A DNA stretch of 64,000 nucleotides from assembly GCA_036407095.1 (NCBI GenBank), contig DASWZV010000163.1, forward strand, positions 57,105 to 121,104, written 5' to 3'. The position numbers and the translations under genes are program-made. Positions 1 through 64,000 of the stretch are shown piece after piece. The notes under the pieces were generated by a model. The model was given only the letters and a program-made list of their open reading frames with translations. It was not told the DNA's origin and did no database searches. The stretch comes from Vicinamibacterales bacterium. Its GTDB lineage: Bacteria > Acidobacteriota > Vicinamibacteria > Vicinamibacterales > UBA2999. Position 1 is the first letter of the stretch. Every line of letters begins with the position of its first letter.

Positions 1-347
1 CGGCATTTCCAGCAGCCTCTTTTGTGCGTGCCAGTTTCAAGTCCGAGGACTGGACGCACCACGTCGAAGGTCGGTTCGACTGTGTGGTCTCCATGCAAGC
101 CATTCACGAACTGCGGCACAAGCGGTACGCACCACGCTTGTACGAGCAGGTCTACCAGGTCCTCGCCGTTTCCGGATTCTTCCTGGTCTGCGACCACACG
201 CCGTTCGATGACTCGCCAAGAAGCATCTCGCTTTACATGACAGAACGGGAGCAGCTGCAAGCGCTGGCGGATGCCCGATTCGCCAACGTTCGCGTGGAGC
301 TCGTAGTGAATGGTTTGACGCTCTACGCGGGCGAGCGGGCTGCCTGA
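1..347 (+). CDS. class I SAM-dependent methyltransferase, C-terminal fragment (5' end outside window)
   Basis: The frame of ORF 24..347 stays open to position 1. FDCVVSMQAIHELRH...VSGFFLVCDH resembles the distal part of Methyltransf_11/25-type folds. Confidence 0.5.
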   Translation, partial: AFPAASFVRASFKSEDWTHHVEGRFDCVVSMQAIHELRHKRYAPRLYEQVYQVLAVSGFFLVCDHTPFDDSPRSISLYMTEREQLQALADARFANVRVELVVNGLTLYAGERAA

Positions 348-445
348 CCGTCGGTTCTGCAAGGCAGGGCGCGGGCCGCCTTTGACTCGTTATTTCGTGG
401 TTCTGACGGAATGATGCGGAAGCCTCCACCTGCGGGGTAACTCGT

Positions 446-967
446 TCATCGACCAGTCAGTTTGCGTAGCGCAGGGTGCACACGCGGCGTCGTGTGTGAC
501 TGCTGCCTCATCTTCTGCTGGAGTTGGATGATCCCGTAGATCAGCGATTCCGGCCGAGGCGGACACCCGGGCACGTACACATCCACCGGCACCACCTCAC
601 TGACGCCCTGGACAACAGCGTAGTTGTCGAAGACGCCACCGCTCGAGGCGCACGCTCCCATCGAGATCACCCATTTCGGATCGGGCATCTGGTCGTAGAT
701 GCGCCTGAGCGCGGGCGCCATCTTCCGCGACAGCCGGCCGGAGACGATCATCAAATCGGACTGCCGTGGCGAGCCCCTGAACACCTCGGCACCGAAGCGT
801 GCAATGTCATACCGCGCCGTGGCCATCGTGATCATCTCGATTGCGCAGCACGCCAGGCCAAACTGGACCGGCCAGATTGACGAGCGCTGCGCCCAGTCGG
901 CCACGTTCTCGACGGTCGTCGTCAATACGTCGAGTTCACCATGCTGGTACGCCTGAGCGGTTGCCAT
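446..967 (-). CDS. nuoB: NuoB-like Fe-S protein (NADH-quinone oxidoreductase subunit B / hydrogenase small-subunit-like), 173 aa
   Basis: Uses the internal ATG at 967 of ORF 446..1567. [20 protein letters not shown] and VPGCPPRPE supply the four N2-cluster cysteines. The upstream 200 aa of the ORF are Arg/Ala-rich junk overlapping the response regulator. Confidence 0.85.
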
Positions 968-1047
968 CTCCGCTACAACAAGCTGCAAAGCAACGGCCAC
1001 GTGAAGGGTGCACGAGAAATCGAACTCGTTGCGGATCCAGCGGGGAC

Positions 1048-1686
1048 TTAGACGATCAGCCCCTTGCGCACCGCGTAGAGCACGATCTCGGCTGAACTGT
1101 GCAGATTCAGCTTCTGCATCAGATTCGCCCGATGGGTCTCCACCGTCGACAGACCGAGGTCGAGCAGCGTGGCGACCTCCTTGTTCGATCGTCCTTCCGC
1201 GAGCAGCTGGAGGACCTCCTTCTCGCGATCGGTCAGCAGATGATAGGAATCGGTCAACCCGCGCTGTTCCAGGCGACGGACGTAATCCTCGACCAGCACG
1301 GCCGTGACCGCGGGACTGAAGAACGGCTTTCCTGACGCCACTGCCCGGACGGCCGGGATCAGATCTTCGTCGGTCGCGCTCTTGAGCAGATACGCCCGGG
1401 CACCGGCGGCAAGCGCCCGCATGATGTACGACTCGTCGCCGTGCACGCTGAGAATGATGACGCCCGGCGGCGGTTCGAGCTTCTGCGCGCGCGCCGCGAC
1501 CTCGATCCCACTCAGCTTCGGCATCCCGATATCGAGGATCAGCGTGTCGGGGTGATGCTCCTCGCACAGACGGATGGCCTCGAGCCCGTCGGCCGCTTCA
1601 GCGACGACCGTCAGGCCCCCGGCTTCGAGCAGGCCGCGGAGGCCCCGTCGGACAATGCTGTGGTCGTCAGCCAGCAGCACGCGCAA
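1048..1686 (-). CDS. NarL/FixJ-family response regulator (REC + LuxR-type HTH)
   Basis: Receiver motifs RVLLADDH and [12 protein letters not shown]-terminal [25 protein letters not shown]...[13 protein letters not shown]. Start placed at in-frame TTG 1686 (GTG 1680 also possible), overlapping the kinase stop at 1667. The ORF-track start 1755 adds a non-REC leader. Confidence 0.85.
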
Positions 1687-2986
1687 GGGCTGTCTCCGCC
1701 GCGGGAAGCGGCATGCTAACCAGGACCGTCGTGCCCTCCCTCTGAGAACTCGCAATCGTCATCGTGCCGTGGAGTTCCCGCACGCGCTCGTCGATGCCGC
1801 GCAGGCCGAGGCCCTGACGATCCCGGGTCTGATCGAGGCCGCGGCCGTTGTCGCGCACGCACACCTGGAGCTCCTGGCCATCCGTGTTCACCTCGACATG
1901 AATGTTGGTGGCATTCGCGTGGCGCACGCAGTTGGTCATCGCCTCCTGGACGATGCGATAGACGCACGTGCGGTGCTTGTCGGGCAGGGCGTCGAAGTCG
2001 CCGTTCATCCGGAGATCGACGTTGATCGCGTAGCGTTTCATGCATTCGCGCGCGTGCCATTCGAGCGCGGCCTGCAGTCCGAAGTCATCGAGCATGCTGG
2101 GACGCAGACCGAGAGCGAGGCTGCGTACGGTCTGGAACATGTCGTCCACGAGCCGCTTGCACTCGGCCACGACCGGGCGGACGGCGGGACTCGTCCGTTC
2201 GATTCGACCGAGCTCCATCCGCAGGCCTGTCAGCACCTGCGCGACATGATCGTGCAGTTCGCGTGAGAGATTCTTGCGCTCCTCTTCCTGCGCGCTCACG
2301 AGCCGCTGTGAGAGCTCGCGCATCTGCTGCTCGGTTTCTTCCGATCGCCCCTCGAGCACGCGAAGACGAAAGACCACCACGATCGCGACGCCGAGGCCGA
2401 GCAGCACGGTCTGGATCTGGAGGCGATGAAGATCCGTGCGGAACGCGTCGTGCCGGCGGGCCACTTCGTCCCGCTGGACCGAGACGTTCGCGTTGTTCAA
2501 CTCTTCGATCTCCTGTGCCAGCGCCAACGCGGCTTCGCGACGAGGGACCACCTCGCGTCGCAGGAAACCCGCACTCTTGAGGATCTTCTCTGCGGGTGTC
2601 CAGTCGAACAACGGATCGAATGTCGACCAGTAGTCGTCCAGCTTGACCTCCAGCCGTGCGATGCGATCGTCGGGCTTCACCAGCGTCCTCAATGCGGACA
2701 CCGTCGCAAGGCTGGTGCGGCGGAACTCGGCGATCCGTTCGCGGTACTCGGGATCCCGTTCGCGCGCGACGTCGAGCAGGTAGTCGCGGACGAAGATGCC
2801 CGAGAGATTCACATCGGCGCGGAGACGCTGGAGATTCGCCTCGACCCGGCGATGATGCGCGTTCAGTTCGTCGAGCTGTGCGTAGATCGCTTCCGCCTTG
2901 TTCGACGATGCCAGCATCGACACGGCTATCAGCACGACGAGGCTCCCGAGCCCGATGGCCGCCACGAGCCATGTTTTCAAGCGCAT
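1667..2986 (-). CDS. sensor histidine kinase, HisKA_3 type (NarX/DesK-like) with two-TM helical sensor
   Basis: N-terminal TM and a second TM near aa 190-210. H-box LSRELHDHVAQVL. HATPase_c boxes VQEAMTNCVRHANA, DNGRGL and GLGLRGIDERV. GGAGG RBS before ATG 2986. Confidence 0.85.
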   Translation of the reverse strand: MRLKTWLVAAIGLGSLVVLIAVSMLASSNKAEAIYAQLDELNAHHRRVEANLQRLRADVNLSGIFVRDYLLDVARERDPEYRERIAEFRRTSLATVSALRTLVKPDDRIARLEVKLDDYWSTFDPLFDWTPAEKILKSAGFLRREVVPRREAALALAQEIEELNNANVSVQRDEVARRHDAFRTDLHRLQIQTVLLGLGVAIVVVFRLRVLEGRSEETEQQMRELSQRLVSAQEEERKNLSRELHDHVAQVLTGLRMELGRIERTSPAVRPVVAECKRLVDDMFQTVRSLALGLRPSMLDDFGLQAALEWHARECMKRYAINVDLRMNGDFDALPDKHRTCVYRIVQEAMTNCVRHANATNIHVEVNTDGQELQVCVRDNGRGLDQTRDRQGLGLRGIDERVRELHGTMTIASSQREGTTVLVSMPLPAAETALARAAG

Positions 2987-3198
2987 GTATCCTCCCCGAG
3001 CCCTTCCTTGTCAGGCTACGACAGGCCGGTCGCGGACAACATCCGGTAAAGGGGGGAGACCCGCGCTCGGCGGCCGCTGGAATCGTTGAGCTCTCAGTCC
3101 CCCGCGAAAGTGACGGCTCTCCTCCCCCAACCCGATGGCGGTCCCTCAGGCCCCGGTATCTACTGCGATCAGTACCGACGCACATCATCGGAGGGCAC

Positions 3199-4776
3199 AT
3201 GCCTCGTCAGACCGATCGCCTCGACACCCTCGTCCCGACGCCCGATCGCAGGCTCATACCCGGCTCAGCGCACCAGTGGGACAGGGTCATCGTGCTCGCG
3301 AATCGCGCACCAGTACGGCACGAACACTCAGCGGATGGCGCGATCACGATGACGCGCTCGGCAAGCGGCGTCACGACAGCACTCGAGCCGATCGTCGACG
3401 CGTGTCGAGGAACCTGGATCGCCCATGCCAATGGCGACGCCGACATGACAGCCGCGCAGCAAAGCGACGGCCTGGCGGTGACGCCGCCCGACCAGCGGTA
3501 TCGACTGCGATACGTCAGACTCTCCGACGAGCAGTACGAGGGGTACTACTACGGCTTCGCCAATCAGGGCCTGTGGCCACTCAGCCACGCGGTTCCGGTG
3601 AAGCCGGTATTCCGTCCCGGCGACTACGCGATGTATCGGAAAGCCAATCGTGAGTTCTCGTCTGCCGTTGTCGAAGAGGCCGCCGCAGGATCGGCCCTCG
3701 TGCTCGTGCAGGATTACCACTTCGCGCTCGCGCCCAGGATCCTCCGACGTCGTCTTTTTGGAGGGAGCACCATCGTCTCGTTCTGGCATATCCCGTGGCC
3801 CGACTCACGCGGATTCAGCACGTGCCCGTGGGCAGCGAATCTGCTCGATGGGCTCCTCGCCAGCGACATCCTTGGATTTCAGACACAGGGCGATCGCGAC
3901 AACTTTCTCGACGCCGCCAGCACCATGCTCGACGCCGACGTCCTCTGCGCGAACGACGTCGTCATCTACCGTGATCACCCGACCTGCGTGCGCGTCTACC
4001 CCGTCGGCGTCGAGTGGAACAACCCGATCGTTCGTTCCACGCCCCCGGCGGAATCGTGTCGCGCCGAGATCGCTCGAATGCATCAACTGCCCGGCAACGT
4101 CATGCTGGGTGTCGGGATCGATCGCCTCGACTACACCAAGGGCATCAATGAAAAGTTCCTGGCGATCGAGCGCCTGCTCGCGCGCGACCCCGACATCCGC
4201 GAGCGCTTTGCGTTCATTCAGGTCGCCGAACCGAGCCGGGAACGTCTGCCTGAATACCGCGCCACGCGCGCCCAGATCGAAGAGACCGCACGGCGCATCA
4301 ACGTCCGGTTCGGCGTCAGGGATCACCAGCCGATCCGGCTGCTGGCCACGCATCACGAGCCGGCCGACGTGTACCGCTTGTACCGCGCCGCCGACTTCTG
4401 TCATGTGGGAAGCCTCGATGATGGAATGAACCTCGTCGCCAAAGAGTTCGTGTGTGCGCGGACCGACGAGCGCGGCGTGCTCGTCCTGAGTCAGCACGCG
4501 GGTGCGGCGCGGCAGCTCCGCGCCGCCGTGCTGATCGATCCCTATGCGATCGATGCGGCAGCGGAGGCGCTCGCGAGCGCGCTCGAGATGCCGCCCTCCG
4601 AGCAGGAGCATCGGATGCGGCTCCTGCGGGCGAACGTCGCCAGCTTCGATGCGCACTGGTGGGGCCGGCAGCTGCTCGAAGACGCACGCCGGGTGCGGGG
4701 GTTGGGTGGCGAGTGCGGCGACGCCGAGCACACTCGTCCCGCAGTGTCAGATGACCACTTCAAGGCCGCCAGTTAG
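3199..4776 (+). CDS. otsA: alpha,alpha-trehalose-phosphate synthase (GT20)
   Basis: Uses the internal ATG at 3199 (GGAGGG RBS) of ORF 2656..4776. Motifs VLANRAPV, GFANQGLWPLSH, VQDYHF and FWHIPWP are typical of OtsA. No otsB is adjacent. Confidence 0.85.
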   Translation: MPRQTDRLDTLVPTPDRRLIPGSAHQWDRVIVLANRAPVRHEHSADGAITMTRSASGVTTALEPIVDACRGTWIAHANGDADMTAAQQSDGLAVTPPDQRYRLRYVRLSDEQYEGYYYGFANQGLWPLSHAVPVKPVFRPGDYAMYRKANREFSSAVVEEAAAGSALVLVQDYHFALAPRILRRRLFGGSTIVSFWHIPWPDSRGFSTCPWAANLLDGLLASDILGFQTQGDRDNFLDAASTMLDADVLCANDVVIYRDHPTCVRVYPVGVEWNNPIVRSTPPAESCRAEIARMHQLPGNVMLGVGIDRLDYTKGINEKFLAIERLLARDPDIRERFAFIQVAEPSRERLPEYRATRAQIEETARRINVRFGVRDHQPIRLLATHHEPADVYRLYRAADFCHVGSLDDGMNLVAKEFVCARTDERGVLVLSQHAGAARQLRAAVLIDPYAIDAAAEALASALEMPPSEQEHRMRLLRANVASFDAHWWGRQLLEDARRVRGLGGECGDAEHTRPAVSDDHFKAAS

Positions 4777-4806
4777 TTCAATGATGAAGCGGCAGATCCC
4801 CCAGAC

Positions 4807-5110
4807 GGCCACGACGATCACGAAGGTGAGGAGCCTGCCTCCGCTCCTCCACCTTTGTGATCTTTGTGGCTGACTGCTCCGTGTGACCCGGACGGCCACG
4901 AAGATCAGGAAGGAGACACGGAGGTTTTGGGCCACGAAGATCACGAAGGTGAGCCACGGAGCTTTCTCTGTTTCTCCAGCTTCGTGATCTCCGTGGCTGA
5001 TTTCTCCGTGCCTGCTCAGAAATCTGCCTCAGGCTTGACGGCGAAAACAGAGACTGCGGAGGAAACGGAGAAAAGCATCAACACGGAGACAACGGGGAAA
5101 ACGGAGAAGA
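4807..5110. repeat. cluster of CCACGGAG/CTCCGTGG and GATCACGAAG/CTTTGTGATC motif repeats forming nested hairpins (family 1, locus A)
   Basis: For example, 4808-4828 pairs with 4850-4870 as a 21-bp stem with 2 G-T wobble positions. CTCCGT-type motifs at 4980-5010 face ACGGAG-type motifs at 5050-5106. ORFs across it translate to HEDHEG/TETAEETEK repeats. Confidence 0.8.
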
Positions 5111-5296
5111 TCGTTCTGTCCACAATCCCCCGTTCCTCACGGCAACGAAGGCAGCGTCGAAATGGCTCCCCAGTTTTCACTGTGCGGGTCGGGCCCCGCT
5201 CATGAGCACTCCGCGTTGTTGGTGGCTTGAAACGACGACGGAACGCGTTAAACTCCCCCAAACCGCCACCAAGGCGTGCCTACCCAGGGGGACTTC

Positions 5297-5815
5297 ATGC
5301 GACGGCATCACGCCGCTCTGATCACGTTTCTCATGGCGCTTGCCCTGAGCGCAGTCGAAAGGCCCGTGCTCCTCACGGCGCAAGGGAACCTCGGCACCTA
5401 CGAAGATCGCATCGCGATCGAGGACGTGATGGCGCGTTACGTGTGGGCGGTCGACTCGCTCGATGCCGACGGCTACGTCGCGGTGTTCACCGACGATGCC
5501 GTCATCGATTCGAACGGCAGCATCAGCAGAGGGCATGACGAGATTCGCAAGATCGTCACGGGCCTCATCCAACGGCGCGACGACAACAAAGCGAAGGGTC
5601 TGCCGACGTCGAATCTGTATCACATGGTCAGCAACGTGCGCATCACGTTCCCGAAGCCGGGCGAGGCCTTGCATCAGTCGTACTGGCAGACCGTGCGTCG
5701 CGGCAAAGACGGCTCGATGATCGCGGCCGCGATGGGGCGCTCCGAAGACCGACTCGTCAAGCGCAATGGCAAGTGGTTGATTCAGTCGCGCACGCTGACT
5801 GTTTTCACCGATTGA
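5297..5815 (+). CDS. SnoaL-like / NTF2-fold protein with signal peptide
   Basis: ATG 5297 is preceded by a GGGGGA RBS. Hydrophobic leader ALITFLMALALSA. IEDVMARYVWAVDSLDADGYVAVFTDDAV is typical of SnoaL_4/NTF2-like proteins. Confidence 0.65.
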   Translation: MRRHHAALITFLMALALSAVERPVLLTAQGNLGTYEDRIAIEDVMARYVWAVDSLDADGYVAVFTDDAVIDSNGSISRGHDEIRKIVTGLIQRRDDNKAKGLPTSNLYHMVSNVRITFPKPGEALHQSYWQTVRRGKDGSMIAAAMGRSEDRLVKRNGKWLIQSRTLTVFTD

Positions 5816-5831
5816 TCTTCGAGGTGCGTTC

Positions 5832-6656
5832 ATGCCGTCGACATCGGTGCGCGTGGGGAACCTTGACTTTCACGTCGTTCAGGAAGGAAGCGGCGAACCC
5901 GTCCTGTTCCTGCACGGCTTCCCCGATTCCTCGCGTCTCTGGCGACACCAGATTCCGGCGTTCCTGAAGGCGGGATTCCAAGTCGTCGCTCCGGATCTCA
6001 GAGGCTTTGGCGATTCCGACAAGCCGTCAGAGACGGACGCGTACGCGATGCCTGCACTCGTGGGTGATGTTGTCGGCATTCTCGACCAGCTCGAGATCAG
6101 TCGTGCGCACGTTGTCGGACACGACTGGGGAGCGGGAGTCGCATGGGTGCTGGCTGCCATGCAGCCGCAGCGGGTCAATCGTCTGGTCGTCCTGTCGGTC
6201 GGTCACCCCGCGACGTTTTTCAAGGCGGGTCTCAGTCAGCGTGAGAAGTCCTGGTACATGCTGCTGTTCCAGTTTCGTTTCGCCGAAGACCTTCTGACAC
6301 GAGACAATTGGGCCTTTTTCCGGGACTTGGTACGCCACCACCCGGAATGCGATCGGTGGATTGAGGATCTGAGCAGGCCGGGAGCTCTCGCCGCCGCGCT
6401 CAACTGGTATCGAGCGAACGTCGTACCAGAGAACGCCGTCGCCGAGCGATGGGTGTTACCCAGTGTCGCTGCTCCCACGCTGGGAATCTGGAGCAGCGGC
6501 GACGCGTACCTGACCGAGACGCAGATGCTGTTGTCCCACCAGTGTGTGTCGAGCTCGTGGACCTACGAACGGATTGAGGGTGCCAGCCACTGGATGCAGC
6601 TCGATCAGCCAGAGCGCGTCAACGACTTGATTCTTCGTTTCCTCGAGTCTTCGTGA
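5832..6656 (+). CDS. alpha/beta hydrolase, epoxide-hydrolase/haloalkane-dehalogenase-like
   Basis: LFLHGFPDS oxyanion region, nucleophile elbow VVGHDWGA, 274 aa. Confidence 0.8.
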   Translation: MPSTSVRVGNLDFHVVQEGSGEPVLFLHGFPDSSRLWRHQIPAFLKAGFQVVAPDLRGFGDSDKPSETDAYAMPALVGDVVGILDQLEISRAHVVGHDWGAGVAWVLAAMQPQRVNRLVVLSVGHPATFFKAGLSQREKSWYMLLFQFRFAEDLLTRDNWAFFRDLVRHHPECDRWIEDLSRPGALAAALNWYRANVVPENAVAERWVLPSVAAPTLGIWSSGDAYLTETQMLLSHQCVSSSWTYERIEGASHWMQLDQPERVNDLILRFLESS

Positions 6657-6668
6657 CATCCGGTATCA

Positions 6669-7247
6669 ATGCCTCGCGTGATCGTCACCGGTGGCCCGGG
6701 CGCGGGCAAGACGACGCTCCTCGCCGAGCTCGCGGCGATGGGCTACACGACCGTCGAAGAATCCGCTCGCGCGATCATTGCCGAGCGGCTCGCGCGCGGT
6801 GAGAGTCCTCGACCCGACCTCCCCACGTTCGCCCGAGAGATCCTGCGTCGCGACATCGCGAAGTACGTCGATCAGCCACACACGTCCAACTGGGTCTTCT
6901 TCGATCGCGGCGTCGTCGACGCGCTCGGTCTACTGCAGGAGGTCTCACCGCTCCCCGCACACGAACTGGAAGGGATGCTCTCCACCTACAAGTTTCATCC
7001 GTTCGTGTTCATCCTGCCGCCGTGGGAAGCCATTTATGCGAACGACGCAGAGCGCGATCACTCGTTTACCGAAGCTGTCATCGTCCACAACAAGCTCGTA
7101 CGGTGGTATCGCTCGTGTGGCTACGCGTTCTGCGACGTCCCTTGCCTTCCTGTCGCGCAGCGAGCAGAGCACGTCCTACAAGTGCTTGCCGAAGGCGACA
7201 GCGGCGCACACGCAGCGACCCCACCGCGTAGCGGCCCCGCCGCGTAG
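6669..7247 (+). CDS. P-loop ATPase (AAA_28 / NadR-kinase-like)
   Basis: Walker A VTGGPGAGKTT. The last ~10 codons and the stop lie inside the 16-bp tandem repeat. Confidence 0.6.
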   Translation: MPRVIVTGGPGAGKTTLLAELAAMGYTTVEESARAIIAERLARGESPRPDLPTFAREILRRDIAKYVDQPHTSNWVFFDRGVVDALGLLQEVSPLPAHELEGMLSTYKFHPFVFILPPWEAIYANDAERDHSFTEAVIVHNKLVRWYRSCGYAFCDVPCLPVAQRAEHVLQVLAEGDSGAHAATPPRSGPAA

Positions 7248-7343
7248 CGGCCCCACCGCGTAGCGGCCCCGCTGCGTAGCGGCCCCGCTGCGTAGCGGCC
7301 CCACCGCGAAGCGGCCCCTTAGCGAAGCGGCCCCTTAGCGAAG
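7221..7343. repeat. 16-bp tandem repeat, about 7.7 copies (CCRCYGCGWAGCGGCC)
   Basis: Units start at 7221, 7237, 7253, 7269, 7285, 7301, 7317 and 7333. They are followed by three CCCTAG-containing decamers up to ~7370. Confidence 0.9.
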
Positions 7344-7534
7344 ATCCCTAGGCCTCAGCCCTAGCCAGCCCTAGACCTGAGCCGTGGGCCCTACATTTTC
7401 TGCGCCCTTTCACCACGAAATGACATATCTGTTGGGACGATCTGCCAATTCCTCGTGCCAATCCGCGCGTTTCGTGTGACGAACGGCGTATACTCATCCG
7501 CGTTCTCGCGGGGCCACTCAACAAGGAGCGTGCA

Positions 7535-10492
7535 ATGTTCAGGAGATTTCACCGGCCATCCGGCTTGTCCCTTCTCTCCGCTGGATTCGCTGTCGTCATC
7601 ATGCTGTCCAGTGCGCTCGCTTCTGCGCAAGGCGTGCAGACGGGCACGATGACAGGCATCGTCGTCTCATCAGACAACTTGCCGCTTCCAGGCGTGACAG
7701 TCACCGCCAGCTCTCCGGCGCTGCAGGGGAAGCGGACTGCGGTCACCGACGTCAACGGAGTGTTCATCATCAAGGGCCTGCCTGCCGGCACCTACGCCCT
7801 CGACTACGAGCTTTCGCAGTTCGAACCGGCCAAGGCCGAAAACATCTCGGTCAATGTCGGCGGCACTGCTGAAGTCAACGCGACGATGAAGCTGGCGGCA
7901 CGCACGGAAACCGTGACCGTCACGGCGGAGACGCCATCGCCCCTCGTCAGCACGACCACGAGCACCGCGTTCAAGAAAGCCGAGCTCGACGCCCTACCGG
8001 TCGGTCGGACACCTCCGCAGATCGCCGAGCTCGCACCCGGCCTGACCAACAACACACCGAACGTCGGGCAGGTGAGCATCGGCGGAGCGACCGCCTTCGA
8101 CAGCGTCTTCATGCTGAACGGCGTCGACATCAACGACAACCTGTTCGGCAGCCCGCACAACCTGTTCATCGAAGACGCGATTCAGGAGACCAACGTGCTC
8201 GTCGGCGGCATCTCCGCCGAGTGGGGCCGGTTCTCCGGCGGCGTCATCAACATGGTCACCAAGAGCGGCGGCAACACCTTCAGCGGCAGCTTCCGCGAGA
8301 ACTTCAGCAACCCGACGTGGGTTGCGAGGACGCCGCGTGAAGTCTCCAACAACATCACGCATTCGGACATCCTCGGCAAGACCTCGGAGGGCACGTTCGG
8401 CGGACCGCTGATCAAGGATCGCGCGTGGTTCTTCACTGCAGGACGGCATGAGAGCTCGGATCAAACGCTGACGTTCGTTCAGACGCCGGGCTCGGCGACA
8501 CGGAACGACCTCAACAAGCGCGGTGAACTGAAGTTCACGGGCTCGCCGGCGAATGGTCACACGATCTCGGGCGACTACACGAACAACAGCACCGAGCAGA
8601 ACAACATCTTCAGCCTGAACGCGAACTCGATGGACGCGAACACGCTGATCAACCGGCAGCTGCCGAACAGCCTGTTCGTCTCCAACTACAACGGTATTCT
8701 CGGAAACAAGTACTTCGCCAACGTTCAGTACTCGCAGAAGAAGTTCGGCTTCAGGAATGCCGGCGGCACCAGCACAGCGATCAAGGACTCGCCGTTCCGC
8801 ACGCGCGGGATCCTCCCGGGCGTGTCTACCACGGTGCTCCTCTACAACGCACCGTTCTTCAGCGCGCTCGATCCCGAGGATCGTAACAACCACCAGATCA
8901 GCGGCAGCGTATCTGAAACCGTGTCCACCAAACGCTTCGGCACCCACGACCTCAAGGTCGGCGCCGAGTACTACCGCAGCACGCGCACCGGAGGAAACTC
9001 GCAGAGCGCGACCAACTACGTGTTCCTAACCGACTACGTCGTGGCCAACGGCGCACCGGTGCTGGACGCGCAGGGTGTCCCGATTCCCGTCTTCCAGTCC
9101 GGCCTCACGCAGGTGCAGAACTGGTTGGCCACGGTCGGTGCGCAGCTCGACATCAACACGACGTCTGTGTACGCGCAGGACAAGTGGGTCATCGGGCCGC
9201 GCGTGACCGTCGATCTCGGCACGCGGTTCGAAGCGGTGCGCAACAAGGCAACCGGCGACATCATCGCCGTTGACACCAACCGCATCGTGCCCCGTCTCGG
9301 TGCCGCCATCAATCTCGACAGCCGGGGCGCAACGGTTCTGCAGGCGACCTACGGACAGTACTCCGGCAAGTACAGCGAGGCGCAGTTCGGCGCGAGCACC
9401 GATGTCGGCAGCCCGAGCCGTATTACCTACGCCTACACCGGACCGACCGGACAAGGAAAGGACTTCGCTCCGGGCTTCGACCTGGCCAACTACACCACCG
9501 TCGTCAGCGGCTCCTTCCCGACGAAGAACAAGTCGTTTGCGGACGGCACCTCGTCGCCCGTCGTCAACGAGTTCACCCTGGCGATCGGCCGTGAGATGGG
9601 CCAGAAGGGATTCAACAAGGTCACGTACTCGTGGCGGAGGTGGAGCGGGTTCCTCGAAGACGAAATCAGCCTCGCGAACGGTATCGTCAATGTCACGCCT
9701 GCGCCAGGGCTGTTGACCCGCGTGGTGTACGACAACACCGATAGCGTCAAACGCAACTTCCAGCAACTCTTGTTCTCACACGCGTACCGGTTCCGCCCGG
9801 ATTTGTCGTGGCATGCCGATTACACGCTGCAGATCAAGAACGAGGGCAACTCGAACGTAGAGGCCGCGAACCAGCCGGGCACGGTTTCGCTGTTCGGCGA
9901 CTTCCCTGAAATCTACGGACCCGCGATCGACCGCTATCAGCCGTTCGGTCGGCTCGCCGATTACCAGCGTCACAAGGTGCGGATCTACGGCACCTACTCG
10001 AAGCAGCTCGGCCGGTTTGGCGGCGTCGACGTCTCCCCGTTGTGGCGCGTGAACTCGGGGCAGGTGTACAGCCTCTCGGCGGGGAGCATCCGGTTGTCGG
10101 CGATCGAGCTTGCGCGAAACCCCGGCTATCCTGCGAACGACATCAACGCGAACGTCACCCAAACGCTCTTTTTCGGCGACCGCGGCTCGCAGGATTTCAA
10201 AGGCTACGGTGCACTCGATCTTGCGGGCACGTACTCGATCCCGGTGTGGCGTACGGCCAGGCCGTGGATCAAGTTCGAGGTCTACAACCTGCTGAACAAC
10301 ACCAAACTGATCGCGTGGGATACCTCGATCACGCCCGATCCCGCAAGCCCGCTCGATGCGAATGGGCTGCCGACCGGGTACATCCAGGGCCCGCGTTTCG
10401 GTACGGCGACAGCCGACAACCAGTTCCCCCAGCCAATTCCGGGCACCAACGGCGGACGACTCTTCCGCATGGCGTTCGGGATCAGGTTCTAG
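7535..10492 (+). CDS. TonB-dependent receptor with N-terminal carboxypeptidase-regulatory-like domain
   Basis: Signal peptide, then GIVVSSDNLPLPGVTVTA...VNGVFIIKGLPAGTYAL (CarboxypepD_reg). Plug-like FDSVFMLNGVDIND. 985 aa with a terminal aromatic residue (FGIRF). Confidence 0.85.
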   Translation: MFRRFHRPSGLSLLSAGFAVVIMLSSALASAQGVQTGTMTGIVVSSDNLPLPGVTVTASSPALQGKRTAVTDVNGVFIIKGLPAGTYALDYELSQFEPAKAENISVNVGGTAEVNATMKLAARTETVTVTAETPSPLVSTTTSTAFKKAELDALPVGRTPPQIAELAPGLTNNTPNVGQVSIGGATAFDSVFMLNGVDINDNLFGSPHNLFIEDAIQETNVLVGGISAEWGRFSGGVINMVTKSGGNTFSGSFRENFSNPTWVARTPREVSNNITHSDILGKTSEGTFGGPLIKDRAWFFTAGRHESSDQTLTFVQTPGSATRNDLNKRGELKFTGSPANGHTISGDYTNNSTEQNNIFSLNANSMDANTLINRQLPNSLFVSNYNGILGNKYFANVQYSQKKFGFRNAGGTSTAIKDSPFRTRGILPGVSTTVLLYNAPFFSALDPEDRNNHQISGSVSETVSTKRFGTHDLKVGAEYYRSTRTGGNSQSATNYVFLTDYVVANGAPVLDAQGVPIPVFQSGLTQVQNWLATVGAQLDINTTSVYAQDKWVIGPRVTVDLGTRFEAVRNKATGDIIAVDTNRIVPRLGAAINLDSRGATVLQATYGQYSGKYSEAQFGASTDVGSPSRITYAYTGPTGQGKDFAPGFDLANYTTVVSGSFPTKNKSFADGTSSPVVNEFTLAIGREMGQKGFNKVTYSWRRWSGFLEDEISLANGIVNVTPAPGLLTRVVYDNTDSVKRNFQQLLFSHAYRFRPDLSWHADYTLQIKNEGNSNVEAANQPGTVSLFGDFPEIYGPAIDRYQPFGRLADYQRHKVRIYGTYSKQLGRFGGVDVSPLWRVNSGQVYSLSAGSIRLSAIELARNPGYPANDINANVTQTLFFGDRGSQDFKGYGALDLAGTYSIPVWRTARPWIKFEVYNLLNNTKLIAWDTSITPDPASPLDANGLPTGYIQGPRFGTATADNQFPQPIPGTNGGRLFRMAFGIRF

Positions 10493-10522
10493 GATCGACA
10501 GCGGTCGATCGAACACGTGTAC

Positions 10523-10607
10523 GCCGGGCCTCGAGATCAGGCCCGGCCTACACTGTCACCAAGTGCTAAGCGGCAGTGTAGGCCGGGCTTGTTTTCCAAA
10601 GCCCGGC
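10523..10607. repeat. paired GCCGGGC...GCCCGGC hairpins with CAGTGTAGG box (family 2), terminator-like, just after the receptor stop
   Basis: Hairpins at 10523-10547 and 10582-10607. CTACACTG at 10548-10555 faces CAGTGTAG at 10574-10581. Confidence 0.8.
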
Positions 10608-10650
10608 GGACGCTGAGCCCACACCCACCCCCAACCTATAATCGAAATCG

Positions 10651-12333
10651 ATGTCCGCAGCCCGTCCTTCGGACTGCATCGCCGGCGACGAGGCGCTCGC
10701 CCGCGGCGACTGGTCTGCCGCACGTGATGCCTTCGAGGCGGCGCTTCGCACCCGCGAGAGCGCCGAAGCGCTCGAAGGCCTGGGACTCGCCGCGTGGTGG
10801 CTCGACCTCGCCGACATCGTCTTCGACGCACGCGAGCGCGCGTATCGGCTCTATGTCGAACGCAACGAACCCGCAGCCGCCGCGCGCATCGCGGTCTGGC
10901 TCGCATGGGACGCCTGGGCGTTTCGCGGCGAGCATGCGGTGTCGAACGGATGGCTGCAGCGTGCTCGACGGCTGCTTGCCGATCAGCCCGAGTGCCCCGA
11001 GCGTGCATGGCTCGAGGTTCGCGAAGGGTCGCTCTGCCTCTTCGAAGACGGCGATCCCGACCGCGCGTATGCGATGGCCGCCGAAGGCATCCGGATCGCG
11101 AAGGCGGTCCAGGACATCGATCTCGAAATGCTCGCGCGGTCGGTTCAAGGCATGGCGCTCGTCGCATCGGGCGCCGTGTCGGAAGGGCTGGGCCATCTCG
11201 ACGAAGTGAACGCGGCGATCATCGCAGGCGAGCTGACCGATCTCGTTGCGATCGGGCTGTCCTGCTGCTACATGATTGCGGCGTGTGAACGCGTCCGCGA
11301 TTACGACCGTGCGGTCCAGTGGTGCGCGCGCCTGAAAGTCTTCTGCGCGAAATGGGGATTGCGCCCCCTGTTCGCGGTGTGCCGCACGCAGTACGCGTCG
11401 ATCTGCATGTGGCGAGGCACGTGGCCCGAAGCGGAACAGGAGCTGATCACGGCGAGCGACGAGCTCGCGGCGAGCCGCCCAGCGATGACACCCGATGCCA
11501 TCGTGCGGCTCGGCGAGCTGCGTCGCCGTCAAGGGCGCCTCACCGAAGCGGCAACGCTCTTCGAACAGGCCGGGTCACATGGGCTCGCGCTGCTCGGCCG
11601 CGCCGATCTCGCCTTCGATCGCGGCGATATACCCGCGGCGGCCGAGCATGCGGAGCGGTATCTGCGTCGAATCCCCACGCAGAATCGCACGGATCGCGCC
11701 GCGGGACTCGAGCTGCTCGTTCGCGCGCGCGCCGGCATCAGGGATCTCGAGGGCGCACGAACGGCGCTGGCGGAGCTCACCGCGATCGCCACCCTGCTCG
11801 CGACGCTCCCGCTCAAAGCTGCCACCAGTCTCGCCGCCGGATGGGTGGCCGAAGCCGAGGACGATCCGGATCTGGCGCGCCAGCATTTCGAGGATGCCGT
11901 CGATCGATTTCTCGAAGGACGGGCGCCGTATGAAGTCGCCCGCGCCCGCATCGCGCTCGCCCGTTCGCTCGCGTCGCTCGGTCGCGTGGACGAGGCCGCG
12001 CTCGAGGCACGGCGTGCGATCGAGCTGCTCGGTGAGCTGAAGGCCGAACTCGAAATCTCTCGCGCCCGGCGACTGCTCGATTCGCTCCCTGGCCGAACGA
12101 CCGGCGACGCCAGACGACCCTCGCGTCCCGGCGATCAATCCGGACTGACGGCTCGCGAACTCGAAGTGCTCCGGCTCGTCGCCGAAGGCCTGAACAATCA
12201 GGCGATCGCCTCGAAGCTCGTCCTCAGCGATCACACCGTCCATCGGCATCTCGCCAATATTCTCAACAAGTTGAGTGTCTCCTCTCGGGCTGCCGCGGTG
12301 GCTCAGGCCGCTCGGCGAGGGCTACTCACATAG
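10651..12333 (+). CDS. LuxR-family transcriptional regulator with TPR-like helical repeats (MalT C-terminal-like, no ATPase)
   Basis: C-terminal HTH LTARELEVLRLVAEGLNNQAIASKLVLSDHTVHRHLANILNKL. Ala/Leu/Arg-rich repeats lie upstream. Confidence 0.8.
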   Translation: MSAARPSDCIAGDEALARGDWSAARDAFEAALRTRESAEALEGLGLAAWWLDLADIVFDARERAYRLYVERNEPAAAARIAVWLAWDAWAFRGEHAVSNGWLQRARRLLADQPECPERAWLEVREGSLCLFEDGDPDRAYAMAAEGIRIAKAVQDIDLEMLARSVQGMALVASGAVSEGLGHLDEVNAAIIAGELTDLVAIGLSCCYMIAACERVRDYDRAVQWCARLKVFCAKWGLRPLFAVCRTQYASICMWRGTWPEAEQELITASDELAASRPAMTPDAIVRLGELRRRQGRLTEAATLFEQAGSHGLALLGRADLAFDRGDIPAAAEHAERYLRRIPTQNRTDRAAGLELLVRARAGIRDLEGARTALAELTAIATLLATLPLKAATSLAAGWVAEAEDDPDLARQHFEDAVDRFLEGRAPYEVARARIALARSLASLGRVDEAALEARRAIELLGELKAELEISRARRLLDSLPGRTTGDARRPSRPGDQSGLTARELEVLRLVAEGLNNQAIASKLVLSDHTVHRHLANILNKLSVSSRAAAVAQAARRGLLT

Positions 12334-12535
12334 GGCCGCTTCGCGGTAGGGCTGCTTCGCAGTGGCCGCTGCGCCGTGGGGCCCGTTGGGGCGCGCCTTG
12401 GCGCGTGGGCCGCTTCGTGAACTTCACCCCACCGCCCGCAGAGTGGCCCCCACTTCCCTACGCGCCGAAGGCGCGCCCCACCGGCCCAAAGGGCCGGCCC
12501 ACGTGGCCCGTTCGGGCCATGCCGCCCGAATGGCC
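12331..12535. repeat. degenerate GGGCCGCTTCGC-type repeats and GGCC-N4-6-GGCC mini-hairpins
   Basis: GGGCCGCTTCGC is the reverse complement of the 7221-7343 unit core (GCGAAGCGGCCC). The period is ~16 at 12331-12376. A hairpin GCGCGCC-GAA-GGCGCGC lies near 12461-12477. Confidence 0.65.
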
Positions 12536-12621
12536 CCTTAGAGCGATGCGCCCCCATGCAACCACCACATACAGTCGTCCCTGTGACACTGCGTTCACGA
12601 ACGCGCATTGCAGGAGGACAT

Positions 12622-13113
12622 ATGAAGATGCTCGCATCGGTGATGACAGCCGCCGCAATCTTCGGCGGCAGCGCCACGTACGTCGCGTTCGCGCAGGGGC
12701 ACGCGCACGTGATTCAGGCGCCCGACGACGCGAAGTGGGGGCCTGCGCCGCCCTTCATCCCGGCCGGCGCCCAGATCGCCGTGCTCTCTGGTGATCCCAC
12801 TAAGCCCGCTCCATATGCGGTCCGGTTGAAATTCCCCGCGAACTACGCAATCCCGGCGCACTCGCATCCCACCGACGAGAACGTCGTGGTCACGTCCGGC
12901 GCGGTGACCTTCGGCATGGGCGACAAGCTGGTCAAGGGCGCGCCCGGCAACAAGACGATGACGGTCGGCGGATATTTCCTGGCGCCGACGGGTATGAATC
13001 ACTTCGCCTACACGACGAGCGAGTCGACGATCGTGCTGTACGGGATCGGCCCCGTTCAGTTCAAGTACGTCAACCCGAACGACGATCCGCAGAAAGCGAA
13101 CTCGTCGAAGTGA
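12622..13113 (+). CDS. secreted cupin-domain protein
   Basis: ATG 12622 follows an AGGAGG RBS. Signal peptide MKMLASVMTAAAIFGGSATYVAFA. Cupin metal motif PAHSHPTDENVVV. Confidence 0.7.
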   Translation: MKMLASVMTAAAIFGGSATYVAFAQGHAHVIQAPDDAKWGPAPPFIPAGAQIAVLSGDPTKPAPYAVRLKFPANYAIPAHSHPTDENVVVTSGAVTFGMGDKLVKGAPGNKTMTVGGYFLAPTGMNHFAYTTSESTIVLYGIGPVQFKYVNPNDDPQKANSSK

Positions 13114-13120
13114 ACGGTCT

Positions 13121-13241
13121 GCCACAAAGAGAAACGGAGGACCTCATCTTTCCTCTCATCTCCGTTTCTCGTCCTTTGTGATCTTTGTGTTCTTTGTGGC
13201 CAAGACCTCCGTGATCTCCGTGAGTCCGTGCTCTCCGTGGC
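13121..13241. repeat. family 1 repeat, locus B
   Basis: GCCACAAAGAGAAACGGAG faces CTCCGTTTCTC...CTTTGTGGC. It ends in CTCCGTGATCTCCGTG...CTCTCCGTGGC, abutting the stop of the minus-strand gene. Confidence 0.8.
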
Positions 13242-13242
13242 A

Positions 13243-14817
13243 CTAGAAGACCGCGCGAGAGATGCCGACACTGAGGCCAACGCCGACGACGACGCGCGAT
13301 TTCACGATGTCGGGGCTTCCGGACACGAAATGAGCCGGAACGACGACGCGGACGCGCCCGCTCAGCGGGATGCGGATCACAGCGCCGCCGGTAAAGCCAA
13401 ACGAGGTGTCTTTAGTTTCATTGATATAGGCGCTCTCAACATACTGAGTACGAGTCCGCGTGAACACGAATGCGGGTCCGACTTCCATGGTCGCGGAGAG
13501 TCGGCGACCGGCGTTCAGCGTGTAGGTCACCGGGAATGCAACGATTCTGTCCTGCTCGCGAACAGTAACCGCACCGGCACTGAGGTAGAGACCGTACAAC
13601 GTGACCGGGCGCTGAAAGCGGATTTCAGCGCCGCCGCCGAATCTCCCGAACGTATAGCGCCCCGCAACGAGAGCATTTTGAGAAGACACGTCGTCGACCG
13701 TGCATGGACCGTTCGGACGACACACGTCGTAAATTGGCGCCAAAGCGCCGAATCCATAAGTTCCCGCTGCGAACACCTCGACCGTTTGCGTCCGAAGCGC
13801 GCGGTAGACCTCCGCAATGTTCTGCCGCCTGCCGGTCTGATAGTTTCCCCATTGTTGATATTGGGGCAGCGTGAGCGTGTCCTGCACATTTGCTAGCGGG
13901 CTGCCCGCGTCGAACGCCGCGCGCACGCCAGCATTCAGTGTCTCCAGGTATTCACGAAAAGCCACGAGATCGGATTTCGTCTGCGTCGTCCCCAGTCCGG
14001 TGATGAGTGTGTCGAAGTTCAGGCCTTCGACCGTTCGTAGCGACGCTATGGTCGTCTTCACGGCCACCGGGCCAATTCGTTCCGGTATCGCTCGCGCTGG
14101 GAACAGATCCACGGCGAACGCGATACGTTCCGAGGGAAAGACGATTGCCGTCATGTCGAGCGCGTCCAAGGCAGGCGTCGACCACAACTCAATGGATTGC
14201 CCCCCTAACGTGATCGTCTGCTGACGCGCAAACGTTCGTGCCACCGGCGATACCCTGCTGTAAAGCTCCGAGGGCGTGATTGCCGAATCGCGATTCACAT
14301 CAAGGGCGCGGATCATGTTCGCCGACGGGCTGGGGATGAGCTCGGCCGACTCGAGTCGCCCGTTGTGATTGGCATCGAGCGCGATGAGGGCCGGTGGCAG
14401 CACACCGGCTGCCCTGTTGCGCTCCTCGTTGAAACGTTCATGAGCGATGATCGTCGCCGTTGGGTAGAAGGCCAACGCCCCAGACGCACGATCGAACCGA
14501 TGTTGCGTGTGGAGCACATACTTGACCGGGGCGCCGGGAAAGCGTCTTGCGAGTTCCTCTTTCAACCACAACGCTGTAGGCAGACTGAGTGGATCGACAA
14601 TGACGATGCCGTCGGGCGTTACCAGGAAAACGGTGACCTGTTCTCCATCGTGAAGGACGTAGAGTCCTCCTCGGATGTTGGTGATGATGCGAGCCTCGCC
14701 AGCGGCAGAGGTCTGCGAGGCTTCGAGGACGGATCCAGCCATCGAAAGGTAGATGACCGTCGCCAGCGCGAAGTACATCCACAGCGTGACGAAAGATTGA
14801 GGCCTTGTGCGAACCAT
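13243..14817 (-). CDS. degenerate MBL-fold domain + EF-hand pair + C-terminal beta-barrel-like domain (hypothetical)
   Basis: VKYVLHTQHRFDRASG aligns to the THxHxDH motif with three ligands replaced. EF-hand loops DANHNGRLESAEL and DVNRDSAITPSEL. The last ~170 aa show an alternating hydrophobic pattern ending in ...ISRAVF. Confidence 0.55.
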   Translation of the reverse strand: MVRTRPQSFVTLWMYFALATVIYLSMAGSVLEASQTSAAGEARIITNIRGGLYVLHDGEQVTVFLVTPDGIVIVDPLSLPTALWLKEELARRFPGAPVKYVLHTQHRFDRASGALAFYPTATIIAHERFNEERNRAAGVLPPALIALDANHNGRLESAELIPSPSANMIRALDVNRDSAITPSELYSRVSPVARTFARQQTITLGGQSIELWSTPALDALDMTAIVFPSERIAFAVDLFPARAIPERIGPVAVKTTIASLRTVEGLNFDTLITGLGTTQTKSDLVAFREYLETLNAGVRAAFDAGSPLANVQDTLTLPQYQQWGNYQTGRRQNIAEVYRALRTQTVEVFAAGTYGFGALAPIYDVCRPNGPCTVDDVSSQNALVAGRYTFGRFGGGAEIRFQRPVTLYGLYLSAGAVTVREQDRIVAFPVTYTLNAGRRLSATMEVGPAFVFTRTRTQYVESAYINETKDTSFGFTGGAVIRIPLSGRVRVVVPAHFVSGSPDIVKSRVVVGVGLSVGISRAVF

Positions 14818-14888
14818 CGCGACGGAGGATACCCCATCCGCCCGGTTCGCGAACGCGGCATACGTTGCCGTCCGCTTGGCGCCTCTCC

Positions 14889-15269
14889 TTACACGCGCGT
14901 CACCACATCGATGACCGTCTGCGGATTGTCCGCCGCGATTACCAGCCGATTGCGTGACGCGATATACGTGTACCGCACGTTGATGTGCGCTTCCGCGATG
15001 CGCTGAAAGACGCGGGCCGCCGCACCGGGCTCATCGGCCACGGGCACGAGCGCGACCTGCTGTTCCTGCACCACACGAAATCCGGCAGCGTCCAGGCATC
15101 GCCGCGTCGCCGGGAGATCGGTGGTCAGGACGTGTACGACCCCGTTCATCTCCGTGTAGCCGTCGATGTTGATGCCTGCCGCGCTCACCGATCCGATCGC
15201 CTTGGCCAGCATGCCGGGGCGATCGTCGGGGAGCGTCACAGCGAGATCGGCGGATAGATGTGGCTCCAT
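14889..15269 (-). CDS. ACT-domain-containing protein (tandem ACT-like)
   Basis: Uses the internal ATG at 15269. LAVTLPDDRPGMLAKAIGSVSAAGINIDG and ALVPVADEPGAAARVFQRIAEAHINV are ACT-like beta-alpha-beta units. Confidence 0.55.
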   Translation of the reverse strand: MEPHLSADLAVTLPDDRPGMLAKAIGSVSAAGINIDGYTEMNGVVHVLTTDLPATRRCLDAAGFRVVQEQQVALVPVADEPGAAARVFQRIAEAHINVRYTYIASRNRLVIAADNPQTVIDVVTRV

Positions 15270-15284
15270 GGTGAACCCTCCCTT

Positions 15285-15387
15285 GGCCACGGAGAACACG
15301 GAGAGTCCAACCTCCGTGTCTCAACCTTTGTGATCTTCGTGATCTTCGTGGCCAATTCTCTCCGTTTCTCTCTGTGGCCTTTGTGGC
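15285..15387. repeat. family 1 repeat, locus C
   Basis: Sequence GGCCACGGAGAACACGGAG...CTCCGTGTCTC...CCTTTGTGATCTTCGTGATCTTCGTGGCC...CTCCGTTTCTC...CCTTTGTGGCC. It fills the whole gap between two minus-strand genes. Confidence 0.8.
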
Positions 15388-15801
15388 CTACGTACGTAGT
15401 GCCTCGAGCGCCGCCTTGCAGCACTGCCCGTCCTGCTCCGCGAGGCCGCCGGACACGCCGAGGCCGCCGATGATCCTGCCATCGACGACAACGGGCACGC
15501 CGCCTTCGACCACGCTTGCGCCGCGCAGGTTCATGACGCGCAAGGCGACACCGCCGCGCTCGACCGAATCCTGAAACGTCTTCGTCGGCCGCTTGAACAT
15601 CGCTGCCGATCGCGCCTTGTCGATCGCGATCCGCGGGCTCGCATGTTGCGTATCATCGTCCTTTTCGAAGTACACCAGGATACCGGCCGGATCGACGATC
15701 GCCACCGCCATCGCCCACCCATTGGCGCGCGCTTCCTTCAACGCCGCCGCCGCGACGTTTTTGGCCAGGTCACTCGAAATAGGAACCCCGTACGACGCCA
15801 T
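15388..15801 (-). CDS. GlcG/HbpS-like heme-binding protein (DUF336)
   Basis: 137 aa. VAIVDPAGILV...AIDKARSAAMF...GGVPVVVDGRIIGGLGVSGG is typical of DUF336. Confidence 0.8.
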   Translation of the reverse strand: MASYGVPISSDLAKNVAAAALKEARANGWAMAVAIVDPAGILVYFEKDDDTQHASPRIAIDKARSAAMFKRPTKTFQDSVERGGVALRVMNLRGASVVEGGVPVVVDGRIIGGLGVSGGLAEQDGQCCKAALEALRT

Positions 15802-15952
15802 CTTTGCACCTCATTGCACACGACCGCACTCAGCAAGCGCGGGTGTTTCGCATTAAAATGAATCCGACCTGATTCGTTTCGCAGGTCCTTGCCACGAAAA
15901 CTGTAACTCGTTGCCCGCACCCCCCTTCCCCCGCGGCAATGTGTGAGGTTGT

Positions 15953-16177
15953 ATGAGTATCTGGATGGAGTTCAAGAATACAATTCTGCCCTGGCTGCTC
16001 GCGGCCACGGTTGTCGCGTTCCTGATCCAAGAGCATCATCGAACGACCGATGCCTTGATCCAGGCGAACAACCGGCTGGCCGTCGCGGTCGAACAACAAG
16101 GCAAAGCGCTCGACGGCGTGCGCGGACTGCTCGCCTCCCAGGGGTACACACTGCCCCCTTTAGCCGAAAAGCGGTGA
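15953..16177 (+). CDS. small single-TM protein (holin-like or membrane partner), 74 aa
   Basis: TM ILPWLLAATVVAFLI followed by a coiled tail. Its stop TGA (16175-16177) overlaps the GTG (16174) of the next gene. Confidence 0.45.
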   Translation: MSIWMEFKNTILPWLLAATVVAFLIQEHHRTTDALIQANNRLAVAVEQQGKALDGVRGLLASQGYTLPPLAEKR

Positions 16178-16542
16178 TTCACGGGCTTCGGGTGCCGGTG
16201 CACCTGACGTCCCGCGACGCACTGCGCATGCTCGACCTGGCTGACATCTGGGCAGCTAGAACCGGCAACGAGGTGACACTCGTGTCGGCCAACGATCACG
16301 TTCACGCCCGCCGATCCGCTCACTACGACGGCGAGGCGGTAGATTTCCACTCGTCGGACCCGGACGACCTGTCCGAGGTGTTCCGACGCGAAGGGTATCG
16401 TGTGCTCTGGAGAGTGCCGGGGCATTTCGCGCACGTGCACGTCGAAAAGCCCAATTCGTTCGACGGCATCGAGCGTGCGCAGGATCTGGCCAGCCGGACG
16501 CCCCTGTCACGTCCGAAATCACGATCCCGGGCGGGTGGATAG
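16174..16542 (+). CDS. LAS-superfamily zinc peptidase (M15/VanY-like), 122 aa
   Basis: In-frame GTG within ORF 15943..16542. SAHYDGEAVDF gives H-x6-D and HFAHVHV gives H-x-H, the LAS metallopeptidase signature. Confidence 0.55.
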   Translation: MIHGLRVPVHLTSRDALRMLDLADIWAARTGNEVTLVSANDHVHARRSAHYDGEAVDFHSSDPDDLSEVFRREGYRVLWRVPGHFAHVHVEKPNSFDGIERAQDLASRTPLSRPKSRSRAGG

Positions 16543-16547
16543 ACGCG

Positions 16548-16605
16548 GGGGGCCGCCTTTCAGGCGGCCCCTCACAGGTCCGGCTGAAGCCGGACACTAC
16601 GTACT
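16548..16605. terminator. two REP-like tetraloop hairpins between convergent genes (family 3)
   Basis: GGCCGCC-TTTCA-GGCGGCC at 16551-16569 and GTCCGGC-TGAA-GCCGGAC at 16578-16595. Confidence 0.5.
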
Positions 16606-17716
16606 ACGTACCAATTTTCAGCAGCCTGCTCGCGTTGCCTCCGAGAATGGCTTCTTTGTCAGCGTTGCTCAGCGACTTCGCATTCAAAACGAAATCGATC
16701 CCGACCGGCCAGTCGAAGGGATAGTCGGTCCCGTACACGATCTGTCCGACGCCGGCTTCCGCGACGAGATGCCGCAGACCTTCGTCGTGAAAGATCATCG
16801 TGTCGACGAAGAGCTCTTTCCTGAAGTACTCGCTCGGCTTCTTCTTGAGTGCCTTGCAGTCGGCGCCGCTGCTGCCGCCCCGGCCGCACAGTGCGTCCGA
16901 CCGCCCCGCGTACGAGGCGAGATACCCGCCGGCATGCGCCGCGCAGATCTTGAGTCCGGGGAATCGATCGAGGGTGCCCTCGAAGATCAAGTGCGAGAGA
17001 AACACCGTCGTCTCGAGCGGGTTGCCAATCGTGTTCCCCAGCAGCCCCTTGCCCTGGAGTCGCATGTTCTGCGTCGTACCCGGCGCCGGCTGCGGGTGCA
17101 TGAACAGCAGCACACCGAGCTCCTCCGCTTTGGCCCAGAACGGATCGAACTTCCGATCCGAGAGCTCCATGCCTTCGACGCTGCCACCGATCGCGGCACC
17201 GCGCAGACCGAGCTTCTTGACTGCCTGCTCCAATTGATCGGCCGCGAGATCGGGGTGCTGCAACGCGAGCGACGCCATCCCGACGAAGCGGTCGGGGTGC
17301 TTCCCACACCACTGTGAGATCTTCTCGTTCTGGAGCGCGATCAGATCGCGGGCGAGGGCACGATCGGCGTTGTATCCCCAGGCATTGATGTTGATCACCT
17401 GGTAGTCGATTCCCTGCGCGTCCATGTCGACCAGACGCTGCGGGTTGCCGAGGGCAATAGCGTCGGTCAGTGTGGCCTTCGCCGCAGCGGCGAGCGGCGT
17501 GTCCTTGACCAGATCGACGACCTCGCGAACGAAGCAGTGCGCGTGGACATCGACTGTGCGGACGCGCTTGCCGTTGATGACCGCTTCGCGCCTCTTGCCC
17601 GGTGGCGCGCCAACCTGACGCGCCGCGGCTGCGACGCCTGCCAGCTCATGGCGACCCAGAAGAAATCCGGCAGCGGCACCCGCACTGTTTCTGAGGAAGT
17701 CACGTCGATTCGGCAC
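16604..17716 (-). CDS. Tat-exported metal-dependent amidohydrolase (Amidohydro_2 family)
   Basis: Twin-arginine leader MPNRRDFLRNSAGAAAG. VDVHAHCF metal motif. 370 aa. Confidence 0.8.
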   Translation of the reverse strand: MPNRRDFLRNSAGAAAGFLLGRHELAGVAAAARQVGAPPGKRREAVINGKRVRTVDVHAHCFVREVVDLVKDTPLAAAAKATLTDAIALGNPQRLVDMDAQGIDYQVININAWGYNADRALARDLIALQNEKISQWCGKHPDRFVGMASLALQHPDLAADQLEQAVKKLGLRGAAIGGSVEGMELSDRKFDPFWAKAEELGVLLFMHPQPAPGTTQNMRLQGKGLLGNTIGNPLETTVFLSHLIFEGTLDRFPGLKICAAHAGGYLASYAGRSDALCGRGGSSGADCKALKKKPSEYFRKELFVDTMIFHDEGLRHLVAEAGVGQIVYGTDYPFDWPVGIDFVLNAKSLSNADKEAILGGNASRLLKIGT

Positions 17717-18123
17717 GGCTCCTCCTGAACGTGAACGATGGGCTGGCGGATTATACGTTCAAGTGGAAGAACTGGAAGGGAGTGGGCACGACCGTTGCTC
17801 CGGCCCCCCCGAGGAGTTCGACCTATGGACCGCAGCGATAGCCTCCGACAGCCCGACGATAGAGCCGACAAGCGACTCACTCATCCGACGCCGCCCGAGC
17901 TCGAGGGGATCAGCCCACTGAATCCATCGACGTTTCCACGCGCCGAAGACGACGCCGACACCTTCGCCCACAGCCCCGAGTTCCACGACCTCCCCGATCG
18001 CGGATCCAACGTGGGCAAAGCGGACGAAGAGAAAAAGTAGAAGTGTTCTCGAGCGGCGAGCGCAGCTAAGATCGGCCATCTTGGCGGCGACGGCCGGCGA
18101 CAATGCCGCATCGAGGAGCACCG

Positions 18124-19185
18124 ATGAAGGTCTTCGTGATCGTTCTGGTCGCGATCGTGTCCAGCGCGCCGCTCTCCGCTCAATGGTTGAGCCAGCCGAC
18201 GCAGGGCATTCCGCGAACAGCGGACGGCAAACCGAATCTCGACGCACCTGTGCCACGCACTCCCGACGGCAAACCCGATCTCTCTGGGCTGTGGACCAGG
18301 ATCTCGCCGAAGTACTCACGGAACATCGCGGCCGACGTGAACCCCGGAGACATCCAGCCGTGGGCACGGACGCTCGTCGAGCGGCGCAGAGAAGATCTCG
18401 GCAAGGACTATATGAACGTGCGCTGTCTTCCTCTCGGGCCCGGCTACACCACCGCCGCCGACAGCACCGGCGCCGAGATGATGAAGATCGTCCAGACGCC
18501 TGGACTCATACTCCTGCTGAATCCGGACCTGACCTACCGTCAGGTTTTTCTCGACGGACGCACACTGGAGTCTGCGCCGAACCCGAACTGGATGGGGTAC
18601 TCAGTCGGTCGTTGGGAGGGAGACACGCTCGTCGTCGAGAGCAACGGCTTCAACGATCGCACCTGGCTGGATCACGACGGCCATCCACACACCGAACAGT
18701 TGCGCACGACGGAACGCTATCGTCGCACGAACATCGGCTCACTCACGATCGACGTGACCTTCTCGGACCCTGGCGCATATGCGAAACCATGGACCGTTTC
18801 GGTGCGCGCCGCGCTCGCTCCAGACACCGAGATGATCGAGTGGGTCTGCAACGAAAGCCCGCACGGCGTGGAGCACTGGGTCGGCAAGGCCTCCGATGAA
18901 CGCAAGGGCGAGGTGCAGGTCGATCCCGCGATTCTTGCGAAGTACGTCGGCACCTATGTGGAGCAGCCTCCGTTCTGGAGAGCGATCGCTCGGGTGGTCG
19001 AGATCACCGTTGCCGATGGTAAGCTCGTGGCCGACATGGACGGTCGCGGAAAGGTCACGCTGATCGCCACATCGGACACCGAGTTCTCCGGCCTCTACGG
19101 ACTCGGCGTCGGCTTCACTCAGGGCGGCTCGGGCGGCCTGTTCGTCAAACACGTCTCCGGCAACTACCGGTTCGCGAGGAAGTAG
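18124..19185 (+). CDS. secreted conserved hypothetical protein (paralog of 23009..23866)
   Basis: Signal peptide MKVFVIVLVAIVSSAPLSA. It shares GRWEGDTLVVESNGFNDRTWL...HTEQLRTTERYRR with the other copy. Confidence 0.7.
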   Translation: MKVFVIVLVAIVSSAPLSAQWLSQPTQGIPRTADGKPNLDAPVPRTPDGKPDLSGLWTRISPKYSRNIAADVNPGDIQPWARTLVERRREDLGKDYMNVRCLPLGPGYTTAADSTGAEMMKIVQTPGLILLLNPDLTYRQVFLDGRTLESAPNPNWMGYSVGRWEGDTLVVESNGFNDRTWLDHDGHPHTEQLRTTERYRRTNIGSLTIDVTFSDPGAYAKPWTVSVRAALAPDTEMIEWVCNESPHGVEHWVGKASDERKGEVQVDPAILAKYVGTYVEQPPFWRAIARVVEITVADGKLVADMDGRGKVTLIATSDTEFSGLYGLGVGFTQGGSGGLFVKHVSGNYRFARK

Positions 19186-19361
19186 CGGGCAAGTTCTATA
19201 ACTGAACGCGTCAGATCAGATTCAGCGGTTTTGTGAACGCATGTGCCAGGACGAAACAGTGACGCGCATCCTGCCGCGCCGGGGCTTCCCGAGCCTGCAC
19301 GCCATTTTCCAATTTTCCCCACCGTCGATGCTGGTCCTGCGTTTGCTCTAACCCGATCCTT

Positions 19362-22109
19362 GTGGATCTCGTTGTCGAAATCTCGGGGCTGATCGTCACA
19401 GCGATCGTCGTCTCGGCCATCGCGACGAGATGGGTCCGTACCGACGAGGGGATCATGCAGCCGTTTTTCGTGATCGACATCACGGCACTGCTGCTCCTCG
19501 GTCCGAGAGTGGCGATGTTCGTCGCCGCAGCCGGCGCGATCACGCGCGGCCTGGTCCGCACACGAGCAGCGCAACCGCTCCCACGAGTCATCGCGCGTGC
19601 GGTCACCGCCGTGATCGCCATCCAGACGACGGGGCTGGCACATTGGCTGCTCGGAGGAACTGTCGGTGATCTCGGCTGGCCGTCGCAGTTGGTGCCGCTC
19701 GCCGGCGACGTTGCGGCCTATCTGCTCACGACGCGCGCCTCTGCCGACGTCATCGAGCCGCTCCTCAGCGGAGAAGAGCCGAACACACGTCAGCGGCCGA
19801 ATGTCCTCATCGCCTCCGCTCCCTACATCGTCGGGGTGAGCATCGCGGTCGGCCTCGCCGCCTTGATCGAACAGCAGTTGTGGGAGGCCTTGCCGGTCGC
19901 GGCCGTGCCGCTCTTCTTCGTGGGCTACGCGTACTACGACTACGTGCACCGCGTCGAGAACGACCGGCGGCGCCGGGAGGTGCTCGAGTCGCTCGATCAA
20001 GGCCTGTCGGTCCTGGACCGCAACGGGTTCGTCACGTTCTGGGACGATGCGCTGGAGCACATCGTCGGATGCTCGCGAACGCAGGCGATGGGGCGCTCGG
20101 TGTTCGACGCGTTGCCGACCCTTCGTAACACCGATCTGCCGCGAGCGATCAGCGACGCGCTGACGAAGAGCACGCTGACCAAGAGCACGTCGAGAACGTT
20201 GACGCGTCTCGGGGTCACGTCATCTTCCGGCGCGCGAGTGCTGAACGTGTCGGTCCTCTCGGTCGACGATGGCGTGTCACTGCTCTGGCAGGATGTCACG
20301 GTCAGTTCCCGCGAGGAGCAGACCCTCAAGCGAAACGAAGAGCGGCTGGCGCTTGCCGCGCAGGGTGCCAGCGACGGCTTGTGGGAGTGGGATCTCCGCA
20401 GCGGGGAGTTCTACGTCTCCGGCCGCTGGCGCGCGCTGCTCGGTCTTCCCAACGAGGCTGCGATCGTGCGCGCCGAAGAATGGATCAATCGCGTCCACGA
20501 CGATGACATCATCGTGCTCAGAGAAGCGCTCGAAGCGCACGTCTCCGGGAAGACCGATCACTTCCAGCTCGAGCACCGCATTCGCCACGAGGATGGGACG
20601 TACCGGCGATTCCTGTGCCGCGGCATTGCGATCCGCGGCATCGACCGCCCGCGTATTGCCGGATCGTTGACCGATACGACGGAGCGAGCGAAGGAGCAGG
20701 AGCAGCTCCGGAGCGCCGGATTCCGCGATCCGCTGACCGGGCTGTCCAACCGCAGTGTGTTCGTCGAACACCTTGGACGCCGGCTCGATGAGTTCAAGCG
20801 TCGGCGCGGCGAGCGGTTCGCCGTCCTCTACCTCGACCTCGACCGCTTCAAGGTCGTCAACGACAGCCTTGGCCACATGGTCGGCGACGAACTCCTGATC
20901 GCAGTCTCGCGCCGGCTCGAATCCTGTCTGCGTCCCTCCGACGCGCTGGCTCGTCTGGGCGGCGACGAGTTCGCCATCCTGCTGAACGGCTTGAGCGACG
21001 AGCAGCTGGCGAACGTCATTGCGTTCCGCATCCAGGAATCACTGAGTGCGCCGTTTTCGATCGGCAACCGCGAGGTGTTCACGTCGGCCAGCATCGGCAT
21101 CGCCCCGGGATTGTCAGAGTACTCGAACCCGGAAGAGATCATGCGTGACGCCGACACCGCGATGTATCACGCGAAAGCGCGCGGCAAGGCGAGGCACGAG
21201 CTGTTCGACGCCGACATGCACGCGCGCACACGCGACCGTCTCGGGCTCGAAAACGATCTTCGGCATGCGGTGAGCAACCAGGATTTCGAAGTGAAGTACC
21301 AGCCGATCGTCTCGTTGGCCTCGGGCCGGTGCGTTGGCTTCGAATCACTGGTGCGCTGGACCCGTCACGGCGAGGCCATCCCTCCCGCGACGTTCATTCC
21401 GATCGCCGAGGAACTTGGGCTGATCGAAGCGCTGGGCACGTGGGTCATGGAGCAGGCGTGCTTTGCATTCGCCCATTGGCTGCGTCGATTCCCCAAGAGC
21501 GGTCTCGAGTGGATCACCGTGAACGTCTCGAGCCGCCAGCTGATGCAGCAGAACTTCATGCGACTGGTCGAACAGGCAGTGCATCAATCAGGGCTCGGGC
21601 CGAACGACGTCCGGCTCGAAATCACCGAGACCGCGTTGATGGACAGCCCCAACAACGTCGCGGAAGTGCTGCGCGAGCTGAGAGATTTCGGCGTGAAGAT
21701 CTATCTCGACGACTTCGGGACCGGCTATTCGTCGCTCAGCCACCTGCACAAGCTGCCGGTCGACGCGCTCAAGATCGATCGGTCGTTCGTGAAGAGCCTG
21801 CTGGTACCCGATCGTCCCGCCACTGTCGAGAGCATCCTGGCGCTCGCCCGAACGTTGAATACGAGCGTCGTGGCGGAAGGCATCGAGAACGCCGGCGAGG
21901 CACGCGAGCTGGAGCGCCTCGGGTGCACACACGCGCAGGGCTTCTTCTTCTCACGTCCGCTGTCGAAAGAGGCGGTCGAGACGTTGCTGATGGCCGACGA
22001 ACCACTTGGCACCCAGCACCAGCCGTCCGATCTCGTCATCGCGGCCCGACGCGAGCCCGCCTTCTTCACGACGCGGTTCGAGTGGCCCGAGCGGCTGCTG
22101 TCGCAATGA
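19362..22109 (+). CDS. membrane-anchored PAS/GGDEF/EAL signalling protein (diguanylate cyclase/phosphodiesterase)
   Basis: GTG start. N-terminal TM helices and PAS-like segments. GGDEF box RLGGDEFAIL. EAL-domain motifs FESLVRW and DDFGTGYSSL. Confidence 0.9.
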   Translation: MDLVVEISGLIVTAIVVSAIATRWVRTDEGIMQPFFVIDITALLLLGPRVAMFVAAAGAITRGLVRTRAAQPLPRVIARAVTAVIAIQTTGLAHWLLGGTVGDLGWPSQLVPLAGDVAAYLLTTRASADVIEPLLSGEEPNTRQRPNVLIASAPYIVGVSIAVGLAALIEQQLWEALPVAAVPLFFVGYAYYDYVHRVENDRRRREVLESLDQGLSVLDRNGFVTFWDDALEHIVGCSRTQAMGRSVFDALPTLRNTDLPRAISDALTKSTLTKSTSRTLTRLGVTSSSGARVLNVSVLSVDDGVSLLWQDVTVSSREEQTLKRNEERLALAAQGASDGLWEWDLRSGEFYVSGRWRALLGLPNEAAIVRAEEWINRVHDDDIIVLREALEAHVSGKTDHFQLEHRIRHEDGTYRRFLCRGIAIRGIDRPRIAGSLTDTTERAKEQEQLRSAGFRDPLTGLSNRSVFVEHLGRRLDEFKRRRGERFAVLYLDLDRFKVVNDSLGHMVGDELLIAVSRRLESCLRPSDALARLGGDEFAILLNGLSDEQLANVIAFRIQESLSAPFSIGNREVFTSASIGIAPGLSEYSNPEEIMRDADTAMYHAKARGKARHELFDADMHARTRDRLGLENDLRHAVSNQDFEVKYQPIVSLASGRCVGFESLVRWTRHGEAIPPATFIPIAEELGLIEALGTWVMEQACFAFAHWLRRFPKSGLEWITVNVSSRQLMQQNFMRLVEQAVHQSGLGPNDVRLEITETALMDSPNNVAEVLRELRDFGVKIYLDDFGTGYSSLSHLHKLPVDALKIDRSFVKSLLVPDRPATVESILALARTLNTSVVAEGIENAGEARELERLGCTHAQGFFFSRPLSKEAVETLLMADEPLGTQHQPSDLVIAARREPAFFTTRFEWPERLLSQ

Positions 22110-22135
22110 CCGCGTCCGTCGCGCTTGGTCGCGCC

Positions 22136-22338
22136 GGCAGGAATCAGGGACGACGACCGACGGTGGCCGTCTCCGACGCCTGCCAGCACCCGACTGGCTG
22201 ACGCATTCCTCCGCGCCGCGATCCGCTCGCCGGCCAATACCGGGGTCCCCGCCGCGCACGCTTCCGCGGTGGGGTGGGAGTGGCGTCTCCGGCGTGCGCG
22301 CTGCCGGCGCGGAAGGATGCGTCAACCTGGTTGGCGCA
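22136..22338. mobile_element. MITE-like element W (family 4): 45-bp tail + TIR-bounded core
   Basis: CAGCACCCGACTGGCTGACGCATTCC at 22184-22209 and GGATGCGTCAACCTGGTTGGCGCA at 22315-22338. The tail 22136-22180 is the reverse complement of 38870-38914 (about 3 mismatches in 45). Confidence 0.65.
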
Positions 22339-22411
22339 ATCGGAGTCAGCAGAGAGGCCCGCCCGCACGATCGGTTCACTCGTCCGTTGCGATTTCGGTT
22401 CACGACCGTGG

Positions 22412-23002
22412 CTATCGATTCGCGCTTAGATAGAACCCGCTGAAGAAGCGCCTCAACGCGCGAATGAGCCAGACGGCGCTCAGGGCGATCACAATCAACG
22501 CGATGACGACCACGATGGCCGCGATCGTCGGATGGGCCAGGGCGAGAAAAGCCAGCATCGCCACAAAGCCGTCTTCAGACAGACTGAGCGCCCAGTTCGA
22601 GAGCGGCTCGGGGCTCGCGTTGACGGCCACCCGTGTGCCGGCTTTCGCGAAGTGACTGCTCGACGCCAGCGCGGCGCCGACGAACGCGGCGGCGGTCTGC
22701 GCGCCGGGACCGGCGTTGGCAGCCGAGGTGACCGCGATGAACGCGCCTCCCGCCGGGCGAATGATGGTGTGCACGAGATCCCAGACGGAATCGACCCACG
22801 GGATCTTGTCGGCGAAGAATTCCACGACATACAACACGATCGCCGAGCCGATGATCCAGTTGTTGTCGAACAGGTTGTATTGAGGCGGGAGATCGACCCA
22901 GTGATACCGGCTCGCGAGGCCGAGAATCGCGACCGTCGCGTACAGATTGATCCCTGAGATGAACCCCAACCCGAGAGTGCGGCCGAGGGCGTCACCGAAC
23001 AT
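22412..23002 (-). CDS. DUF4126-family membrane protein
   Basis: 196 aa, polytopic. GFISGINLYATVAILGL...FFADKIPWVDSVWD is typical of DUF4126. Confidence 0.7.
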   Translation of the reverse strand: MFGDALGRTLGLGFISGINLYATVAILGLASRYHWVDLPPQYNLFDNNWIIGSAIVLYVVEFFADKIPWVDSVWDLVHTIIRPAGGAFIAVTSAANAGPGAQTAAAFVGAALASSSHFAKAGTRVAVNASPEPLSNWALSLSEDGFVAMLAFLALAHPTIAAIVVVIALIVIALSAVWLIRALRRFFSGFYLSANR

Positions 23003-23008
23003 AACGAA

Positions 23009-23866
23009 CTACTTTCCCTGCAGCTCCTGCTGACGAAGCTTTTCGAGCTCCTCCAGCTCCTTGTTGTTCGTGCAGTAGAACTCGTAGATCTCCCCGTTGC
23101 CCAGGGTCCATCGCCGCGGCGCCGACTTCCACGGCTTCTGCAGCACCTTGGGATCGTCCACGGTGATCTCGACGATCAGATAGTTCATGGACGGGCGTGT
23201 GTAGCGCTCGGTGACGTGAAGATCTTCGCTGTGGAACCAGCCGTTGGGTTGAATGTAGGTGCGCTCGTCGAATCCGGTCGAGTCGACGACGAGCGTATCG
23301 CCCTCCCAGCGCGCGGTGCTGTTGCCATGGAAGAAGGGCTCCGGCTGCTTGGGCACCGGGCGGCCGTCCAGATGAATGATCCGCCAGTTGTTCAGCACTT
23401 CGTACAGCTGCGCCATGAGGCCCGGCTTGTGCACGATGTACGTCGTGTAGGGGTTCTGCAACCAGATCGCGGGCACGCCACGCGGCATGCAGTTCACCGA
23501 CGACTTCGACAGCTCGAGCTCGGTCGGCGTCATCGACTTGATCTTCTCGAGCGCCCACGGTTGAAACGCTGGACGCTCCTCCGGCGTGACCTTCGGATCG
23601 AATTGACGCATCGCGGCCGGATCGACGCCGAAGCGGCCAGACACACCCTGGCCTGCGCTGTTCGGGAACCATTGACCGGTGAAATCAGGATGACCGTCCG
23701 AGAGTCGCGGCGTGGAACCGCCGGGCGGCATCACCGTGATCTCGTACTTTGGCGACTGCGCACTCGAGCTCTGCCCTCCCCTGCCTTGCGCGCGCATCGT
23801 CAAGGTCGCCATCATGCAGACCGCGAGCGTCATGAAACCGGCGCAACGAACGAAAGGGTTCCGCAC
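23009..23866 (-). CDS. secreted conserved hypothetical protein (paralog of 18124..19185)
   Basis: GTG 23866 lies 5 nt after the upstream stop (ATG 23833 is the alternative). Motif ARWEGDTLVVDSTGFDERTYI...HSEDLHVTERYTR. The longer ORF to 24232 overlaps the upstream gene. Confidence 0.7.
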   Translation of the reverse strand: MRNPFVRCAGFMTLAVCMMATLTMRAQGRGGQSSSAQSPKYEITVMPPGGSTPRLSDGHPDFTGQWFPNSAGQGVSGRFGVDPAAMRQFDPKVTPEERPAFQPWALEKIKSMTPTELELSKSSVNCMPRGVPAIWLQNPYTTYIVHKPGLMAQLYEVLNNWRIIHLDGRPVPKQPEPFFHGNSTARWEGDTLVVDSTGFDERTYIQPNGWFHSEDLHVTERYTRPSMNYLIVEITVDDPKVLQKPWKSAPRRWTLGNGEIYEFYCTNNKELEELEKLRQQELQGK

Positions 23867-23871
23867 GGGTC

Positions 23872-24276
23872 TCAATCCTGAATCTGCCCGACTTGCCGCA
23901 GCACACCATCCGAGAACTTCAGCGTGCCCGCGGCGGCCGCGTTCGGCTTGCCGGTCTTCGAGAGGCAGCCTCTCACCCACACTGACTTGTTGACGTTGTC
24001 GAGAAACACCTGGCGGTCGGTGCCGTTTCTCCGCAGCGTGACCGGCGAGTACGCCTGAAACGACCAGTTCTCGACCTTGCCCTTGTCGTCTTTCACATCG
24101 ACATAGAAGTACGGGTGCGGGTTCTGCCAGTCGACTTTCGTCAGCGTCCCGGTGAAATCGCGACACCTGGTCGCGTCCCACTCGGCCGCAAACGAGTGAT
24201 GCGCGCCGGCCGGCGCGGCGAACAGTACGCACGCGAACGTAGTCGCGACCACGGCACGCACATGCTGGATCGTCAT
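23872..24276 (-). CDS. DUF6152-like small secreted protein
   Basis: Uses the internal ATG at 24276. Signal peptide, then AHHSFAAEWD...VDWQNPHPYFYVDVKDDKGKVENW. The ORF-track N-terminus (to 24333) is a translated REP hairpin. Confidence 0.65.
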   Translation of the reverse strand: MTIQHVRAVVATTFACVLFAAPAGAHHSFAAEWDATRCRDFTGTLTKVDWQNPHPYFYVDVKDDKGKVENWSFQAYSPVTLRRNGTDRQVFLDNVNKSVWVRGCLSKTGKPNAAAAGTLKFSDGVLRQVGQIQD

Positions 24277-24290
24277 CGACCCCTCTCGTA

Positions 24291-24325
24291 TGTAGTGTCC
24301 GGCTTCAGCCGGACCTCCGTGTCTC
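24291..24325. repeat. REP-like hairpin (family 3) fused to a CTCCGTGTCTC motif (family 1)
   Basis: GTCCGGC-TTCA-GCCGGAC at 24297-24314, followed by CTCCGTGTCTC. Confidence 0.75.
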
Positions 24326-24343
24326 AATTTCAATCGTTGGAGT

Positions 24344-24976
24344 CTACACGAGAGCCGCGCTGCCGCGCTTCGCCACCCCGCGGTACAGGAACCCGGCGAA
24401 CTTCGGCGCGCTTTTCAGGTAATCGTGCTCGAGCCACTCGATCGTCAAGCCCGCCTGCTCGATGAGGGTGGATATACGACGGTTCAGATGACAACCGCCG
24501 AACACACGCTGCTCGATCCCGTCCAGGCGATTCTGCCAGCGCACAACCCTGGGATCGTCGGACAGGCCATGCTCGACAAAATAGAAGCGTCCGTCGGGCG
24601 TGAGGGCGCGCCGCACTTCGCGCAGCGCTCCGGCGACATCCGGAATCGTGCAGAGCGTGAACGTGCTGACGATCGAGGCAAAACTCGCGTCGGGCACCGG
24701 CAGCTTGTCCGCGGACAGCCCGACGAACTCCACCGGAAACGGCGCTGCCGCGATCCGCGTGCGCCCCAATCTCGCTGATCGCTCCGAGGGGTCGACACCG
24801 ACCACCTTCGTGACGGCGCGAGGATAGTACGGAAGGTTGTGACCGGCGCCGAATCCGATCTCGAGCACGTCGCCTTGGACATCCTTGAGACATCGGCCTC
24901 GTTCGTCTTTCACGTCTGCCGTGTCCATCGCAAGGTTCATGATGTACGGGAGAATGCGCTTCTCGTAAAAGCCCAT
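24344..24976 (-). CDS. class I SAM-dependent methyltransferase (Methyltransf_11-like)
   Basis: Motif I VLEIGFGAGHN. Post-motif II segment ALREVRRALTPDGRFYFVEH. Confidence 0.8.
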   Translation of the reverse strand: MGFYEKRILPYIMNLAMDTADVKDERGRCLKDVQGDVLEIGFGAGHNLPYYPRAVTKVVGVDPSERSARLGRTRIAAAPFPVEFVGLSADKLPVPDASFASIVSTFTLCTIPDVAGALREVRRALTPDGRFYFVEHGLSDDPRVVRWQNRLDGIEQRVFGGCHLNRRISTLIEQAGLTIEWLEHDYLKSAPKFAGFLYRGVAKRGSAALV

Positions 24977-25023
24977 CGGCGGCGCCTTCTATTCCTGAAT
25001 GAAGGAATGCTAATAAGTACTAC

Positions 25024-26970
25024 ATGTCCATGAGCGACACGAGCACGCGCGAAACCCTGGGCTTTCAGGCGGAAGTGACCGAACTCCTGCGCCTGATGAT
25101 CCATTCGCTGTACGGCAACAAAGAGATCTTTCTGCGCGAGCTGGTCTCGAACGCATCGGACGCAGCCGACAAGCTCCGGTTCGAGGCCATGGCCGACCCC
25201 GCCCTCTATGAGAACGACCCCGACCCGAAGATCCGCGTCAGCTACGACACGCAGGCACGGACGCTCACGGTGTCCGACAACGGCGTCGGCATGTCGCGGC
25301 CGGAAGTGATCGAGCAGATCGGGACGATCGCGAAGTCGGGAACGCGCGAATTCCTGTCGCGGCTCGCCGCCGAGCAGGCCAAGGGCGCGAACCTGATCGG
25401 CCAGTTCGGCGTCGGGTTCTATTCCTCGTTCATCGTCGCCGAGCGTGTCACGCTGGTGACGCGACGGGGAGGGCTGACCGCCGAACACGGGGTCCGTTGG
25501 GAAAGCAGCGGCGAAGGCGGTTACACCGTCGAAACCATCCACAAGGACTCGCGTGGCACCGATGTGGTGCTGCACCTGCGCCCCGAGGAGGATGAACTCC
25601 TCACCGGCACGAGACTGCGCGAGATTCTCCGCAAATACTCCGATCACATCACCGTCCCCATCCTCATGAAAAAGGAGCGATGGGATTCGACGGCCCGCGC
25701 CAACGTCGTGACCGACGAGAACGAGCAGATCAATCAGGCCTCGGCGCTGTGGGCACGGCCCAAGTCGGAGATCACGGAAGCGCAGTACGTCGAGTGCTAC
25801 AAGCACGTGGCTCACGACTTCGAGGCACCGCTCGCCTACACGCATGGCCGGGTCGAAGGGCGCCAGGAGTTCACGCAGCTCTTCTTCATCCCGGCGCGCG
25901 CCCCGTTCGACTTGTGGGACCGCACCCATCGTCACGGAATCAAGCTCTACGTGCGGCGTGTCTTCATCATGGACGATGCCGAGCAGCTGATGCCGGTGTA
26001 CCTGCGATTCGTTCGCGGCATCATCGACTCGAACGATCTGCCGCTCAACGTGTCGCGCGAGATCCTGCAGCAGTCACGCGACGTGCAGACGATTCGCACC
26101 GCGTCGATCAAACGCGTCCTGACGCTGCTCGAAGACCTGGCCGCGAATCAGACAGATCAGTTCGCGACCTTCTGGAAGGAGTTCGGCCAGGTGCTCAAGG
26201 AAGGCATCGCCGAGGATGCCGCCAACCGCGAGCGGATTTCGAAGCTGCTGCGCTTCGCCTCGACACACACCGGCACCGACGAACAAATCGTGTCGCTTGC
26301 CGACTACCGTTCGCGAATGAAAGAGGGACAGGACGCGCTCTACTACATCACCGCGGACGGCATCGCGGCCGCACGTCACAGCCCCCATCTCGAGATCTTC
26401 CGTAAGCACGGCGTCGAGGTCCTGCTGCTGTCCGACCGCGTCGACGAATGGCTCGTCTCGACGCTCACTGAGTTCGACGGCACGCCGCTGCGATCGGTGG
26501 CCAAGGGCGGTCTCGATGTGGCGACGCTGGGCGCCGACGCCGCAAAGCTGGACGAGCAGACGCCATCGGACGAACACAAAGGGCTGGTGGAGCGTATGCA
26601 GGGCGTGCTGAAGGATCGGGCGAGCGCGGTGCGGGTCACGCACCGTCTCACCGAGTCGCCTGCCTGCCTCGTGACCGACGAGCGCGGGATGAGCACGCAT
26701 CTCGAGCGCATGCTCAAGGCCGCGGGCCAGGACGTGCGCACCCCACGGCCGATCCTCGAGATCAACCCGCAGCATCCGATCGTGCAGCGTCTGGCCGACG
26801 AATCGGACGAGGCGCGGTTCGCCGACTGGAGTCAGATCCTCTTCGATCAGGCAACGCTCGCCGAAGGCGGACAGTTGGACGATCCCGCGACCTTCGTCAA
26901 ACGGCTCAACGACATCATGCTGTCGCTCGCCGGTCGCACCGCCTCGCGCATCTGGACACCGGGGGCCTGA
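25024..26970 (+). CDS. htpG: molecular chaperone HtpG (Hsp90)
   Basis: Motifs [39 protein letters not shown] and [10 protein letters not shown]. 648 aa. Confidence 0.95.
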
Positions 26971-27127
26971 GCTGACGTCACCAACGACCGGCCCCACCGT
27001 ATTCGTCCCGAAACACCGGGCGACATCGCTGGTCGATCGCGCGACCACCGGGCTGCCGCCGGAGCTCGCCAGTCGCGTCGCCAGCCGCCTGCAGACGCTC
27101 GCGTGGCTGTACGCCTTCACGTTCTTC

Positions 27128-28558
27128 ATGGCCGCGTTCTTCCCGATGTTCTTCATGCCGAGTCACCGGCAGATGATGCTGGAGCACTGGTGGGACTGGG
27201 CTCCGGGTGTGATTTCGATCGTCGTTGCGATCGCGATCGCGCTGGCCGTCGGCATGACGAACGCGCGTCCGGCGATGGTGACGGTGCTGGCGCTCGTGTT
27301 CGAAGTGATCAGCAGCTACGGTATCGCGGCAGCCGAGTTCCTCCAGCCCACCGGCCTCAGTGTGGGCCAGCACTGGGTCGGCCTGTCATGGGTCGCGGTC
27401 TGGGTGCTGCTCTTCAACGTGGTCGTGCCGACGGTGCCACGCTATGCGGTCGTTGCCGCACTGGCGTCGGTGACCGCCGTGCCCGTGTCCATGCTGCTCT
27501 CGATCCGGCTGTTTCCACCGACGGGCAGCCCGGACTTCTTCATGATCTTCTTCGCCTTCGTCTTCCCCTACCTGCTCGTAGTGATCATGGCGTATGTGGG
27601 CGCACGGGTCGTGTATGCGCTCGGTACCGAGGTCACGCGTGCGCAGGAGCTCGGAAGCTATCGGCTCGAAGATCGACTGGGCGAGGGCGGCATGGGCGAA
27701 GTCTGGCGCGCCAGCCATCGCCTGCTCGCGCGTCCCGCCGCGATCAAGCTGATTCGAACGACACTGAGCGGGGCCGGCATCTCCGAAGACGCGCGACGGC
27801 GTTTCGAGCGCGAGGCGCAGGTCATCGCGCGTCTGCGATCGCCGCACACGGTGACGCTCTTCGATTTCGGCGTCTCAGCGGAGGGCTCGTTCTACTACGT
27901 CATGGAACTGCTCGAGGGTCTCGATGCCGAACGGCTGATCAAACGCTTCGGCCCGATCCCTGCCGAGCGGGTCGTGCACGTGCTCAAGCAGATGTGTCAC
28001 TCGCTGTCGGAGGCCGACTCGTGCGGACTGGTCCATCGTGACATCAAGCCCGCCAACGTCTTCCTCTGTCGATACGGCGAGGACCTCGACTTCGTGAAGA
28101 TTCTCGACTTCGGCATCGCAAAGGCGATCGGCGATTCGTCGCCGAACGCACCGCCGACGATCACGATGGGCAACGTCATTCAGGGAACGCCCGCGTTCAT
28201 CGCACCCGAACAGATCGTCGGCGACGCGGACATCGACACGCGGGCCGACATCTACTCGACCGGGTGCGTGGCCTACTGGCTTCTGACCGGAGAGCTGGTA
28301 TTCACGGCGGACACGGCGATGAAGCTGCTGCTCGCTCATGCGCAGACGCCTCCCGACCCGCCTTCATCGCGGACCGAGCTGCCGATCCCGCCCGACCTCG
28401 ATGCGCTGGTGCTGGCCTGCCTCGCCAAGAGTCGGGAGCAGCGACCGAAGTCGCCACGCGACCTGCTGGAACGCCTCGATGCCCTGACCCTCCACCAGCC
28501 CTGGACCAGCGACCGCGCACGCGACTGGTGGAACACACACTTGCCTGCGAACGAATGA
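27128..28558 (+). CDS. Ser/Thr protein kinase with N-terminal polytopic membrane domain
   Basis: About 5 TM helices, then LGEGGMGEVW, AIKLI, HRDIKPANVFL, DFGIAK and FIAPE. The frame is open upstream to at least 26942 without ATG/GTG/TTG, so the true start may be non-canonical. Confidence 0.85.
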   Translation: MAAFFPMFFMPSHRQMMLEHWWDWAPGVISIVVAIAIALAVGMTNARPAMVTVLALVFEVISSYGIAAAEFLQPTGLSVGQHWVGLSWVAVWVLLFNVVVPTVPRYAVVAALASVTAVPVSMLLSIRLFPPTGSPDFFMIFFAFVFPYLLVVIMAYVGARVVYALGTEVTRAQELGSYRLEDRLGEGGMGEVWRASHRLLARPAAIKLIRTTLSGAGISEDARRRFEREAQVIARLRSPHTVTLFDFGVSAEGSFYYVMELLEGLDAERLIKRFGPIPAERVVHVLKQMCHSLSEADSCGLVHRDIKPANVFLCRYGEDLDFVKILDFGIAKAIGDSSPNAPPTITMGNVIQGTPAFIAPEQIVGDADIDTRADIYSTGCVAYWLLTGELVFTADTAMKLLLAHAQTPPDPPSSRTELPIPPDLDALVLACLAKSREQRPKSPRDLLERLDALTLHQPWTSDRARDWWNTHLPANE

Positions 28559-28602
28559 ACTCGTGAACGGGTAGTTCAACGTTCGGGGTTCACGAACTGC
28601 AG

Positions 28603-28983
28603 CTACTTTTTTGCGGCTGCGATCGAATCCACCTTGATCGTCTTCGTCTTCGCGTCGAGCGTGCCGGCGATGGTGACTTTCTGCCCGGCGAATTTTTCGG
28701 GCAGCTTCTGATCGCTCAATACGTACGCGCTCTTGCCGTCGTACAGGACGTACGACGCACCGTGGAGCGCGATGCACGCCTTGGTGCATTCGGCATCGTT
28801 CGGCCCCATGCGCATGCCCGAGTGATCGCCCTTCGCGCACATGTCGTCGGTGATCACGCCGGTGAATTTCTGTTTCGCCTGACCAGCAGAGAGTGCGGCG
28901 ACGAACAGAAGGGCGATGGAAAGAGTCAGTGTAGGCCGGGTCCTGGTCTTTGGACCCGGCGTAGAACGGATCGAATCGATCAT
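28603..28983 (-). CDS. small secreted Cys-containing hypothetical protein
   Basis: 126 aa. Leader LSIALLFVAALSAGQA. Codons ~7-19 (STPGPKTRTRPTL) are encoded by a family 2 repeat copy. Confidence 0.55.
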   Translation of the reverse strand: MIDSIRSTPGPKTRTRPTLTLSIALLFVAALSAGQAKQKFTGVITDDMCAKGDHSGMRMGPNDAECTKACIALHGASYVLYDGKSAYVLSDQKLPEKFAGQKVTIAGTLDAKTKTIKVDSIAAAKK

Positions 28984-29019
28984 GGCGTCGATGAATCAGG
29001 GCCGCCTGAAGGCGGCCCC
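28927..29019. repeat. family 2 hairpin (28927-28963) next to family 3 hairpin (28999-29019)
   Basis: CAGTGTAGGCCGGGTCC-N8-GGACCCGGCG and GGGCCGCC-TGAA-GGCGGCCC. The first overlaps the 5' coding end of 28603..28983. The second sits downstream of the stop of 29033..29575. Confidence 0.8.
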
Positions 29020-29032
29020 TACAGGTGATCCT

Positions 29033-29575
29033 CTAGAATCCCGGGATCATCAGGTGCGCGGTCGACGTGCCGGCATCCATGATCCACACGCCGCCCTGCT
29101 TCCCGTTGTCGGGCAGGCCCGTCGACTGCGTCGTCGCACCAGGCACGGCAATCGTGGTGTGCCGGCGGATCATGTCCTTGTTCATGCCCATGACGTGATA
29201 CCAGACCGACCCGTACTCCGGCTTGATCCGGGAGCCGTCCTTTTCAGCAGCGGCGAGCGCGGCCTGCCGTTTCGCCCGATCGGGCTCGGCTTCGAACTTC
29301 AGGTTCTGCGCCACGCGCGGCAGGTTGGCCAAGCTGGTGCACTCGGCCGCGAACGGCTGCTGTCCCGGCTGTCCAGAACGATCGAAGCAGACCAGGGTGT
29401 TCGTACCCTTCCTGACCGTATCGTACGTGTAGTCCGGCTTCCACTTGACGACCGTGGCGCCGTCCTTCAACTGAGGGGGTGCGGGTGTGAGCGCCGTCTC
29501 GAGATCTGCCGGCGCCTGCGCGAAAGCGCTGGTCGAGAGAGCCAGCGCACCAACAATCAGAGCGATGCGTTTCAT
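29033..29575 (-). CDS. secreted hypothetical protein
   Basis: Uses the internal ATG at 29575. Signal peptide MKRIALIVGALALSTSAFA. I recognise no motif. Confidence 0.55.
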   Translation of the reverse strand: MKRIALIVGALALSTSAFAQAPADLETALTPAPPQLKDGATVVKWKPDYTYDTVRKGTNTLVCFDRSGQPGQQPFAAECTSLANLPRVAQNLKFEAEPDRAKRQAALAAAEKDGSRIKPEYGSVWYHVMGMNKDMIRRHTTIAVPGATTQSTGLPDNGKQGGVWIMDAGTSTAHLMIPGF

Positions 29576-29665
29576 TGCGTAACCTCCAGCCTCCACGCGC
29601 CCTTATGTGGCTTTCGCGAACGGTCGTGTCGGCAGCGTTGTGCAGTATAACCCTGTCCGCATCGT

Positions 29666-30688
29666 CTAGACGCGGCCGGCTCCCTGGCGTTCAGACGCAC
29701 GGGCCACTTCGACGAGGTCGCGCACTGCAGCGACAATCACCTCGGGCTCGTCGAACTGAATCCAATGCGTGCTCCGCCCGGCCGTGATGTGCCGCCCGCG
29801 TGACGAGCTCTCCGCAAGCTTGCGATGAACAACGAGCTCCTCGAGCGGCTGATTGCCGCTCGAAATCACGACCACCGGCACGTCGGGTGGAGGCGCGTAT
29901 CTGGCCAGCGACGCCCCTTCCCGCTCGAACGCTTCCAGATGATCCCGCATGGAGCGGAAGCATTTCGGCTGACACCAGATCGCTCGCACGACGGGATGCA
30001 CATCCGGCGGAAGCTTCCGCACTTCCAGCACGAACCGCTCCAGATTCTGTGCAGCAGTAGGACCGAAGATCTTGACGAATCGACGCGGCGCGCCCGGCAT
30101 ACCACCGACGAGCAGCGCCAGGCACGCACGGACGACTCCGACGTGGGCAAGCCAGCCGCCGATGCTCGAGAAGAATCGCCCGCCACGAAGCAGACGCGCG
30201 CGCGCTGGCGTCATCGTCAACCATTCGGTCGGCGGATCGACGAGCACGATGCCGGCGACGCTCAGTGGATGTCGCGCGGCGTAGGCGCGAACGACGAACG
30301 TTCCGAACGAGTGGCCGACCAGCACGAACGGCCCGCGGCCATCGACGCGTGCGAGGACGGATGCGAGCTCGTCGACGATGCGGTCCAGCGTTCTGGCCTG
30401 CGACGGCGCGTCGCTCCACGCCAGCCCCGCGCGATCGTAGGCGCAGACACGTGCGAACGTCGCGATCTGCGGTTGCACTGCCGCCCAGCTGAGAGACGAG
30501 GCGGCGATGCCGGCCTCGAGCAGGACCACCGGGCCGCCTTCGCCCCTGCAGTTGACGTGCACCCGATGGCCACCGACGTCAACCATTTGCCCCGGAGGCG
30601 GGAAGAATCGACGATCACGCCGCTGACCTGACCATTGATAGGCCCAGCCAAGCGCGAGGAGCGCAAGAACACCGCCGAGAAACACCAC
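29666..30688 (-). CDS. membrane-anchored alpha/beta hydrolase
   Basis: N-terminal TM VFLGGVLALLALGWAY. Nucleophile elbow LVGHSFGT. 340 aa. Confidence 0.75.
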   Translation of the reverse strand: MVFLGGVLALLALGWAYQWSGQRRDRRFFPPPGQMVDVGGHRVHVNCRGEGGPVVLLEAGIAASSLSWAAVQPQIATFARVCAYDRAGLAWSDAPSQARTLDRIVDELASVLARVDGRGPFVLVGHSFGTFVVRAYAARHPLSVAGIVLVDPPTEWLTMTPARARLLRGGRFFSSIGGWLAHVGVVRACLALLVGGMPGAPRRFVKIFGPTAAQNLERFVLEVRKLPPDVHPVVRAIWCQPKCFRSMRDHLEAFEREGASLARYAPPPDVPVVVISSGNQPLEELVVHRKLAESSSRGRHITAGRSTHWIQFDEPEVIVAAVRDLVEVARASERQGAGRV

Positions 30689-31027
30689 GGTTCAATCGTC
30701 GATCCGATCTCGAGGCGCGGCAAGGGATTCGACCGCATCGAGACGCTGATGTGAGAACAGCGTGACAGCGAAACAGTGGTTCAGCTGCACTGGACGAGCT
30801 CGCCGCATCAGGTAGGCAGACGTAGTCGCGTCTGTCGGCGACGCTGCAACATCGACCGCGACTTGTCGTGAACTGCAACACGTCTTCGTGATGTGGACGA
30901 TTCGACACACCGAATTTTTCGCGGCAAATCGCGATCGGGCGGGCGCACATCCTCGCGAGAACGGGAATGCTGATTGCACTCAGCGCGCGAACGGCACTGC
31001 CGCTTGAAAACGGAAGACCGGCTGCCT

Positions 31028-31501
31028 ATGGATCCCGATATCCCGATCGAGGCCCAGGACATCGTACGGGCATACATGACGGTGCTCGAGCATCAGTACC
31101 GTACGAACGAGTCGTTCCCGATGCCTCTGTCGACACTGCCGTATCCGAAGCCCATCATCAAACGATCGATGAAGACGATGGTCGTGTCGCTGTCGGCGAC
31201 CGGCCAGTTGACGTCGGAGCTGCGCGACGGGCTCGAAATCGCGTATGCCACGCTCGCCGACTACCTGGACGACGAACTGGTTCAGGTCATGCGCGAATAC
31301 AGCGCCGCGATGTCGGAGCTCGATGGCGACGGACGAATCGGCCGCGAAAAGACGAGCACCACGGCATGGGGTCGAATATCTGCGACGAGCTCGCTCGTGG
31401 CTCGCATCGCGCAGGCTTCGGCAGAGGAGGCCGACACTCTCCGAGCCGAGTTTCATTCTTTCCAGCCGCAGACCGCGGCGCCCGCATCGACCGGTACCTG
31501 A
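31028..31501 (+). CDS. acidic helical hypothetical protein, 157 aa
   Basis: Uses ATG 31028 within ORF 30974..31501. It ends 42 nt before the next gene on the same strand. I recognise no motif. Confidence 0.45.
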   Translation: MDPDIPIEAQDIVRAYMTVLEHQYRTNESFPMPLSTLPYPKPIIKRSMKTMVVSLSATGQLTSELRDGLEIAYATLADYLDDELVQVMREYSAAMSELDGDGRIGREKTSTTAWGRISATSSLVARIAQASAEEADTLRAEFHSFQPQTAAPASTGT

Positions 31502-31543
31502 ACGCTCTTAATTACTCTCACAGCACAGAGAGGAGCCAGATCC

Positions 31544-33337
31544 ATGAGTCACGCTCCCACGATGTCCCCGGCGCGCATCACGTCACGCGCCGATATCGAA
31601 GCTGAAATCAGTCGTCGTCTGGCCGCGGAACGCGCACGACTGGAGGGCGAGGCTGGCATTCGCATACGTCCGGTCGAGCACTTCAAGCGACCGGCTGAAC
31701 TGGCGTTCACCGCGGATCAGCGTGATCGCGTCACGATTCTGATTGGCGGGTTGACCTGGAAGCACGACGCGCTCGTCCGGGCGGCGATGCAGTCGGCCGG
31801 CTATCGGGTCGAGGTCATGCCGATCCCCGATGTTCCCGCGTTCCAGCTCGGAAAGGAATACGGCAACAACGGTCAGTGCAACCCGACCTACTTCATGGTC
31901 GGCCACCTGATTCAGTTTCTCCAGAATCTCGAGCGGCAGGGGATGTCGCGCCAGGACATCATCGACCGCTATGTCTTCTTCACCGCCGGCTCGTGCGGTC
32001 CGTGCCGCTTCGGCATGTACGAAGCCGAGTACCGGCTCGCGGTGCAGAACGCCGGGTTCGACGGATTTCGAATTCTGCTGTTTCAGCAGACCGACGGCGT
32101 GAAGTCGGCGACCGGCGAACCAGGACTGAAGTTCACGGTCGACTTCGGCATGGGCGCCTTTGCCGGGCTCAACTTCGGCGACGTGCTCAACGACGTCACG
32201 TATCAGATCCGTCCGTTCGAGGCGCAGTCTGGCGAGACCGATCGCGTCGTCGACGAGTGCATGGCGTATCTCACTTCACGCATGCGCGAGCGCGAGATGT
32301 ACGACCTGAGGAAGTCGACGAGCTTCATCGGCTCGCGCATGGCGAAGAAGCCGAAGCTCGAGGGCATCTTCAACACGCTCGGCAAAGTGCACGACCACCT
32401 CTACGGCCGTCAGACCGACGAGACGCTGCGCCATCTGCGCGATCGCCTCGCGACGATCGACGTCGACCGTCTCCGCGTGAAACCGATCGTCAAGGTCACC
32501 GGCGAATTCTGGGCGCAGACCACCGAGGGCGACGGCAACTTCCGGATGTTCAGCTTCCTCGAACGCGAGGGCGCGCAGGTGATCGTCGAGCCGATCGGCA
32601 CCTGGGCGCTGTACATGTTGTGGCTCGCCAAAGCAACGCACGCGGCGAAGAAAGGCCTCAACGGGCAGGGCTGGAAGCACGAACTCCAGCACCGGTTGAA
32701 GCAGGGCTACTTCGCGCTCGGGCGCCGCTTCTACGCGCACCAGTACCGCCGCGTCGTGCGCGCGCTCGGCGACATCGCGCACCCGCTCGTCAGCCTCGAG
32801 GAGCTCGCGACGCTCGCCTCTCCGTACTACAACGTGTTCGCCCGCGGCGGTGAAGGCCACATGGAAGTGGCCAAGAACATCTACTACACGACCCACAAGA
32901 AGTGTCACATGGTGCTGAGCCTCAAGCCCTTCGGCTGCATGCCGTCATCGCAGTCCGATGGGGTGCAGTCGGCGGTCATGAGCCACTTCAAGGACATGAT
33001 CTTCCTGCCGATCGAGACGTCGGGCGAGGGTGAGGTCAACGCGCATAGCCGCGTGCAGATGGCGCTCGGTGAAGCCAAGATCAAAGCCAAAGCGGAGTTT
33101 CAGCAGGCGCTGGAGTCGACGGGCAAACGGCTCGACGACGTACGAGCGTTCGTCGCGGATCACCCGGTGTTGCGAAATCCCTTCTACAAAGTGCCGCATC
33201 GGCATGGAATCACGGGCACGGCAGCCACGTTCGTGCTCCACGTCAGCGACCTGATGGATGGCAAAGCGCGCTGGGCAGCGACGCCGAAGACGACTGCATC
33301 GGCTACAGGCAACGCGACTCTAAAGCAGGCGTCGTAA
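31544..33337 (+). CDS. 2-hydroxyacyl-CoA dehydratase-like subunit (DUF2229/HGD-D-type), PlsR-like
   Basis: Motifs GNNGQCNPTYF, GSCGPCRFGMYEAEY and KPFGCMPS. GAGGAG RBS. 597 aa. Confidence 0.75.
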   Translation: MSHAPTMSPARITSRADIEAEISRRLAAERARLEGEAGIRIRPVEHFKRPAELAFTADQRDRVTILIGGLTWKHDALVRAAMQSAGYRVEVMPIPDVPAFQLGKEYGNNGQCNPTYFMVGHLIQFLQNLERQGMSRQDIIDRYVFFTAGSCGPCRFGMYEAEYRLAVQNAGFDGFRILLFQQTDGVKSATGEPGLKFTVDFGMGAFAGLNFGDVLNDVTYQIRPFEAQSGETDRVVDECMAYLTSRMREREMYDLRKSTSFIGSRMAKKPKLEGIFNTLGKVHDHLYGRQTDETLRHLRDRLATIDVDRLRVKPIVKVTGEFWAQTTEGDGNFRMFSFLEREGAQVIVEPIGTWALYMLWLAKATHAAKKGLNGQGWKHELQHRLKQGYFALGRRFYAHQYRRVVRALGDIAHPLVSLEELATLASPYYNVFARGGEGHMEVAKNIYYTTHKKCHMVLSLKPFGCMPSSQSDGVQSAVMSHFKDMIFLPIETSGEGEVNAHSRVQMALGEAKIKAKAEFQQALESTGKRLDDVRAFVADHPVLRNPFYKVPHRHGITGTAATFVLHVSDLMDGKARWAATPKTTASATGNATLKQAS

Positions 33338-33378
33338 ACGGCATGCCCATCGGCTTGCGCAGAAGAAGCAGGTGAGAC

Positions 33379-36300
33379 ATGGCGAACACACAGTACCTGG
33401 TGGGCCTCGATGTTGGTTCGACGACGGTGAAGGCCGTGGCCATCGACGCGACGACCGACGAGATGGTGTGGTCGGACTATCAACGCCACGAGACCAAGCA
33501 GCCTGAGAAGACGCTCGAGTTCCTTCAGCGGCTCGAGACCGACCTGCAGATCGGCGCCGGCAACTGCCGCATGTTCATCACCGGATCGGGCGGCAACACG
33601 CTGGCGCCGAGAATCGGTGCCAAGTTCGTGCAGGAGGTCACCGCCGTCTCGCTCGCAGTCGAAAAGCTCCATCCCGAGGTGAATTCGGTGATCGAGCTCG
33701 GCGGACAGGACGCCAAGATCATCGTCTTCAAGGAAGACTCCGAGAGCGGGCGCAAGAAGAAGATCCCGTCGATGAACGACAAGTGCGCCGGCGGCACTGG
33801 CGCCGTGATCGACAAGATCAACGCGAAGCTCAAGATTCCAGTCGAGGAGCTCGGACGCCAGCGGTACGATGGCATCAAGCTGCACAAGGTCGCCGGCAAA
33901 TGCGGCGTCTTCGCCGAGACCGATATCAATGGGCTCCAGAAGGAAGGCACGCCGTCCGACGAGCTGATGGCGTCGCTCTTCGACGCGATCGTGCTGCAGA
34001 ACCTGACGGTACTCACTCGCGGCCATACGCTCCGGCCGCACGTCCTGCTGCTCGGGGGCCCGAATACGTTCATCGACGGCATGCGCGAAGCGTGGCAGGC
34101 CAACATCCCGAAGGTCTGGAAGGAACGCGGCATCGAGATTCCCTCCGGTGAGACCCCGCAGTCGCTGATCAAGACACCGAGGAACGCGCAGTACTTCGCG
34201 GCGCTCGGCGCCGTCGAGTTCGGCAAAGGCGAAGACGATACAGTCGGCCAGTACTTGGGTATGTCGGATCTCGAGCACTACATCACCATCGGCCGTCTCG
34301 AAGAGAAGGCGGCGTCAGGTGGTCGAGGCTTGAGTGCATCGGTCGACGAGCTTGCGACATTCAAAGAGCAATACAAGCCGAAGCGATTTGTCGCGCCTCC
34401 CCTACCCGCGGGCGCGAGCGTTCAGGGATTCATCGGCGTCGACGGCGGGTCGACATCCACCAAAGCGGTCCTGCTCTCTCCCGACGGCGACGTTCTGCGG
34501 AAGGTCTATCAGCTCTCGAAGGGCAACCCGATCCAGGACGCCATCGACATGTTCACCTCGCTGCGTTCGCAAGTCGAGGAGGCGGGCTCCACGCTCGAGG
34601 TGCTGGGGGTCGGGACGACCGGCTACGCCAAGGACATCCTGCGCGATGTGCTGCAGGCGGACGCGGCGCTCGTCGAGACCGTCGCGCACACCGAGTCGGC
34701 AATCAAGTTCTACAGCGACCCGCACGTCATCGTCGACGTCGGCGGACAGGACATCAAGCTGATCGTGCTGACCGACGGACGCGTCAAGGACTTCCGGCTG
34801 AACACACAGTGCTCGGCCGGCAACGGCTACTTCCTGCAGTCGACGGCCGACAGCCTCGGCGTCCCGCTGACCGAGTACGCGGACCGCGCGTTCGCCGCCG
34901 ACGCGATGCCGATCTTCGGGTACGGCTGCGCTGTCTTCATGCAGTCCGACATCGTCAACTTCCAACGTCAGGGATGGGCGCCGGAAGAGATCCTTGCCGG
35001 CCTGGCAGCGGTCCTGCCCAAGAACATCTTTCTCTACGTCGCCAGCATTCCCAACCTGGCGAAGCTCGGCAGCCGTTTCATTCTGCAGGGCGGCACGCAG
35101 CACAACCTCGCGGCGGTCAAAGCCGAGGTCGACTTCATCCGCTCCAATTTCCGTGGCGCGGCGGTGCAGCCCGAGATCATCGTCCACGAACACTGCGGCG
35201 AGTCGGGCGCGATCGGCGCGGCCGTCGAGGCGCTGCGGCTGTGGAAGAACGGGCACCGCACGACGTTCATCGGCTTGAACGCTGTTGAAAAGATCAGCTA
35301 CCGCACGACACGCAACGAGGCGACGCGCTGCTACTTCTGCAAGAACAACTGTCTGCGGACGTTCATCGACATCAAGATGTCCTCCTCCGCGGCCGTGAAT
35401 GGTGCGGCCGCTGCGACGGAGGACAAGTCCGCGCCTGCGCCGCAGCCGGCTCCAGTCGCCGCGCCGCTCAAGTTCGTGTCGAAGGTGCCGAAGGCGGACG
35501 ATGAGCAGCGCCTCATCATCTCGACGTGCGAGAAAGGCAGCGTCGAGGATGTCGAGGCGATGCGGACGATCAAGGCGGGACTCGACTCGAAAAAGAAGTC
35601 GCACCCCAATTTCGTCGATATCGCCGCGCGCGAAGTGTGGCGTACACGCAGCCCGGAGTCGGTCGCCGATCCGCTGCCGAAGCCGCGCGCGTTCGATCGC
35701 GCGGGCCGCGCTCGCCTCGACGCGATGACGCGACGGGGGGCGTTGCGCATCGGCATGCCGCGCGTGCTCAACATGTACACGTATGCGCCGTTCTTCAGCG
35801 GCTACTTCGAGAGCCTGGGCGTGCTCGGCGGGAACCTCGTGTACTCGGACTTCACGACCAACGAGCTGTACCGCGAGGGCGCCGGCCGCGGCGCGATCGA
35901 TCCCTGCTTCCCTGCCAAGATCGGCATCGCGCACGTCCACAACCTCCTGGTCGCGAAGCACGCGAAGAAGAAGCTCGACTACATCTTCTTCCCGATGGTC
36001 GACACGCTCCACACCGAGCTGACGCACCTGCAGGGCTCGAACGCCTGTCCCACCGTGACCGTGACGCCAGAGACGGCGAAAGCCGCGTTTATCAAGGAAG
36101 GCGACATCTTTGCGGAGCAGGGCATCACGTACCTCAACCCGATTCTGAACTTCGACGACCTGCCGTTGCTCAAACGTCAGATGTTCAGGACGTGGGCCGG
36201 AGCGCTCGGTCTCTCAGAGGACGAGAACGCACGCGCCACCGAGATCGGCTTGCGTGAACTTGCGGCGTATGAAACCGACATCCGGCGCCGCGCCCGCGAA

Positions 36301-36990
36301 GTGCTGGACGAGCTGGAACGCGAGAACCGGATCGGCATCGTGCTCCTGGCGCGGCCGTACCATCACGACCCGGGCCTCAATCACGAGATCCTCGATGAGT
36401 TCCAGAAGCTCGGGTACCCGGTCTTCACCCAGAGCACTCTCCCCCTGGATGACGACCTGCTCGAGCGGTTCTTCGGCGACGAAGTGCGTGCCGGAGTGAT
36501 CCCCGGTCCGAAGGCGATCACCGACGTCTGGAAGAACTGCTACTCGGCGAACACCAACTTGAAGGTGTGGGCCGCCAAACTGACGGCGCGGCACCCGAAT
36601 CTCGTGGCGCTCGAGATGTCGAGCTTCAAGTGCGGTCACGACGCGCCGATCTACTCGGTCATCGAATCGATCATCGAGAAATCGGGCACGCCCTACTTCT
36701 CGTTCAAGGACATCGACGAGAACAAGCCGACCGGCTCGATCAGGATCCGCGTCGAGACGATGCACTACTTCCTGAAGCGCTACACCGAGGACAAGCAGCG
36801 CAAGAAGGACGCGGCGGCGGCCATCGACGTCGAGCTCGCCGCATACGAACAACGTCTCCGGGCGGAGCTGCTGCAGGCTGAAGAGTTCGCCGAGGTCAGC
36901 GCGCGAGGACGTGAGGCGTTCAAGGGGCGGATGGTGCCGCTGATACCGGTTCCGGCGCAGAGTGCCTGCGAGAGCATTGCTGCTGATTGA
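33379..36990 (+). CDS. fused double BcrAD/BadFG-type ATPase (activase) + dehydratase-like C-terminal half, PlsA-like, 1203 aa
   Basis: Two ATPase modules (LVGLDVGSTTVKA and FIGVDGGSTSTKA). Each carries the paired cluster cysteines: NDKCAGGTG with GKCGVFAETD, and NTQCSAGNG with GYGCAVFMQSD. These are followed by CYFCKNNC, an Ala/Pro linker, then DPCFPAK, SNACPTVT and FKCGHDAP. Confidence 0.8.
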   Translation: MANTQYLVGLDVGSTTVKAVAIDATTDEMVWSDYQRHETKQPEKTLEFLQRLETDLQIGAGNCRMFITGSGGNTLAPRIGAKFVQEVTAVSLAVEKLHPEVNSVIELGGQDAKIIVFKEDSESGRKKKIPSMNDKCAGGTGAVIDKINAKLKIPVEELGRQRYDGIKLHKVAGKCGVFAETDINGLQKEGTPSDELMASLFDAIVLQNLTVLTRGHTLRPHVLLLGGPNTFIDGMREAWQANIPKVWKERGIEIPSGETPQSLIKTPRNAQYFAALGAVEFGKGEDDTVGQYLGMSDLEHYITIGRLEEKAASGGRGLSASVDELATFKEQYKPKRFVAPPLPAGASVQGFIGVDGGSTSTKAVLLSPDGDVLRKVYQLSKGNPIQDAIDMFTSLRSQVEEAGSTLEVLGVGTTGYAKDILRDVLQADAALVETVAHTESAIKFYSDPHVIVDVGGQDIKLIVLTDGRVKDFRLNTQCSAGNGYFLQSTADSLGVPLTEYADRAFAADAMPIFGYGCAVFMQSDIVNFQRQGWAPEEILAGLAAVLPKNIFLYVASIPNLAKLGSRFILQGGTQHNLAAVKAEVDFIRSNFRGAAVQPEIIVHEHCGESGAIGAAVEALRLWKNGHRTTFIGLNAVEKISYRTTRNEATRCYFCKNNCLRTFIDIKMSSSAAVNGAAAATEDKSAPAPQPAPVAAPLKFVSKVPKADDEQRLIISTCEKGSVEDVEAMRTIKAGLDSKKKSHPNFVDIAAREVWRTRSPESVADPLPKPRAFDRAGRARLDAMTRRGALRIGMPRVLNMYTYAPFFSGYFESLGVLGGNLVYSDFTTNELYREGAGRGAIDPCFPAKIGIAHVHNLLVAKHAKKKLDYIFFPMVDTLHTELTHLQGSNACPTVTVTPETAKAAFIKEGDIFAEQGITYLNPILNFDDLPLLKRQMFRTWAGALGLSEDENARATEIGLRELAAYETDIRRRAREVLDELERENRIGIVLLARPYHHDPGLNHEILDEFQKLGYPVFTQSTLPLDDDLLERFFGDEVRAGVIPGPKAITDVWKNCYSANTNLKVWAAKLTARHPNLVALEMSSFKCGHDAPIYSVIESIIEKSGTPYFSFKDIDENKPTGSIRIRVETMHYFLKRYTEDKQRKKDAAAAIDVELAAYEQRLRAELLQAEEFAEVSARGREAFKGRMVPLIPVPAQSACESIAAD

Positions 36991-37002
36991 GCGGGGGACA
37001 TC

Positions 37003-38295
37003 ATGCCAGTACGTGCCATCGAAGACGTCACGTCAGCACAAGGTAATGGCGCGGCGGCGGCACCGACATTCATTCGACTGCGACAGGAGGTCGTCGATCG
37101 GCCCGAGCGGACGGCCGCGCCGCGCCCGGCGGGCCAGCGATTGCCTGATCCGGTGTTTCCACATCGGCCCGAGCTGCTGACCGATCACGAGTTGCCGGGC
37201 GACGGCACGCGCCACTGGTCGCGGGCCCACAAATGGCGCGCGTTGCGCGGCTGGGCGGTGCCCTATTTCCAGTCGCGGCTGCTGCCGGGCGATTTCCACC
37301 CGATCGTCACGTATCTCTTCACCGAGTACAAGTGCAACCTCGATTGCCACTACTGCTACTCGTACGACAACCGCGTCAAAGGTATGAGCGAAGAGATGGC
37401 ACGCGGTGCCATCGACTGGCTGCACGGGACGACGTGCCGCGTGCTCGCTCTGATGGGCGGCGAGGTGCTGCTCCGGCCGCAGTTCGTGCACAAGGTCGTC
37501 GACTACGCGGCCAGCAAAGGCTTCTGGATCTACATCCCGACGAACGGACGCTTGCTGAAGCCGGCGGTGATCGATCGCCTCGCCGACGCCGGCGTGGCGA
37601 CGTTCAACCTTGCCGTCGATGCGGTGAACGAGCGGCCCGGGCTGCCCAAGGCGCTCAATCCCATCAGGGCGTACTTCGAGTATTTGATCAGCAAGCAATA
37701 TCGATACGGCTATACGGTCTTTTTCAACGTCAACATCTGCCACAACAACATGGAGGACGTACGCGAGCTGACGGAGATCGCGCACGCCAACGGGATTTCA
37801 ACCGACTACCACCTGAACGAGCGCCCGCTGCTCGAGCAGAGTCACTTCACGCACCTGAGCGACGAGAACCCGACGTATCTGCGGCCGGACGACCAGGGGC
37901 GCATCAACGAGCTGATCGACTGGCTGATCGACAAACAGCGGAGCGGCTACGTGATGACCAACTCGAACGAGAGCCTGGCCCTGATGAAGGACTTCCTCCG
38001 AGGCGAGCTCGAGCCGTGGAACTGCCGCGCCGGTCACAACACGATGATCATCCGCGTCGACGGCACCCTGGCCCCCTGCTTCCCGATGTACTCGGCGACG
38101 CACGACTGGGGGGTGATCGGCGCGCCAAAGTTCGAGCGCGCCCAGCTCGCCGAGATGAAGAAGACCTGCGAGCGACACTGCTACTCGACGCTCAACCACA
38201 TCGTCGGCTACGGCTACAACGATCGACGCGTGATCCAGTGGCTGTGGAAACAGGCACGAAACGGATTCCGAGGCGTCCGCGGGAACTTCGAGTAG
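37003..38295 (+). CDS. radical SAM protein with C-terminal auxiliary Cys-rich domain
   Basis: CNLDCHYC (37333-37356), MGGEVLLRP, and C-terminal WNCRAGHNTMIIRVDGTLAPC...TCERHC. It starts 12 nt after the previous stop. Confidence 0.85.
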   Translation: MPVRAIEDVTSAQGNGAAAAPTFIRLRQEVVDRPERTAAPRPAGQRLPDPVFPHRPELLTDHELPGDGTRHWSRAHKWRALRGWAVPYFQSRLLPGDFHPIVTYLFTEYKCNLDCHYCYSYDNRVKGMSEEMARGAIDWLHGTTCRVLALMGGEVLLRPQFVHKVVDYAASKGFWIYIPTNGRLLKPAVIDRLADAGVATFNLAVDAVNERPGLPKALNPIRAYFEYLISKQYRYGYTVFFNVNICHNNMEDVRELTEIAHANGISTDYHLNERPLLEQSHFTHLSDENPTYLRPDDQGRINELIDWLIDKQRSGYVMTNSNESLALMKDFLRGELEPWNCRAGHNTMIIRVDGTLAPCFPMYSATHDWGVIGAPKFERAQLAEMKKTCERHCYSTLNHIVGYGYNDRRVIQWLWKQARNGFRGVRGNFE

Positions 38296-38310
38296 ATCGT
38301 TAGTCCCAGG

Positions 38311-38367
38311 GTCCGGCTTTAGCCGGACAGACGTAGCCGGACAGACGTAGTGTCCGCCTTCAGGCGG
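38311..38367. terminator. family 3 REP-like hairpins after the radical SAM gene
   Basis: GTCCGGC-TTTA-GCCGGAC at 38311-38328 and CCGCC-TTCA-GGCGG at 38354-38367. Confidence 0.5.
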
Positions 38368-38388
38368 CCTCACGTCAGTGTCACTGAA

Positions 38389-38610
38389 TGCGCCAGCCAG
38401 GGTGACGCATCCTTCCGCGCGGCGATCCGCTCGCCCGGCCAAAGACATCTCCGGCGCATGCCCTCACGCGTACGTCGCCGCTCCTCCGTCGCAAGAGCCT
38501 GACGATGTTGCTTCTCCCCCGCGGCTCCCTTCGCCTGCGATGTCTTTGGCGGCACGCTGCACGGGCTCGCTCCACGCCGCGCTCCAGGATGCATCACCCT
38601 GGCTGGCGCA
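38389..38610. mobile_element. MITE-like element X (family 4), 222 bp with 24-bp terminal inverted repeats
   Basis: TGCGCCAGCCAGGGTGACGCATCC at 38389-38412 against GGATGCATCACCCTGGCTGGCGCA at 38587-38610 (1 mismatch). The interior is homologous, in reverse orientation, to element Y. Confidence 0.7.
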
Positions 38611-38641
38611 ACTGTCCGCGAACCCGCCCCGTCACAGTCAG

Positions 38642-38914
38642 CAGCACCCGACTGGCTGATGCATTCCGGAGTGCCGCGTGGAGCGAGCCGCGTACGCGAG
38701 AGTCGCCAATGGCTTCGCAGGCGTCGCGAGCGGCGGATGGAGGAGCAACCGCGTCAGACTCTTGCGACGGGGGAGCCGCGAGAAACCGGCAGCGCACACG
38801 CCGGAGATGCTATTGGCCGGCGAGCGGATCGCGGCGCGGAGGAGTGCGTCAGCCAGTCGGGTGCTGGCCGGCGTCGGGGACGGCCATCGTCGGTCGTCGT
38901 CCCTGATCCCTGCC
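38642..38914. mobile_element. MITE-like element Y (family 4) with 26-bp TIRs plus 45-bp tail
   Basis: CAGCACCCGACTGGCTGATGCATTCC at 38642-38667 against GGAGTGCGTCAGCCAGTCGGGTGCTG at 38841-38866. The tail 38870-38914 matches 22136-22180 in reverse complement. Confidence 0.7.
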
Positions 38915-38935
38915 CGACTCCGATACGATGTGTAC

Positions 38936-38989
38936 GCTGCGCGGCTCGCTCCACGCCGCGCTCCAGGATGCATCAACCTGACTGACGCA
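38936..38989. repeat. half copy of element X (right end only)
   Basis: GCGGCTCGCTCCACGCCGCGCTCCAGGATGCATCAACCTGACTGACGCA closely matches 38562-38610. Confidence 0.7.
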
Positions 38990-39086
38990 TCTGTCGCCGA
39001 CAGAGCTGTGCGTTCTCACACCCCGGACACCCACGTCTATCTACCGCCCACACGCAACTGGGGACTCCGGTGTAACATGCCCGGCC

Positions 39087-39590
39087 ATGGCGCGGACGCT
39101 TGCACGCGTTGTGGTTCTGGCGATCGTACTCGCAGGTGCCGGCACTGCCCTGCTCGCCCAGACGCCGGGCGACGCTGCACGAGGGAAAGCGATCTACAGC
39201 GGCAAGGGCGCGTGTGCCACGTGCCATCAGGTGAACGGCGTCGGGTCGCGACTGGGACCGGACCTGAGCGAGATCGGCAACTCCAGAAGCTCCGATCATC
39301 TCGAGCGCTCGCTCGTCGAGCCTGACGCCGAGGTGCTCGGCAACAACCGCTTTTACCACGTCGTCACGAAAGACGGCACGACGATCACCGGCCGGCTCCT
39401 GAACCTCGATACGTTCACGATTCAGCTGCTCGATTCCAAAGAGCGTCTCCGGACGTTCGTGAAGGCCGATCTGCGGGACCACGGCTTCGACAAGTCGCCG
39501 ATGCCGTCGTACAAGGACAAGCTCACCGCCCAGGAGCTCGCCGATCTCGTGAGCTATCTCGCCTCGCTGAAGGGACAGGCCACACCATGA
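39087..39590 (+). CDS. secreted c-type cytochrome
   Basis: Signal peptide. Heme motif CATCH (39213-39227). Distal SPMPSY region. Its stop overlaps the next start (ATGA at 39587-39590). Confidence 0.85.
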   Translation: MARTLARVVVLAIVLAGAGTALLAQTPGDAARGKAIYSGKGACATCHQVNGVGSRLGPDLSEIGNSRSSDHLERSLVEPDAEVLGNNRFYHVVTKDGTTITGRLLNLDTFTIQLLDSKERLRTFVKADLRDHGFDKSPMPSYKDKLTAQELADLVSYLASLKGQATP

Positions 39591-41236
39591 CGGCTTCGAC
39601 ACGCATTGCGACGGTCGTGTTCTGCATCCTGATTGGCGCGGTGCTGGCCGCGCAGGACGTCACGTTCGATCGCATCATGCGCGCCGATCGCGAGCCGCAG
39701 AACTGGTTGTCGTACTCGGGCACCGTCCTCAATCAGCGGTTCAGCCCGTTGACGCAGATCGCTCCTGCCAACGTGAAGAACCTCGAGCTGCAGTGGATCT
39801 GGCAGGCCAGGTCGCTCGAGAAGTTCGAGGCGACCGCCATCGCCGTCGATGGAGTGCTCTACACCGTGCCGGGGCCGCCTGTGAACGGCACCTATCAGGT
39901 AGTCGCCCTCGACGGTGTGACCGGGCGCCCCTACTGGACGACCGAGTACAGGCCTGGGTCCGATGCCGGTCCCTGCTGCGGGCGCGTGAGCCGCGGGCTG
40001 GCCATTCTGGGCGACACGCTGTACCTCGGCACGATCGACGCGCATCTGCTCGCGCTCGACGCGAAGACCGGGCGCGTGCTCTGGAACGTCGAAGCCGCGA
40101 AAGCATCTGACAAGTACTCGATCACGCACGCGCCTCTCGTGCTCAAGGACAAGATCATCGTCGGCGTCGCCGGCGGCGATCGCGGCATACGCGCGTTCAT
40201 CGCCGCCTACGACGCGAAGAACGGCAAGCAACTGTGGCGGTTCTGGACGATTCCCGGCCCCGGCGAGCCCGGCAACGACTCGTGGTCCGGCGAGTCGTGG
40301 AAGACCGGCGGCGCAGCGGTGTGGAACAGCGGTGCCTACGATGCCGAGGCGAATCTGGTCTACTTCGGCACCGGCAATCCCTGGCCCGATCGCGACGGCA
40401 GCGTGCGGCTCGGCGACAACCTGTACAGCGACAGCGTGGTCGCCCTCGATCCCGACACCGGCAAGTTGAAGTGGCACTACCAGTTCACACCGCACGATCA
40501 GATGGACTACGACTCCACGCAGGTGCCGATCCTCGCGGACCTGCAGTGGCAGGGGCGGCCGCGCAAGGTGATGTTGTGGGCGAACCGGAACGGCGTGGCG
40601 TACGTACTCGATCGCGTCACCGGTGAATTCCTGCTGGGACGACCGTTCGTGCGCGTGAACTGGATCGACGGCTTCGACAACAAGGGCCGCCCGCAGCGTG
40701 TGCCCGGCAAGCTCCCGACGCCGGAAGGCGAACTGATCATGCCGACGGTGCTCGGTGCCACCAACTGGGCACCCGCCTCGTTCAGCCCGAAGACCGGCCT
40801 GTTCTACGTATCGGTGTGGGAGAACACCGGCACGATCGCGACATCGGGCGGTGGACGCGGCGGTCCGCAGCGGACTGTTCCGGGAACCGGCGGCACGCCG
40901 ATGGGTCAGGCGACGCTGACACCAAACACGAAGAAAGAGGATGAAGGGTACGGAGCCGTTCGCGCCTTCGATCCCCACACGCTCGACAAGAAGTGGGAGT
41001 TCAAGATGAACGACATCACGTGGGCCGGCGTGCTCACGACCGCATCCGACCTGGTGTTCAGCGGAGGCAAGGAGGGCTACTTCTTCGCGCTCGACGCCCG
41101 CAGCGGCGACCTGCTGTGGAAGGCGGCGCTCGGTGGGCAGGTCAACAGCGGCCCAATGACGTACTCGGTGAATGGCAAGCAATACATCACCGTAACCGCC
41201 GGCAACGCGCTCTTCGCGTTCGCCCTCAGACCGTGA
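39587..41236 (+). CDS. PQQ-dependent dehydrogenase, methanol/ethanol family (quinoprotein), with D-Y-D motif
   Basis: Signal peptide. NWLSYSG. Vicinal CC in DAGPCCGRVSRG (39974-39979). TPHDQMDYD (DYD at 40505-40513). Repeated beta-propeller W motifs. 549 aa. Confidence 0.85.
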   Translation: MTASTRIATVVFCILIGAVLAAQDVTFDRIMRADREPQNWLSYSGTVLNQRFSPLTQIAPANVKNLELQWIWQARSLEKFEATAIAVDGVLYTVPGPPVNGTYQVVALDGVTGRPYWTTEYRPGSDAGPCCGRVSRGLAILGDTLYLGTIDAHLLALDAKTGRVLWNVEAAKASDKYSITHAPLVLKDKIIVGVAGGDRGIRAFIAAYDAKNGKQLWRFWTIPGPGEPGNDSWSGESWKTGGAAVWNSGAYDAEANLVYFGTGNPWPDRDGSVRLGDNLYSDSVVALDPDTGKLKWHYQFTPHDQMDYDSTQVPILADLQWQGRPRKVMLWANRNGVAYVLDRVTGEFLLGRPFVRVNWIDGFDNKGRPQRVPGKLPTPEGELIMPTVLGATNWAPASFSPKTGLFYVSVWENTGTIATSGGGRGGPQRTVPGTGGTPMGQATLTPNTKKEDEGYGAVRAFDPHTLDKKWEFKMNDITWAGVLTTASDLVFSGGKEGYFFALDARSGDLLWKAALGGQVNSGPMTYSVNGKQYITVTAGNALFAFALRP

Positions 41237-41271
41237 CAGTGTAGGCCGGGTCTTGCTCTTTAGACCCGGCG
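41237..41271. terminator. family 2 hairpin immediately after the PQQ dehydrogenase stop
   Basis: Sequence CAGTGTAGGCCGGGTCT-N8-AGACCCGGCG. Confidence 0.5.
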
Positions 41272-41293
41272 ATCGTTCTCGCGAGGAACACAA

Positions 41294-42079
41294 ATGCTCA
41301 AACGCGCGCTTCTCTCAGTCGTCATCGTCGCGACCATGCCGTCGTTGTCGCTCGCACAAACCGGCTTCGCCGATCTCATCGACCACATTCATCTCGCCGC
41401 ACCGGATCAGGCCAAGGCGGTCGAGTGGTATCACGCTAATTTCGGCGCCGAGCTCACTAAGGAGGGGCCCGATCGCGCGATGCTCGGTACCACGCGGTTG
41501 ATCTTTCAGAAGAGCGACACGCCCAAGCCAAGCCAGGGCAGCGTGCTCGAGATGATCGGATTCTCGGTTCCCGATCTCGATGGCACCATGAAGAAGCTGC
41601 AGGCGGCCACGGTGAAGGTGGTGATGCCTGCGATGGTCATGCAAGGCGTCCGGTCTGCGTGGGTGATGGATCCGTGGGGAACGCTCATCGAAGTGGTCCA
41701 GGACGAGAAGAAGCTCGGGCTTCATCACATCGTCCTCTCGACAGCCGATCCGGCGGCGGAGCTGGCGTGGTTTGCGTCGTCGTTCGGCGGGAAGGTCACC
41801 AAAGCCCAGGGCGGCCTCGACGGGATCAACTATGGCGGCGTCTGGGTGCTGGCGAAAAAGGGCAGCACCGAGCCGAGCGCGGGACACGCGATCGATCACA
41901 TCGGCTTCCGTCCAGTCGACGTCGACGCGTCGGTCGCAGCGTTGAAGACGAAGAACGTCAAGGTGACGACTGAACCACGACCTCTCACCCTCCCGAGCGG
42001 AACGTCGATGCGCCTCGCGTTCATCGAGGGACCGGGTGGAGTTCGAATTGAACTCGTGCAGCGGGATAACTTGAAGTAA
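41294..42079 (+). CDS. secreted two-domain VOC (glyoxalase/bleomycin-resistance/dioxygenase) family protein
   Basis: Signal peptide. Two repeats of the IDHIHL.../LHHIVL... beta-alpha-beta-beta-beta module. Confidence 0.7.
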   Translation: MLKRALLSVVIVATMPSLSLAQTGFADLIDHIHLAAPDQAKAVEWYHANFGAELTKEGPDRAMLGTTRLIFQKSDTPKPSQGSVLEMIGFSVPDLDGTMKKLQAATVKVVMPAMVMQGVRSAWVMDPWGTLIEVVQDEKKLGLHHIVLSTADPAAELAWFASSFGGKVTKAQGGLDGINYGGVWVLAKKGSTEPSAGHAIDHIGFRPVDVDASVAALKTKNVKVTTEPRPLTLPSGTSMRLAFIEGPGGVRIELVQRDNLK

Positions 42080-42082
42080 GAA

Positions 42083-42147
42083 GGGCCGCCTGAAGGCGGC
42101 CCCTACGTACTCAAACCGATGGACGTCGGTTCGGCTGAAGCCGGACA
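42083..42147. terminator. family 3 hairpin pair between convergent genes
   Basis: GGGCCGCC-TGAA-GGCGGCCC at 42083-42102 and TCGGC-TGAA-GCCGGA at 42131-42145. Confidence 0.5.
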
Positions 42148-42158
42148 CTCCGTACGGC

Positions 42159-45100
42159 TCATGCCGTCACCTCCTGGGCCTGCGCCTGGCGCTCCTCGAA
42201 CATCACGTAGAGCGCCGGCAGCACGAGGAGCGTGAGCGCCGCGGCCGAGAACAGTCCACCGATGATCACGACGGCCAAGGGGCGCTGCACTTCCGAACCG
42301 ATGCTGTGGGAGAGCGCCATCGGCGTGAGGCCGAGCATCGCCAGCAGCGTGGTCATCAGGACCGTGCGCAGCCGCACGAGCGATCCATCGAAAGCGGCGT
42401 GATGGGCATCGATCCCCGTTCGACGAAGCTGGTTGAAGTAGCTCACCATGACGACGCCGTTCAGCACCGCCTGTCCGAACAGCGCGATGAAACCGATCGC
42501 GGCCGACACGCTGAGATGGATGCCGGTCAGATACAACGCGAGGATGCCGCCGATCAAGGCGAACGGCACGTTCACGAGAATCAGCGCCGCATGTTTCACC
42601 GCACCGAACGCGTTGAACAGCAGGACGAAGATCAGCAGCACACTGATCGGCACGATGAGTCGAAGCCTGGCCATCGCCCGCTGCTGGTTTTCGAACTCGC
42701 CACCCCAGGCGACGAAATAGCCTGGCGGGAATCGCACGCCGCTGGTCACGCGCCGCTGCATCTCGTTGACCACACCGCCCATGTCCCGGCCCTGGATGAA
42801 GACGCCAATCGCAGCGACGCGCATCCCGGATTCCCTGGCGATGTTCATGCTGCCGCTCCCCACCGACACCGTCGCCACATCCGATAGCGGAATCCTCAAT
42901 CCGCCCGGAGTATCGATCAGCACCTTCGCGATGGCGCCCTCGTCCTCGCGCTCTTCATCGCTCAACCGGACGACGACTCCGAACCGGCGCTCGCCCTCCC
43001 AGAGCTCGGTCGCCGTCTTGCCGCCGAGCGCCGTGTCGATGACGTCCTCGACATCGGCGACGTTCAGCCCGTAGCGAGCGGCACGTGCCCGATCGATTTC
43101 AATCTGGAGCTGCGGGACCTGACCGGCACGATCGACGAAAGCCCTCGCGACACCGCGAACCGGCGCGATCGTGTGCAGCACATTGTTGGCCAGGCGCCGC
43201 AGCATATCGACGTCTTCTCCGAAGACCTTGATCACGATCTGCCCGTCGATCTGCGAGATGCTCTCGAGCACGTTGTCGCGAATCGGCTGAGAGAAGCTCG
43301 GCTCGATGCCGGGGATCGCCTGCAAGGCGGTGTTCATCTGGTCGATCAAGTGATCCTTGGTCACGCCGCGCGGCCACTCCGACTCGGGCCGCACGTCGAC
43401 GAGGAGCTCGGCCATGTTGATCATCTTGGGATCGGTCCCGTCCTCAGGGCGGCCCGCTTTCGAGATGACCGAGGTCACTTCGGGAAACCGACGAAGCGTG
43501 GATCGAATGCGGGCGAGCTGCCGCGAGGTCTCGCTGATCGAAATGCCCGGCGGCAGCATGATGTTGATCCACAGCGAGCCCTCGTTCAGCTCTGGCAGGA
43601 ACTCGGTGCCCAGCGCGGGCACCAGCGCGAGGCTGACGACCAGCGCCACGACCGCCGCTCCGAGCACGGCCTTCCGTCGCTCGAGCGCGAAGCGGAGCGC
43701 CGGCCGGTACACGCGCTTGCACCAGCGAACGAGCGCGTTCTCCTCGTGCGCCTGTGTGTCGCGCAGAAGGAACAGCGACAACATCGGCACGACCGTCAGC
43801 GAGAACAGGAGCGACCCGATGAGCGCCGAGACGACCGTGTACGCCATCGGCGCGAAGATGCGTCCTTCATGGCGCTGCAAGGTGAAGATCGGCAGGTGCG
43901 CGATGATGATGACGAGCATCGAGAACAACGTCGGGCGGCCCACTTCGGCTGCCGCGTCGAGGATGACCGCCTTCGGATCGCCGTGCCGTTCACGATGCTC
44001 CGTCAGATGCCGGAACACGTTCTCCAGGACGATGACGGCGCCATCGACGATGATCCCGAAGTCCATCGCCCCGAGCGAGAGCAGGTTCGCGGGAATGCCG
44101 CGGACCCTGAGCCCGATGAAGGTCGCGAGCAGCGACAGCGGGATGATCACCGCCACGATGCCGGCGGCGCGAAGGTTGCCCAGGAAGAGATACAGCACCA
44201 CGGTCACGAGCAGCGCGCCCTCGAGCAGGTTCTTGAACACGGTGCGCAGCGTCGTGTCAATCAGCGTCGTGCGGTCGTAGAAGGGCACGATGCGAATCGG
44301 CTTGGGCAGAATCGACGCGTTCAAGGCATCGACCCGCTCTTTGACGGCGGTCAGCACCTCCGACGGGTTCTCCCCTTTGCGCATCAGCACGATACCCGAC
44401 ACGATCTCGTCCTCGCCGTCCTGCCCGACGATGCCCTGACGGGGAACCGCGCTGACCTTGACCTCGGCGATGTCGCGAATGAGCAGCGGCGTGCCGGAGT
44501 GCTCGGCGACGACGATGTTGCCGATGTCGTCGCCCGATCGCAGCATGCCGATGCCGCGAATGAGATACTGCTGCTCGCCGCGCTCCAGAAAGCTGCCGCC
44601 GGCGTTGGCGTTGCCCCGGCCGAGCGACGTGAACACCTGCTGCAGCGTGACGTTGTACGACTTCATGCGGCCGGTGTTGACCGTGACTTCGTACTGCTTG
44701 ATGAAGCCGCCGAAGCTCACGACGTCGGCCACACCCGGGATCAGCTTGAGATTCCGCGCCACGACCCAATCCTGCGCGCTGCGGAGCTCGGTCGGGCTCA
44801 TGCCCGCCCCGGCCACGCGATAGCGATAGATTTCTCCGATCGCCGTCGACAGCGGCGCCAGCTGCGGCTGCACGCCGCCGGGCAGATCGATGCCCTGCAG
44901 CCGTTCGTTGACCTGTTGACGGGCGAAGTAGTCGTTCGAGTTGTCGTTGAAGGTCACGATGATGAACGACAGACCGAACTGGGTGTGCGAGAACATCCGA
45001 ACCGCGTTCGGCAGACCGCTCAATCCGATCTCGAGCGGAATCGTGATCTGCTTCTCGACCTCCTCGGGCGCATGTCCAGGAAACAGGGTGATGACCGTGA

Positions 45101-45239
45101 CCTGGATGTCGGTGACATCAGGGAAGGCCTCCACCGGAAGCGAGCGGAACGCCGCGACGCCGGCGGCGATGAACAACACCAGCAACAGCACGACGTAGAT
45201 CGGCTGGTGCAGCGCGACGGAAACGAGACGGCGGATCAT
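42159..45239 (-). CDS. czcA: CusA/CzcA-family heavy-metal efflux RND transporter
   Basis: 1026 aa. N-terminal IRRLVSVALHQPIYVVLLLV...FPDVTDIQVTVIT. HME motif AMDFGIIVDGAVIVLEN. Confidence 0.9.
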   Translation of the reverse strand: MIRRLVSVALHQPIYVVLLLVLFIAAGVAAFRSLPVEAFPDVTDIQVTVITLFPGHAPEEVEKQITIPLEIGLSGLPNAVRMFSHTQFGLSFIIVTFNDNSNDYFARQQVNERLQGIDLPGGVQPQLAPLSTAIGEIYRYRVAGAGMSPTELRSAQDWVVARNLKLIPGVADVVSFGGFIKQYEVTVNTGRMKSYNVTLQQVFTSLGRGNANAGGSFLERGEQQYLIRGIGMLRSGDDIGNIVVAEHSGTPLLIRDIAEVKVSAVPRQGIVGQDGEDEIVSGIVLMRKGENPSEVLTAVKERVDALNASILPKPIRIVPFYDRTTLIDTTLRTVFKNLLEGALLVTVVLYLFLGNLRAAGIVAVIIPLSLLATFIGLRVRGIPANLLSLGAMDFGIIVDGAVIVLENVFRHLTEHRERHGDPKAVILDAAAEVGRPTLFSMLVIIIAHLPIFTLQRHEGRIFAPMAYTVVSALIGSLLFSLTVVPMLSLFLLRDTQAHEENALVRWCKRVYRPALRFALERRKAVLGAAVVALVVSLALVPALGTEFLPELNEGSLWINIMLPPGISISETSRQLARIRSTLRRFPEVTSVISKAGRPEDGTDPKMINMAELLVDVRPESEWPRGVTKDHLIDQMNTALQAIPGIEPSFSQPIRDNVLESISQIDGQIVIKVFGEDVDMLRRLANNVLHTIAPVRGVARAFVDRAGQVPQLQIEIDRARAARYGLNVADVEDVIDTALGGKTATELWEGERRFGVVVRLSDEEREDEGAIAKVLIDTPGGLRIPLSDVATVSVGSGSMNIARESGMRVAAIGVFIQGRDMGGVVNEMQRRVTSGVRFPPGYFVAWGGEFENQQRAMARLRLIVPISVLLIFVLLFNAFGAVKHAALILVNVPFALIGGILALYLTGIHLSVSAAIGFIALFGQAVLNGVVMVSYFNQLRRTGIDAHHAAFDGSLVRLRTVLMTTLLAMLGLTPMALSHSIGSEVQRPLAVVIIGGLFSAAALTLLVLPALYVMFEERQAQAQEVTA

Positions 45240-46459
45240 CGAGGGGCCGCGTCCGCTTCGAGCTGCCGCAACAGCAGCACGCCATCGCTGACGACGCGCT
45301 CGCCTTCCGTGACACCGCTCACGACACGCACGCGCTCGGGTCCGCTGGCGATGGTTTCGATCTCACGGCGGGAGAAGGTCTGCGGGCCGGTCTGCACGTA
45401 CACGAACGAACGGCCCTCCTCGACGAACACCGCCTTTGTCGGCAGCGACAGCAGCGCCGTCTGCTCCGGCAGATACAGGATGATCGACGCGAACATCCCG
45501 GGTTTCAGATGCGCAGCGGGATTGGCCACGAGGAACCGGACCTTGGCCGTGCGTGTCTGTGGGTCCACGACCGACGCGATGCGGGACACCTGCGCGATGA
45601 ACCGGTCGGTCGGATACGCAGCGGTGGCGACGTCCGCCTTCTGACCCACCGAGACGTCACGGAGGTCGCGTTCGAAGATGTCCCCCTCCACCCATACGGT
45701 CGAGAGATCCGCGATGGTCACGAGCGCCGGCGTCTCGGGCCCGACGAACTGACCGTTGGTGACACTCCGTTCAATGACGGTGCCGTCGATCGGTGAGCGC
45801 ACCGGAATGCGCGGCTGGACCCGCGTCGCATCGTCCTCCGCTTTCGGGTCGAAGCCAAGCACCTGAAGGCTCTCCTCCGACTGGAGCACCTTCGAACGTG
45901 CCTTCGCGAGCTCGCTTTCGGACTGCTCGAGCGCGATGCGCGACGTCGCTTCGTGCTCGAAGAGATCCTTGGTCATCGCGTACGTCTTGTCCGCGAGCTC
46001 GAGATCCTTGTGGCTGGCGAGGTGATCGGCAAATGCCGCTGCCACCTCGCGGCTGCTGAGCACGAACAGGACGGCGTTCTTGCGTACTGTGTCGCCTGCG
46101 TTCACGGCGATGTCCTGCACCTGGCCGGACACGGGCGGGATGAGCTTCGCGGTGCGATCGGCGTTGAATTCGACAGTGCCCGTCGCTTTGATCGTCGTGG
46201 CAGGCCCGTGAGTCGAGAGTGCCTCGGTGCTCACCTGCTTGATCTGTGACGCATCGAGATGGAGACCGGCCTCCTTCTTTGGAGCCTGCGTCTCCGAGGG
46301 CGTCGCCGCCGACGCATCGGTCGCGGGATCCTCGCCGCGGCAGCCTGCTGTCCCGAGAGCGGCCGCCAGTACGACGAACACCATCGCCAGTACGTAAAGA
46401 CCGCCTTTAGGCGGCCTTGCGCTGGGCCGCCTGAAGGCGGCCCCTGCATCAAACGTCAT
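45236..46459 (-). CDS. czcB: efflux RND periplasmic adaptor (CzcB/CusB-like), probable lipoprotein
   Basis: ATGA overlap with the czcC stop at 46456-46459 and a 4-nt overlap with czcA. Lipobox LGTAGC. An alternative ATG at 46384 would exclude the REP-encoded N-terminus. Confidence 0.8.
   Translation of the reverse strand: MTFDAGAAFRRPSARPPKGGLYVLAMVFVVLAAALGTAGCRGEDPATDASAATPSETQAPKKEAGLHLDASQIKQVSTEALSTHGPATTIKATGTVEFNADRTAKLIPPVSGQVQDIAVNAGDTVRKNAVLFVLSSREVAAAFADHLASHKDLELADKTYAMTKDLFEHEATSRIALEQSESELAKARSKVLQSEESLQVLGFDPKAEDDATRVQPRIPVRSPIDGTVIERSVTNGQFVGPETPALVTIADLSTVWVEGDIFERDLRDVSVGQKADVATAAYPTDRFIAQVSRIASVVDPQTRTAKVRFLVANPAAHLKPGMFASIILYLPEQTALLSLPTKAVFVEEGRSFVYVQTGPQTFSRREIETIASGPERVRVVSGVTEGERVVSDGVLLLRQLEADAAPR
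46399..46442. repeat. two family 3 hairpins inside the czc operon / czcB 5' region
   Basis: CCGCC-TTTA-GGCGG at 46401-46414 and GGCCGCC-TGAA-GGCGGCC at 46425-46442. Confidence 0.8.
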
Positions 46460-47736
46460 TGGACCATCTCCCGCCCAACAACCAGCGCAAGCGTGGCCTG
46501 GGCACGCCGATATGCAGCCTGCGCGGTGTAGTAGGTCTCCATCGTGTCGTTGTAGGCGCGCTGCGCATCGAGGACATCGAGCAGCGAGGTCGCGCCCGCC
46601 TGATACATGTAAGTCGTGCCCGCGCGTGCCGCGGCGGTCGGCTCGAGGAGGTCGCGTTCGATCTCGATGAGCAGCTGCCGCGACGCGTCGAACGCTTCGT
46701 AGGCCGAGGCCACCTCGCCTGCGACGTTCGTTTCAACCGCGGTCGCGGTTCGCGTCGCCTTGTCGCCCTCGGCCTCCGCTCTCGCGATTTCACCTTGATT
46801 GCGGTTGAACACCGGCAGCGGCACGCTGAAGAACAGTCCGAGCAGATTGCCTTTGCCGTTGACGCCCTGCTGACGGCGGTACTCGGTGCCGAGGACGTAG
46901 TCCACCTTGCCCTGCGCGACCTGAAGTCGAAGATCGGCCTGCGTGCGAGCCTGCTCGAGCTGCGCCGCATGCAGATCGGGTCGAGCGGTCTTCGCCGTGT
47001 CCTGCAAGGCCTGAAGATCGGGACTGGCGGGCGACGGCGACAGCCCGAGACGATCGTCGATATCGATCGGCGGCTCGTCGGGTTTCCTTCCGAGCAGCGG
47101 CAGCAGCTTCAATCGGGCCTGTGTGAGCGCGAGCTCGGCGGTCCGGACGCTACCCCGGTACTGGAGCATCGCCACGCGCGATCGCGAGACTTCCACCGGG
47201 GCAATCGCACCGCTCGTGAGTCGCCGCTCGTTCAGCTGCAGGAGCCGATCGAGCGCCTGCAGATTGTCTTGTGCGAGCTGCAGTTTGGCCTTGGCTTCGA
47301 GGACGTCGATGCCCGCCAGCGTGACATCGAGCTTCAGCCGCCTCACCGATTCGGCGAGCTGTGCTTCGGCCATTCGCTTCGCGTCATCGGCGACCTCCGA
47401 TCGAAGCTCGCGCTTGCGCGCACGCTCGAACGGCATATCAACTCGAAGGGAATATTCGGGCGGTCCCGCGCCGTTGACCTCGTTGAATCCTGTACCAAGC
47501 CAATCAAGGCTGTTGGCCCCGCCCGACAGCACCGGATTCGGCCTCAGTCGCGCGGTGATCACGCCGGCGTCGGCGATCGACAGATTCGCGCGCTCGGCGA
47601 GCAGGCCGAGGTTCCGCTGAACCGCTTCGTCCACGGCGCCTTCCACGGTCAGCGTTCGGAACACACTCTGCGCGACGGCGCCTCGAGACATCAGGCACGA
47701 CACCGTCACCACACACGCAATGACGCACACCTTCAT
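46456..47736 (-). CDS. czcC: TolC-family outer-membrane efflux protein
   Basis: Signal peptide. Two OEP repeats with long Ala/Leu/Arg-rich helices. First gene of the czcCBA arrangement. Confidence 0.8.
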   Translation of the reverse strand: MKVCVIACVVTVSCLMSRGAVAQSVFRTLTVEGAVDEAVQRNLGLLAERANLSIADAGVITARLRPNPVLSGGANSLDWLGTGFNEVNGAGPPEYSLRVDMPFERARKRELRSEVADDAKRMAEAQLAESVRRLKLDVTLAGIDVLEAKAKLQLAQDNLQALDRLLQLNERRLTSGAIAPVEVSRSRVAMLQYRGSVRTAELALTQARLKLLPLLGRKPDEPPIDIDDRLGLSPSPASPDLQALQDTAKTARPDLHAAQLEQARTQADLRLQVAQGKVDYVLGTEYRRQQGVNGKGNLLGLFFSVPLPVFNRNQGEIARAEAEGDKATRTATAVETNVAGEVASAYEAFDASRQLLIEIERDLLEPTAAARAGTTYMYQAGATSLLDVLDAQRAYNDTMETYYTAQAAYRRAQATLALVVGREMVQ

Positions 47737-47834
47737 AGACGACCCACTCCGAGAGCATCAAAGAGACGTGCCCTAACGGCCTGTGTGCGGGTCGGCTAGA
47801 AACTACTCAGGTTGAGGAAACGCCCGACGCAGGG

Positions 47835-48602
47835 TTAGGACGACAGGGTGCGAAGGGCGGCGGGAGGTGCGCGCGGACTCGATTGAGAGGCAGGTTGATA
47901 CGAACGCCGTGCGCATCGATACCGCACGACTGACAGGTGCGCCGAACCAGCAGGCGGCGCTCGAAACGCGACCGGCAGACCAACCGCCACACGACGAGGC
48001 GGTGCCTCGAGCGCGGCAGCATTGATTAAGGGATCCGTCGTGTCGGCCGAGTGGGATGACTGAATCGTGCCTGGCAGATCGTGCACATTGCCAGCGGTGA
48101 AATTGCCGTGCCCGTCGTTCAGCCAGACACCGACCGTCTCTCCAAACAAGGGAGTGCCGACGATGACGTCGAGATCGTTGTCGCTGTCGACGTCAGCAAC
48201 TCTGATCGTGAGCGCCACGTGACGGGATTCGAACGTGACGTCATGCACCCCCTGACCGGAGATCGAAAACTCCAGACGATAGGCGCTCGTTCGTCCGGCG
48301 ACGTGATCGGCAACGGCTACGTCGGGTTTCCCATCCGCGTTGAAATCGTTGACGACGCTGGACCAACCGAACGGTCTGGCCGCGTCGCCGAATCTGAAGA
48401 TTGGTTGCTCGGATCGATCCGGTGGCGTCAGCTCTGACGCAAAAATCAACGCTGCGTCGTCGGCGGCAGCTGCTGCTAAACGATGTGTGCTGGAAGAAGA
48501 CAGGAGTGCGAGAGCGCAGCACACCCAGTAGATCGCGCGTGGCAAAAACCGCCTGGCACCCACTTCGTTGCGATGATACAGGCCTCGATCCGTGTGACGC
48601 AA
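47835..48602 (-). CDS. small FG-GAP/VCBS-repeat protein
   Basis: FNADGKPDVAVADH and VADVDSDNDLDVIVG are FG-GAP Ca-binding loops. Hydrophobic leader. Confidence 0.55.
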   Translation of the reverse strand: MRHTDRGLYHRNEVGARRFLPRAIYWVCCALALLSSSSTHRLAAAAADDAALIFASELTPPDRSEQPIFRFGDAARPFGWSSVVNDFNADGKPDVAVADHVAGRTSAYRLEFSISGQGVHDVTFESRHVALTIRVADVDSDNDLDVIVGTPLFGETVGVWLNDGHGNFTAGNVHDLPGTIQSSHSADTTDPLINAAALEAPPRRVAVGLPVAFRAPPAGSAHLSVVRYRCARRSYQPASQSSPRAPPAALRTLSS

Positions 48603-48719
48603 GCGACGCTCGTCCGCGCGTCTGACGAGTCAGGCGTCTCAGTCCGTTCACCGTAGAGCGCCGACTTCCACCTTCGCCGAGGCTCCGGCGGACAAGTCAG
48701 CCTGCGCGTCGATTCGCGC

Positions 48720-48739
48720 GCGGGGGCTGAAGCCCCCGC
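48720..48739 (-). terminator. GC hairpin downstream of the ADOP permease
   Basis: GCGGGGGC-TGAA-GCCCCCGC, an 8-bp stem with a tetraloop, 22 nt after the stop. There is no U-tract. Confidence 0.4.
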
Positions 48740-48760
48740 TCTACGCTTTCTCTGCCCGTT

Positions 48761-51124
48761 CTAGTCGCCGCGAAGCACGATCAGCGGGTCGGTGCGCGCC
48801 GCGCGCAGAGCGGCTGGAAGCACGGCGAGTACGGCAGTCACGATGAGCACGGCCGCAGCGGCAGTCCCCACGCTCGCGATGTCTGAGCCGTGCGATGCGA
48901 ACAGGACACCGCCAAGGGCGCGAACGGCGCCAACGGAGAGTAAACCTCCAGACGCGAGCCCGCATCCGACGACGAACGCACTCCGCCCGATCGTCGCGCG
49001 CAGAATCTCCATCGGTCGCGCACCGAGCGCAACGCGAATAGCGAGCTCGGGGCGGCGCCGTGCGACATCATGAGCGGCCACGCCGAAGAGGCCGATCGTG
49101 CTGAGCACGACGGCAAGCAGCGCAAAAGCACCAAACACGGCGGTGAGCAGGCGGCGGGCAGGAACGCCAGGCGAAGTGGCGACGATCTCCGCCATCGATT
49201 GAATCCCGTACACCGGAAGATTCCCGTCGAGCCGTGCAACCTCCCGGCGCACTGTGGTAATCACGTCCCCGGCTGGACGAGCGGCCTTGATGACGAGAAT
49301 GCTCGACGGCGACGGCACCTGCGCCCACGAGAGATACAGGGTCGGCAAGGTCGCTTCATCGAGCGCACGGAGCTTGACGTCGCCAACGACTCCGATGACC
49401 TCGGCCATCTCCGATCTAGCTGCAAGAAACACACGCCGGCCGATCGCCTGCTCACCCCCGAACAGACTGCTCGCCAGCGACTCGCTGAGCATCACGCGCA
49501 GCGGCGCTCCTGCGTCGTCTTGCTGATCGAACGATCGACCGGCCATCAGTCGGATCCGCATCACGTCGAAATACCCTGGGCTCGCGGTGCGGATCACCGC
49601 TTCTCGTCCCATGTCCGCCGGCCGCCTGCTCACCAGTCCGCGCCCGCGGTCCTGGGTCAACGGAACTTCATCGATCAGCGAAGCCGTGCCGGCACCCAGC
49701 CGATCGTTCAGCGCCCGCTGCAGCGTCGAGTAGAACGACGACACGCGATCGGGACCCGCATACGTCGCCACCGGCAGCGATACCTTCATCGCGATCACGC
49801 CGTTCGAGTCGAATCCAGGATTGACGTCGAGCACCGCGAGCAGCGTTCGGCCGAGAAGCGCCATCGACACGAGCAGCACGAACGCGAGTGCGACTTCAGC
49901 GCCGACGAACAGCCGCCGCAACACCAGCTCGCGGGCCGCCGGCGTCGAGCCGCGCCGCAGCATCTCGGCCACGCTCCATCGTCCTGCTCCAAACGACGGC
50001 AGAGACCCGCAGATCAGTGCGCACACGCACGCGATCGCGGTGACGATGCCGATTACCGGCGCGCTCACGACGACGTCGTGGTTGGCGACAGCACCAAACT
50101 GCGCCACCGCGAGTCGAGCTGCCACTGGCGTCATCCACTGCGCGAGAACAATACCGAGCAGGGTCCCCACTGCGACGAGCGCTGCGGCCTCGATCAGCGA
50201 CTGCCTCGTGGTTTCGAAGGCGCCCGCGCCAAGGGCGTTTCTCAGCGCAAGCTCGCGATGGCGATCGAGCGACCTCACCATCAACAGACCTGCCAGGTTC
50301 GTGAAGGCAATGAGCAGGGCAACCCCAGCCGCGCCCGCGAGAAGGACGAGAGTCGTTCGGCTGTTTCGTGCGATCGCGGCTGCGACCGGCGTCACGACCG
50401 CGCGTGATGGCGGTAACGACGCGCGGCTGACATCATCCAAGGTTGCCGCCAGCTGCGACGGCGAGGCCCCCACGGCCAGCCGCGCGATCGCGAGGACGCG
50501 ATAGCGTGGACGCCCCGTCTGGCCCGGCAGGACGGACAACGGCCGCCACACGGCGCTCGGGTTCAACCCATAGAAAAATGCTTCTGGCAGCACGCCAACG
50601 ATCGTGTGCGCACGACCGCCCAGGACGATCTGCCGGCCGATGACAGCGGGATCGGCGCCGAGCTTCTGCCGCCAGAACGTATGGCTCACGATCGCGACAG
50701 CGCGGCCGACATCGTCGAGACCGAACGAGCGGCCCATCACCGGCGCCACGCCGAGCACCTTCAGAAATCCTGGCGTGACGTCGTTTGCGCTGATGCGCTC
50801 GGCCGCACCGAGTCCCGTGAGCGTCAGGTTGGTTCCGTCGATCGCTTCGATTGACGCGATCGACGTCGCACGCTGGCGCCAGGCGTCGATGACCGTATCA
50901 GGTACGGCGCGCGGCGCCGAAGCGGGCCCGTCGATCGGCACCTCGCCGATGGTCACGAGCGCATCAGGGTGTGCGAACGGGGGTGGCGTCAGCAATACCG
51001 CGTCGACGATGGCGAAGATCGATGCACCGGCTCCAACAGTGAACGCCAGCGTCACCACAGCCGCGATGGCGCTGGCGGGAGAACGCCGCACGCTTCGAAC
51101 GAGGTGGAACAGGTCGAGTCGCAT
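48761..51124 (-). CDS. ADOP-family duplicated FtsX/MacB-type permease
   Basis: 787 aa with two MacB_PCD + FtsX halves. N-terminal LFHLVRSVRRSPASAIAAVVTLAFTVGAGASIFAIVDAVLL is typical of acidobacterial duplicated orphan permeases. Confidence 0.85.
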   Translation of the reverse strand: MRLDLFHLVRSVRRSPASAIAAVVTLAFTVGAGASIFAIVDAVLLTPPPFAHPDALVTIGEVPIDGPASAPRAVPDTVIDAWRQRATSIASIEAIDGTNLTLTGLGAAERISANDVTPGFLKVLGVAPVMGRSFGLDDVGRAVAIVSHTFWRQKLGADPAVIGRQIVLGGRAHTIVGVLPEAFFYGLNPSAVWRPLSVLPGQTGRPRYRVLAIARLAVGASPSQLAATLDDVSRASLPPSRAVVTPVAAAIARNSRTTLVLLAGAAGVALLIAFTNLAGLLMVRSLDRHRELALRNALGAGAFETTRQSLIEAAALVAVGTLLGIVLAQWMTPVAARLAVAQFGAVANHDVVVSAPVIGIVTAIACVCALICGSLPSFGAGRWSVAEMLRRGSTPAARELVLRRLFVGAEVALAFVLLVSMALLGRTLLAVLDVNPGFDSNGVIAMKVSLPVATYAGPDRVSSFYSTLQRALNDRLGAGTASLIDEVPLTQDRGRGLVSRRPADMGREAVIRTASPGYFDVMRIRLMAGRSFDQQDDAGAPLRVMLSESLASSLFGGEQAIGRRVFLAARSEMAEVIGVVGDVKLRALDEATLPTLYLSWAQVPSPSSILVIKAARPAGDVITTVRREVARLDGNLPVYGIQSMAEIVATSPGVPARRLLTAVFGAFALLAVVLSTIGLFGVAAHDVARRRPELAIRVALGARPMEILRATIGRSAFVVGCGLASGGLLSVGAVRALGGVLFASHGSDIASVGTAAAAVLIVTAVLAVLPAALRAARTDPLIVLRGD

Positions 51125-51685
51125 TCAGCCCTGAGTTCCGCTGATGATACGTAAGTACGCCCGCCACGGGCCGACTTCGTCCGAGTACTGCCGGGCGAGC
51201 ACTCGCGAGATTTGCACCAGGTGATCGAGATCGTGTGCCACCCACGTCGCCAGGAGCTGGCGGAGCGTGACCACGCCGAGCTCCGGATGACGTCCGCGCC
51301 GGTCGAGATCGGCCTCCGTCACCCGCAGCGCCGCAAGCTCGCGGAGGCTGCTCGAACGCAGCGCCGCGAATTCGTCGAGCAGGCCGGCCAGTGCCCTGCC
51401 CTTTGAGATCTCGAACTGTGCGAGGCGATCGAACTTCTCGAAGGGGCGTGCGTCGCCATGTTCGAGGATGATCCTGGCGCGCGGGATCCAGTCCGTTCGC
51501 TCGCCGTGGATCAAGTGTCCGACGATATCGAACGAGCTCCAGGTCGCGCCACCTTCATGTGCCGCGATCCAACCGTCAGGAAGCCCGCGCAACAGCGCGT
51601 CAAGGGTCGACGGGGTTCGAGACAGGATGGCAACCGCTTCGCCCATGGCGAACGGCCGGCGGGTACGATCGGTCGGTGTGGTCAC
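51125..51685 (-). CDS. DinB-family protein
   Basis: Motifs IVGHLIHGE and WVAHDLDHLVQI. Its stop (51125-51127) directly abuts the ADOP ATG (51122-51124). GTG start; an alternative ATG lies at 51646. Confidence 0.75.
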   Translation of the reverse strand: MTTPTDRTRRPFAMGEAVAILSRTPSTLDALLRGLPDGWIAAHEGGATWSSFDIVGHLIHGERTDWIPRARIILEHGDARPFEKFDRLAQFEISKGRALAGLLDEFAALRSSSLRELAALRVTEADLDRRGRHPELGVVTLRQLLATWVAHDLDHLVQISRVLARQYSDEVGPWRAYLRIISGTQG

Positions 51686-51699
51686 GTCACAAGCTTAGA

Positions 51700-53535
51700 A
51701 TGGTTCAGGAATCGATGCGTCCCCGTCTGACCCTGGCACTCTTCATCTGTGTGCACTTGCTTGCGAGCGCGGCCGCAGCAGCGGCGTTCGTTACGCGTTT
51801 CTCTCACAACCCTCGCACCATTGCCGCGCACGTACTCGTGCTGGCGGTTTGGGATTTGTGTCTGGTCGCGCTGCTGACCTCGTTCGTCAGCTTCAGCGCA
51901 CGCGGGACCCGCTGGCCCTTTCTGGCCTACCGGCTGCTGATGGCGGTGACATGCACGCTGCAGATCTATCTGTACGCGCTCAACGCGATCAGCAATTCCT
52001 CGTGGGGCCGTAACATCACCGGCCATCTCGTCATCGCGTTTGCACCAACCGTGTGGTCCGGCAGGGAGCCGTTTCCGCTCGGCGCGCTCGGCATCAGCGC
52101 GTTCGCCTGGGGCATGCTGGTGCTGATGTTGGCGGCGATCGGGTGGCCTCGTCTGCTCGCCGGCGATCACGACTCTTGGCGATTTCATCGCGCGCGGGCG
52201 CTCGCGATGACCGTGGCGGGTGTGACGTTCGTCGCGCTGACTCTCCGGCACGGGATCGCCGATCGCGACAATTTGTTGTGGAAGGACGAGCTGGTCGCGA
52301 GCTTCTTCCGCCCCGTAGGGTATGCGTTCGAGCCGACCGCCCGTCGTCAGGCGGTTGCGGAGCGTGATGCCGTGCTCCGCGCCTCGTATCCCCGGCACGT
52401 GGGAGGTGCCCACCGCAAGAACGTCGTCCTGATCATCGTCGATTCACTGCGCGCCGACCGCATGCAGATCTACGGATACCAGCGGCCGACCACACCCTTT
52501 CTCGCCGAGCTCGGACACGACGGGCGCATGAAGAAAGTGGAGTCGGCGTTTTCAACGTGCTCGGAATCCTTTTGTGGCATCACGAGCACCCTCGCCGGGC
52601 GCGAGTTCCGCGACATCAGTGCTCGGACGTTTCAACTCCAGGACGTCCTCCGGGACGAAGGCTATCAGACGTGGTTCCTGCTCTCGGGCAATCACAGCGC
52701 GTGGAACGGGCTCCCGAGCTTCTATCGCTCGAGCGACGACACGTTCTTCGACGGGTCGCACACGCAGCGGTACACGATGGACGATGATCGGCTCGTGCTC
52801 GAGGGGCTCGAGCGCGTTCCAACGGCATCGCCCGATCAGCCGACCTTCTTCTATATCCATCTGATGTCCACGCACTACCTCGGTGTGCAGTTTCCGGAGT
52901 CGCACGTCTTCACGAGTCCGGACGACCTGGTGAGCCCCGGCCTCGAGCCGTACAAGATCCTCGAGCAACTGAACAAGCCTGACCGCTACGACGACAAGGT
53001 GCTCCAGGTCGACGGCATCATCCGTCAACTCTTCGACGCGCTCGGGACCAAGCGCTACCTCGATGACGCGATGGTCGTGATCACGGGGGACCACGGCGAG
53101 GGACTGGGCGAGCGTCACTGGGCGCACGGGTGGAATCTCTACAACGAGGACATCCGAATCCCGCTGCTGCTGTACGACGTGCCCGCGGCGACCTACCCGG
53201 ACCTCTCATTCGCGACGCAGGTGGACATCGCGCCGACGATCGTCGATCGCCTGGGCCTGCCGATTCCGGCGTCATGGGAAGGACAGTCGCTGCTCGCGCC
53301 CACGGGTCAGCGTTTCACGTACCACCAGACGTACTTCGTGCCCAATCGCTTCGCCGTGCTCTATCGCGACAAGGATGCGCTCTTCAAGTTCATCGCCACG
53401 CCGCAGTACGGCACCGAGGAGTTGTACGACCTCAGGCGCGATGACGGCGAGGCGCGAAATCTCATCACCGAACAGCCCGGACTCGCAACGCTGCTCCGCG
53501 ACAAAGTCCGCGGCTATCTCACCGACGAACCGTAG
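51700..53535 (+). CDS. membrane-anchored sulfatase-like hydrolase/transferase (LTA-synthase/phosphoethanolamine-transferase-like)
   Basis: About 5 N-terminal TM helices. VVLIIVDSLRADRM. ITGDHGEGLGE. Start is at 51700 or 51715. Confidence 0.75.
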   Translation: MVQESMRPRLTLALFICVHLLASAAAAAAFVTRFSHNPRTIAAHVLVLAVWDLCLVALLTSFVSFSARGTRWPFLAYRLLMAVTCTLQIYLYALNAISNSSWGRNITGHLVIAFAPTVWSGREPFPLGALGISAFAWGMLVLMLAAIGWPRLLAGDHDSWRFHRARALAMTVAGVTFVALTLRHGIADRDNLLWKDELVASFFRPVGYAFEPTARRQAVAERDAVLRASYPRHVGGAHRKNVVLIIVDSLRADRMQIYGYQRPTTPFLAELGHDGRMKKVESAFSTCSESFCGITSTLAGREFRDISARTFQLQDVLRDEGYQTWFLLSGNHSAWNGLPSFYRSSDDTFFDGSHTQRYTMDDDRLVLEGLERVPTASPDQPTFFYIHLMSTHYLGVQFPESHVFTSPDDLVSPGLEPYKILEQLNKPDRYDDKVLQVDGIIRQLFDALGTKRYLDDAMVVITGDHGEGLGERHWAHGWNLYNEDIRIPLLLYDVPAATYPDLSFATQVDIAPTIVDRLGLPIPASWEGQSLLAPTGQRFTYHQTYFVPNRFAVLYRDKDALFKFIATPQYGTEELYDLRRDDGEARNLITEQPGLATLLRDKVRGYLTDEP

Positions 53536-53560
53536 AGCGTCTTCGACCTGTCCGTGCTTG

Positions 53561-54118
53561 GATCACCTGGCGGCCGCACGTGAGCCAAGCGATGGCGGTG
53601 TGGTTGCGGCCTCGCTCCGGTTCGACGCCGCGGAAAAACGGCTCGTCCGCGCGTGCGCTGACGCTGCCGGCGACGGCTGATCCTGATCCGCGCGACCGTG
53701 AACAATCGTGTCGATAACGAAGTAGCTGGGTGCGGCGGTGGCGAATCAGCGCCGCCGCCGATGGGGCCGCTCCCGAGCCGTTTTACTGTCTGTCGCTGGT
53801 CGCGGCGCGAACAGTCGCTCCGCCGCAGCCACACCGCCGTCGCTTGGCGGAGTGTGCGGCGGCTCACCGGGCGGGCCTGGGGTCGGCGACCTGTTCGCGG
53901 CGTGAGGGGCGAAGAGAGTAAATCGGGTCTGGAGGCGCAGCGAGCGCCGTCGCCGGTGATTCGCCACGGTCGGACGGGCGAGCTGGTTATCGACACGATT
54001 CTTGGCTGTCGTCAGGATCATCCAAGGCGACGGCGTAATCGTCAGCTCCATCGCCGGAAGACCCGATTTTCCACGCCGTCGAACCGGGAGCCGACGCCAG
54101 GCCCGCCCGGTGAGTCGA
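53561..54118. repeat. four ~130-160 bp repeat copies in alternating orientation (two back-to-back palindromes)
   Basis: Inverted pairs are 53584-53610 with 53822-53848, 53701-53718 with 53986-54003, 53863-53880 with 54097-54114, and 53613-53647 with 54057-54091. Confidence 0.8.
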
Positions 54119-54166
54119 CGCTACGGAGACGTGAAACGCGCCAGTCAGACGGGGATTGGTGACACG

Positions 54167-55883
54167 TTAGGGTGTGGTCGCAGTTCCGACGATCCTCAGG
54201 TTCTTCGGCGTGACTGGGAGCGCTCCACCGCCAGCCGTGGGGATGACTAACAGCGTGATGCTCTGAGCGGGCACCGACACCGAGAAGCTCGAGCCGCCAA
54301 TGGTGATATCGGCCAGGCGCATGATGTTGTTCGCGCTCGTCAACTGCCACACCTGGGCAGACGAGCCGGGAACGAAGTTCGAGAGGTTCACGGTGGTGGC
54401 CGTCGTCCCGGTCAGCACTTTGGCAATGACCATGATCGTCAACGCACGATCCGACGAACGCAGCGCCGCAAACGCGGATACGGCATCGGGATTCGGCGTC
54501 GAGGCAGCGACGCTGGTGTCGCCGAACCCTGAGCGATTGCCGTCGTAGTTGCGATACATCTTCATCGCCTTGTACGTGGCGTCGTCGACGCCGGCGTCGC
54601 CCACCGCGCGCCCATGTCCAATCCCTCGCGGCCGAAGATGCCGTCGATGTCGGCCTGCGTGGTCGCGCCGTTGATGTGGTTCTCGGCGCCCCAGTTGTAT
54701 TCGGTGATGCCAGTCGCCGTGCCGGGATCGTAGGTGTTGACCCAGTTCTTCAACCGCGGGATCAGCTGCACGCGATCGCTGATCCACGTCTCGTCGATGT
54801 AGGAGGGATCCCACAACGACCGCGTCGATCGATTCCGGCGCTGCTGCATCGCGGTCGACACATCGTCGCTGAACTCGCCACCCTGCGGGTAGTAGTGCAC
54901 GGTGAAGACGTCGAGCAGCCGTCTTCCGTTGGCCGTGTCGTTCTGTCTGAGCGCACCAAGCAGCCACGGCAGATAATCCACGCCGCCGTGGTTGGTTCGA
55001 TCGGGGAGAACGCTCCAGCCGTGGGTGTTGCCGTACTGCTGGTCGTAGCCGCTGAAGAAGTACCCACTCCAGCCCCACTCTTCGGGTCCGACAACCAGCG
55101 CCGACGGATCGACCGCTTTGATCCGGTTGGCGTAGTCGATCATCTTGTCGCGGATCTCGTCGAGCGTCTGGCCGGTCGGGTGCACGTCGCGATGCGTCGC
55201 GTGCCAGAGGCTCGGCTCGTTGTCGAGGATGTAGTAACGCAGACCGCCGTTCGCATTCGTGCCCCAGCGTGTCACGAGATGCTGGACCCACTGCTGCTGG
55301 AGCAGCGACGTCGACGGCACGTTGGCATCCGCGGGATCGTTGCCGGTGACGTACTGCCCACCTGGCCGGATGCCGTTGCCCGCATCGGGCATGAATTGCG
55401 AGTCGTTTCCGGTCTGCGGCCCGTACTTCGCGATCGAAAAGCTGGCCAGCTTGCTGCGGCCCGGCCCCACCTTCGCCACCCAGTCGATCAACGGGATGGT
55501 GAGCATCACCTGCGCGTTCGCGGCTTGGGCGTTGGCAATGAACGTGTCGCCGCGTTCACCTTGCGTCGCGCTCGAATCACCGATACTTTCGAAAAGAAGT
55601 CGCTTCCCCGGTTGTCGGCGTTCTGCTGCCAGTTGTATCGCGTCGTGTTGTTGCCGCCGTTTCGATTCAGCGGGCTATTGAGGTCGCTCAGTTGCGTGCT
55701 GGTGGCATGGGCGACACCGTAGATGTTTGGGTTGATCGGATGCCGGTTCGCTCCGACATCGACGGTGATCGTGATGGCCGTCTGTGCCCCCGGCGCCGCG
55801 ATCGTCAGGGACGCGGCGGCCACGGCCACACCGGCCGCCCGCATGAACGTTGGACGCACTTCGAGATGGGCAAGCGCTGACAT
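54167..55883 (-). pseudogene. glycoside hydrolase family 44-like gene interrupted by two -1 frameshifts
   Basis: Three consecutive frames carry one continuous GH44-like sequence: 55883->~55596, ~55595->~54603, and ~54600->54167. The breaks fall in an A4 run (55592-55595) and a C3 run (54600-54602). Confidence 0.7.
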
Positions 55884-56044
55884 GTTGAGGTAGGGGACTG
55901 CGCGGGCCTACGCACGATCAGTGCCGAAGCAGATTGGCTCACAGTTGCGCCGTCGCGAGTTTCCCGTCTCCGGGAGCGTGACGGCTCACAAGACAGAAAT
56001 GATGTGCCGTGCATCCATTTCTTCCGCGGCGATCGACGGTAGTG

Positions 56045-56869
56045 CTAGACGATGCGCGCCAGGACGGAGACACCGATGATGATCATCGTGATTCCGGCCA
56101 CTCGCCCCACCAACGCTGGAGCCGGGCCGATCCGCTCGAGGAACACGAACACCGCGAGCGCGGCGACCCAGACCAGATTCATCACGCCGACCACGAACAA
56201 CACGCACATCAGCGCCCAGCAGCATCCGAGGCAGAAGGTGCCGTGCTCGACGCCCATCCGAAACGGCCCGCCGCGCCCGTTCTTCCACTTCGTCAGCAGG
56301 AATGCGAGCGGGCTTCGACAATGAGCGAGACAGGCACCCTTGAGCGGCGTCAGCTGATACACGCCCGCCCCGATGAGAATCGCGCCCTCGATGAGCGGGT
56401 TCGACGCGGTCATCGCGGGAGAGAGCATCGCTGTCTCGTGGAGCGTCCACTGGGCAATCGTCGCCACCAGGCTGAATGCGGTCCACACCGCGGCGTACCC
56501 GAGCGAGAACGCCAGCGTGGCAAGCGCGACATCGCCTTGTTCGCGAGCTGTCCGCGTCGCTCCAAAGACCAGCAGCACAGGTACGGCTGACACACCCATC
56601 ATGCCGACCATCATGACGGTCCACATCACGAACGTGAGGAGAAGATCGACGGGTGTCCATGGTGTTCCCACCATGCCCATCGCCGCCATGACCACCCCGT
56701 CGTGACCAGACAGGGACATTCGTCGACCGAGCACGACGAGATACGCCCATGCGAGCGCGACGACGATGACGAGGCAGGTCGAGATGAGGATGCGATCGCG
56801 TCGGGGCACTGAGATGCAGTGTATCCGGCGCAGGCGGCCCGCCCACATGGTCGTGGCGGCAAATCTCAT
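56045..56869 (-). CDS. DUF2182-family predicted metal-binding membrane protein
   Basis: Uses the internal ATG at 56869 (56848 also possible). Polytopic. Met-rich FVMWTVMMVGMM. Motif QLTPLKGACLAHCRSP. Confidence 0.7.
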   Translation of the reverse strand: MRFAATTMWAGRLRRIHCISVPRRDRILISTCLVIVVALAWAYLVVLGRRMSLSGHDGVVMAAMGMVGTPWTPVDLLLTFVMWTVMMVGMMGVSAVPVLLVFGATRTAREQGDVALATLAFSLGYAAVWTAFSLVATIAQWTLHETAMLSPAMTASNPLIEGAILIGAGVYQLTPLKGACLAHCRSPLAFLLTKWKNGRGGPFRMGVEHGTFCLGCCWALMCVLFVVGVMNLVWVAALAVFVFLERIGPAPALVGRVAGITMIIIGVSVLARIV

Positions 56870-57402
56870 GAAACATGGGCGGGACGGGTGATGCCGCCGA
56901 GGCATGGAAGCTGCACACTCGAAATGACATGTCCAACATGAGTGCCATCCCTGAGCTGGACACATCGCGTAAGCAAACCCCTCAGCTGAAGCGGCCATCG
57001 AAGCCTGAACCCGGGATCGTGCATCTGCCCGAGACCGAGAAGGACGTGCTCGACAAAGACGATCAGGCCGACAGCGGTCCTGACAAGGACAACCCTCTCA
57101 CGCAATCGCGCCCCTGAGGCAAAGAGCAGCCGACCCGCGGCGTGACGCCACACTCTCGGAACTTCCCGGTGGCTGAGGCGTGCTGATTCAGGCACACGTC
57201 GTGCGTCTGCTCGACCCCGATCTGTCCGCGTCCTCGCCGCTGCGTATGATTTCAGCGCGAGCCTGCGACCTCACATCTTTCGTTTCTACGGTCCCATGGA
57301 GCCGTTCTTCGACAAGACGTGGACACTGGACGACATCGAGAAGCTGTGAGAGGTCTCGATCGTCGCCCACGGGCCACCACGCCTGTGCGATGATGCGCGC
57401 CT

Positions 57403-58482
57403 ATGACGACGAAGCGCGCGTGGTTGCTGCTGGCCGTGGCCGCGTTGATATCCTCGTCCACGAGCGTCCGGACGCAGGAGACGCGATATCCGATGACGAT
57501 CGTCGCGCCGGGCAAGGGGCCGTTCTCGTTTCCTCCCGGCTATCAGACGCCGTGGGACAAGATCGACATCATGGTGACCGAGAAGATGTCACCGAATCTT
57601 TTCGTGCTGCATGGGTCGCAAGGACTCGATCCCGCGCACCCCGATGCCTCCGGCGGCCGAGCCATGGTGCTCTTCGGACCCGACGGCGTCCTGATGGTCG
57701 ACACGCAGAACAGACAGGTCGCGGACAAGACACTGAAAGCGATTCGCTCGTTCACCGACGCGCCGATCAAGGTTCTCGTCAACACGCACATTCACAGCGA
57801 CCACACCGGCGCGAACGCCTTCTTCGCGAAACAGGGCGCGTTGATCTTCTCGCAGGAGAACCTGCGCAACGAGATGGTGCGTCCGCCAGCGCGTGCCGGC
57901 GGCCAGCCCGCGCCGACCATCGACATGACCGGCGTGCCGATCGTGACCTACAACTACACCGCCGGCGCGCCGGGTCAACCGGCTGCGACGTTCACCATGA
58001 ACGGTGAGATCGTCGACTTCATACCCATGATGCCGTCACACACCGCCGGCGACACGATCGTGCGTTTCCGGAAGGCGAATGTGATCTACATCGAGGACTT
58101 CTACCGTAACTTCGGCTACCCGTTCGCCGATCAAGCCAATGGCGGATCGATCAAGGGCATGCTCGACGCGATCGATCTCATCGAGAAGCTGGCGGACGCC
58201 GGCACGACGCTCGTCCCCGGTCATGGGACGCTGGTGAAGAAGGGGGACCTGCTGCCCTATCGCGCCATGCTGGTGGACATCCTCGCCAAGGTGAAGACGC
58301 TGCGCGATCAGGGCAAGTCGCTGAAAGAAGTGCTCGCCGCGAACCTGACGGCGCCGTACGACAAAACGACGCTTGGCGACACGCAGCAGAGCAAAGACCG
58401 GTTCATCACCGAAGCCTACGACGAGGTCAAGGACTTCCCGCCGATCGTCGACGGCAAGCGGACGATGGCGGTGCATCCGTAA
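57403..58482 (+). CDS. secreted MBL-fold metallo-hydrolase
   Basis: Signal peptide. Intact VNTHIHSDHTGAN motif. Confidence 0.85.
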   Translation: MTTKRAWLLLAVAALISSSTSVRTQETRYPMTIVAPGKGPFSFPPGYQTPWDKIDIMVTEKMSPNLFVLHGSQGLDPAHPDASGGRAMVLFGPDGVLMVDTQNRQVADKTLKAIRSFTDAPIKVLVNTHIHSDHTGANAFFAKQGALIFSQENLRNEMVRPPARAGGQPAPTIDMTGVPIVTYNYTAGAPGQPAATFTMNGEIVDFIPMMPSHTAGDTIVRFRKANVIYIEDFYRNFGYPFADQANGGSIKGMLDAIDLIEKLADAGTTLVPGHGTLVKKGDLLPYRAMLVDILAKVKTLRDQGKSLKEVLAANLTAPYDKTTLGDTQQSKDRFITEAYDEVKDFPPIVDGKRTMAVHP

Positions 58483-58597
58483 TGCGAGATGCAGAATCAA
58501 TGCAAAATGCAAAAGTCAAAATGCAAAAGGGCTTGGTGATTCTTCGAAGGACGGAGACCTTTTGGCATTTTGCATTTTGAATTTTGCATTTCGATTA
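58482..58597. repeat. AT-rich palindrome built from ATGCAAA / TTTGCAT heptamers
   Basis: The left arm 58482-58530 has ~5 ATGCAAA-type heptamers and the right arm 58558-58597 has ~5 TTTTGCA-type heptamers. A 27-bp core separates them. The palindrome overlaps the last ~27 codons of the QueA-like ORF. Confidence 0.85.
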
Positions 58598-59622
58598 GCA
58601 ACAAGAAGAGAGTCACCGAATTCGTGTGTGCGGTACGAGTGGGCTTCGGCTTCGGCGATCACCTGTCTCAATACCCCGTCATCCTGGAACGCCCGCAAGA
58701 GTTCGAAGTGACTCGTGCCGGGTTCGTGCTGGCCCGTGACCAGCGCGTCGACGATTCGGAGCGGCGTGAGCGGACCGACACGCAGCGTCGCCACCTCGGG
58801 GCCTGAGCGCACGCGGCCATCGCGTGCAGCGGCGTCTTCCAGGGCGCGAACGACGGTTGTGCCGATCGCGATGATGCGCCGATCGCGGCGGCGGGTCGCA
58901 TCGATGAGCGCCGCTGTCGATGTCGGAATGTCGTACGGCTCGTCCAGCGGGAGGAGCGCGTCGAGGTCGGGATCACCGGTCGAGGAAATGCCCGCGGCGT
59001 GCGTGATCGTCGCGAAGGCGGCGCCTCTCGCGCGCAACGCGGCGATGACCCGCCAGTCGAGGATGAACCCCGCCGACGGGGGTTCGAACGCGACGGGACG
59101 ACTCGCGATTCGTGTCCATGTATCCCAAATCGCCAACGGCTGTCCGAGGTGTGCGTATTGGATCGGGCGGCCGTGCCGGGCGAGCCCTTCCCAGATTCCC
59201 TCGACGGAACCATCGAAGTCGATCTCGATGAGCCGGGGATGACCCAGGACGTTCCGGACGCGGGCACGCAACGGGCCCAGCTGCAGGACATCGCCAGGCC
59301 TGATCGTCGGCGGAAGCGGCCGCCGCTCGGTCGGCGTACGGAAGTCGCCCGCTCCGAATGCCACCGCGATGAATCGCCTGACGTCCCGCGCGAGGATCGA
59401 TCGCCGTCCCGCGAGCCGGAGCTCTACCGGGCTCGACGTCGCCTGGTGGGTCCCGGAGAGGCTCGCCGGAAGCGTTGCGGCGTCGTTGGCGATCACGAGA
59501 TCTCCACTCGCCACGAACGAGGGAAAGTCGGCGCGCCGACGATGCGTGATGCAGCCGGCGGCATCGACGACGAGAAGCCTGGCGTCGGCGGGACGTTGAA
59601 CAGCGACGGTGGCCGGGATCAT
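58516..59622 (-). CDS. divergent S-adenosylmethionine:tRNA ribosyltransferase-isomerase (QueA)-like protein
   Basis: ARLLVVDAAG...SGDLVIANDAATLPASLSG at the N-terminus. IGTTVVRALE. HEFGDSLLV near the usual C-terminus. The tail ANRNAKFKMQNAKRSPSFEE... is encoded by the palindrome. Confidence 0.65.
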   Translation of the reverse strand: MIPATVAVQRPADARLLVVDAAGCITHRRRADFPSFVASGDLVIANDAATLPASLSGTHQATSSPVELRLAGRRSILARDVRRFIAVAFGAGDFRTPTERRPLPPTIRPGDVLQLGPLRARVRNVLGHPRLIEIDFDGSVEGIWEGLARHGRPIQYAHLGQPLAIWDTWTRIASRPVAFEPPSAGFILDWRVIAALRARGAAFATITHAAGISSTGDPDLDALLPLDEPYDIPTSTAALIDATRRRDRRIIAIGTTVVRALEDAAARDGRVRSGPEVATLRVGPLTPLRIVDALVTGQHEPGTSHFELLRAFQDDGVLRQVIAEAEAHSYRTHEFGDSLLVANRNAKFKMQNAKRSPSFEESPSPFAF

Positions 59623-60338
59623 CGAGTGATCTCCAACGCACCCGAGTGCGAGCCCACACGGGCGGCGATGAGCTGAACGATCTCCGCCGCCGCCGCGTCC
59701 GGGCTTTTCAACTGGGAACGATCGGCGTCAGGGACAGCCAGGCTATGCAGCGGCGTGTCCATGTCGCCGGGATCGATCGACACGATGCGAATGCCTTCGG
59801 CCGCCAGTTCTTCGTTCCAGATCCGACTGAGATGATGGAGCGCGGCCTTGCTGGCGCCGTACGCACCCCAGCCCGGGTACGGATTGATTGCGGCGTCGCT
59901 CGAGATATTGACCACGAGCGGCGCACGTCCGTCGCGTGCCGATGCCGCCAGCGCGCCGAGCAGCGCTTTGGTCAGGCGAAACGGTCCGAGGACGTTGGTG
60001 CCGAACGCGATCTCGAGGTCTTCGCATTCGGTGTCGGCGAGCGGCGCCAGCGGCACCGGGCCGAGTGAGGACGCATTGTTGACGAGGACATCGAGCCCAC
60101 CCAGGGCCCCGAGTACCTGGATCGCGATCGGGTGAACGTCGTCCTTGCGTGAGACGTCGCCGACGATGCCGCAGGCATCGGGCCGTTCGCGACAGGTGCG
60201 CTCGACCCCCTTCCGACCGCGCGCGACGAACGCGACGTGGGCTTTCCCGTCCAGTAACCGCCGGACGAGCGCGAGCCCCAGACCTGACGTTCCACCGGTC
60301 ACCGCGACCCTGAGTCCTGCGAGAGATGGTTCAGACAT
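59619..60338 (-). CDS. SDR-family oxidoreductase
   Basis: ATG 60338 follows an AGGAG RBS at 60344-60348. VTGGTSGLG. AYGASKAAL (YxxxK). There is a 4-nt overlap with the QueA-like start. Confidence 0.85.
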   Translation of the reverse strand: MSEPSLAGLRVAVTGGTSGLGLALVRRLLDGKAHVAFVARGRKGVERTCRERPDACGIVGDVSRKDDVHPIAIQVLGALGGLDVLVNNASSLGPVPLAPLADTECEDLEIAFGTNVLGPFRLTKALLGALAASARDGRAPLVVNISSDAAINPYPGWGAYGASKAALHHLSRIWNEELAAEGIRIVSIDPGDMDTPLHSLAVPDADRSQLKSPDAAAAEIVQLIAARVGSHSGALEITR

Positions 60339-60364
60339 GACCGCTCCTGTGATTGACACCTCAC

Positions 60365-60395
60365 AGGCTACAAGTTAAAGTTAACTTTAAGTCAA
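60365..60395 (-). promoter_or_regulatory. MerR/SoxR-type promoter: -35 TTGACT, 19-bp spacer with SoxR-box-like palindrome, -10 TAGCCT
   Basis: On the minus strand, the -35 is at 60390-60395 and the -10 at 60365-70. A perfect 16-bp palindrome TTAAAGTTAACTTTAA (60375-60390) carries the AAGTTAACTT core. It lies between the divergent soxR and SDR genes. Confidence 0.65.
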
Positions 60396-60411
60396 GCGCT
60401 CCAGCTCCGCC

Positions 60412-60870
60412 ATGTCGGATCTCATGACCATCACCGAGGTCGCGCGCCGCAGCGGCGTCGCCGCCTCCGCGCTGCGGTTCTACGAATCGCGCGGCCTGAT
60501 CACGTCCGAGCGTGCCGGCTCGGGCCATCGGCGGTATCTGCGCGCAGTGCTGCGGCGGATCGCGTTCATCGTGTTCGCGCAGAAGATCGGCCTGTCGCTC
60601 GACGAGATCGCCGTCGAGCTCTCGAAGCTGCCCCACAACCGCGTGCCCGAGCGAGCCGACTGGGGGAAACTGTCGGCTAGCTGGACCCGGCGGGTCGACG
60701 ATCGGATCGAGGAACTGCAGCGGCTCAAGGCAGGGCTGACGCAATGCATCGGGTGTGGATGCCTGACGCTGCACCAGTGCCAGCTCGCCAATCCGGGAGA
60801 TGCGGTTGGACAGGCCGGACCGGGGCCGCGGTTTTGGATTGGACGGCCACGACGCGCTCAGAGTACGTAA
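60412..60870 (+). CDS. soxR: redox-sensitive transcriptional activator SoxR (MerR family, 2Fe-2S)
   Basis: MerR HTH LMTITEVARRSGVAASALRFYESRGLI. Cluster motif CIGCGCLTLHQC. Confidence 0.9.
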   Translation: MSDLMTITEVARRSGVAASALRFYESRGLITSERAGSGHRRYLRAVLRRIAFIVFAQKIGLSLDEIAVELSKLPHNRVPERADWGKLSASWTRRVDDRIEELQRLKAGLTQCIGCGCLTLHQCQLANPGDAVGQAGPGPRFWIGRPRRAQST

Positions 60871-60920
60871 GCGGCACCCTTCAGCGCGGCCGATAAACCG
60901 GAGAAGTCGAATTCCTTCCT

Positions 60921-61383
60921 GACGCTCGGTCGGTGCGATCCCCCCGCACGATAGTCGGTGCGATCCTCACTGACGATAATCGGTGCGATCCTGCTGAACG
61001 ATAGTCGGTGCGATTCTGTCTGACGATAGTCGGTGCGATCCCTTCTGACGATGGTCGGTGCGATTCTGCTGAACGATAGTCGGTGCGATCCCTGTGGCAA
61101 TCGTCGGCGCGATCGGTCTAACGCGTGTCGGTGCGATCCTGCCGAACGATAAGTCGATGCGATCTCGGTAACGAAGGATCGTGCGGTGCTTGGGCACAAC
61201 CGCACGAACCACCCCCGCACCGACAATCGTCAGAAGGGATCGCACCGACCGTCGTCAGTCGGATCGCACCGACTATAGTCAGACAACATCGCACCGACTA
61301 TCGTCAGGAAAGATCGCACCGACCGTCGTCAGCTGGATCGCACCGACTGGCATCAGCAGGATCGCACCGACGATCGTCAGGCA
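60921..61383. repeat. two convergent arrays of a 25-bp tandem repeat (about 10 forward + 6-7 reverse copies) around a central hairpin
   Basis: Forward cores CGGTGCGATC start at 60931, 60956, 60981, 61006, 61031, 61056, 61081, 61105, 61129 and 61155. Reverse cores GATCGCACCG start at 61238, 61262, 61287, 61312, 61336 and 61360. The centre is GTGCGGT-N11-ACCGCAC at 61181-61205. Confidence 0.9.
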
Positions 61384-61389
61384 GGCCGA

Positions 61390-62019
61390 TCAGAATTTTC
61401 CCGGGAACTGCTTGACGATCCCATCCGACAACGCATCCGACATCGTCAGGATGTGCGCGTAGACCGCGTCGAATGCGCGGACGTCAGCATCCCAGTTCTT
61501 CGTCAGCCGCGCGACGACTTCGTCCGTCGTCGTCGAGAGATGCTTGTTCATCATCTCGACCAGCGTGGCGCGCGGCCAGTTCGGGTTCGCACCGCTCAGG
61601 AACTCGGCGATCGCTTCTCCGTTGCGATGCCACTTCGCATCCGCCTGCTGCTGCGACGCCTTGTCGCCCGCCTTCGCGGCCTTGATCAGATCGACGGCGA
61701 TCGCGATGTGCTCCTTGAGGAGCCCGGTCAACTTGTCTCCGGCGGGCTTCCCGTAGAACGTGGCTACTGCGGCCCCGATGTCTTCCTGATTCTTCATCAA
61801 CCGGTTGGCTGCCGCTTGGGTGTCTGGCTGATCTCCGATCGCCGCCACGATGTACTGCCGCGTCCAGACGACATGATCCGTCCACAACTTGCGCATGTCC
61901 TGGTGCAGCGTCACCGCAGCCGACGACGTCTCCGCCGCGTGATGTGCCGTCTGTGCCGCTGCGGGTGCCGCTGGTATCGAGCCGACGACGATGAGTGATG
62001 CGAACACCAATGCCTTCAT
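61390..62019 (-). CDS. secreted helical hypothetical protein, 209 aa
   Basis: Uses the internal ATG at 62019 (GGAGGA RBS). Signal peptide MKALVFASLIVVGSIPAAPAAA. The 187 aa upstream in ORF 61390..62580 are translated repeats. Confidence 0.65.
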   Translation of the reverse strand: MKALVFASLIVVGSIPAAPAAAQTAHHAAETSSAAVTLHQDMRKLWTDHVVWTRQYIVAAIGDQPDTQAAANRLMKNQEDIGAAVATFYGKPAGDKLTGLLKEHIAIAVDLIKAAKAGDKASQQQADAKWHRNGEAIAEFLSGANPNWPRATLVEMMNKHLSTTTDEVVARLTKNWDADVRAFDAVYAHILTMSDALSDGIVKQFPGKF

Positions 62020-62049
62020 GATGGTCCTCCTTGCCAAGCGGCGATTGTC

Positions 62050-62490
62050 AAGACTTTCACGCAGAGTTCGCCGAGGCGCAGAGATCGCGGAGGCTGATTT
62101 CGGAAGTACGGAGAAGCGTCTCGCACGGAGCCACGGAGAAACGGAGATCGGACGGAGCCGACTGCTAACCCACGTGTGAAACGCGAGTGGGGGCGTCGGC
62201 CTGCGGCCGACGCATGGGGCGAGAGTCGCTCGCGAAAACAAGCGCGGTACGCATTTCTGCCGCGTTTGTTTTCGTGTGCGGCTCTCGTCCCATCGCGCGC
62301 TGCGCGCGCGCCCCACCCGCGCCGGAACCGGTCGCAACCGGCGAGCCTCTGTCCGACCTCCGTGCCTTCGTGTCTCCGTGCGAACCGTGCCTCCGTACCG
62401 CCATGACGAACCCAACAACCTCTGCGAACTCCGCTCCTCTGCGTGCTCTGCGTGAAGGCTCTTCCCTGCGGCCTCCGCTCCCTCTGCACT
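62050..62490. repeat. family 1 repeat, locus D: ~100-bp arm of ACGGAG/GCAGAG motifs facing ~140-bp arm of CTCCGT/CTCTGC motifs
   Basis: Matching pairs are 62106-62113 with 62391-62398, 62121-62130 with 62374-62383, 62058-62066 with 62437-62445, and 62087-62094 with 62471-62478. A ~180-bp GC-rich core contains GTCGGCC-TGC-GGCCGAC. Confidence 0.8.
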
Positions 62491-62491
62491 C

Positions 62492-62905
62492 CTAGGCAGT
62501 GACGACGCGATGGGTCGCGGCCGAGGGCGCATCCGCCGTCGATAACACCTCAACTCCGCGCGCCAACGTGAAGGCGGCAATCGACATCACGACGTCGCGG
62601 ACGGCGATGTCGAAGTGGCCGCCGAGGGCGAGGTTCACGGCCACGAGGATCAGCCACGCGCTCGCGACGTACGCACCCAGCCGGGGCGCAGCGACGAGAA
62701 TGGCGATGCCGACGGCGATCTCGATCACGCCGACGATCCCCATGAAAGTGCTGACGGAAAACGGCAGCAGGCGCTCGGCCAGCGGGCTGACGTAGCCGCC
62801 CCAGTTCGCGAGCAGATTGAAGAACTTGTCGAGGCCGGCCAGCGCGGCGGTCAGCCCGAGGGCATAACGAAGCACGAGAAATGGCGTGACGAGTCGGGGG
62901 TCCAT
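62492..62905 (-). CDS. DoxX-like membrane protein
   Basis: ATG 62905 lies 9 nt after an AAGGAG RBS (the track GTG at 62914 abuts the RBS). There are 4 TM segments. LDKFFNLLANWGGYV. Confidence 0.6.
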   Translation of the reverse strand: MDPRLVTPFLVLRYALGLTAALAGLDKFFNLLANWGGYVSPLAERLLPFSVSTFMGIVGVIEIAVGIAILVAAPRLGAYVASAWLILVAVNLALGGHFDIAVRDVVMSIAAFTLARGVEVLSTADAPSAATHRVVTA

Positions 62906-62920
62906 ACGTGTCACCTCCTT

Positions 62921-62940
62921 GGGCCACCTGAAGGCGGCCC
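62921..62940. repeat. family 3 hairpin in the divergent promoter region
   Basis: GGGCCACC-TGAA-GGCGGCCC. Confidence 0.75.
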
Positions 62941-63038
62941 CTCCATACAGAACAGAGTGCGAGGCGCACAGAACGTGACAACCCCGACCGTTGTCACCTT
63001 TTAGCCGTTTGTTACTCTGTTAGGGGGAGGAGTCACTG

Positions 63039-63710
63039 ATGCCTGCGTCGCCGGTGGTCATGGCCCGCACCCACACGCTGTCAGACGAGGAGATCGTCTC
63101 TCGGATCGTCGATGGCGACACGGCTCTGTTCGAGGTCCTGATGCGACGGCACAACGAGCGCGTCTATCGCGCGGCGCGCGCCATTGTCCGTGACGAGCGG
63201 GAGGCGGAGGACGTGATGCAGGAGGCGTACGTCAACGCCTACACGCATCTGGCTCAGTTCGATGGCCGCGCCCGGTTCTCGACCTGGTTGACGAAGATCG
63301 CCGTGCACGAAGCGCTTGCGCGCATCCGGCGGCAGCGGCGCTACGAACCCCTGGACGAGATGCCGCTGGAGACGCTCATGCCGCCCACCTCCCTCCCCGA
63401 CCCGGAACGCCAGGCCTTCGGCCAGGAACTGGGGGCACTCATCGAGTCGGCCGTGGACAATCTCGGCAACGGTTATCGTGAGGTGTTCATGCTGCGCCAG
63501 GTAGAAGGCATGAGCACGGCCGAAACCGCGGAGGTCCTCGGCATCAGCGAGGACGTGGTGAAGACGCGCTTCTCACGCGCGCGGCACGCGATTCAACGGG
63601 ATCTGCTCGATCGCACCGGTGCGGCCGCGTCGACGGCGTTCACCTTCGGCCAGGGCCGCTGCGATCGCGTTGTCGAAGCGGTCCTCGCTCGCATCGAACG
63701 CCGGGCTTAG
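63039..63710 (+). CDS. ECF-type RNA polymerase sigma-70 factor
   Basis: Region 2 is RVYRAARAIVRDEREAEDVMQEAYVNAY...FSTWLTKIAVHEA. Region 4 is EVFMLRQVEGMSTAETAEVLGISEDVVKTRFSRAR. No anti-sigma gene follows. Confidence 0.85.
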   Translation: MPASPVVMARTHTLSDEEIVSRIVDGDTALFEVLMRRHNERVYRAARAIVRDEREAEDVMQEAYVNAYTHLAQFDGRARFSTWLTKIAVHEALARIRRQRRYEPLDEMPLETLMPPTSLPDPERQAFGQELGALIESAVDNLGNGYREVFMLRQVEGMSTAETAEVLGISEDVVKTRFSRARHAIQRDLLDRTGAAASTAFTFGQGRCDRVVEAVLARIERRA

Positions 63711-63784
63711 AGAACCATCGAACGCCGGGCCTGAAAAACAGGCCCGGCGTACAGTGTAGGCCGGGCTTGTTCTCTAAGCCCGGC
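63701..63784. repeat. family 2 composite hairpins overlapping the sigma-factor stop codon
   Basis: GCCGGGCTTAGAGAAC (63702-63717, containing TAG 63708-63710) can pair with GTTCTCTAAGCCCGGC (63769-63784). The inner hairpin is at 63724-63748. A CAGTGTAGG box is present. Confidence 0.8.
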
Positions 63785-63786
63785 GT

Positions 63787-64000
63787 TCAGCGAACTGGTG
63801 GGGCTTTGCATGACCAGTTGGCGCCATCCTTCAGATCGCCGCTGCCCTTGTATTCCGCGGACTGCGGATACGGACACATCGGACGCGTCATCCCTTGAGC
63901 CCCGATGCCGGTCATCGTCTCCGGCGCAACGCCCTTCTCCACCCACTTCTCGAGTGTGCCGATCGAATCGAACGTGTTCACACCGGGGCCACCGCCGCAG
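63787..64000 (-). CDS. tannase/feruloyl-esterase-family protein, C-terminal fragment (5' end outside window)
   Basis: The frame is open to the window edge (…CGGGPGVNTFDS…). WVEKGVAPE and CPYPQSAEYKGSGD...WSC are typical C-terminal motifs. Confidence 0.7.
   Translation of the reverse strand, partial: CGGGPGVNTFDSIGTLEKWVEKGVAPETMTGIGAQGMTRPMCPYPQSAEYKGSGDLKDGANWSCKAPPVR

Follow-up and report, generated by a model that had tools for sequence, protein, structure and literature searches.

A split PlsA-PlsR/Ger-like gene pair with a recurrent radical SAM neighbour in a soil acidobacterium

A 64,000-nucleotide stretch of a Vicinamibacterales genome (the window) carries two adjacent genes, g1 and g2, which on balance we read as a split PlsA-PlsR/Ger-type ester reductase joined by a clade-specific radical SAM partner, g3, PlsAR and Ger being compared through their published descriptions. 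A soil acidobacterium would thus possess a two-gene version of the ATP-driven ester-to-ether lipid enzyme of other bacteria, and the pairing of g1-g2 with g3 across the phylum may mark a step toward the ether lipids that serve palaeoclimate research as proxies.

The cluster lies on the forward strand and comprises g1 (31544..33337; 597 aa), g2 (33379..36990; 1203 aa) and g3 (37003..38295; 430 aa), preceded by a 157-aa open reading frame, g0 (31028..31501), with a pI of 4.7 and no cysteines. The gaps between g0 and g1, g1 and g2, and g2 and g3 are 42, 41 and 12 nt, respectively. An ORF check confirmed the coordinates, strand, spacing and acidic upstream ORF given in the original prediction, and the purine-rich ribosome-binding sites claimed there for each gene were found, as putative sites, before the starts of g1, g2 and g3 (GAGAGGAG, AGGTGAG and GGGGGA). 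The window is 64% G+C and long antisense ORFs are also present. Homologues of g1 and of g3 are found by the thousands each (57-89% identity) and g2 relatives in the fetched loci are 67-79% identical, so that these are real genes despite the antisense ORFs. Median identity across classes reaches 70% for g2 and 59% for both g1 and g3, a high level of conservation that fits a constrained core function. Downstream of the cluster only repeat hairpins had been described; the repeats are indeed there, inverted and direct ones nested within about 790 nt 3' of g3, but beyond them come genes for a cytochrome c and a PQQ dehydrogenase. With these two genes the genome looks aerobic.

In g2, a pair of BcrAD_BadFG ATPase domains in tandem precedes DUF2229, a layout abbreviated BBD (PF01869 twice, E 4e-71, then PF09989, E 4e-51). 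Its NCBIfam matches are generic activase and BCR subunit models, including TIGR00241 (acyl-CoA dehydratase activase), its PDB matches are the activators MbdQ, HgdC and HadI, and its median identity to 58 acidobacterial orthologues is 70%. ATPase module 1 (33394..34368, forward strand like all parts of g2; residues 6-330 approximately) contains C136 and C175, and residues 6-228 match the HadI activator 4eht; module 2 (34432..35232; residues 352-618, the best PF01869 stretch) contains C478 and C517. All four cysteines are invariant and form two HgdC-type pairs. A cysteine-rich linker with an Ala/Pro-rich spacer follows (35329..35529; C651-x2-C654-x3-C658 ... C717), whose four cysteines do not vary across 59 sequences and probably provide an extra [4Fe-4S] site. 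The DUF2229 domain (35746..36435; PF09989 at residues 790-1019) includes C843 and C890, which are invariant together with C1085 of the C-terminal extension. The motifs quoted in the original prediction are all present in the cluster, with cysteines invariant in 36-81 orthologues, and the fused double-ATPase layout that it had likened to PlsA and Ger is borne out by the BBD arrangement, which Sahonero-Canavesi et al. reported as conserved in the Ger/PlsA proteins of all alkyl-ether producers (PMC13159169). Among the families proposed for searching, PF01869 and PF09989 were recovered in g2 and PF04055 in g3; PF06050 was not detected by Pfam in g1 or g2, a point against the PlsAR/Ger reading.

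We read g1 as a candidate PlsR-like second catalytic (reduction/dehydration) subunit. Four cysteines (C112, C151, C154 and C465) are invariant across 36-81 orthologues, and the sequence has no Pfam match even at E<=10, no NCBIfam match and no match in a PDB sequence search. For the AF2 model (pLDDT 78.6), the best-probability Foldseek matches are the catalytic subunits of BzdNO, DCCP and MbdON, at E 0.03-0.24 and TM 0.26-0.41; we counted the nature of these structural neighbours in favour of a split PlsAR/Ger enzyme and the weakness of the matches (E 0.03 or worse) against it, as we did the lack of a significant match between g1 and the C-terminal half of g2 in a profile-profile comparison. 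The two genes are adjacent in all 80 genome loci where the contig leaves room, and distant relatives include natural fusions in both orders (P0280, g1 plus BBD; P0285, BBD plus a g1-like part); g1 and g2 therefore form one functional unit, like PlsA with PlsR and like the single-gene PlsA of facultative anaerobes (PMC12838417). An ATP-dependent Fe-S enzyme of the benzoyl-CoA reductase/2-hydroxyacyl-CoA dehydratase superfamily is the type to which we would, somewhat more readily than not, assign this unit.

The radical SAM domain of g3 (PF04055, E 1e-17) carries the core cysteines C111-x3-C115-x2-C118, invariant in 36-81 orthologues, and is flanked by a conserved N-terminal extension of roughly 100 aa and a C-terminal twitch-like motif (C341-x12-G-x4-C359 ... 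C389-x3-C393); no SPASM Pfam match was obtained. NCBIfam equivalog models score about 50 bits or less against curated cut-offs of 180-725, the top Foldseek matches are CteB, BlsE, anSME, SuiB and PqqE, and orthologues are 57-73% identical across Acidobacteriota. The CX3CX2C core and C-terminal CX12GX4C are common to twitch/SPASM enzymes (BlsE, BtrN-type, anSME, CteB), although g3 has only four or five auxiliary cysteines. The synteny of the radical SAM gene, on which the original prediction had staked itself, is kept in relatives: g3 adjoins g1-g2 in 32 of the 57 complete loci collected from g1, and g1-g2 adjoins g3 in 16 of the 26 loci collected from g3. The spacing is tight and the order variable (g1-g3-g2, g3-g1-g2 or g1-g2-g3), in Vicinamibacterales, Terriglobales, Korobacteraceae, Bryobacterales and Sulfotelmatobacter. 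About 40% of the complete g1-g2 loci (25/57) have no g3 within 10 kb, which weighs against the partnership, and the remaining 10 of the 26 g3 loci lack g1-g2 and have variable contexts. We regard g3 as a radical SAM partner particular to this clade; it is likely to have one auxiliary cluster and probably acts in the same pathway as g1-g2. Its linkage to g1-g2 looks new.

PlsA/PlsR of Clostridium perfringens (CPE1195/CPE1194) is encoded, like g1-g2, by two adjacent genes with two activation domains and two reduction/dehydration modules (PMC12838417), with the small subunit first, as the numbering of CPE1194/CPE1195 and Acid_0921/0922 suggests, and shares with g1-g2 its BCR/HAD superfamily membership and conserved cluster cysteines. 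The acidobacterial proteins are longer (597 aa for g1 versus 420 aa for PlsR; 1203 aa for g2 versus 1004 aa for PlsA; PMC10087280), and PlsA of Enterococcus and Lactococcus is a single gene whereas g1-g2 is split. PlsAR makes a vinyl ether, whereas the ethers described for Acidobacteria are of the saturated alkyl type (PMC13159169), which is also what Ger makes. Ger (Thermotoga maritima Tmari_0479; Desulfatibacillum alkenivorans SHJ90043) has the BBD core in common with g2, and acidobacterial BBD proteins have already been named Ger homologues (PMC13159169, PMC13023045). Ger is nevertheless one polypeptide with small PF06050/PF09989 fragments after the BBD (BBDHDDH; PMC13159169), whereas the second module of g1-g2 is a separate upstream gene devoid of Pfam signal; it also works only anaerobically, in contrast to the aerobic appearance of the window's genome. 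Linkage to a radical SAM gene is frequent for g1-g2, whereas the literature searched describes no such partner for PlsAR and none is reported for Ger. The HgdCAB, HadIBC, BcrABCD, BzdNOPQ and DCCP/DCCP-R systems share with g2 the ATP-driven electron injection, actin-fold ATPases and bridging cluster, and the g1 model is closest, albeit weakly, to the BzdNO and DCCP catalytic subunits; unlike these dehydratases and reductases, g2 joins its tandem ATPases to a single catalytic half in one polypeptide, g1-g2 lacks PF06050 and no CoA-pathway neighbours are conserved.

Published counterparts are Solibacter usitatus Acid_0921 (589 aa), reported as a PlsR homologue (20.9% identity, E 2e-14, 96% coverage), and Acid_0922 (1188 aa), reported as a PlsA homologue (30.2% identity, E 1.5e-126, 96% coverage; PMC10087280 Table S6). 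They match g1 and g2 in size and order within the same phylum, from which we infer orthology; the identities of 21% and 30% count against the PlsAR assignment. In a Bryobacteraceae contig, a pair of this size (589 and 1190 aa) stands directly downstream of a radical SAM gene (438 aa). A radical SAM gene linked to Acid_0921/0922 is not mentioned in the literature searched. Since Halamka et al. had already proposed Acid_0921/0922 as the PlsR/PlsA homologues making brGDGT ethers, the core of our reading of g1-g2 is a published, still unproven hypothesis; the function of the S. usitatus pair is likewise hypothetical, and the novelty originally attached to the acidobacterial ether-lipid idea was overstated. 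No lipid-metabolism genes conserved near the module were found among the neighbours across loci, so the lipid substrate is argued from homology and from a culture correlation reported second-hand. In the summary given by PMC13023045, Chen et al. 2025 reported that S. usitatus, with Tes and Ger homologues, makes brGDGTs and that K. versatilis, with Tes only, makes tetraesters only. The ether producer E. aggregans carries a Ger homologue (PMC13159169). The only acidobacterial subdivisions for which that source records alkyl glycerol ethers are SD1 and SD4, and the omission of subdivision 6, the window's group, was counted against a lipid role. Overall, the PlsAR/Ger layout and synteny of the original prediction are supported; specific similarity to Tes, PF06050 in g1 or g2 and conserved lipid genes nearby were not found.

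If g2 works like HgdC/BCR, and as others have proposed for PlsAR, a [4Fe-4S] cluster bound by C136/C175/C478/C517 would bridge its two fused actin-fold ATPase modules. ATP hydrolysis would then push a low-potential electron along the cysteine-rich linker to a catalytic pair, in which g1 would be one member and the DUF2229 half of g2 the other. There, reduction and dehydration of a glycerolipid ester carbonyl would give an alk(en)yl ether. Our preferred guess for g3 is a further change to this product, such as processing of its vinyl ether or of its chain; alternatively, it may mature the g1-g2 complex.

The resemblance to PlsAR/Ger might instead reflect shared superfamily only, g1-g2 acting on a non-lipid substrate (an acyl-CoA, an aromatic or another carbonyl) and g3 carrying out a radical reaction on that small molecule too. 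The neighbourhood, which includes UbiD, ferredoxin, kinases and regulators, the want of a family assignment for g1, the generic NCBIfam matches of g2 and the few cases in which BBD protein function has been demonstrated (PMC13159169) would all suit this explanation. Yet catabolic modules are rarely kept at 57-79% identity across the classes of a phylum, or in hundreds of genome stretches without conserved pathway neighbours; the published alignment between PlsA and the presumed orthologue covers 96% of the protein (E 1e-126; PMC10087280), and the ether-lipid culture correlation (PMC13159169, PMC13023045) points the opposite way. We hold a non-lipid substrate to be unlikely, though less so than the other alternatives.

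The role of g3 admits further alternatives. That it matures the g1-g2 enzyme, through protein modification or an unusual Fe-S cofactor, rather than acting on lipid, accords with its fold and family neighbours that modify proteins or cofactors (anSME, CteB, SuiB, PqqE, TIGR04317) and with the double-cubane cluster proteins among g1 relatives; TIGR04317 is a tungsten-cofactor oxidoreductase maturase. PlsAR and Ger are, however, active in E. coli without any radical SAM partner (PMC13159169, PMC12838417), which we also counted against the main reading, fused g1/g2 relatives outside the acidobacterial clade have no adjacent radical SAM gene and no candidate target peptide was found, making maturation a rather doubtful role. 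Tail-to-tail coupling for iso-diabolic acid or brGDGT, by a Tes- or Mss-like g3, is improbable. An opening for it exists, since no Mss homologue was found in Acidobacteria and only 3 of 14 iso-diabolic-acid producers had a Tes homologue (PMC13159169). In addition, g3 combines a radical SAM core, which matches that of GDGT-MAS at E 7e-7, with further conserved cysteines suited to an auxiliary cluster. The similarity to Tes/GDGT-MAS is not specific, however: the match is confined to the radical SAM core at residues 107-231, no better than viperin or CteB, with no full-length similarity, and GDGT-MAS is not among the top 50 Foldseek fold matches. Moreover, since g3 follows g1-g2 and Ger homologues are absent from most cultured iso-diabolic-acid-making acidobacteria (PMC13159169), g3 cannot be a general coupling enzyme, and, as cited in PMC13023045, the Tes homologues of K. 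versatilis and S. usitatus have now been connected with the making of tetraesters. Least probable, in our judgement, is that g3 is an unrelated enzyme, a housekeeping radical SAM protein of Acidobacteriota, and its adjacency incidental: the loci harbouring only one partner would fit this, but the adjacency survives three gene orders in several taxa, including insertion of g3 between g1 and g2, and no other neighbour recurs in more than 14 of the 80 loci.

The small g0 protein has no Pfam or NCBIfam match. Homologues (35-43% identity) adjoin the cluster in 6 of 9 fetched Vicinamibacterales/gp6-type loci, either 5' of g1 or between g2 and g3, and among the loci fetched this conservation is limited to Vicinamibacterales; g0 is an accessory protein specific to that order.

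The cluster comprises four genes on the forward strand of the window: g0 (31028..31501), encoding a small acidic protein of 157 aa (pI 4.7), g1 (31544..33337; 597 aa, PlsR-like), g2 (33379..36990; 1203 aa, PlsA/Ger-like) and g3 (37003..38295; 430 aa, radical SAM). The three intergenic gaps measure 42, 41 and 12 nt, respectively, and each of g1, g2 and g3 has a purine-rich ribosome-binding site upstream of its start. This layout and all of the motifs quoted in the original prediction were recovered at the positions given there. The window has a G+C content of 63–66%; since databases contain thousands of homologues of g1 and likewise of g3 (57–89% identity) and g2 has strongly scoring Pfam domains, the four genes are regarded as genuine and not as artefacts of a high G+C content. 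No transmembrane segment is predicted in any of the four products, and searches of Pfam and NCBIfam with g0 returned no match. The 5' flank encodes HtpG, a Ser/Thr kinase, an ORF without Pfam match and a divergent alpha/beta hydrolase, the latter not being conserved at related loci, while the 3' flank consists of ~790 nt of nested repeats followed by genes for a small cytochrome c, a PQQ dehydrogenase, a glyoxalase-family protein and an RND pump. A scan of positions 30500–39600 against Rfam produced no match, and scanning for promoters and terminators gave no signal above background.

The g2 product contains two stretches matching BcrAD_BadFG (PF01869; E 4e-71), the tandem activation domains of PlsA and Ger, followed by DUF2229 (PF09989; residues 790–1019; E 4e-51), and thus possesses the arrangement of two ATPase domains and DUF2229 known from PlsA/Ger, hereafter BBD. 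Both families, together with HGD-D (PF06050), were among those that the original prediction suggested searching for; the last of these was recovered neither in g1 nor in the C-terminal half of g2 when matches up to E<=10 were admitted. Eleven cysteines are invariant in an alignment of 59 sequences, namely those of the HgdC-type pairs (C136/C175 and C478/C517), of the linker set CX2CX3C...C (C651, C654, C658 and C717) and three in the C-terminal half (C843, C890 and C1085). The closest solved structures are those of the activators MbdQ, HgdC and HadI. In 2-hydroxyacyl-CoA dehydratases and benzoyl-CoA reductases (BCR) proper, separate ~260-aa activator or BcrAD subunits work alongside catalytic subunits of the PF06050 family, whereas the ATPases of g2 are fused in tandem to DUF2229 with no PF06050 match, which places g2 outside that group; NCBIfam BCR equivalog scores are all far below the cut-offs. 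The Ger protein of T. maritima consists of BBD followed by small D/H fragments (BBDHDDH), BBD being retained in all alkyl-ether producers and the layout beyond it reported to vary (PMC13159169). Unlike g1 and g2, Ger is reported to include HGD-D. In C. perfringens, PlsA has the composition Act1-Act2-Red1 and PlsR corresponds to Red2, the two being fused in facultative anaerobes (PMC12838417).

The g1 protein, the candidate second catalytic subunit, possesses four cysteines (C112, C151, C154 and C465) that are invariant across its orthologues. It has no match in Pfam (even at E<=10) or NCBIfam, and only chance matches to PDB sequences, whether a single sequence or a profile is used as the query. 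Foldseek returns nothing at E<=1e-3 for its AlphaFold model (pLDDT 78.6); the matches of highest probability are weak (0.77–0.92, E 0.03–0.24) and comprise BzdNO, a double-cubane cluster protein and MbdON. As far as the model goes, this resemblance to BCR/DCCP catalytic subunits lends weak support to membership of the superfamily. The similarity of g1 to PlsR itself is known solely through literature values for its presumed orthologue in Solibacter usitatus, Acid_0921. Comparison of g1 with g2 by hhalign, using acidobacterial alignments and then a more diverse g1 alignment, gave probabilities below 1%, neither being significant. The more diverse run paired GQC112NP of g1 with DPC843FP of g2 and SC151GPC with NAC890P, not significantly; this pairing is not counted as evidence for paralogy. 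The sole hhalign match between the two proteins links residues 15–41 of g1 (31586–31666) to residues 1142–1168 of g2 (36802–36882), that is, an N-terminal helix to a C-terminal one (33% identity over 27 residues, not significant). Such a pair of helices could serve for docking in a split enzyme.

Halamka et al. listed homologues of PlsA and PlsR in S. usitatus, namely Acid_0922 (1188 aa; 30.2% identity to PlsA, 96% coverage, E 1.5e-126) and Acid_0921 (589 aa; 20.9% identity to PlsR, 96% coverage, E 2e-14), and proposed that the two form the ether bonds of brGDGTs (PMC10087280). Their sizes and order match those of g1/g2 and of a 589/1190-aa pair from Bryobacteraceae, from which we infer that g1/g2 are orthologous to Acid_0921/0922. 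According to the summary of Chen et al. 2025 in PMC13023045, S. usitatus has homologues of Ger and of the tetraether synthase Tes and makes brGDGTs, while K. versatilis, with Tes but no Ger, produces tetraesters alone. Ger homologues have been reported from E. aggregans and H. foetida, which both produce ether lipids, and not from most cultured aerobic acidobacteria (PMC13159169). A 2026 preprint recorded BBD 'ger' matches in MAGs of sponge symbionts, Acidobacteriota among them, in which the second reduction domain was said to be missing, and a FEMS paper scored Solibacteraceae as being without PlsR. A split g1 lacking any Pfam signal could explain both of these reports.

Scanning the g1 alignment against species-representative genomes returned at least 573 confirmed stretches, so that the unit is widespread, and the best 80 of these all belong to Acidobacteriota by sequence similarity. 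Within these 80, identity to g1 is 63–74% in Vicinamibacterales and 57–63% in Acidobacteriaceae/Terriglobales, Korobacteraceae, Sulfotelmatobacter, Acidiferrales and Bryobacterales, and phmmer searches found g1 and g2 to be neighbours wherever the contig permits. Four loci (L005, L024, L039 and L058) encode acidobacterial-type g1-g2(-g3) sets at 59–69% identity in MAGs labelled Bifidobacteriaceae, Binatia or Acidimicrobiia; errors of binning or taxonomy probably account for these labels. When 1.84 billion representative proteins were searched with g1, 1896 clusters were retrieved at E<=1e-3, 336 of them at E<=1e-30, and the relatives include two fusions: in P0280 (1623 aa) g1 precedes BBD, and in P0285 (1579 aa) BBD precedes a g1-like module. 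On sequence grounds, these fusions show g1 and g2 to be parts of what would operate as one enzyme. A further protein, P0277 (1271 aa), combines a g1-like module with a GltD-like Fer4_20/Pyr_redox_2 NAD(P)H flavoprotein and a 2x[4Fe-4S] ferredoxin, without ATPase pairing, and may represent a pyridine-nucleotide-driven, ATP-independent version of the enzyme.

No radical SAM gene lies beside P0280 or P0285, and the linkage to g3 therefore looks specific to the acidobacterial clade. No lipid gene is conserved near the 80 g1 loci, where no neighbour beyond g1–g3 is kept in more than 14 of the 80. Conserved neighbours at these loci and at 10 loci of stand-alone g3 are exclusively lineage-specific genes (UbiD, a histidine kinase, a sigma-54 regulator, a ferredoxin, DinB and an ABC ATPase), and g0 is itself restricted to Vicinamibacterales loci, its position within the cluster shifting. 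At the locus of the fused P0285 (L163), genes for a divergent prolipoprotein diacylglyceryl transferase (LGT), an enzyme using phosphatidylglycerol, and for an Rce1-like protease flank the fusion; this is the sole lipid-related hint from neighbours among the loci examined.

The product of g3 matches PF04055 (E 1e-17) and its CX3CX2C motif (C111/C115/C118) is invariant, so that the radical SAM core is present as foreseen in the original prediction; NCBIfam matches are all far below the cut-offs. An N-terminal extension of ~100 aa is conserved among the orthologues. A second, twitch-like set of residues, C341-x12-G354-x4-C359 (the twitch motif being CX9-15GX4C) together with C389-x3-C393, is likewise invariant and falls in segments with pLDDT below 50 in an AlphaFold model of mediocre overall quality (pLDDT 65). 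There is no Pfam match to SPASM (PF13186), and the Foldseek neighbours of the model are the SPASM/twitch proteins CteB, BlsE, anSME, SuiB and PqqE, as well as viperins. At residue 404 (38212–38214) the window encodes Gly where at least 90% of the aligned orthologues have Cys (GYGYND vs GFCYND), so that this genome lacks one of five C-terminal cysteines that are otherwise conserved.

The association of g3 with g1–g2, expected to recur in relatives, does so in 32 of the 57 g1-anchored loci with full flanks. Gene order is variable and spacers are short throughout: g1-g3-g2 prevails in most Acidobacteriaceae and Korobacteraceae, g3-g1-g2 occurs at several Terriglobales and Bryobacterales loci (and, in divergent orientation, at one Vicinamibacterales locus), and g1-g2-(g0)-g3 is found in the window and at three further loci (L004, L037 and L069). 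The called genes of a Bryobacteraceae contig encode, in this order, a radical SAM protein (438 aa), a 589-aa protein and a 1190-aa protein with BcrAD_BadFG and DUF2229. When g3 was used as the anchor, 16 of 26 metagenome loci extending at least 2.5 kb to either side contained g1/g2 and the other 10 contained g3 alone in unrelated contexts. The unlinked shares (44% of g1-anchored and 38% of g3-anchored loci) fit genomes that possess both genes, sometimes apart. In the searchable literature, we found no paper naming a radical SAM gene linked to genes of the g1–g2 type.

The original prediction had considered for this radical SAM protein a coupling reaction of the kind known from Tes (GDGT-MAS), membership of which implies full-length homology over ~500 aa or more and several auxiliary clusters. 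With 430 aa and 4–5 extra conserved cysteines, g3 does not show such homology: its profile aligns with Tes (7tol) over core residues 107–231 only, at an E-value (7e-7) no better than those for viperin and CteB, and GDGT-MAS is not among its top 50 Foldseek matches. The window contains no second radical SAM gene and hence no Tes homologue, and homologues of Mss, the membrane-spanning lipid synthase, are reported to be absent from Acidobacteria (PMC13159169). A role of g3 as a general iso-diabolic-acid synthase is unlikely, because g3 tracks g1–g2, which are reported to be absent from most cultured producers, and its similarity to Tes is nonspecific. A methylase or ring synthase was rejected, Pfam revealing no B12-binding domain.

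If the module works like HgdC/BCR and as has been proposed for PlsAR, a bridging [4Fe-4S] cluster would sit in the tandem ATPase of g2, and ATP hydrolysis would drive a low-potential electron through the linker cluster to g1 and the DUF2229 half of g2. These would together make up the catalytic pair, at which an ester carbonyl would be reduced and dehydrated to an ether. The g3 protein might then act in turn on the lipid product, for example by processing a vinyl ether, by chemistry at sn-2 or by modifying the chain, or, alternatively, mature the g1–g2 complex. Activity of both PlsAR and Ger in E. coli without such a partner (PMC12838417, PMC13159169) is an argument against an obligatory maturase and in favour of an added chemical step. 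For this added step, possible reactions are conversion of a vinyl-ether intermediate to a saturated alkyl ether, enabling of the sn-2 ether or a change to the chain. That g3 represents a new lipid-modifying radical SAM family acting on the g1–g2 product in acidobacterial ether/brGDGT synthesis is a speculative proposal, to which we attach rather low confidence; if true, the three-gene module would be a better soil marker of brGDGT/ether-lipid producers than 'Ger' matches alone.

The PlsA/PlsR-like reading of g1–g2, which by analogy appears well founded, had previously been published as a hypothesis for the apparent orthologue. This half of the original interpretation is supported by the BBD domains, the invariant cysteines and the adjacency of the genes, while the supposed likeness of g3 to Tes dissolves into a shared radical SAM core. 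A lipid substrate of g1–g2 is suggested by homology and a small culture correlation, with no contribution from gene context. Our analysis adds a split second subunit invisible to Pfam, the breadth of the module across Acidobacteriota and a dedicated twitch-like radical SAM enzyme whose gene recurs beside the module in changing order. The brGDGTs are among the most-used terrestrial proxies of palaeotemperature and pH, and the acidobacterial genes for their biosynthesis have so far been hypotheses. Surveys may under-call the acidobacterial PlsAR/Ger-type unit, which is encoded by two genes with no Pfam model for the second subunit. A compact set of three to four genes, expressible anaerobically in E. 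coli, offers a direct test of acidobacterial ether-lipid synthesis and would sharpen the gene-based assignment of proxy-lipid producers.

Downstream of g3, positions 38296–39086 (~790 nt, non-coding) are filled with nested inverted repeats, the arms of which are 30–67 nt long and 73–89% complementary. The stretch also contains a tandem 14-mer and a 58-nt direct repeat (38564–38621 and 38943–39000; 90% identical). The 33-nt core is confined to this part of the window, and Rfam gave no match; the stretch could be what is left of a miniature mobile element, now decayed, or else a structured element of the intergenic region. It is followed by a gene for a small secreted c-type cytochrome with a CATCH haem motif (39087–39590), which overlaps by 4 nt (ATGA) the start of the gene for a PQQ-dependent dehydrogenase (39587–41236). 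The two products are probably an electron acceptor and its dehydrogenase, a pair that points to an aerobic lifestyle beside the presumably oxygen-sensitive g1–g2 module.

Follow-up and report, generated by a model that had tools for sequence, protein, structure and literature searches.

To our knowledge, proteins of the PF05635 family have no assigned function outside diversity-generating retroelements, and they have long been annotated as S23 or IVS proteins. In Coxiella, the intervening sequence (IVS) carries the S23p (PF05635) ORF in the loop of a stem of 28-bp terminal repeats that is cut by RNase III, and heptamer repeats of variable number are present at the base of this stem, immediately 5′ of the ORF (Warrier et al. 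2016, PMC4990558). The PF05635 family has a pentameric ring structure (2GSC; cited in PMC4990558). Intervening sequences of the 23S rRNA, of the Leptospira, Coxiella and Xanthomonas type, are tolerated inside transcription units, and their excision by RNase III has been shown experimentally in those systems. Moreover, Avd, the accessory protein of diversity-generating retroelements, is a PF05635-like four-helix-bundle pentamer that acts on structured nucleic acid (PMC10053308).

Rehm et al. (2015, PMC4692102) described ∼186 arrays of the heptamer GGGAATC per Xanthomonas genome, with 70–75 convergent pairs, as well as GGGGA(C/T)T arrays in Nostoc, and interpreted the arrays as G-quadruplex motifs. 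In their data the array length varies between related species and the pair type is kept; in the supplementary table, repeat #15 is positioned on the XCC0516 start codon, and the PF05635 family is not mentioned in the paper. IVS-type hairpins and convergent short-tandem-repeat arrays are a known but unexplained kind of structure. The STRR heptamers of cyanobacteria are short tandem arrays scattered in intergenic DNA, often as convergent pairs. In the REPIN-RAYT system of Bertels and Rainey, REP doublets reportedly accompany a single, vertically inherited RAYT gene that is flanked by REPs.

Here we analyse a convergent tandem array in a stretch of 64,000 nucleotides of DNA (the window), which is an ORF-less member of a family of convergent arrays in the Vicinamibacterales (Acidobacteriota). 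Compared with IVS-type hairpins and convergent arrays, its 24–25-nt unit, its long arms and the abundance of gene-less copies are new. Full-length copies of the family resemble the 23S rRNA IVS in that they also hold a PF05635 gene in an inverted-repeat loop, and in the window element, too, terminal inverted repeats form a stem in the predicted fold. In contrast to the rRNA insertions, the window element is located between protein-coding genes and not in helix 25/45, with no rRNA match; the stems of the family are built of 24–25-nt tandem units and are 170–1100 bp long, compared with ∼28 bp in the IVS, and the ORF is under purifying selection in the Vicinamibacterales copies whereas it is decaying in Coxiella, the window copy being without ORF. 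Like the arrays of Xanthomonas and cyanobacteria, those of the Vicinamibacterales are dispersed, intergenic, mostly in convergent pairs and variable in length, but their 24–25-nt unit is not G-rich and is without the G tracts of the Xanthomonas and Nostoc heptamers. The arrangement also resembles REPIN-RAYT, because one conserved, vertically inherited gene is bracketed by inverted copies of a repeat that is dispersed without the gene through extragenic DNA, as doublets able to form hairpins; however, REPs are single palindromes and not tandem arrays, and whereas a RAYT is a Y1 transposase of the IS200/IS605 type, the gene of the Vicinamibacterales family encodes a small four-helix bundle (PF05635/TIGR02436) that lacks any transposase or nuclease motif.

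RESULTS

Layout of the window element

The element is an ORF-less convergent-array ('foldback') copy at 60919–61382 of the window, between two convergent genes. On the left, a called gene for a soxR/MerR-family regulator (60412–60870, plus strand; Pfam MerR_1, MerR-DNA-bind and MerR) ends with the stop codon TAA at 60868–60870, and a spacer of ∼48–49 nt (60871–60918) separates this stop from the first unit. The left arm (60919–61164, plus strand) is made of 10 direct units of the consensus CTGACGATAGTCGGTGCGATCC, each followed by a linker of 2–4 nt, with a period of 24–26 nt that is mostly 25, and it is in the sense orientation relative to soxR. Its cores start at 60929, 60954, 60979, 61004, 61029, 61054, 61079, 61103, 61127 and 61153, which corresponds to six spacings of 25 nt followed by 24, 24 and 26 nt. 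The 47-nt centre (61165–61211) has no ORF and contains a small hairpin, CGTGCGGT-N11-ACCGCACG, at 61180–61206. The right arm (61212–61382, minus strand) is made of seven reverse-complement units with a period of 24–25 nt, the innermost of which is degenerate, and it is sense-oriented relative to the minus-strand gene on the right flank (61390–62019), which encodes a 209-aa signal-peptide protein without Pfam or NCBIfam family. The stop codon of this gene (61390–61392) is only 7 nt from the right arm, and a degenerate remnant of the outermost unit (…CCGATCAG; 61383–61392, minus strand) runs into it. The neighbours in the window are an MBL hydrolase, a QueA-like protein, an SDR, SoxR, the unknown protein, an ECF sigma factor and a tannase. 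The source contig, 1.1 Mb long, is from a JGI soil metagenome.

Sequence reading, TRF and a repeat finder were concordant on both arms, TRF giving a period of 25 with 9.5 copies at 60929–61164 and a period of 24 with 6.8 copies at 61216–61380. The 12-nt core GTCGGTGCGATC, allowing at most one mismatch, has 17 matches in the 64-kb window when 1.7 are expected, and none of 100 shuffles reached this count; 16 of the matches are in the element, and 16 of its 17 units match the core. The reading in the first-pass annotation is confirmed: its approximately 10 direct copies with a period of mostly 25 are the ten units at 60919–61164, its six or seven reverse-complement copies are the seven at 61212–61382, and its central hairpin GTGCGGT-N11-ACCGCAC at 61181–61205 is present and extends to 8 bp. 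The intergenic gap (60871–61389) that it described as filled by the array is 519 bp long, and the element covers 464 bp or 89% of it. It also reported that no partition, replication or recombinase gene is nearby, and none of the neighbours that we identified is a par, rep or recombinase gene.

In run X1, two independent Logan short-read contigs (60700–61058 and 61035–61700+) tile the array with 0 differences, and hence the array is not an assembly artefact. Searches with Rfam at a permissive threshold over 58–64 kb gave only chance miRNA-like matches and none on the array, and a promoter scan gave weak promoter-like matches inside units only. An intrinsic bidirectional terminator, with a short GC-rich hairpin and a U tract, was rejected because the terminator scan of 60300–62200 returned 0 terminator-like sites. 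A search of RNA runs gave none that contains the locus. Contigs of runs X1 and X2 also contain joints with variant unit numbers, which are indistinguishable from other loci or from contig chimeras.

A dispersed family of convergent arrays

One genome per species was scanned with two adjacent cores as the query, and loci were mapped with a position weight matrix of the unit. Because the scan was seeded with the core, the loci are biased toward core conservation, and only the loci reached through the protein (protein-first loci, see below) are free of this bias. The unit (core GTCGGTGCGAT) is present in at least 92 genomic stretches, mostly from MAGs of Vicinamibacterales/Acidobacteriota, and thus belongs to a dispersed family and not to a unique locus, as the first-pass annotation had thought possible. 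The MAG SMAG_U9361, with whose proteins those of the window cluster at ≥90% identity, alone holds at least 14 stretches, at least 12 of them confirmed as arrays of three or more units. Among the matches listed, 99 arms had a median of 5 units and a modal period of 24 nt, with a range of 21–26 nt between elements. The arm pairs among the matches listed were convergent in 22 cases and divergent in only one, which represents two adjacent elements. Among the same matches, 12 of the 22 pairs were compact and window-like, with a gap of <80 bp and no ORF, and in the remaining pairs the arms were 214–832 bp apart; a further 42 arms in these matches were apparently solo. A solo arm is incapable of forming the hairpin.

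With a crude gene caller based on a GC3 heuristic, arms were intergenic in 77 of 86 cases among the matches listed, the outer gene was co-oriented with its 3′ end toward the arm in 38 cases versus 16 in these matches, and none of the pairs listed was located between two divergent gene starts. In most cases a family arm starts 0–25 bp from the stop codon that ends a co-oriented gene, or directly at it, and several long high-GC3 genes run into the first unit and end at unit positions 2–4 (TGA, TAA, TAG). The window copy has the features that define the family, namely the core GTCGGTGCGA(T), a period within 21–26 nt, convergent arms, an intergenic position and co-oriented 3′ ends, and it is without the PF05635 ORF that the full-length form carries between the arms. 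The first-pass annotation had considered that the unit might turn out to be a dispersed satellite without positional or orientation preference; the family is indeed dispersed, yet its strong rules of orientation and position set it apart from such a satellite. A CRISPR array was also rejected, because the units are contiguous with variable linkers of 2–4 nt, compared with unique spacers of ∼26–72 nt, and no cas genes are nearby.

Unit number at orthologous loci

The 209-aa gene was used as a marker for orthologous loci, and 80 metagenomic orthologs were fetched. Only the two closest of these have soxR as the convergent neighbour, both with a smaller array, and the ∼75 more distant orthologs have neither soxR synteny nor array. 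The locus L096, whose flank proteins are 97–100% identical to those of the window, has 4 units, the central hairpin of the window and 1 unit. The locus L097, with flanks 91–94% identical to the window at the nucleotide level, has 2+2 units without the central hairpin, and is 99.9% identical to L069, the locus in SMAG_U9361. The spacer between soxR and the first unit in the window is absent in L096 and L097/L069, where the soxR stop is inside the outermost unit. In these loci the stop codons of both genes are located inside the CTGACG motif of the outermost unit, and in L096 and L097 the CGTCAG end of a unit provides the downstream gene with its stop. A comparison of copy number between strains had been proposed in the first-pass annotation, and the 10+7 units of the window versus 4+1 and 2+2 in its relatives indicate that both arms gain or lose whole units quickly at a fixed locus. 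No target-site duplication, sharp termini or transposase was seen at the boundaries of the window element, L096 and L097.

Full-length copies enclose a PF05635 gene

In four array-selected loci, the arms enclose an ORF of ∼130 aa that matches PF05635, '23S rRNA-intervening sequence protein' (E 1e-19 to 1e-21), as well as NCBIfam TIGR02436, 'four helix bundle protein', with 2GSC (Xanthomonas XCC0516) as the sole relative in the PDB. We then turned the selection around in a protein-first test, in which a protein search was performed and the context of six homologs at 64–87% identity was inspected. All six were located between an upstream + array and a downstream − array of the Vicinamibacterales unit, one locus having ∼36+17 units. 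Taken together, the ORF-holding long-centre copies encode a PF05635/TIGR02436 protein in 10 of 10 cases (4 array-selected and 6 protein-first), and the ORF is under purifying selection (dN/dS 0.07–0.17). In 9 of the 10 copies, the motif GGCAC-N5-NTGC (GG-N10-GC) precedes the ATG at position −27 or −29, and L065, the remaining copy, carries GGCAT instead at unchanged spacing; the background of the GG-N10-GC motif is 0.39 per kb. This motif looks like a sigma54-like promoter, which would give a nearly leaderless mRNA, and in full-length copies this putative promoter is 120–230 bp downstream of the + arm.

Six genomes share a syntenic site, flanked by convergent OMP and MFS genes (the MFS genes being 70–100% identical), that is occupied by the ORF-bearing element, and the ORF points one way in four of the genomes and in the opposite direction in two, which indicates that the loop was inverted in place. 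A second loop inversion was observed in run X1 at the site of the full-length locus L022, and loop inversions at two loci show that the arms recombine. The X1 contig at the L022 site has a coverage of 16.9x, versus 13–15x for the window locus, and its codon 8 is Ser where L022 has a stop; hence an intact PF05635 gene is present in the window's own sample. In the 64-kb window itself, tblastn found no PF05635 gene, and the centre of the window element has no similarity to the ORF-bearing loop beyond the unit cores, which gives no support to the idea that it is what a deletion left of such a loop. PADLOC defence models gave no match on the enclosed ORF. Unlike the situation for Avd, no reverse transcriptase or template/variable repeat pair was found near any locus examined.

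Constraint on the unit and predicted folding

In the protein-first loci, the core positions are 92–100% conserved and all other positions 42–72%. Such a constant core suggests recognition of the core sequence, and not pairing alone. The first-pass annotation had placed emphasis on ∼16 GATC sites in the array; the enrichment is real (15 in 463 bp versus ∼4.8 expected), the exact count being 15, but the emphasis is not supported, since only 48% of units in the protein-first loci retain GATC, with the T and C that complete it 61–65% conserved, and the conserved part is GTCGGTGCGA. At non-core positions, the expected mismatch was 0.406 within an arm, 0.515 between the two arms of one element and 0.552 between arms of different elements, so that co-evolution of the two arms is weak (0.515 versus 0.552, p=0.012). 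Because likeness within an arm exceeds that between arms, the arms appear to homogenise internally by tandem duplication, and it is chiefly the unchanging core that keeps the arms complementary.

The predicted RNA fold of the window element is one long imperfect hairpin with an MFE of −316.3 kcal/mol (z −18.5), in which the seven right-arm units pair with the seven outer left-arm units; this is the fold energy of the full palindrome whose calculation the first-pass annotation had suggested, and the result is in line with its idea of a very long hairpin. As single-stranded DNA the element is predicted to fold with −184.9 kcal/mol (z −16.8). The arms are unequal (10 versus 7 units), and the best complementarity is out of register.

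PF05635 genes and inverted arrays in other phyla

Distant PF05635 genes, from Xanthomonadales, cyanobacteria, Riemerella and Gemmatirosa, are accompanied by inverted arrays of lineage-specific 7–8-nt units. When scored with one objective measure, 14 of 15 distant PF05635 genes stood out by their inverted tandem arms from 55 neighbouring control genes (median score 24 versus 8.5 in controls, p=7e-7), the exception being a Pseudanabaena gene (L200) with a score of 5. The PF05635 gene of Xanthomonas, Stenotrophomonas and Dokdonella is located between accB and accC and is bracketed by (GGGAATC)n and its complement, and PF05635 genes carried on plasmids of Gemmatirosa, Anabaena, Nostoc, Riemerella, Geminocystis, Aulosira, Calothrix and Stanieria have a like layout with other units of 7–8 nt. 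Hence the pairing of the gene with inverted tandem repeats recurs across several bacterial phyla. Two cyanobacterial PF05635 genes are inserted between cas6 and cas4, which fits the listing of '23S rRNA IVP' among CRISPR-linked domains by Altae-Tran et al. The PF05635 family is very large: one sequence search gave 3,271 clusters at 50% identity and another gave ∼8,000 at 90%. In a full-text literature search the link between PF05635 and tandem arrays was not found stated, and absence there is not proof of novelty.

DISCUSSION

On balance, we think it probable, if not by a wide measure, that the window element acts as an IVS-like long hairpin of the family, one that is probably cut by RNase III and whose core is probably a binding site for the PF05635 protein. 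When transcription of either flanking gene reads through, the two arms would pair into an imperfect double-stranded RNA of ∼170 bp, and this paired RNA may be cut by RNase III, as is the terminal-repeat stem of the 23S rRNA IVS. Cleavage would define or insulate the 3′ ends of both convergent transcripts; the element would be phenotypically tolerable and its insertion harmless. A stem of tandem repeats would also still pair after slippage by whole units. Points that weigh against this reading are the missing ORF and loop remnant in the window copy, the unequal arms with their out-of-register complementarity, the lack of any match to a canonical terminator or Rfam family, and the 42 apparently solo arms among the matches listed. 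Because the core is conserved far beyond the needs of pairing, it is a putative sequence-specific recognition site, and its most likely partner would be the PF05635 pentamer that a full-length copy at another site of the genome encodes; the conserved core together with the pentameric ring structure of the family leads us to infer that the protein recognises tandem units. The first-pass annotation had proposed a very long transcribed hairpin that acts as a processing site or as a bidirectional terminator, and this proposal is still our best functional guess (MFE −316 kcal/mol, z −18.5); a terminator of the canonical type was not found in the scan. Similarly, its suggestion of a protein-binding array does not hold in the form of a centromere or iteron, but does in another form, with the PF05635 protein of the full-length copies as the likely partner.

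An explanation that we consider rather unlikely, but take seriously, is that the arrays serve as double-stranded DNA platforms with multiple sites at which the PF05635 pentamer or a different protein of the host binds, for example in nucleoid organisation or as upstream activator sites for the sigma54 promoter of full-length copies, and that the hairpin potential is incidental. Such a platform would account for an invariant core with drifting linkers, for the regular period of ∼24 bp, which is ∼2.3 helical turns, for the existence of solo arms, and for the sigma54-like promoter 120–230 bp downstream of the + arm. However, the ORF-less copies have no promoter to activate, and the arrays are located at 3′ ends, not upstream of genes. 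Moreover, the convergent pairing of 22 versus 1 among the matches listed, with a like rule in 14 of 15 distant PF05635 genes that have unrelated units, points to arm pairing as a selected property. We likewise regard it as unlikely that the arrays are purely selfish or neutral mobile DNA, of the MITE or foldback kind, which would spread by transposition, stay only at sites where it is harmless, and have neither host role nor specific protein partner. The family shares with foldback transposons and MITEs its long inverted arms of tandem subrepeats and its many gene-less copies; it is multi-copy and dispersed within one order, present or absent between lineages, confined to gene-free DNA and unstable in unit number. 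But neither target-site duplication nor defined, sharp termini nor transposase was seen at the window, L096 and L097, the core is conserved in all copies, and the ORF copy stays at one syntenic site even where the MFS neighbour is only 70% identical, with its ORF under purifying selection.

The remaining explanations carry far less weight. The first-pass annotation had compared the layout to a plasmid iteron array or a parC-type centromere, and two sets of repeated units do occur in one intergenic region; yet the element is chromosomal, on a 1.1-Mb contig with housekeeping neighbours, there are no par or rep genes within ∼4 kb, each genome has many such loci at gene 3′ ends, and the arrays are convergent and not direct sets around a promoter, which makes this reading very improbable. 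That the GATC cluster is a site of Dam/SeqA-type methylation or sequestration is just as improbable, because the excess of GATC in the window copy (15 sites against ∼4.8) is not matched in the unbiased relatives, where only 48% of units have GATC and the conserved part is the core. Tandem and inverted repeats are error-prone to assemble, and the first-pass annotation had named an assembly artefact as a concern; since independent short-read contigs from X1 reproduce the array base for base and orthologous arrays are present in three other assemblies, we give an artefact of the long-read contig next to no credence.

The most interesting result of this analysis is that PF05635 genes are linked to inverted tandem arrays, and this link is directly testable. 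It leads to a more general idea, which we put forward tentatively as possible and short of probable, that short tandem repeats have sequence-specific partners in the PF05635/TIGR02436 proteins, the relatives of Avd outside DGRs, with a master gene in each lineage that is held in a hairpin of its cognate units. If this is true, each lineage would have a vertically inherited master gene and tens to hundreds of gene-less arrays, and the ring-shaped pentamer would bind the tandem units and then either control the processing of RNA or give rise to the arrays and maintain them. A parallel for a ring on tandem units is TRAP, which binds GAG repeats. The same explanation would then apply to the Vicinamibacterales 25-mers, the GGGAATC arrays of Xanthomonas, the STRR-type heptamers of cyanobacteria and the rRNA intervening sequences, and the dispersed short tandem repeats of cyanobacteria and Xanthomonas have so far been without explanation. 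It provides a testable rule: inverted arrays of a unit specific to the lineage should flank the gene, and the genome should be populated by further arrays of this unit that lack the gene. In practice, such arrays break short-read assemblies, ORFs that are read through them inflate the calls of hypothetical proteins, and they are easily confused with CRISPR-like repeats. Should the unit be bound by the protein, or should the hairpins be RNase III sites, the arrays would represent a widespread level at which transcript ends are controlled, or a resident genetic element of a new kind.

Arm sequences, inversion and expression of the enclosed ORF

At the ends of the arrays, the stop codon of the flanking gene (TGA, TAA or TAG) occupies positions 2–4 of the outermost 24–25-nt unit, as seen in two orthologues of the window locus (L096, 661-900; L097, 1261-1450) and in loci L025, L032, L044, L048 and L073. 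Because the repeat period is not divisible by 3, consecutive units shift the stop through each of the three reading frames, and translation of any gene entering an arm is therefore terminated within about 75 nt.

Comparisons of related genomes showed that the ORF-bearing segment between the arms has been flipped in place at two independent loci, namely in L004, L002, L177 and L180 versus L176 and L178, and in L022 (4545-5191, from MAG SMAG_U9361) versus a contig of run X1, the short-read run of the window's own sample. In-place inversion at two loci implies recombination between the inverted arrays. The enclosed PF05635 ORF of SMAG_U9361 carries a premature TAG at codon 8 (L022, 4940-4942), and in the X1 counterpart this codon is TCG (Ser), the family consensus. 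The arms of one element enclose an IS256-like transposase fragment in L090 (735-1566), and those in L016 enclose a host alpha/beta-hydrolase-like gene; thus arms can enclose unrelated DNA.

Upstream of the PF05635 ORF, the motif GGCAC-N5-(A/C/G)TGC (GG-N10-GC) is conserved at -27 from the ATG (-29 in L022, where it lies on the minus strand). It is present in L004 (1970-1996), in L176, L177, L178, L180 and L181 (about 1974-2000), and in L002 and L179, with a GGCAT variant in L065. This motif looks like a sigma54-type -24/-12 promoter, from which the mRNA would be nearly leaderless.

Short-unit arrays in the window and in other phyla

A second convergent array family in the window has units of 8–9 nt, (C)ACGGAG(A/C) or ACGAAG opposite the complement CTCCGTG, and is intergenic at 62100-62160 and 62350-62400, adjoining the 209-aa gene, and at 4894-5108, 13174-13239 and 15326-15380. 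In architecture it belongs to the same class as the heptamer arrays that flank the PF05635 genes of other phyla. The third convergent array is small, (A)AATGCAA x4 opposite TTTTGCA x4, and lies at 58495-58592, where the convergent MBL-hydrolase and QueA-like genes meet; the QueA-like ORF runs into it. This array forms a hairpin (RNA -43.6 kcal/mol, z -4.8) and accounts for the miRNA-like chance Rfam matches.

In Xanthomonas, Stenotrophomonas and Dokdonella (L193, L194 and L195, gene at 1201-1584), a PF05635 gene with (GGGAATC)n/(GATTCCC)n arms separates accB from accC within the essential acetyl-CoA carboxylase operon, a site conserved across Xanthomonadales. Heptamer-armed PF05635 genes also directly follow tyrosine integrase or XisH/XisI excision genes on Nostoc punctiforme and Calothrix plasmids (L198, 123-578 and 2989-3411; L199, 2974-3351). 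In two cyanobacteria, Anabaena sp. 90 (pANA02; L190, 1486-1854) and Pseudanabaena galeata (plasmid; L200, 2992-3351), a PF05635 gene interrupts a type I-D CRISPR-cas operon, inserted after cas6 on one side and cas4 on the other. A large-scale survey listed '23S rRNA IVP' among CRISPR-linked domains (PMC10910872), and the cas6-cas4 insertions may explain its presence there.
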